Translations under genes and position numbers: made by a program
IMG/VR virus record: IMGVR_UViG_2654587792_000026
Location: 1 to 5,282 of that record
Origin: a virus
Taxonomy: Duplodnaviria; Heunggongvirae; Uroviricota; Caudoviricetes
Strand: one strand, 5' to 3'
DNA length: 5,282 nucleotides
Part shown: positions 1 to 5,282 of the stretch, piece by piece
Layout: the number at the start of each line of letters is the position of its first letter
How positions within the stretch are numbered: position 1 is the first letter of the stretch
Notes under the pieces: generated by a model
Told to the model about the DNA's origin: nothing
Database searches by the model: none
What the model saw: only the letters and a program-made list of their open reading frames with translations

Positions 1-42
1 GCATGACAAAGTCATCGGGCATTATCTGAACATAAAACACTA

Positions 43-120
43 TCAATAAGTTGGAGTCATTACCAACTCATACTGCTCCGGTGTTTTAGCATTACCAGCT
101 TTTATGTTCTTTAAGTGCAT
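43..120 (-). pseudogene. Start of a tail-fibre assembly (Tfa/U-type) gene, apparently truncated after ~25 codons
   Basis: ATG at 120-118 lies 4 nt downstream of the fibre cassette stop (127-125). Manual translation gives MHLKNIKAGNAKTPEQYELVMTPTY followed by TGA at 45-43. From memory, an MHLKNI...EQY start is the conserved N-terminus of Mu U / e14 TfaE-type assembly proteins, which are far longer than 25 aa. A shifted frame is open from ~67 to the window start, so a frameshift or continuation off-window cannot be excluded. Confidence 0.35.
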
Positions 121-124
121 CACA

Positions 125-1312
125 TTAAACGCTCGCTACATTATACCAGGTGCCATTTATATACTTTTGAACAGGTCTGTAATAAACGCCAGCTATATTA
201 TCGGCAGAGTTGGACCCTGTATCCTGAACATTAATACCAGACAATACATGACCTGACGGGCACTGGAAATTCCATGTTTGCCAGTTGTTCACACCATGAT
301 ATTGCTGTGAACCAAGACGAACATCTTTCACATAGCGGGAATCAAAATTCCCCCAGTTGCTGGGTTGTATCTGACCGTTAACAGCAAATATCACCGAGTT
401 ATCTGTATTTCGCTGACTATAGAAATGCCAGCCTGAATCATCACCAAGCTCTGCAACAGTTGGTCTTGACGAATTTCCCCACAAGCTAAATGATGCATTA
501 CGGGCAGCGGTATTTGCACTTGAAAGTGTGAAGAACTTACTTTCCCCAGCCTGAATACCCTTTAATGATCTTGCTGAACCATTTATAAAGCGGAATACAT
601 GCACACCATTAGCATAAGCATCCAGCACCCCATCACCATTTTGTTTAAACCCGGTATCGTTATCTCCTAAAACAATCGAGTTACCGCCAAGAGCACTGGA
701 TGTTCCGATGCCCAGTGCACCATTCAATTGACCGCCAGATAATGACAACGCCCCAACCTCAGCAGCAGTCGGTTTAATGTGCGAACTGTAAATTACATAT
801 ACAGTTCCATCTGTCAGACCTGTTGGTTTATTCGCTGTATAAGATGGTGATGTATGAATCGTTACGCTGGCGTTACTGGTATAATCCCACTGAATATTAA
901 CACCTGTGGCGTAATTACCTATTTCAACATAAACATCATAGGTATCACCGGATGTATTCACCCATGCAAAATTAGTAAATCCAACCGATGTCCGTCGCCA
1001 TAATGCACCAGTAATGCCTTTTGGATTCCCATTTCCTGCACGCAGAACCAGCTCAGAGATGCCTGCTTGATGCGAGGAGCCAACGTTATACCCTGCGCCA
1101 CCAATCAGGCTTATGTAAACCACGGAACTGGCTTGTGGCATTGTTACAGTTGCCAGTTTGAACCATCCAGCACCACCACTAAAAGACATGGTTGTTGAAT
1201 TTGTTGTGCCGATATTACGCAGGAATAGTTTTTTATCGGGAATATCTGCGCCGTTCTGGTTTTTCTGTAATGCACCAGAAGCCTGATTTACCGTTTCCTG
1301 TAAACCGAGGTT
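125..1312 (-). CDS. Tail-fibre variable C-terminal cassette, promoterless and in the silent orientation of an invertible segment
   Basis: The ORF track gives 125..1189, but the same frame stays open upstream to a TAA at 1315-1313 inside the crossover site, adding NLGLQETVNQASGALQKNQNGADIPDKKLFLRNIGTTNSTT before the first Met. The product is Gly/Ser/Asn/Thr-rich with a ...NWGNFDSRYV... motif near the C-terminus, typical of fibre distal receptor-binding domains. It is divergent from the invertase gene and starts within the recombination site, as Sv' does in the Mu G segment. The ATG at 1189 is therefore probably internal. Confidence 0.75.
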   Translation of the reverse strand, partial: NLGLQETVNQASGALQKNQNGADIPDKKLFLRNIGTTNSTTMSFSGGAGWFKLATVTMPQASSVVYISLIGGAGYNVGSSHQAGISELVLRAGNGNPKGITGALWRRTSVGFTNFAWVNTSGDTYDVYVEIGNYATGVNIQWDYTSNASVTIHTSPSYTANKPTGLTDGTVYVIYSSHIKPTAAEVGALSLSGGQLNGALGIGTSSALGGNSIVLGDNDTGFKQNGDGVLDAYANGVHVFRFINGSARSLKGIQAGESKFFTLSSANTAARNASFSLWGNSSRPTVAELGDDSGWHFYSQRNTDNSVIFAVNGQIQPSNWGNFDSRYVKDVRLGSQQYHGVNNWQTWNFQCPSGHVLSGINVQDTGSNSADNIAGVYYRPVQKYINGTWYNVASV

Positions 1313-1320
1313 TTAGATAA
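1295..1320. other. 26-bp gix/pix/cix-type crossover site for the DNA invertase
   Basis: TTCCTGTAAACC-GA-GGTTTTAGATAA: two 12-bp imperfect inverted half-sites around a central GA. It matches my recollection of Mu gixL (TTCCTGTAAACCGAGGTTTTGGATAA) at 25 of 26 positions and lies ~55 bp upstream of the invertase start. The inner half encodes the LGLQE junction peptide of the fibre cassette. Confidence 0.8.
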
Positions 1321-1374
1321 TGGCGGTTTCTGGCCTGCATGGCATGATTTGTGCTTTTGGACGGGAGATTCAGC

Positions 1375-1965
1375 GTGCTGATTGGCTATGTAAGGGTATC
1401 AACAAATGACCAGAATACAGACCTGCAACGAAACGCTCTTGTTTGTGCAGGATGTGAACAAATATTTGAAGATAAATTAAGCGGGACAAAGACTGACCGA
1501 CCGGGATTAAAACGCGCTTTAAAGCGCCTTCAACAAGGTGACACGCTGGTTGTCTGGAAACTGGATCGCCTCGGGCGAAGCATGAAACATCTGATTTCTC
1601 TCGTCGGGGAACTACGGGAGCGAGGGATTAATTTTCGTAGTCTGACCGACAGCATAGATACATCTTCTCCAATGGGGCGTTTTTTCTTCCACGTGATGGG
1701 TGCCCTGGCTGAAATGGAACGTGAATTAATTGTTGAACGTACACTGGCCGGACTGGCGGCAGCGCGCGCACGGGGGCGCACAGGCGGACGTCGACCGAAG
1801 CTGACAAAAGAACAGCATGAGCAAATAGCAAGGCTGATTAAAAACGGTCACGACAGAAAACAACTGGCAATAATTTACAGCATTGGTATATCGACAATTT
1901 ATCGTTACCACCCCGCAGGAGAATCAAGTGGAACAATTGAGAAGAGTAAACAAAATAACCGCTAA
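1375..1965 (+). CDS. Site-specific DNA invertase, serine recombinase of the Gin/Pin/Cin/Hin family
   Basis: Translation from GTG 1375 gives MLIGYVRVSTNDQNTDLQRNAL..., the canonical family N-terminus with the catalytic Ser at codon 9 (1399-1401). Conserved blocks GDTLVVWKLDRLGRS, SLTDSIDTSSPMGRFFFHVMGALAEMERELIVERT and a C-terminal HTH region (GRRPKLTKEQ...IIYSIGISTIYRY) are present. GGGAG at 1363-1367 is a plausible RBS 7 nt upstream of GTG 1375. The ORF-track start at 1351 (also GTG) would add 8 non-conserved residues and is less likely. Confidence 0.9.
   Translation: MLIGYVRVSTNDQNTDLQRNALVCAGCEQIFEDKLSGTKTDRPGLKRALKRLQQGDTLVVWKLDRLGRSMKHLISLVGELRERGINFRSLTDSIDTSSPMGRFFFHVMGALAEMERELIVERTLAGLAAARARGRTGGRRPKLTKEQHEQIARLIKNGHDRKQLAIIYSIGISTIYRYHPAGESSGTIEKSKQNNR
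1465..1530. promoter_or_regulatory. Candidate Fis-dependent recombinational enhancer inside the 5' part of the invertase gene
   Basis: In Hin/Gin/Cin systems the enhancer lies within the first ~100-170 bp of the invertase coding sequence. This interval holds an AT-rich G...C 15-mer (GAAGATAAATTAAGC, 1468-1482) and a perfect 14-bp palindrome (GCGCTTTAAAGCGC, 1514-1527) whose centres are ~46 bp apart. This is an inference from position and sequence form only. Confidence 0.3.
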
Positions 1966-1990
1966 TCTGGCCATTAGCGGTTTTTGTGTT
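1957..1990. terminator. Bidirectional rho-independent terminator between the convergent invertase and gpU genes
   Basis: Perfect 10-bp stem AACCGCTAAT (1957-1966) / ATTAGCGGTT (1973-1982) with a 6-nt loop CTGGCC. It is followed on the plus strand by TTTGTGTT and on the minus strand by ATTTTGTTT. It overlaps the invertase stop (1963-1965) and lies 11 nt downstream of the gpU stop (1996-1994). Confidence 0.6.
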
Positions 1991-1993
1991 AAA

Positions 1994-2488
1994 TCAGAAC
2001 AGCCCTTTAACGGAGCTGGCCGCGCTGTTAAGGGATGATGTGACCTTATCTTTGAAGCCGGACAGCATATCGCTGAACGATGAGGATTGCAGGCGCTCCC
2101 GCAAATCCTCATCACAGCGTTCAAGGGTCAGTGAAAACTCTATCTTTTTCGCCTTGCCGTAGCGATCAAACTCGGAACGGGTCGTATTCGTTTCAGTCAG
2201 TACATACATGCCGTAAATCTGCCCGACACCATCAATCAGAGGCCAGGGGCGTCCTGTATATGCCTGCGTGGTCAGCAACGAAAGCGACACTTCGCCACCT
2301 GTAATTTCAGGATAAAGCACGCCGGAAAGCACGATGCGATCATCACCTGCGCCGATATACTGCCAGCTTGCTGAACGGTTAACGCGTTCATTTTTCACAT
2401 GCCGCCAGCTTTTGTTTTGCTGTAACTGCTGATGCGGCAACGTGCGCAGCTCAAAAACAAACATGCCATAGATCATCATCATGGCCAT
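1994..2488 (-). CDS. P2 gpU-family phage tail protein
   Basis: The 164-aa product carries blocks recalled from the P2 gpU family: FVFELRT, SWRHV, IVLSGVLYPEITGG, GRPWPLIDGVGQIYGMYV and KKIEFSLTLER. It sits immediately 3' of the tape-measure gene with a 6-nt gap, the T-U order of P2-type operons. GAGGAG (revcomp of 2491-2496) overlaps the tape-measure stop; spacing suggests the true start may be the third Met (2482) rather than 2488. Confidence 0.85.
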   Translation of the reverse strand: MAMMMIYGMFVFELRTLPHQQLQQNKSWRHVKNERVNRSASWQYIGAGDDRIVLSGVLYPEITGGEVSLSLLTTQAYTGRPWPLIDGVGQIYGMYVLTETNTTRSEFDRYGKAKKIEFSLTLERCDEDLRERLQSSSFSDMLSGFKDKVTSSLNSAASSVKGLF

Positions 2489-2494
2489 GACTCC

Positions 2495-5282
2495 TCAATC
2501 TTTATCGTAAAAACTGCCACGCCCGGCACGGGCGCGCCGTTCCATTTCTGCCCTGACCATTTCGCCAACCAGTTTCGCCAGTTCGCGGGGATTCTGTGTA
2601 ACAACGTTATGCAGATGAACATGAATTTCACCGCCAAATCCGGAGGCAACAGGCTCCCGGTTACGGGAAGTTGCAGGAACTGATGCCACTGGCGATCGTA
2701 TAGCCTCCGCCACCGGGCGGGAGCTGGCCGCAACAACAGGGACCAGCGCCGGAGGCAGCGGAGCCGGAACCACGGGTGTGATAGTAATTGCGGGGGCAGG
2801 CTTACTGACCTGCGCAATCTTCCGCTCCTGCCACTCCCCACGAACAGCAAGTGCGCGGGGCAGGTTCTTAAAGACAATATCGCCGGGGCCAATGCGTTTT
2901 TTCGTCTCATCAACCAGCTTACCTGTGTTATCAGCAATTTTGCTGAGTCTGCGTAGCGTACCGGTATTGTTGTCTGTGAGCGGTTTGTTGTCTCTGGGTT
3001 TATCGCCTTTTTTGTCGTCGACCTTATCTGACGGGGCCGGGCCGGGAGTCCATGGTTTCTGAACCATTTTCTTGAGAACCGGATCCCATTCCCACATTAC
3101 AGGAGCCTTTGAAGCGTTCTCTATTTTCTTTCTCGCCCGTTCCGCTTCATCCGGAAGCACTCCGAGCTTTTCAAGTATCCACGCCAGTGAATCCATCAAT
3201 GCTTTTGTTGGCGTCAGGACAAGCTCTATCGCTCCACCGAGTACCCTGCCGAATACCTCGCCAGCACTGGTACATTTATCCAGCGTTTCCTTGCTGGACT
3301 CCATCGGTGACAGCAGCGATTTAAACCAGTTAAAGACCTGAATAATCCCATCGCGCACGACATCAAAAACTGGACCGAACCGTTCAAAGGTTTCGCGCAA
3401 CGGAGCCAGCCGTTCCATAATCCCACTGAACACCCCTGCATAAAACGCCTTGATGGGTTCCCAGTATTTCCAGATGAGAACCGCCGCAGCCACAAACGCA
3501 GCAGCAATCAATCCGACCGGGCTGAACAGCGCCCCGATAGCGCCCCCCAGTAACGAAACGGAACCCGTCACCATTCCCCATAGTGCTGGCAGGAGCCTGA
3601 CAGCATTCATTGATCCGGTCAGGAGGGAAAAGCCAAGACGCAGTTTTGCCAGCGGGCCAGCAAGCACACCAATAGCCAACGACAACGAGCCGACCGTTGC
3701 AGTCATCGCCAGCAATGCCCCACCTGCAATCAGTAGCTGGCGCGTCAGTGCCGGATGGGCCTGCGCCAGCGCCGTCACCTTTGATACCACCCGCGTGAGC
3801 CACTGCGTGACAGAACGCAGCGGACCGTCAATCAGATCTGCAATGCGGATGCGCAACCCTTCCCATGCACTGCCGAGTGATTTCAGATCGCCGTCAAGGT
3901 TGTTGGCCATAACCTTTGCCGTGCGTTCAGCCTCACCGCGTGCGCCTTCAAGTTCTTTTCTCAGTTTAGGTAAGGATCCGTCACCTGCCGCATCAACGAG
4001 GGCCATAAATGATGTGAAAGCCTCTTCTCCGGCAATGTCCTTAAAGAACGATACCCGATCAACTTCTCCGTATTTGCGGGTGGCTTTATAAAGGTCAGTC
4101 AGCAGATCTTCCATCGGGCGCATTTTGCCCCCGGCATCCGAGACAGACACGCCCAGCTCTTTCAGCGCCTCTGCTGCCGCCTTTGGCGGTGATGCCAGAC
4201 GAGCCAGGCTGGCACGCATTGCCGTCCCGGCATCACTTCCCCTGATACCCATATTCGCCAGCACGCCCGCCATCGCTGCGGCCTGCTCCAGCGATATTCC
4301 CAGCTTACCCGCCACCGGACCTGCATATTTCATGGTTTCGCCCAGTGCGCGAAGGTCAGTGTTGGTACGGGTAAACGCTGCAGTGAGTGTGTCACCGACC
4401 CGGTCCATCTGGTCAGCAGAAAGGCCGAACTGCGTCAGGATATTTGAGCCAATATCCGCCGTCTCGCCGAGATCCATACCGCCAGCCGTTGCCATGCTCA
4501 ACACGCCGGGAAGCGCAGCCTGAATGGCCTGCGGTGTGAAGCCAGCCATTGCAAGAAATGCCTGCCCACTGGCGGCATCGCCTGCGGTGAACTGCGTTTC
4601 AGAGCCAAGTTTTAACGCCTGCTCACGCAGCGCCTTAAACTGCGGGCTGTTCTGGTCGATTCGCGTCAGCGCCTGAACGCGGGACATCTCTTTCCCGAAC
4701 CCGATCGCAGGCTGCAAAAAACGCCCGGCAGCATAGCCGCCCGCCGCTGCCGCACCTGTTGCCAGTGCACCACCTGTTTTCAGTTTTCCCGCGGTTTCCT
4801 GCGCGCGCGAATACCGCTCACGCGCCCGCGTTACACGCGCAAGCGCCTGCCGTTCGCGTTCAAGCTGGTTGTTGTACTGTTCGGTGCGTCTGATGGCCTG
4901 TTGAATGGTGTTATCGCTGCCTGTCAGGGAAATGCCGTGGCGTTTCAGCTCTCCGCCAAGCTCCCGCATTTTCTGAATCTCCCGTGTGCGCGATTCATTC
5001 AGGCGTTCAAGCCGGGTGCTTAACTGCTGCATCAGCTTTTGTTGTTTTTCGCTGAGCACTGTACCCGTGTGTTGTAACTGATTAAGGGCGTTAAGCTGGC
5101 GTCGCGCTTTCAATATGCCAGCATCCGCTTTACTGACAGCGTCACGGGCGCGCTCAAATGAACGCGCCTGACGCTCGAGATTTTTGATCGCCCCCTGCGT
5201 TCGCTGGATGGAGTCACCAAACTGCCCCATCAGGCGGCGGGCGTTTTCGGCAGGCCGGGTCAGCCTGTCAACGGCGCTGAAA
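2495..5282 (-). CDS. Phage tail tape-measure protein (length-determining), 5' end outside the window
   Basis: More than 911 codons; the frame remains open from the ATG at 5230 to the window edge at 5282, so the N-terminus is probably off-window. It has a charged Gln/Arg/Glu-rich helical N-terminal region, an Ala/Gly-rich tract, a core with ...YAGPVAGKLGISLEQAAAMAGVLANMGIRGSDAGTAMRASLARL..., a ~100-residue hydrophobic stretch (~3461-3754) and a Pro-rich C-terminal region (~2642-2800). All are typical of tape-measure proteins. Confidence 0.85.
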   Translation of the reverse strand, partial: FSAVDRLTRPAENARRLMGQFGDSIQRTQGAIKNLERQARSFERARDAVSKADAGILKARRQLNALNQLQHTGTVLSEKQQKLMQQLSTRLERLNESRTREIQKMRELGGELKRHGISLTGSDNTIQQAIRRTEQYNNQLERERQALARVTRARERYSRAQETAGKLKTGGALATGAAAAGGYAAGRFLQPAIGFGKEMSRVQALTRIDQNSPQFKALREQALKLGSETQFTAGDAASGQAFLAMAGFTPQAIQAALPGVLSMATAGGMDLGETADIGSNILTQFGLSADQMDRVGDTLTAAFTRTNTDLRALGETMKYAGPVAGKLGISLEQAAAMAGVLANMGIRGSDAGTAMRASLARLASPPKAAAEALKELGVSVSDAGGKMRPMEDLLTDLYKATRKYGEVDRVSFFKDIAGEEAFTSFMALVDAAGDGSLPKLRKELEGARGEAERTAKVMANNLDGDLKSLGSAWEGLRIRIADLIDGPLRSVTQWLTRVVSKVTALAQAHPALTRQLLIAGGALLAMTATVGSLSLAIGVLAGPLAKLRLGFSLLTGSMNAVRLLPALWGMVTGSVSLLGGAIGALFSPVGLIAAAFVAAAVLIWKYWEPIKAFYAGVFSGIMERLAPLRETFERFGPVFDVVRDGIIQVFNWFKSLLSPMESSKETLDKCTSAGEVFGRVLGGAIELVLTPTKALMDSLAWILEKLGVLPDEAERARKKIENASKAPVMWEWDPVLKKMVQKPWTPGPAPSDKVDDKKGDKPRDNKPLTDNNTGTLRRLSKIADNTGKLVDETKKRIGPGDIVFKNLPRALAVRGEWQERKIAQVSKPAPAITITPVVPAPLPPALVPVVAASSRPVAEAIRSPVASVPATSRNREPVASGFGGEIHVHLHNVVTQNPRELAKLVGEMVRAEMERRARAGRGSFYDKD

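Follow-up and report, generated by a model that had tools for sequence, protein, structure and literature searches.

In bacteriophage P2 (Peduovirus), the tail genes occur in the order FI, FII, E, E', T, U, D, and ogr, with the FI-to-U tail operon under an Ogr-type late promoter and with U and the hub gene, D, overlapping in one operon; an invertase is absent, and fun(Z) lies between G and FI. Salmonella phage Fels-2 (Felsduovirus) has the parts list H, G, G', H', invertase, FI, FII, E, E', T, U, D, and ogr, and here too the genes from FI to ogr are colinear, with D directly after U and the invertase upstream of FI. Escherichia phage P88, which forms plaques and has a contractile tail (PMC5285337), shares these parts with Fels-2, but in the P88-type layout the FI-U block is flipped, so that the invertase abuts U and D abuts FI. 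Citrobacter phage phiSM, a relative of P88, is an active phage (PMC6456863). In phage Mu, the S'v cassette of the G segment is followed by a gix site and then by the outward-reading invertase gene gin, as in the locus described below; however, Mu has tail genes of its own that are not of the P2 family, and gin is followed by com/mom rather than by a convergent tail operon. Inversion of fiber genes has also been observed by sequencing in P2-like prophages (PMC4272514).

The DNA analyzed here (the window) is one complete draft contig of 5,282 bp, JHTM01000208.1. A preliminary description of it had noted a P2-type tail operon that ends at gpU, lacks a hub gene, and abuts a Mu-type fiber switch, and had proposed that the element was a mosaic, a deletion derivative that had lost D, or an arrangement with the hub encoded elsewhere. 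Every feature that it named was found at the coordinates given.

Results

Between positions 1239 and 5282 (75% of the window), the DNA was 94.9% identical to that of P88 and was colinear with it across the invertase, U, and T, a comparison that speaks to Xuanwuvirus membership over 5.3 kb and not by genome-wide genus criteria. The best E. coli matches to the window were 94-97.5% identical; matches to relatives began at base 65, and none covered the junction with an IS1 element at the contig edge. The order of fiber cassette, gix, invertase, hairpin, gpU, and gpT is that of P88 and of other members of Xuanwuvirus, including phiSM. We conclude, with a probability of roughly 0.88, that a P2-family prophage of the P88 type (Xuanwuvirus, Peduoviridae), with the gene order normal for its lineage, is the source of this fragment. 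Such an element is of a type already known, i.e., a named phage genus with sequenced, plaque-forming members. An Rfam scan of the whole window returned no matches.

The tail genes lie on the minus strand. The gene at 1994-2488 encodes gpU (PF06995, E 5.5e-39), the last gene of the FI-U operon, whose product has been assigned the role of tail-tube initiator in a P2 cryo-EM preprint. It was 99% identical to gpU of P88/Xuanwuvirus and 46% identical to that of P2, and a protein identical to it was found in 645 blocks of the public collection. The tape measure gene, gpT (2495-5282; PF10145, E 4e-58), continues past the contig end, with 928 codons in the window and the first ~9 beyond it; it contained no stops and, over 928 aa, matched the 935-aa T of an E. 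coli prophage at 88% identity. Relative to P88/Xuanwuvirus, a divergent patch occurs in T at residues ~721-770. An exact-protein look-up found no record of the window's T protein as a complete gene. A PF06995 gpU directly downstream of the tape measure gene is a feature of P2-family tail modules, and together with the two profile matches and the identity to P2 gpU it bears out the earlier assignment of T and U to the P2 family. Both genes are intact as far as the window reaches.

Convergent with the tail operon is a gene for a serine DNA invertase of the Gin/Pin family (1375-1965, plus strand; 196 aa, GTG start; PF00239, E 2e-50; PF02796, E 4e-13), which the public record places at the same coordinates. 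The GTG at 1375 is a likelier start than 1351. The protein comprises a resolvase catalytic domain and a C-terminal HTH, is 85% identical in amino acid sequence to Mu Gin, and retains the YVRVSTNDQ motif, including the conserved catalytic-serine motif, YVRVS. Adjoining the invertase gene is a gix-type crossover site (1295-1320), the right boundary of the invertible segment, identical to Mu gixR at 25 of 26 positions, with the crossover dinucleotide at ~1307-1308. This site, TTCCTGTAAACCGAGGTTTTAGATAA, has the same sequence in P88, and Mu's annotated G-segment boundary maps onto it; it lies inside the fiber reading frame, which is open from 1312. Over the invertase/gix region, the DNA was ~92% identical to Mu.

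As first described, the gpU stop at 1994 is followed after 11 nt by a hairpin and then by the convergent invertase gene. The hairpin (1957-1982) is a two-way intrinsic terminator between the invertase and the tail operon, with a 10-bp stem and T-rich tails on both strands, and it overlaps the invertase stop codon (1963-1965). Its minimum free energies were -15.7 and -16.1 kcal/mol, i.e., better folding than that of shuffled sequences (z of -4.0 and -3.75, respectively), and the same hairpin was found in P88. A scan for sigma-70 promoters between 1100 and 2600 returned no sites. The invertase/gpU junction was carried by 626 of the 5,426 complete E. coli genomes (11.5%) and was common to the cultured or induced phages P88, 520873, 503458, phiSM, and P884B11. 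Invertases also follow gpU in loci of Morganella and Xenorhabdus.

On the other side of the gix site lies an alternative C-terminal fiber cassette equivalent to Mu S'v (125-1312, minus strand), in the non-expressed orientation. The assignment is based on DNA similarity and on a frame with no interruption between 1312, just within the gix site, and a stop at 125-127; no Pfam domains were matched within these coordinates. At the DNA level, the cassette shared 92-93% identity with the S' regions of SfMu and of Mu-like Yersinia phages; it is a different allele from that of P88/Xuanwuvirus, with its nearest relatives among Mu-like phages. A further difference from P88/Xuanwuvirus is that the second tail-fiber assembly gene (65-123, minus strand; equivalent to Mu U' and P2 G') is cut by IS1, leaving a 5' end of ~19.7 codons. 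In tblastn with the Tfa protein, residues 1-21 matched at 123..61 (86%) and the match then ended, and the matching 175-aa fiber-assembly gene is intact in E. coli TUM14668. The IS1 element itself is represented by its terminal 64 bp (1-64), which form the contig edge, are 100% identical to annotated IS1A/IS1B ends, and occur at 71,293 places in E. coli genomes. Since the insertion cuts the chaperone gene of the silent cassette, the silent orientation is probably non-functional in this copy. The presence of IS1 in the cassette indicates some decay of this copy.

The identity of the invertase/gix region to Mu and of the cassette to SfMu and Mu-like Yersinia phages shows that the switch is an exchangeable module, and these same values might be taken as signs of a fresh joining, in this genome, of a Mu-type invertible fiber locus to a P2-type tail module. 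A recent origin of that kind is very unlikely, however, considering that the same joint is found in five cultured or induced phages, in more than a tenth of complete E. coli genomes (11.5%), and, as an invertase following gpU, in Morganella and Xenorhabdus. The exchange of this module is old and common. The mosaic proposed in the preliminary description was therefore right in that the Gin/gix/fiber module is common to Mu-like phages, but the junction is not new.

The switch of this lineage flips in natural E. coli populations. Two E. coli genomes (L003 and L006) carry one and the same prophage, differing by an exact inversion of the gix-flanked segment: this segment (11344-13785) was 100% identical between them only as the reverse complement, while the flanks were 99.98-100% identical. 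Both orientations were thus seen in relatives rather than in the source strain. The inverted-repeat arms were 170 nt long and 89% complementary in L003/L006 and 65 nt long in P88.

The window contains no gpD/hub gene, in agreement with what had been reported. No minus-strand ORF of hub size exists between 1320 and 1994, where the longest is 83 aa, and tblastn of the window with P88-type and P2 D found neither D nor a remnant of it (best E 0.03 over 19 aa). This absence is a statement on the 5.3-kb contig and not on the element as a whole. Because the contig ends ~9 codons short of the T start on one side and within IS1 on the other, D, FI, the left gix site, and the constant part of the fiber lie outside view for the source genome.

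Relatives supply the rest of the map. The order in P88 is H, G, G', H', and the invertase, then U, T, E', E, FII, and FI on the opposite strand, and then D. Compared with P2 and Fels-2, P88 and all related E. coli prophages examined carry the FI-FII-E-E'-T-U block in inverted orientation. Immediately upstream of FI they have D (PF05954), which is read divergently and is itself followed by ogr; in the relatives examined D is ~5.2 kb from gpU. The P88 order with D (PF05954; PGAP or Pfam call) was also found in E. coli TUM14668, in NCCP 15734, and in all eight examined loci with an identical gpU, where D adjoined FI. Along its full length, D of the P88 type shares 49% identity with P2 D. In NCCP 15734 the D annotation is shortened, and damaged copies thus exist. 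The U end of the FI-U block in the window has the P88 configuration. The "missing hub" is therefore the ordinary gene order of the P88-type lineage, in which D lies ~5 kb away beside the sheath gene, and we infer that the source genome still has D. A hub encoded elsewhere, one of the arrangements first proposed, is what every relative examined shows. An intact D directly adjacent in a conserved, widely shared order had been named as the observation that would overturn the original reading; such a conserved and widespread order with intact D does exist, although D adjoins FI and not U.

If this copy were instead a defective prophage that had lost D, and maybe more, by deletion, the U/invertase junction would be the scar. 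The IS1 insertion in the fiber cassette, a contig too short to show D, and the truncated D annotation in one relative (NCCP 15734) would all be compatible with such a loss. However, the junction, including the hairpin, is laid out exactly as in plaque-forming P88 and is shared by 626 E. coli genomes; T and U are both intact, and a D remnant was not found at the junction. Since the junction is the layout of P88 and of these 626 genomes, the absence of D after U is expected and gives no sign of loss. We therefore regard a deletion as improbable, and the intact, lineage-typical U/invertase junction lends no support to the earlier suggestion of a derivative lacking D.

A survey of gpU loci in Enterobacterales (one genome per species, 80 loci) showed that D was divergent from FI in 37 and that U and D were colinear in 36. 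The premise that P2-type operons always run T-U-D thus fails for about half of the loci surveyed. In NJ trees of D, FI, and U, the two classes fall on opposite sides of one split, and the D-divergent loci form a single clade. Many loci with the same arrangement of tail genes lack the fiber switch. The D-divergent layout occurs in Pectobacterium, Xenorhabdus, Photorhabdus, Pantoea, and Kosakonia, genera in which P2-derived tailocins have been described, a distribution that could favor an R-type tailocin that, like carotovoricin Er, switches its specificity by inversion. However, each of the close E. coli relatives is a complete prophage that carries capsid, terminase, portal, replication, and integrase genes, and P88 makes plaques; we give the tailocin hardly any credence. 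A contractile-tail particle toggled by inversion, as envisaged in the preliminary description, is thus apt for the known phage P88 and not for a tailocin.

Discussion

The P88-type reading corresponds to the following arrangement. The FI-FII-E-E'-T-U tail block is inverted in place relative to P2 and Fels-2, so that the tail operon (FI to U) runs toward the baseplate/fiber operon (V W J I H G), and the two end at one shared two-way hairpin. The hub gene, D, was left behind and is followed by ogr; it diverges from FI, with a short control region shared between the two genes. At the point of convergence sits the Mu-like switch, with its Gin-type invertase, gix sites, and two fiber-tip/chaperone cassettes. 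By flipping the gix-flanked segment, the invertase fuses one or the other of two C-terminal fiber tips to the constant fiber part and so changes host range. The gene identities, the junction, the position of D across the lineage, and the natural inversion of the segment are observed, and the mode of D transcription is inferred.

Tentatively, the separation of U and D might be traced to a single ancient in-place inversion of FI-U, which would define a large Enterobacterales branch of Peduoviridae that includes loci from genera with P2-derived tailocins. D and FI would then share a short divergent control region in which a single Ogr-type TGT-N12-ACA dyad perhaps activates both promoters, although we consider this whole proposal doubtful. 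Judged from the conserved dyad and -10-like motifs, the FI side fits the geometry of the P2 PF promoter, and the D start codons vary between genera. Inverted repeats or gix-like sites bordering the flipped block could have accounted for its inversion, but nothing notable was seen among 106 short, imperfect pairs, and outside the fiber switch there was no second AAACCNNGGTTT core. In the literature searched, we found no explicit description of the inverted tail block, and the papers on P88 and phiSM (PMC5285337; PMC6456863) are silent on it.

For annotators and tailocin hunters, T-U without D should not be taken for a defect, since in about half of the surveyed gpU loci D lies beyond the sheath gene. 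The natural flipping of the fiber switch, in turn, bears on predicting the host range of these prophages, which are common and reside in ~11% of complete E. coli genomes.

Tail Operon and Fiber Switch in the Window

The tail operon of the window lies on the minus strand and comprises the tape measure gene T (2495-5282; PF10145, E = 4e-58) followed by gpU, which encodes the tail-tube initiator (1994-2488; PF06995, E = 5.5e-39). The tape measure is 88% identical to that of a relative across 928 residues and is intact apart from what is lost at the contig end. A short patch at residues ~721-770 (window about 2972-3121) diverges strongly from the E. coli relative while the regions flanking it are about 90-100% identical, and this suggests a recombination patch. 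A hairpin with a 10-bp stem and T-rich tails on both strands (1957-1982) begins 11 nt beyond the gpU stop and folds stably each way relative to shuffled sequences (z = -4.0 and -3.75). Within it falls the stop codon of a serine invertase gene that converges from the plus strand (1375-1965, with the GTG start called in the public record; PF00239 and PF02796). Both converging operons would end at this shared hairpin. The invertase is 85% identical to Gin of phage Mu, and upstream of its gene a gix site, TTCCTGTAAACCGAGGTTTTAGATAA (1295-1320), shares 25 of its 26 bases with Mu gixR; Mu's annotated G-segment boundary falls at about 1308. Just inside the site, a fiber cassette frame is open on the minus strand from 1312 to a stop at 125-127, with the same layout as the silent S'v fiber-tip cassette of Mu. 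A second tail-fiber assembly gene begins after it on the same strand, at 123, and is cut in its twentieth codon by an IS1 end (1-64) at the contig's left edge. With IS1 in this chaperone gene of the silent cassette, the flipped orientation would probably yield non-assembling fibers in this copy.

The preliminary description had reported no hub gene after gpU, and this was borne out: no minus-strand ORF in 1320-1994 exceeds 83 aa, short of hub size, and tblastn with two D (baseplate hub) proteins gave chance matches only, revealing neither a D gene nor a D remnant in the 5.3-kb window. The window is, however, the complete draft contig JHTM01000208.1 of assembly GCA_001506145.1; its left end stops within IS1, and its right end lies in the tape measure gene, some nine codons from the start. 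No repeat was seen in the window at the right end (5282), where the break may reflect a second P2-family prophage with a common E'/T junction sequence. Since the window is a whole contig bounded by assembly breaks, the lack of D describes 5.3 kb rather than the element.

Position of D in P88-Type Prophages

The closest phage matches were Escherichia phage P88 and other Xuanwuvirus members (Peduoviridae), and identity to P88 was 94.9% across 1239-5282, unbroken through the invertase/gpU junction. Along the P88 genome, V W J I H G come first, followed by G' and H'v in the opposite orientation, the invertase, U T E' E FII FI on the opposite strand, D in forward orientation and an ogr-like gene, the last located by tblastn. 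This order recurs in three further E. coli prophage sets. It is found in TUM14668, where PGAP annotates the gene adjacent to the sheath gene as a "phage late control D family tail protein," and in NCCP 15734, where the junction sequence agrees with the window at 100% identity. The third set consists of eight loci with a gpU identical to that of the window, each encoding a PF05954 protein divergently from FI (369 aa; called as 413 aa at locus L009). P88-type D aligns over its full length with P2 D at 49% identity. Thus, of the three explanations offered previously (a mosaic, a derivative that had lost D, or a hub encoded elsewhere), the last is the right one for P88 and every E. coli relative examined, where D adjoins FI. 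T-U without an adjacent D is how this known and common phage lineage is normally organized. Using a 231-bp probe reaching from the end of the invertase gene across the hairpin into the 3' end of gpU, with at least 80% coverage required for a match, we found the junction in 626 of 5,426 complete E. coli genomes.

P2 has the order H G fun(Z) FI FII E E' T U D ogr, with a one-base U/D overlap. Fels-2 is colinear with P2 but additionally carries an invertible fiber cassette and invertase between the fiber genes and FI. The P88 type shares its components with Fels-2 and differs only in that the FI-to-U block is flipped in place, so that U adjoins the invertase and FI adjoins D. No repeats or gix-like sites that could account for the flip were found at the ends of the block.

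A further suggestion, that the element is a tailocin, does not fit the close relatives. We rejected it for these because P88 was induced, produces plaques and shows a contractile tail under EM, its host range being set by the fiber (PMC5285337), because the related Citrobacter rodentium phage phiSM is active (PMC6456863), and because all of the close relatives carry head, terminase, replication and integrase genes.

Some copies of the P88-type prophage are decaying. In E. coli NCCP 15734 (L094, 18114-18967), the D annotation comprises a shortened protein of 266 aa and a partial pseudogene, and the endolysin gene carries a frameshift. A hok/gef-family toxin gene, present in all E. coli relatives examined, lies just past ogr at the prophage end (L003, 3010-3150; same position in L002 and L004-L010).

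Natural Inversion of the Fiber Segment

Inversion of the fiber segment has been measured by sequencing in P2-like prophages of EPEC (PMC4272514). In two E. coli genomes, CP021689 (L003) and CP028483 (L006), one and the same prophage occupies the same position in the chromosome, and the flanks agree at 99.98% and 100% identity. Comparison of 11174-13955 in each showed that the 2.4-kb segment between inverted repeats, whose outer ends are the gix sites, is 38% identical directly and 100% identical as the reverse complement. Since the segment matches fully only when reversed while the flanks match directly, these genomes are direct evidence of natural inversion in the P88-type lineage. The left gix site is imperfect (GGTATT for GGTTTT).

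Two Placements of D across Enterobacterales

Scanning one genome per species with a gpU profile returned 80 loci, which were sorted by tblastn with D, FI, invertase, Tfa (fiber assembly) and Ogr proteins. At 37 loci (class 1; gpU 52-98% identical to the window's), D sits directly upstream of FI and is carried by the other strand; hosts were Salmonella, Serratia, Enterobacter, Kosakonia, Pantoea, Mixta, Symbiopectobacterium, Edwardsiella, Providencia, Morganella, Photorhabdus, Xenorhabdus, Pectobacterium, Citrobacter, Hafnia, and others. At 36 loci, plus one borderline case (class 2; gpU 42-50% identical), U is followed directly by D and ogr, as in P2. The remaining six were too short or too rearranged for classing. 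Neighbor-joining trees of D, FI and U, each built separately and un-bootstrapped from this sample picked by gpU similarity, split cleanly into the two classes; this bipartition fits one ancient inversion. One 226-kb contig titled Vagococcus sp. WN89Y (NZ_JBQPOM010000071.1; L014) encodes a gpU that shares 98% identity with the E. coli type and has the E. coli prophage layout, though assigned to a Gram-positive genus, and is probably contamination or a mislabelled assembly.

Most class 1 loci have a convergent fiber-assembly or fiber gene directly after gpU; an invertase occupies this position only in the P88 type of E. coli, in one locus from Morganella and in two from Xenorhabdus, and at one E. 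coli locus (L005, 10592-11770) a glycosyltransferase-like gene replaces it. The invertible switch is therefore an optional module at the operon convergence point. This point is variable, with IS insertions and loss of neighboring phage genes in L004 (11831-12535) and L008 (13216-13920).

In the P2 virion, three gpD form the hub and the six gpU atop it the tube initiator, and both proteins are needed (bioRxiv 10.64898/2026.09.14.750843). In the P88-type lineage, D and U belong to separate, oppositely oriented transcription units, and a P2-like late promoter would read the FI-U operon. The class 1 D-FI intergenic region (L003 4753-4909 and equivalent regions of 25 other loci) contains one TGT-N12-ACA dyad, with one mismatch in the E. 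coli type (TGT-N12-AGA). Across class 1 its center precedes the FI start codon by about 74-88 nt, compared with approximately 82 nt from the annotated activator-site center of P2 PF to the FI start. The dyad may act as an activator site common to the two divergent genes. Between it and D lies a conserved GC-rich block, CGCGCGCG.

The two-class split in D placement, of which we found no description in the searchable literature, is the one mildly new point here. It has been stated of Peduoviridae in general that the tape measure gene lies upstream of the genes for the tube initiator and the hub alike (bioRxiv 10.64898/2026.09.14.750843), and the split across Enterobacterales contradicts that statement.

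Follow-up and report, generated by a model that had tools for sequence, protein, structure and literature searches.

A probable bixR-type crossover site of a tail-fibre inversion switch in a P2-like prophage

Genes and features of the contig

Here, we analysed a stretch of 5,282 bp, called the window in the following, which is the complete draft contig JHTM01000208.1 of assembly GCA_001506145.1. Many complete E. coli genomes harbour P2-like prophages that align with the window at 94–97% identity, and over the invertase region named phages such as P88 are 97% identical to it. Its plus strand carries a gene for a serine DNA invertase of 196 amino acids with a GTG start (positions 1375–1965), which begins 55 bp from the 26-bp site at positions 1295–1320 that is the subject of this study. 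Further to the right, the minus strand harbours genes for a P2 gpU-family tail protein (1994–2482, PF06995, product of 162 amino acids) and for a tail tape-measure protein (2495–5282, TIGR01760), the latter running off the right contig end with 928 codons in the window compared to 935 amino acids in relatives. The contig stops at position 5282, approximately 7 codons before the tape-measure start, with no IS sequence at this end; if the genome contains another P2-like prophage of related sequence, a branch in the assembly graph could be the reason. Between the convergent invertase and gpU genes, a hairpin with a perfect stem of ten pairs and T runs in either strand (1957–1982) looks, from its sequence, like a putative bidirectional terminator. 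A search against NCBIfam yielded no family for gpU or for the fibre cassette described below.

In the related prophages, the genes for the baseplate proteins J and I, the fibre gene H, a chaperone gene, an inverted chaperone gene, an inverted fibre end and the recombinase gene follow each other in this order. Past the recombinase gene lie the gpU, tape-measure, tube and sheath genes on the opposite strand, and then gpD and Ogr. The block of sheath, tube, E, tape-measure and gpU genes is opposite in strand to the baseplate and fibre genes in loci L001–L012, with the invertase gene at the block junction; in canonical P2, the tail block is not known to be strand-flipped against the baseplate and fibre genes.

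The invertase contains a Resolvase (PF00239) and an HTH_7 domain (PF02796), is 85% identical to Gin of phage Mu and possesses Ser9 and Met114 as well as the Q-x-x-R-L motif that marks Fis-dependent invertases; residue roles, the chemistry of Gin and Fis dependence were described previously (PMC3575834, PMC3798978). The exact protein is encoded on 67 contigs of public assemblies, the sources of which are labelled E. coli, and the relatives obtained by an exact-protein look-up were all free of IS1. Over 110 bp (1375–1484), the 5' end of the gene is 100% identical to that of Mu gin, within which Kahmann et al. reportedly located a recombinational enhancer in 1985. In the Hin system, the proximal Fis site is found ~100 bp from hixL (PMC3798978). 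By analogy with Mu gin and the Hin spacing, we infer a putative Fis-binding recombinational enhancer region at 1375–1484, in the first part of the invertase gene and 70–180 bp from the crossover point. An overlap of the 26-bp site with the invertase promoter was considered as well and is unsupported, as a sigma-70 promoter scan of positions 1100–2100 was empty.

To the left of the invertase gene, the minus strand encodes a variable C-terminal tail-fibre cassette (125–1306) equivalent to Sv' of Mu, identified by its translation, by an in-silico fusion and by homologous cassettes in relatives. The cassette begins at the inner half-site of the 26-bp site (GLQETVNQ...), ends with the stop codon at 127–125 and lacks an initiation codon of its own before the ATG at 1189. 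Across the site, the minus-strand fibre frame reads II*NLGLQETVNQ..., and the in-frame TAA at 1315–1313 closes the cassette on the invertase side; a minus-strand TAA within the outer half-site (1309–1320) had been noticed by a preceding sequence-only reading, which expected it to stay out of any expressed fusion. This expectation was borne out in silico: when the window cassette was joined to the constant part of the L014 or L002 fibre, taken through the core, a single open reading frame of 863 or 775 amino acids was obtained, in which ...VIEYL is followed directly by GLQETVNQ.... Given this uninterrupted frame, the window cassette can be regarded as a usable alternative fibre end, and the TAA of the outer half-site is irrelevant to any fusion. 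The minus-strand fibre fragment is a silent cassette and no pseudogene in the usual sense.

The cassette (125–1294) is a mosaic, parts of which match lambdoid 'prophage tail fiber N-terminal domain' genes (91%), while other parts match 48-kb plasmids of E. coli ATCC 25922 (96%) or Mu-like Yersinia phages (92%) and SfMu. An end-to-end match of high identity was absent from the complete E. coli genomes, and the exact 354-amino-acid fibre product was found by exact-protein look-up solely on the window's own contig.

Next to the cassette, positions 65–120 of the minus strand hold the first 18 codons (MHLKNIKAGNAKTPEQYE) of a silent gene for a tail-fibre assembly protein (chaperone), the remainder of which is cut off by IS1; relatives have a full Caudo_TAP gene for 175–177 amino acids at the chaperone position. 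The terminal 64 bp of IS1 (1–64, minus strand) form the contig end at the same time and are identical to the IS1A end at positions 1201–1264 of L016. Homology to the prophage relatives begins at base 65, and IS1 annotation underlies the matches to bases 1–64. The IS1 sits within the invertible segment, in the silent chaperone gene and 1.24 kb from the crossover point, with AACTCATAC (9 bp) as candidate target sequence. The assembly broke at this IS1 repeat, and the position of the distal site falls outside the contig.

Identity of the 26-bp site

The plus-strand 26-mer TTCCTGTAAACCGAGGTTTTAGATAA at 1295–1320 shows the 12-2-12 structure that the sequence-only reading had assigned to it, with the inner half-site TTCCTGTAAACC (1295–1306), the core GA (1307–1308) and the outer half-site GGTTTTAGATAA (1309–1320). 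Imperfect inverted 12-bp half-sites with the conserved TTC...AAACC, a 2-bp core and an adjacent serine invertase gene with catalytic serine and HTH domain are all present, and the site fits the Din-family sites tabulated in PMC3241671 (Table 3). An alignment with the sites of this family, as proposed by the sequence-only reading, revealed a 26/26 match to bixR, the invertase-proximal site of the PinB/B-segment system. In the same table, gixL and gixR of Mu share one sequence, TTCCTGTAAACC GA GGTTTTGGATAA, and both sites annotated as 'G-segment boundary' in the Mu genome (NC_000929, locus L015) read TTCCTGTAAACCGAGGTTTTGGATAA. The window site differs from them by a single base, an A for G at window position 1315. 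The earlier description of the site as one base off Mu gixL was thus accurate in distance, whereas the base had been placed at 1316 by a one-base miscount; likewise, 'gixL-like' named the right hix/gix/cix class, but the closest known site is bixR and not a gix site. The designation as an L site had to be abandoned, since the place beside the invertase gene is that of an R site and the two Mu sites do not differ in sequence.

The A at 1315 represents the normal state of the bix family and not a mutated gix. But, could the site still be a point-mutated gix site from Mu or a Mu-like prophage? The single mismatch to gixL/gixR and a DNA identity of 92% to Mu over a stretch covering the site and ~300 bp at the start of gin point in this direction, whereas the gene context does not: Mu carries com/mom after gin, while the invertase gene of the window is followed by P2 gpU and a P2-type tape-measure gene, and the relatives are complete P2-like prophages with gpD, Ogr, sheath and tube genes. 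In addition, the supposedly mutant base agrees with published bixR and recurs in hundreds of genomes. We therefore rejected a Mu prophage, regard this origin of the site as very improbable and replaced the Mu framing of the sequence-only reading by that of a P2-like prophage.

A scan of the window allowing up to 3 mismatches found no second copy of the 26-mer, inverted partner included, and 200 dinucleotide-preserving shuffles gave no match at the same threshold. Besides the site, the window contains 9 half-site matches compared to 3.5 expected; each of them lacks a second half-site, and additional sites of the shufflon type are thus not indicated in the window. A chance resemblance without function is refuted by the empty shuffles (0/200), the exact match to a published site and the conserved place beside an invertase gene, and we consider its probability negligible. 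Hence, we interpret the site as the invertase-proximal (bixR-type) recombination site of a tail-fibre inversion switch of the Gin/PinB class in a P2-like prophage, with a probability of roughly 0.9.

Partner sites and the state of the segment

Of 5,426 complete E. coli genomes, 743 contain the site together with its flanks. Exact copies of the 26-mer are present in 69 IMG/VR contigs and were absent from one-genome-per-species contigs. All 12 related loci examined (L002–L012, L014) contain exactly two sites: the fibre gene harbours an inverted bixL, bixR adjoins the invertase gene, and each outer half-site remains fixed to its own flank. The bixL sequence (TTCCTGTAAACCGAGGTATTCGATAA / TTATCGAATACCTCGGTTTACAGGAA) is exact in these loci and in 20 IMG/VR loci, and relatives with identical invertase and bixR carry the exact inverted bixL 2.9–3.3 kb leftwards, on the side for which the sequence-only reading had predicted an inverted partner. 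The claim that the site ends an invertible tail-fibre segment is upheld: the site is a true member of the hix/gix/cix class and marks the end of the segment that is proximal to the invertase gene.

The invertase of the window is encoded without any difference in ten loci, and their interior of 2,925 bp, counted from one central dinucleotide to the other, is found both ways round. L003 and L007 have flanks with 100% identity, while their 2,925-bp interiors are 100% identical solely as reverse complement; the same holds for the interiors of L004 and L008, with 98.8–99.99% identity of the flanks. These two pairs of natural isolates show inversion at exactly these sites. Phase variation at the level of sequencing reads was described for P2-like E. 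coli prophages by Goldberg et al. 2014 (PMC4272514).

The extent of the inverted repeat differs between loci. In L002 (6997–7100 / 10220–10325), and similarly in L014, it reaches ~80 bp into the segment and spans the conserved start of both cassettes, GLQETVNQASGALQKNQNGADIP, while in Mu and L003 it covers ~34 bp. Beyond the outer half-sites, the flanks are unrelated. Some related viral contigs possess three sites: L068 has direct bixR copies at 5181–5206 and 6380–6405, 1.2 kb apart, along with an inverted partner, and L085 has sites at 1–26, 2953–2978 and 4944–4969, including an extra bixL-type site. Both are shufflon-like multi-cassette variants and resemble the EPEC locus of 'two interlaced funnels' (PMC4272514).

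What, then, is the state of the switch in the present genome? The most likely reading, which we hold to be probable, is a simple insertion of IS1 into the silent chaperone gene; such an event, presumably recent, is favoured because the invertase is intact. Following this argumentation, the partner site would be expected ~3.7–4.1 kb leftwards (2.9–3.3 kb plus 0.77 kb of IS1) and the segment would still be able to flip, with one of the two orientations leading to a fibre without its own chaperone.

It is also conceivable, if less probable, that the site is an orphan relic, with an IS1-mediated deletion or rearrangement having removed the rest of the segment together with bixL, so that nothing would be inverted locally. 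The contig end in IS1 lies inside the segment, and the exact-match scan found the IS1/chaperone junction in none of the 5,426 complete E. coli genomes and in none of the one-genome-per-species contigs, both of which agree with such a loss. Lone bixR sites exist as well: the partner test was limited to the 39 of 69 IMG/VR contigs with enough DNA leftwards, and the inverted partner was present in 29 of these informative loci at 2.9–3.3 kb (one at 4.9 kb), while in the remaining 10 none was found within 6 mismatches (L018, L021, L026, L035, L042, L056, L058, L059, L061 and L081). In these ten loci, however, invertase homology ends after roughly 190 bp (range about 110–390 bp), in several of them at a contig end, and these recurrent remnants look like frozen, degraded switches, whereas the invertase gene of the window is intact and its product identical to the protein on the 67 contigs mentioned above. 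The unmutated site likewise argues against a relic, as does the nature of IS1 events, which are simple insertions in most cases. We assign a low probability to two further variants: an orphan bixR with an intact invertase that acts only in trans, or an IS1 that is inverted inside an enlarged flipping segment. Din invertases cross-complement, which provides a basis for action in trans on sites of other prophages in the same cell.

Proposed switch and comparison with known systems

Judged by its homology to Gin and Hin, the invertase would bind as dimers to bixR and to the inverted bixL inside the tail-fibre gene, and the enhancer at the start of the invertase gene, with Fis bound to it, would join these dimers into an invertasome. 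Ser9 would then cut both strands at the central GA, a pair of subunits would rotate by 180 degrees and the DNA would be religated, by which the ~3 kb segment flips. The constant N-terminal fibre part would thereby be joined to either of two C-terminal receptor-binding cassettes, each with its own chaperone, and this swap is expected to switch the host range. In the present orientation, the window cassette would be silent, while the TAA of the outer half-site would remain beside the invertase gene and never enter a fusion.

We thus suggest the label bixR for the site, as the crossover site next to the invertase gene in a tail-fibre switch of the PinB/Gin type that serves host range in a P2-like prophage. 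This is the correct identification of a known feature: the system dates from 1991, and switches of this class have been recognised since the early 1980s. The importance beyond correct annotation is slight. For assembly and annotation, the locus holds two lessons: an IS1 in the segment splits draft assemblies just where the partner site is needed, and such loci may show either orientation between otherwise identical strains.

The closest known system is the invertible B segment of Shigella with pinB, bixL and bixR, which was reportedly described by Tominaga, Ikemizu and Enomoto in 1991 (J Bacteriol 173:4079; GenBank D00660). The window 26-mer is bixR, the inverted partner in the relatives is an exact bixL, and a segment of ~3 kb with alternative fibre ends and chaperones and an invertase gene just outside bixR is common to both. 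In contrast to the B segment, the segment of the window is interrupted by IS1, and the contig shows no bixL. The G segment of Mu with Gin shares the 12-2-12 site with GA core (25/26), the invertase with Ser9 and Met114, the identical beginning of the invertase gene, and the layout of constant fibre part, site, Sv-U, U'-Sv', site and invertase gene. It differs in one base of the outer half-site, in the constant fibre part and in the genes past the invertase, the window element being P2-like. More distant are Hin/hix of Salmonella, Cin/cix of P1, Pin/pix of e14 and Min/mix of p15B, which have the enzyme class, the 26-bp architecture and the TTC...AAACC half-site in common with the window, but an AA core instead of GA and more differences in the half-sites; Hin moreover acts on a promoter, whereas the window system acts on fibre fusions. 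With regard to the element itself, the prophages of EPEC E2348/69 and phages like P88 are similar, as they are P2-like and have an invertase gene adjoining the fibre genes. In EPEC E2348/69, both orientations of the P2-like fibre loci were shown by reads and PCR (Goldberg et al. 2014, PMC4272514); the fibre loci of these prophages and of P88 are intact, while that of the window bears IS1.

Follow-up and report, generated by a model that had tools for sequence, protein, structure and literature searches.

Known invertible tail-fibre segments

Invertible segments that supply a tail fibre with alternative tips have been described in several phages and prophages. The G segment of phage Mu comprises the genes S, U, U' and S'v, with the crossover sites gixL and gixR, the invertase gene gin and the sis enhancer; the 5' end of its silent cassette lies at the site adjacent to the invertase, as it does in the locus described here. 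Min of p15B operates on six sites and many cassettes. Together with Pin and the P segment of e14 in E. coli K-12, and Cin and the C segment of P1, Min belongs to the same serine invertase family as the enzyme of this locus, and all three systems resemble it, by description, in joining a constant N-terminal fibre part to alternative C-termini (PMC4272514). They differ from it in being carried by other phage backbones. Inversion at the related e14 locus of K-12 is reported to have been confirmed by PCR, and inversions in the P2-like prophages of EPEC E2348/69 have been detected by sequencing (PMC4272514).

P88, an inducible P2-like phage of porcine ETEC (PMC6456863), is among the closest relatives of the locus. 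The stretch analysed, hereafter the window, is the entire 5,282-bp contig JHTM01000208.1 of the draft assembly GCA_001506145.1, and positions 65–5282 match P88 and the phages 520873, 503458 and P884B11 with ~95% identity over 75% of this span. As in P88 and other members of Xuanwuvirus (P2-related, Peduoviridae), a silent cassette is followed by a crossover site, an invertase gene, and then the genes of gpU and the tape measure on the opposite strand. Identity to P88 is ~95% over 1239–5282, whereas the cassette allele is different, P88 DNA having no match to 125–1238. The two also differ in that an IS1 element interrupts the assembly gene of the silent cassette (tfa') in the window.

Compared with Mu, the phage of the window is P2-like and not transposable, and its constant fibre part and the middle of its cassette are unrelated to Mu S. 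The genes beyond the invertase also differ, with com and mom past gin in Mu and tail genes past the invertase in the window. A third comparison is offered by a 48.5-kb phage-plasmid of strain ATCC 25922, which has an invertible fibre segment of the same kind, present in both orientations in independent assemblies. That element differs in being a plasmid-borne P2-like phage with RepA, in the outer half of its invertase-side site (TTCGCAAAAACC), and in a cassette that lacks the ~55-residue longer distal region found here.

On the evidence set out below, we assign a probability of about 0.9 to the reading that positions 125–1312 belong to a P88-like prophage (Xuanwuvirus, P2-related) and represent the silent variable cassette of its Gin-type invertible tail-fibre segment. 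A Gin/Pin-type tail-fibre switch in a known phage genus is a system already known. The exact chimera of known modules is new, and the IS1 insertion is peculiar to the genome of the window; the kind of system is unchanged.

The fibre frame

The cassette, equivalent to Hv' or S'v, occupies 125–1312 on the minus strand with 395 sense codons and ends at a stop codon at 127–125. In the minus-strand translation of 122–1351, a single in-frame stop, TAA at 1313–1315, lies upstream of the fibre frame. The first 41 sense codons after it encode NLGLQETVNQASGALQKNQNGADIPDKKLFLRNIGTTNSTT, and the next is a Met codon at 1189–1187. The first-pass annotation had described these 41 codons as devoid of a start, which both the translation and the ORF listing bear out, the latter containing no ATG, GTG or TTG in the fibre frame 5' of 1189. 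PHROG tail-fibre families match the 395-codon frame with E values down to 1e-88, and the frame is therefore a real coding sequence and not a chance ORF. The matches came from PHROGs and from PDB sequence searches; a Pfam search placed the cassette in no family.

Expression of a standalone protein from the ATG at 1189 by its own promoter and ribosome-binding site had been named at the outset as the observation that would speak against a silent cassette. Neither signal was found in the sequence: the 15 nt 5' of the ATG (acaaattcaacaacc) hold no Shine-Dalgarno sequence, and a scan of the minus strand detected no sigma-70-like or other promoter-like site upstream of it. Because the TAA lies in the outer half of the crossover site, and a promoter, a ribosome-binding site and a start codon are all missing from the frame, the cassette is predicted to be untranslated in the sequenced orientation.

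The crossover site and the invertase

A 26-bp crossover site of the gix/cix/pix type, with a 12-2-12 organization, is located at 1295–1320, between the invertase gene and the cassette. It reads TTCCTGTAAACCGAGGTTTTAGATAA, with the core dinucleotide at 1307–1308, and on the minus strand TTATCTAAAACC-TC-GGTTTACAGGAA. The site is identical to the invertase-side site of P88 at 26 of 26 positions and matches Mu gixL and gixR at 25 of 26 positions each; the Mu sites were read from the annotated Mu genome, where they span the annotated boundaries of the G segment. A literature search with the literal gix sequence returned no match. Both the in-frame TAA at 1313–1315 and the codon AAC at 1310–1312 are part of the outer half-site, which remains beside the invertase; inversion would replace the AAC. 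The first-pass annotation had the frame run from the crossover site; it does begin inside the site, whereas the cassette proper starts at about 1308, at the central dinucleotide, and not at 1312.

The site is embedded in a longer repeat. Positions 1239–1326, which encode the shared peptide LGLQETVNQASGALQKNQNGADIP, correspond to the right-hand arm of the inverted repeat by which the invertible segment is bounded in relatives. They match, in inverted orientation and at 91–97%, a left arm within the fibre gene of TUM14668, of O103:H2 12009 and of both assemblies of the ATCC 25922 plasmid. In TUM14668 and O103:H2 12009 the arms measure 93–102 nt and lie 2.9–3.1 kb apart.

The gene to the right of the site (1375–1965, plus strand) starts at a GTG preceded by GGGAG and encodes a serine DNA invertase of the Gin/Pin/Cin/Hin family with 196 amino acids. 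The protein contains the Pfam domains Resolvase (E 2e-50) and HTH_7 (E 3.5e-13), matches PHROG 125 ('DNA invertase', E 9e-97), and is 85% identical to Mu Gin over 181 amino acids. The VRVSTNDQ stretch, which holds the catalytic serine of the family, is identical in the two proteins. The least conserved part with respect to Mu Gin is the helix-turn-helix region (residues ~125–180). Past residue 181 the two sequences part (residues 182–196, window 1915–1965), and the invertase of the window exceeds Gin by 3 residues.

The first ~225 nt of the invertase gene are almost identical to those of Mu gin, with few positions differing. The 5' part of Mu gin is presumably where the Fis-dependent recombinational enhancer resides; Kahmann et al. 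reportedly placed it there in 1985. From its homology to Mu gin, the 5' coding region of the invertase gene should carry an enhancer of this type, and inversion would then depend on Fis and on this element.

Downstream of the invertase, the genes lie outside the switch. A hairpin with a 10-bp stem and T-runs on both sides (1957–1982) is located between the convergent invertase and gpU genes and is terminator-like on both strands. The same inverted repeat occurs in TUM14668 (15721–15762), and the hairpin is probably a shared bidirectional terminator. A P2 gpU-like tail protein gene follows on the minus strand (1994–2488; Pfam Phage_P2_GpU, E 5.5e-39), and next to it, on the same strand, the tail tape-measure gene (2495–5282; Pfam PhageMin_Tail, E 4e-58), which lacks its first few codons. 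The latter is called as a protein of 928 amino acids that touches the contig end; the homologue in P88 measures 2,808 nt. The right end of the contig (5230–5282) thus falls among the first tape-measure codons. A break at the start of this gene points to a repeated sequence, of which another related prophage in that genome may be the source.

Gene order in relatives and inversion of the segment

In P88, TUM14668 and O103:H2 12009 the locus shows one and the same order. Baseplate genes are followed by the constant part of the fibre gene, the left site, the expressed cassette, its assembly gene tfa, then tfa' and the silent cassette in inverted orientation, the right site and the invertase gene. 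Past the invertase, the three share a block on the opposite strand with gpU, the tape measure, E, FII and FI, and D comes next. The constant part of the fibre measures ~425 amino acids in these three and ~425–480 across the relatives. A constant part and a second cassette had been predicted to the left of the window, and the prediction holds in these three genomes; in the genome of the window itself, the contig stops at IS1 before reaching them. A search for the left flank in that genome mapped the cassette protein solely to JHTM01000208.1. Judging from the relatives, the left half of the switch may persist there as well.

Inversion of the segment can be read directly from public assemblies. 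Two assemblies of one 48,488-bp phage-plasmid of ATCC 25922 differ by a 3,071-bp inversion and are otherwise >99.9% identical. In CP009073, the cassette homologous to that of the window adjoins the recombinase gene and is annotated as "incomplete; missing N-terminus", whereas in CP158444 the homologous cassette forms the C-terminus of a fibre of 816 amino acids, with an in-frame junction that reads ...VIEYLGLQETVNQ.... The sequences of the two sites of this plasmid are not the same, and between the assemblies the outer halves have changed their inner partners. The exchange falls between site positions 9 and 20, which is consistent with cleavage at the central dinucleotide. ATCC 25922 is a widely used reference strain, and at least 6 of its public assemblies have the homologous cassette in the silent state, while 3–4 have it fused.

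Among complete E. coli genomes, the 5' module of the cassette is joined to a constant part in 19 and lies silent at the invertase side in 5. The proposal of the first-pass annotation, that a cassette of the Mu/P1 type is expressed when inversion fuses it in frame to the constant part, is thus supported by the crossover site, by the invertase, by the alignment of the first 41 codons to Mu S', by the layout in relatives, by the inversion in ATCC 25922, and by the presence of fused and silent forms of the module among these genomes.

A separate feature of the gene order concerns the tail operon FI-FII-E-T-U, which runs opposite to the fibre genes and D, and is inverted with respect to canonical P2 (H G FI FII E T U D). 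The inverted arrangement (window 1375–5282; P88 9137–16593; TUM14668 15143–22608) is common to P88 and all close relatives. A second inversion, of the FI-to-U operon by the same invertase, was considered and rejected, the layout being fixed in P88 and in all close relatives. At the borders of the FI-to-U block of P88, searches for a gix-like pseudo-site (up to 9 mismatches) and for an inverted repeat of at least 8 bp found neither. The arrangement looks like a fixed genus-level rearrangement rather than a second switch, and D would need a promoter of its own.

Composition of the cassette

Both ends of the cassette protein are related to Mu fibres. Residues 1–41 align to residues 169–209 of Mu S', beginning at the boundary of the G segment. 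The last 95 aligned residues (300–394) align to Mu S 413–503, the receptor-binding domain (PDB 5yvq, E 7e-16), with an identity of ~47%. A comparison of the C-terminal part with known receptor-binding domains had been proposed in the first-pass annotation, and its outcome is this resemblance to the Mu S domain. Between the two ends, the sequence is similar to fibre shafts and gives weak matches to T4 gp34. Mu fibres bind lipopolysaccharide (PMC11915804), and by analogy the tip formed by the fused cassette would probably bind a receptor of this class too.

Over its whole length, the cassette combines two types. Residues 2–395 and the C-terminal part of the fused ATCC 25922 fibre are 77% identical, and the DNA of the N-terminal two-thirds (587–1314) is ~96% identical to the ATCC 25922 cassette. 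The distal part (residues 196–395) shows 92.5% identity to the E. coli O103:H2 12009 cassette. A segment at 353–586 (residues ~243–320) has no counterpart in ATCC 25922 or TUM14668, matches O103:H2 12009, and shows a weak similarity to the T4 gp34 shaft. Positions 353–586 thus mark a site of recombination within the cassette, whose tip is a mosaic. The cassette as a whole is an intact chimera, with a shaft-proximal part of the ATCC 25922/TUM14668 type and ~200 distal residues of the O103:H2 12009 type. This exact cassette is absent from all 5,426 complete E. coli genomes.

A previously unseen chimera could confer a new receptor specificity, and IS1 inside the segment may freeze or rewire the switch, for example by locking a prophage or tailocin to one fibre type. 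We consider this extension rather improbable.

IS1 in the assembly gene and alternative readings

The left end of the contig lies inside IS1. Positions 1–64 (minus strand) are the terminal 64 bp of the element and comprise its terminal inverted repeat, which reads GGTAATGACTCC... on the minus strand, together with the last transposase codons. IS1A/IS1B copies that agree with them at 100% occur in 4,959 of 5,426 complete E. coli genomes, and the median is 10 places per genome. Similarity to related prophages begins exactly at base 65. From there to 123, on the minus strand, extends the 5' fragment of the assembly (chaperone) gene of the silent cassette, tfa' (the G'/U' equivalent), with ~18–19 codons (MHLKNIKAGNAKTPEQYE...). 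The fragment is 94–95% identical to the first 59 nt of the genes annotated as 'tail fiber assembly protein' downstream of the silent cassette in TUM14668, O103:H2 12009 and ATCC 25922. In the position of an intact cognate assembly gene directly 3' of the cassette, the window thus has these few codons and then IS1. The insertion of IS1 in tfa' probably explains the break of the assembly at this end. A 52-nt pattern over the junction of IS1 and tfa' found no match in a species-representative genome collection.

According to the Mu record, tail-fibre assembly proteins are required for the correct folding of such fibres (PMID 31209305). The alternative fibre of the window would probably fold poorly or be defective even after a flip, unless the other assembly protein of the segment substitutes. 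Because IS1 cuts tfa' after ~18 codons, the switch may be crippled in the genome of the window. Either a simple insertion or an IS1-mediated deletion of the left half would leave a contig that ends in IS1; the choice between the two bears on the present state of the switch, not on the identity of the cassette.

The deletion can be carried further, to a reading in which IS1 has removed or rearranged the whole left part, from tfa' and tfa through the expressed cassette to the left site and the constant part. The cassette would then be a stranded relic that can never be fused and decays in a defective prophage. Several observations fit such a history: IS1 abuts codon ~18 of tfa' just where the contig ends, an IS1 at the same point of tfa' occurs in none of the 5,426 complete E. 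coli genomes, a second contig break lies in the tape-measure gene, and some relatives are defective, such as O103:H2 12009 with its truncated D gene. Decay is nevertheless not what the remaining sequence displays. The 395-codon frame is free of stops and ends like its intact homologues, the crossover site agrees in full with that of P88, which is inducible, and the invertase retains its whole length and the catalytic serine; moreover, any simple IS insertion yields a draft contig that ends in IS1 when assembled from short reads. We regard the relic as unlikely, though it deserves to be taken seriously.

We regard as very improbable a shufflon of several cassettes and three or more crossover sites, of the sort known from Min of p15B and from the EPEC E2348/69 P2-like prophage with three repeats. 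Multi-site versions do occur in E. coli P2-like prophages (PMC4272514), and the left side of the segment lies outside the contig, where further sites might be sought. Allowing up to 9 mismatches, the window nonetheless contains a single gix-like site, and in the closest relatives (P88, TUM14668, O103:H2 12009 and the ATCC 25922 plasmid) the segment has exactly two sites each, the second lying inverted 2.9–3.1 kb to the left.

A standalone gene for a protein of 354 amino acids from the ATG at 1189 is highly improbable: gene callers do place such a CDS at 125–1189, and RefSeq calls a similar CDS with an internal start a 'hypothetical protein' in O103:H2 12009, but besides the missing Shine-Dalgarno sequence and promoter-like site, Met 1189 is an internal residue of full-length fibres, the 41 codons upstream are conserved as protein along their alignment to Mu S', RefSeq itself labels the homologues in TUM14668 and ATCC 25922 'incomplete; missing N-terminus', and the product would miss the N-terminal attachment part, without which, in Mu and P2 fibres, a fibre tip could not join the virion.

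Proposed mechanism and implications

For the silent cassette of a Gin-type switch, the mechanism would proceed as follows. The invertase would pair the right site with an inverted copy in the fibre gene, situated ~3 kb leftward in relatives. In an intact switch, this left site would be expected to have the form TTATCGAATACCTCGGTTT(A/G)CAGGAA. Host Fis, bound to the putative enhancer near the 5' end of the invertase gene, would assist. Strand exchange would take place at the 2-bp core (1307–1308), and a segment of ~3 kb would flip. The constant N-terminal part would thereby be joined in frame to ...LGLQETVNQ... and the 395-residue cassette, and the assembly gene belonging to the cassette would come to lie downstream in the same late operon. 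The expected outcome is virions with a different fibre tip and hence a different host range.

The finding has little significance beyond annotation. The 354-residue "gene" that automatic pipelines predict does not encode a protein of its own; it represents the silent half of a switch in host range, and its annotation should read as a fibre C-terminal cassette that lacks its N-terminus. Switches of the Gin type occur widely in the P2-related prophages of E. coli, their cassettes recombine into chimeras, and IS elements can disable them. Both orientations are relevant to the prediction of host range from prophages and to the engineering of phages and tailocins.
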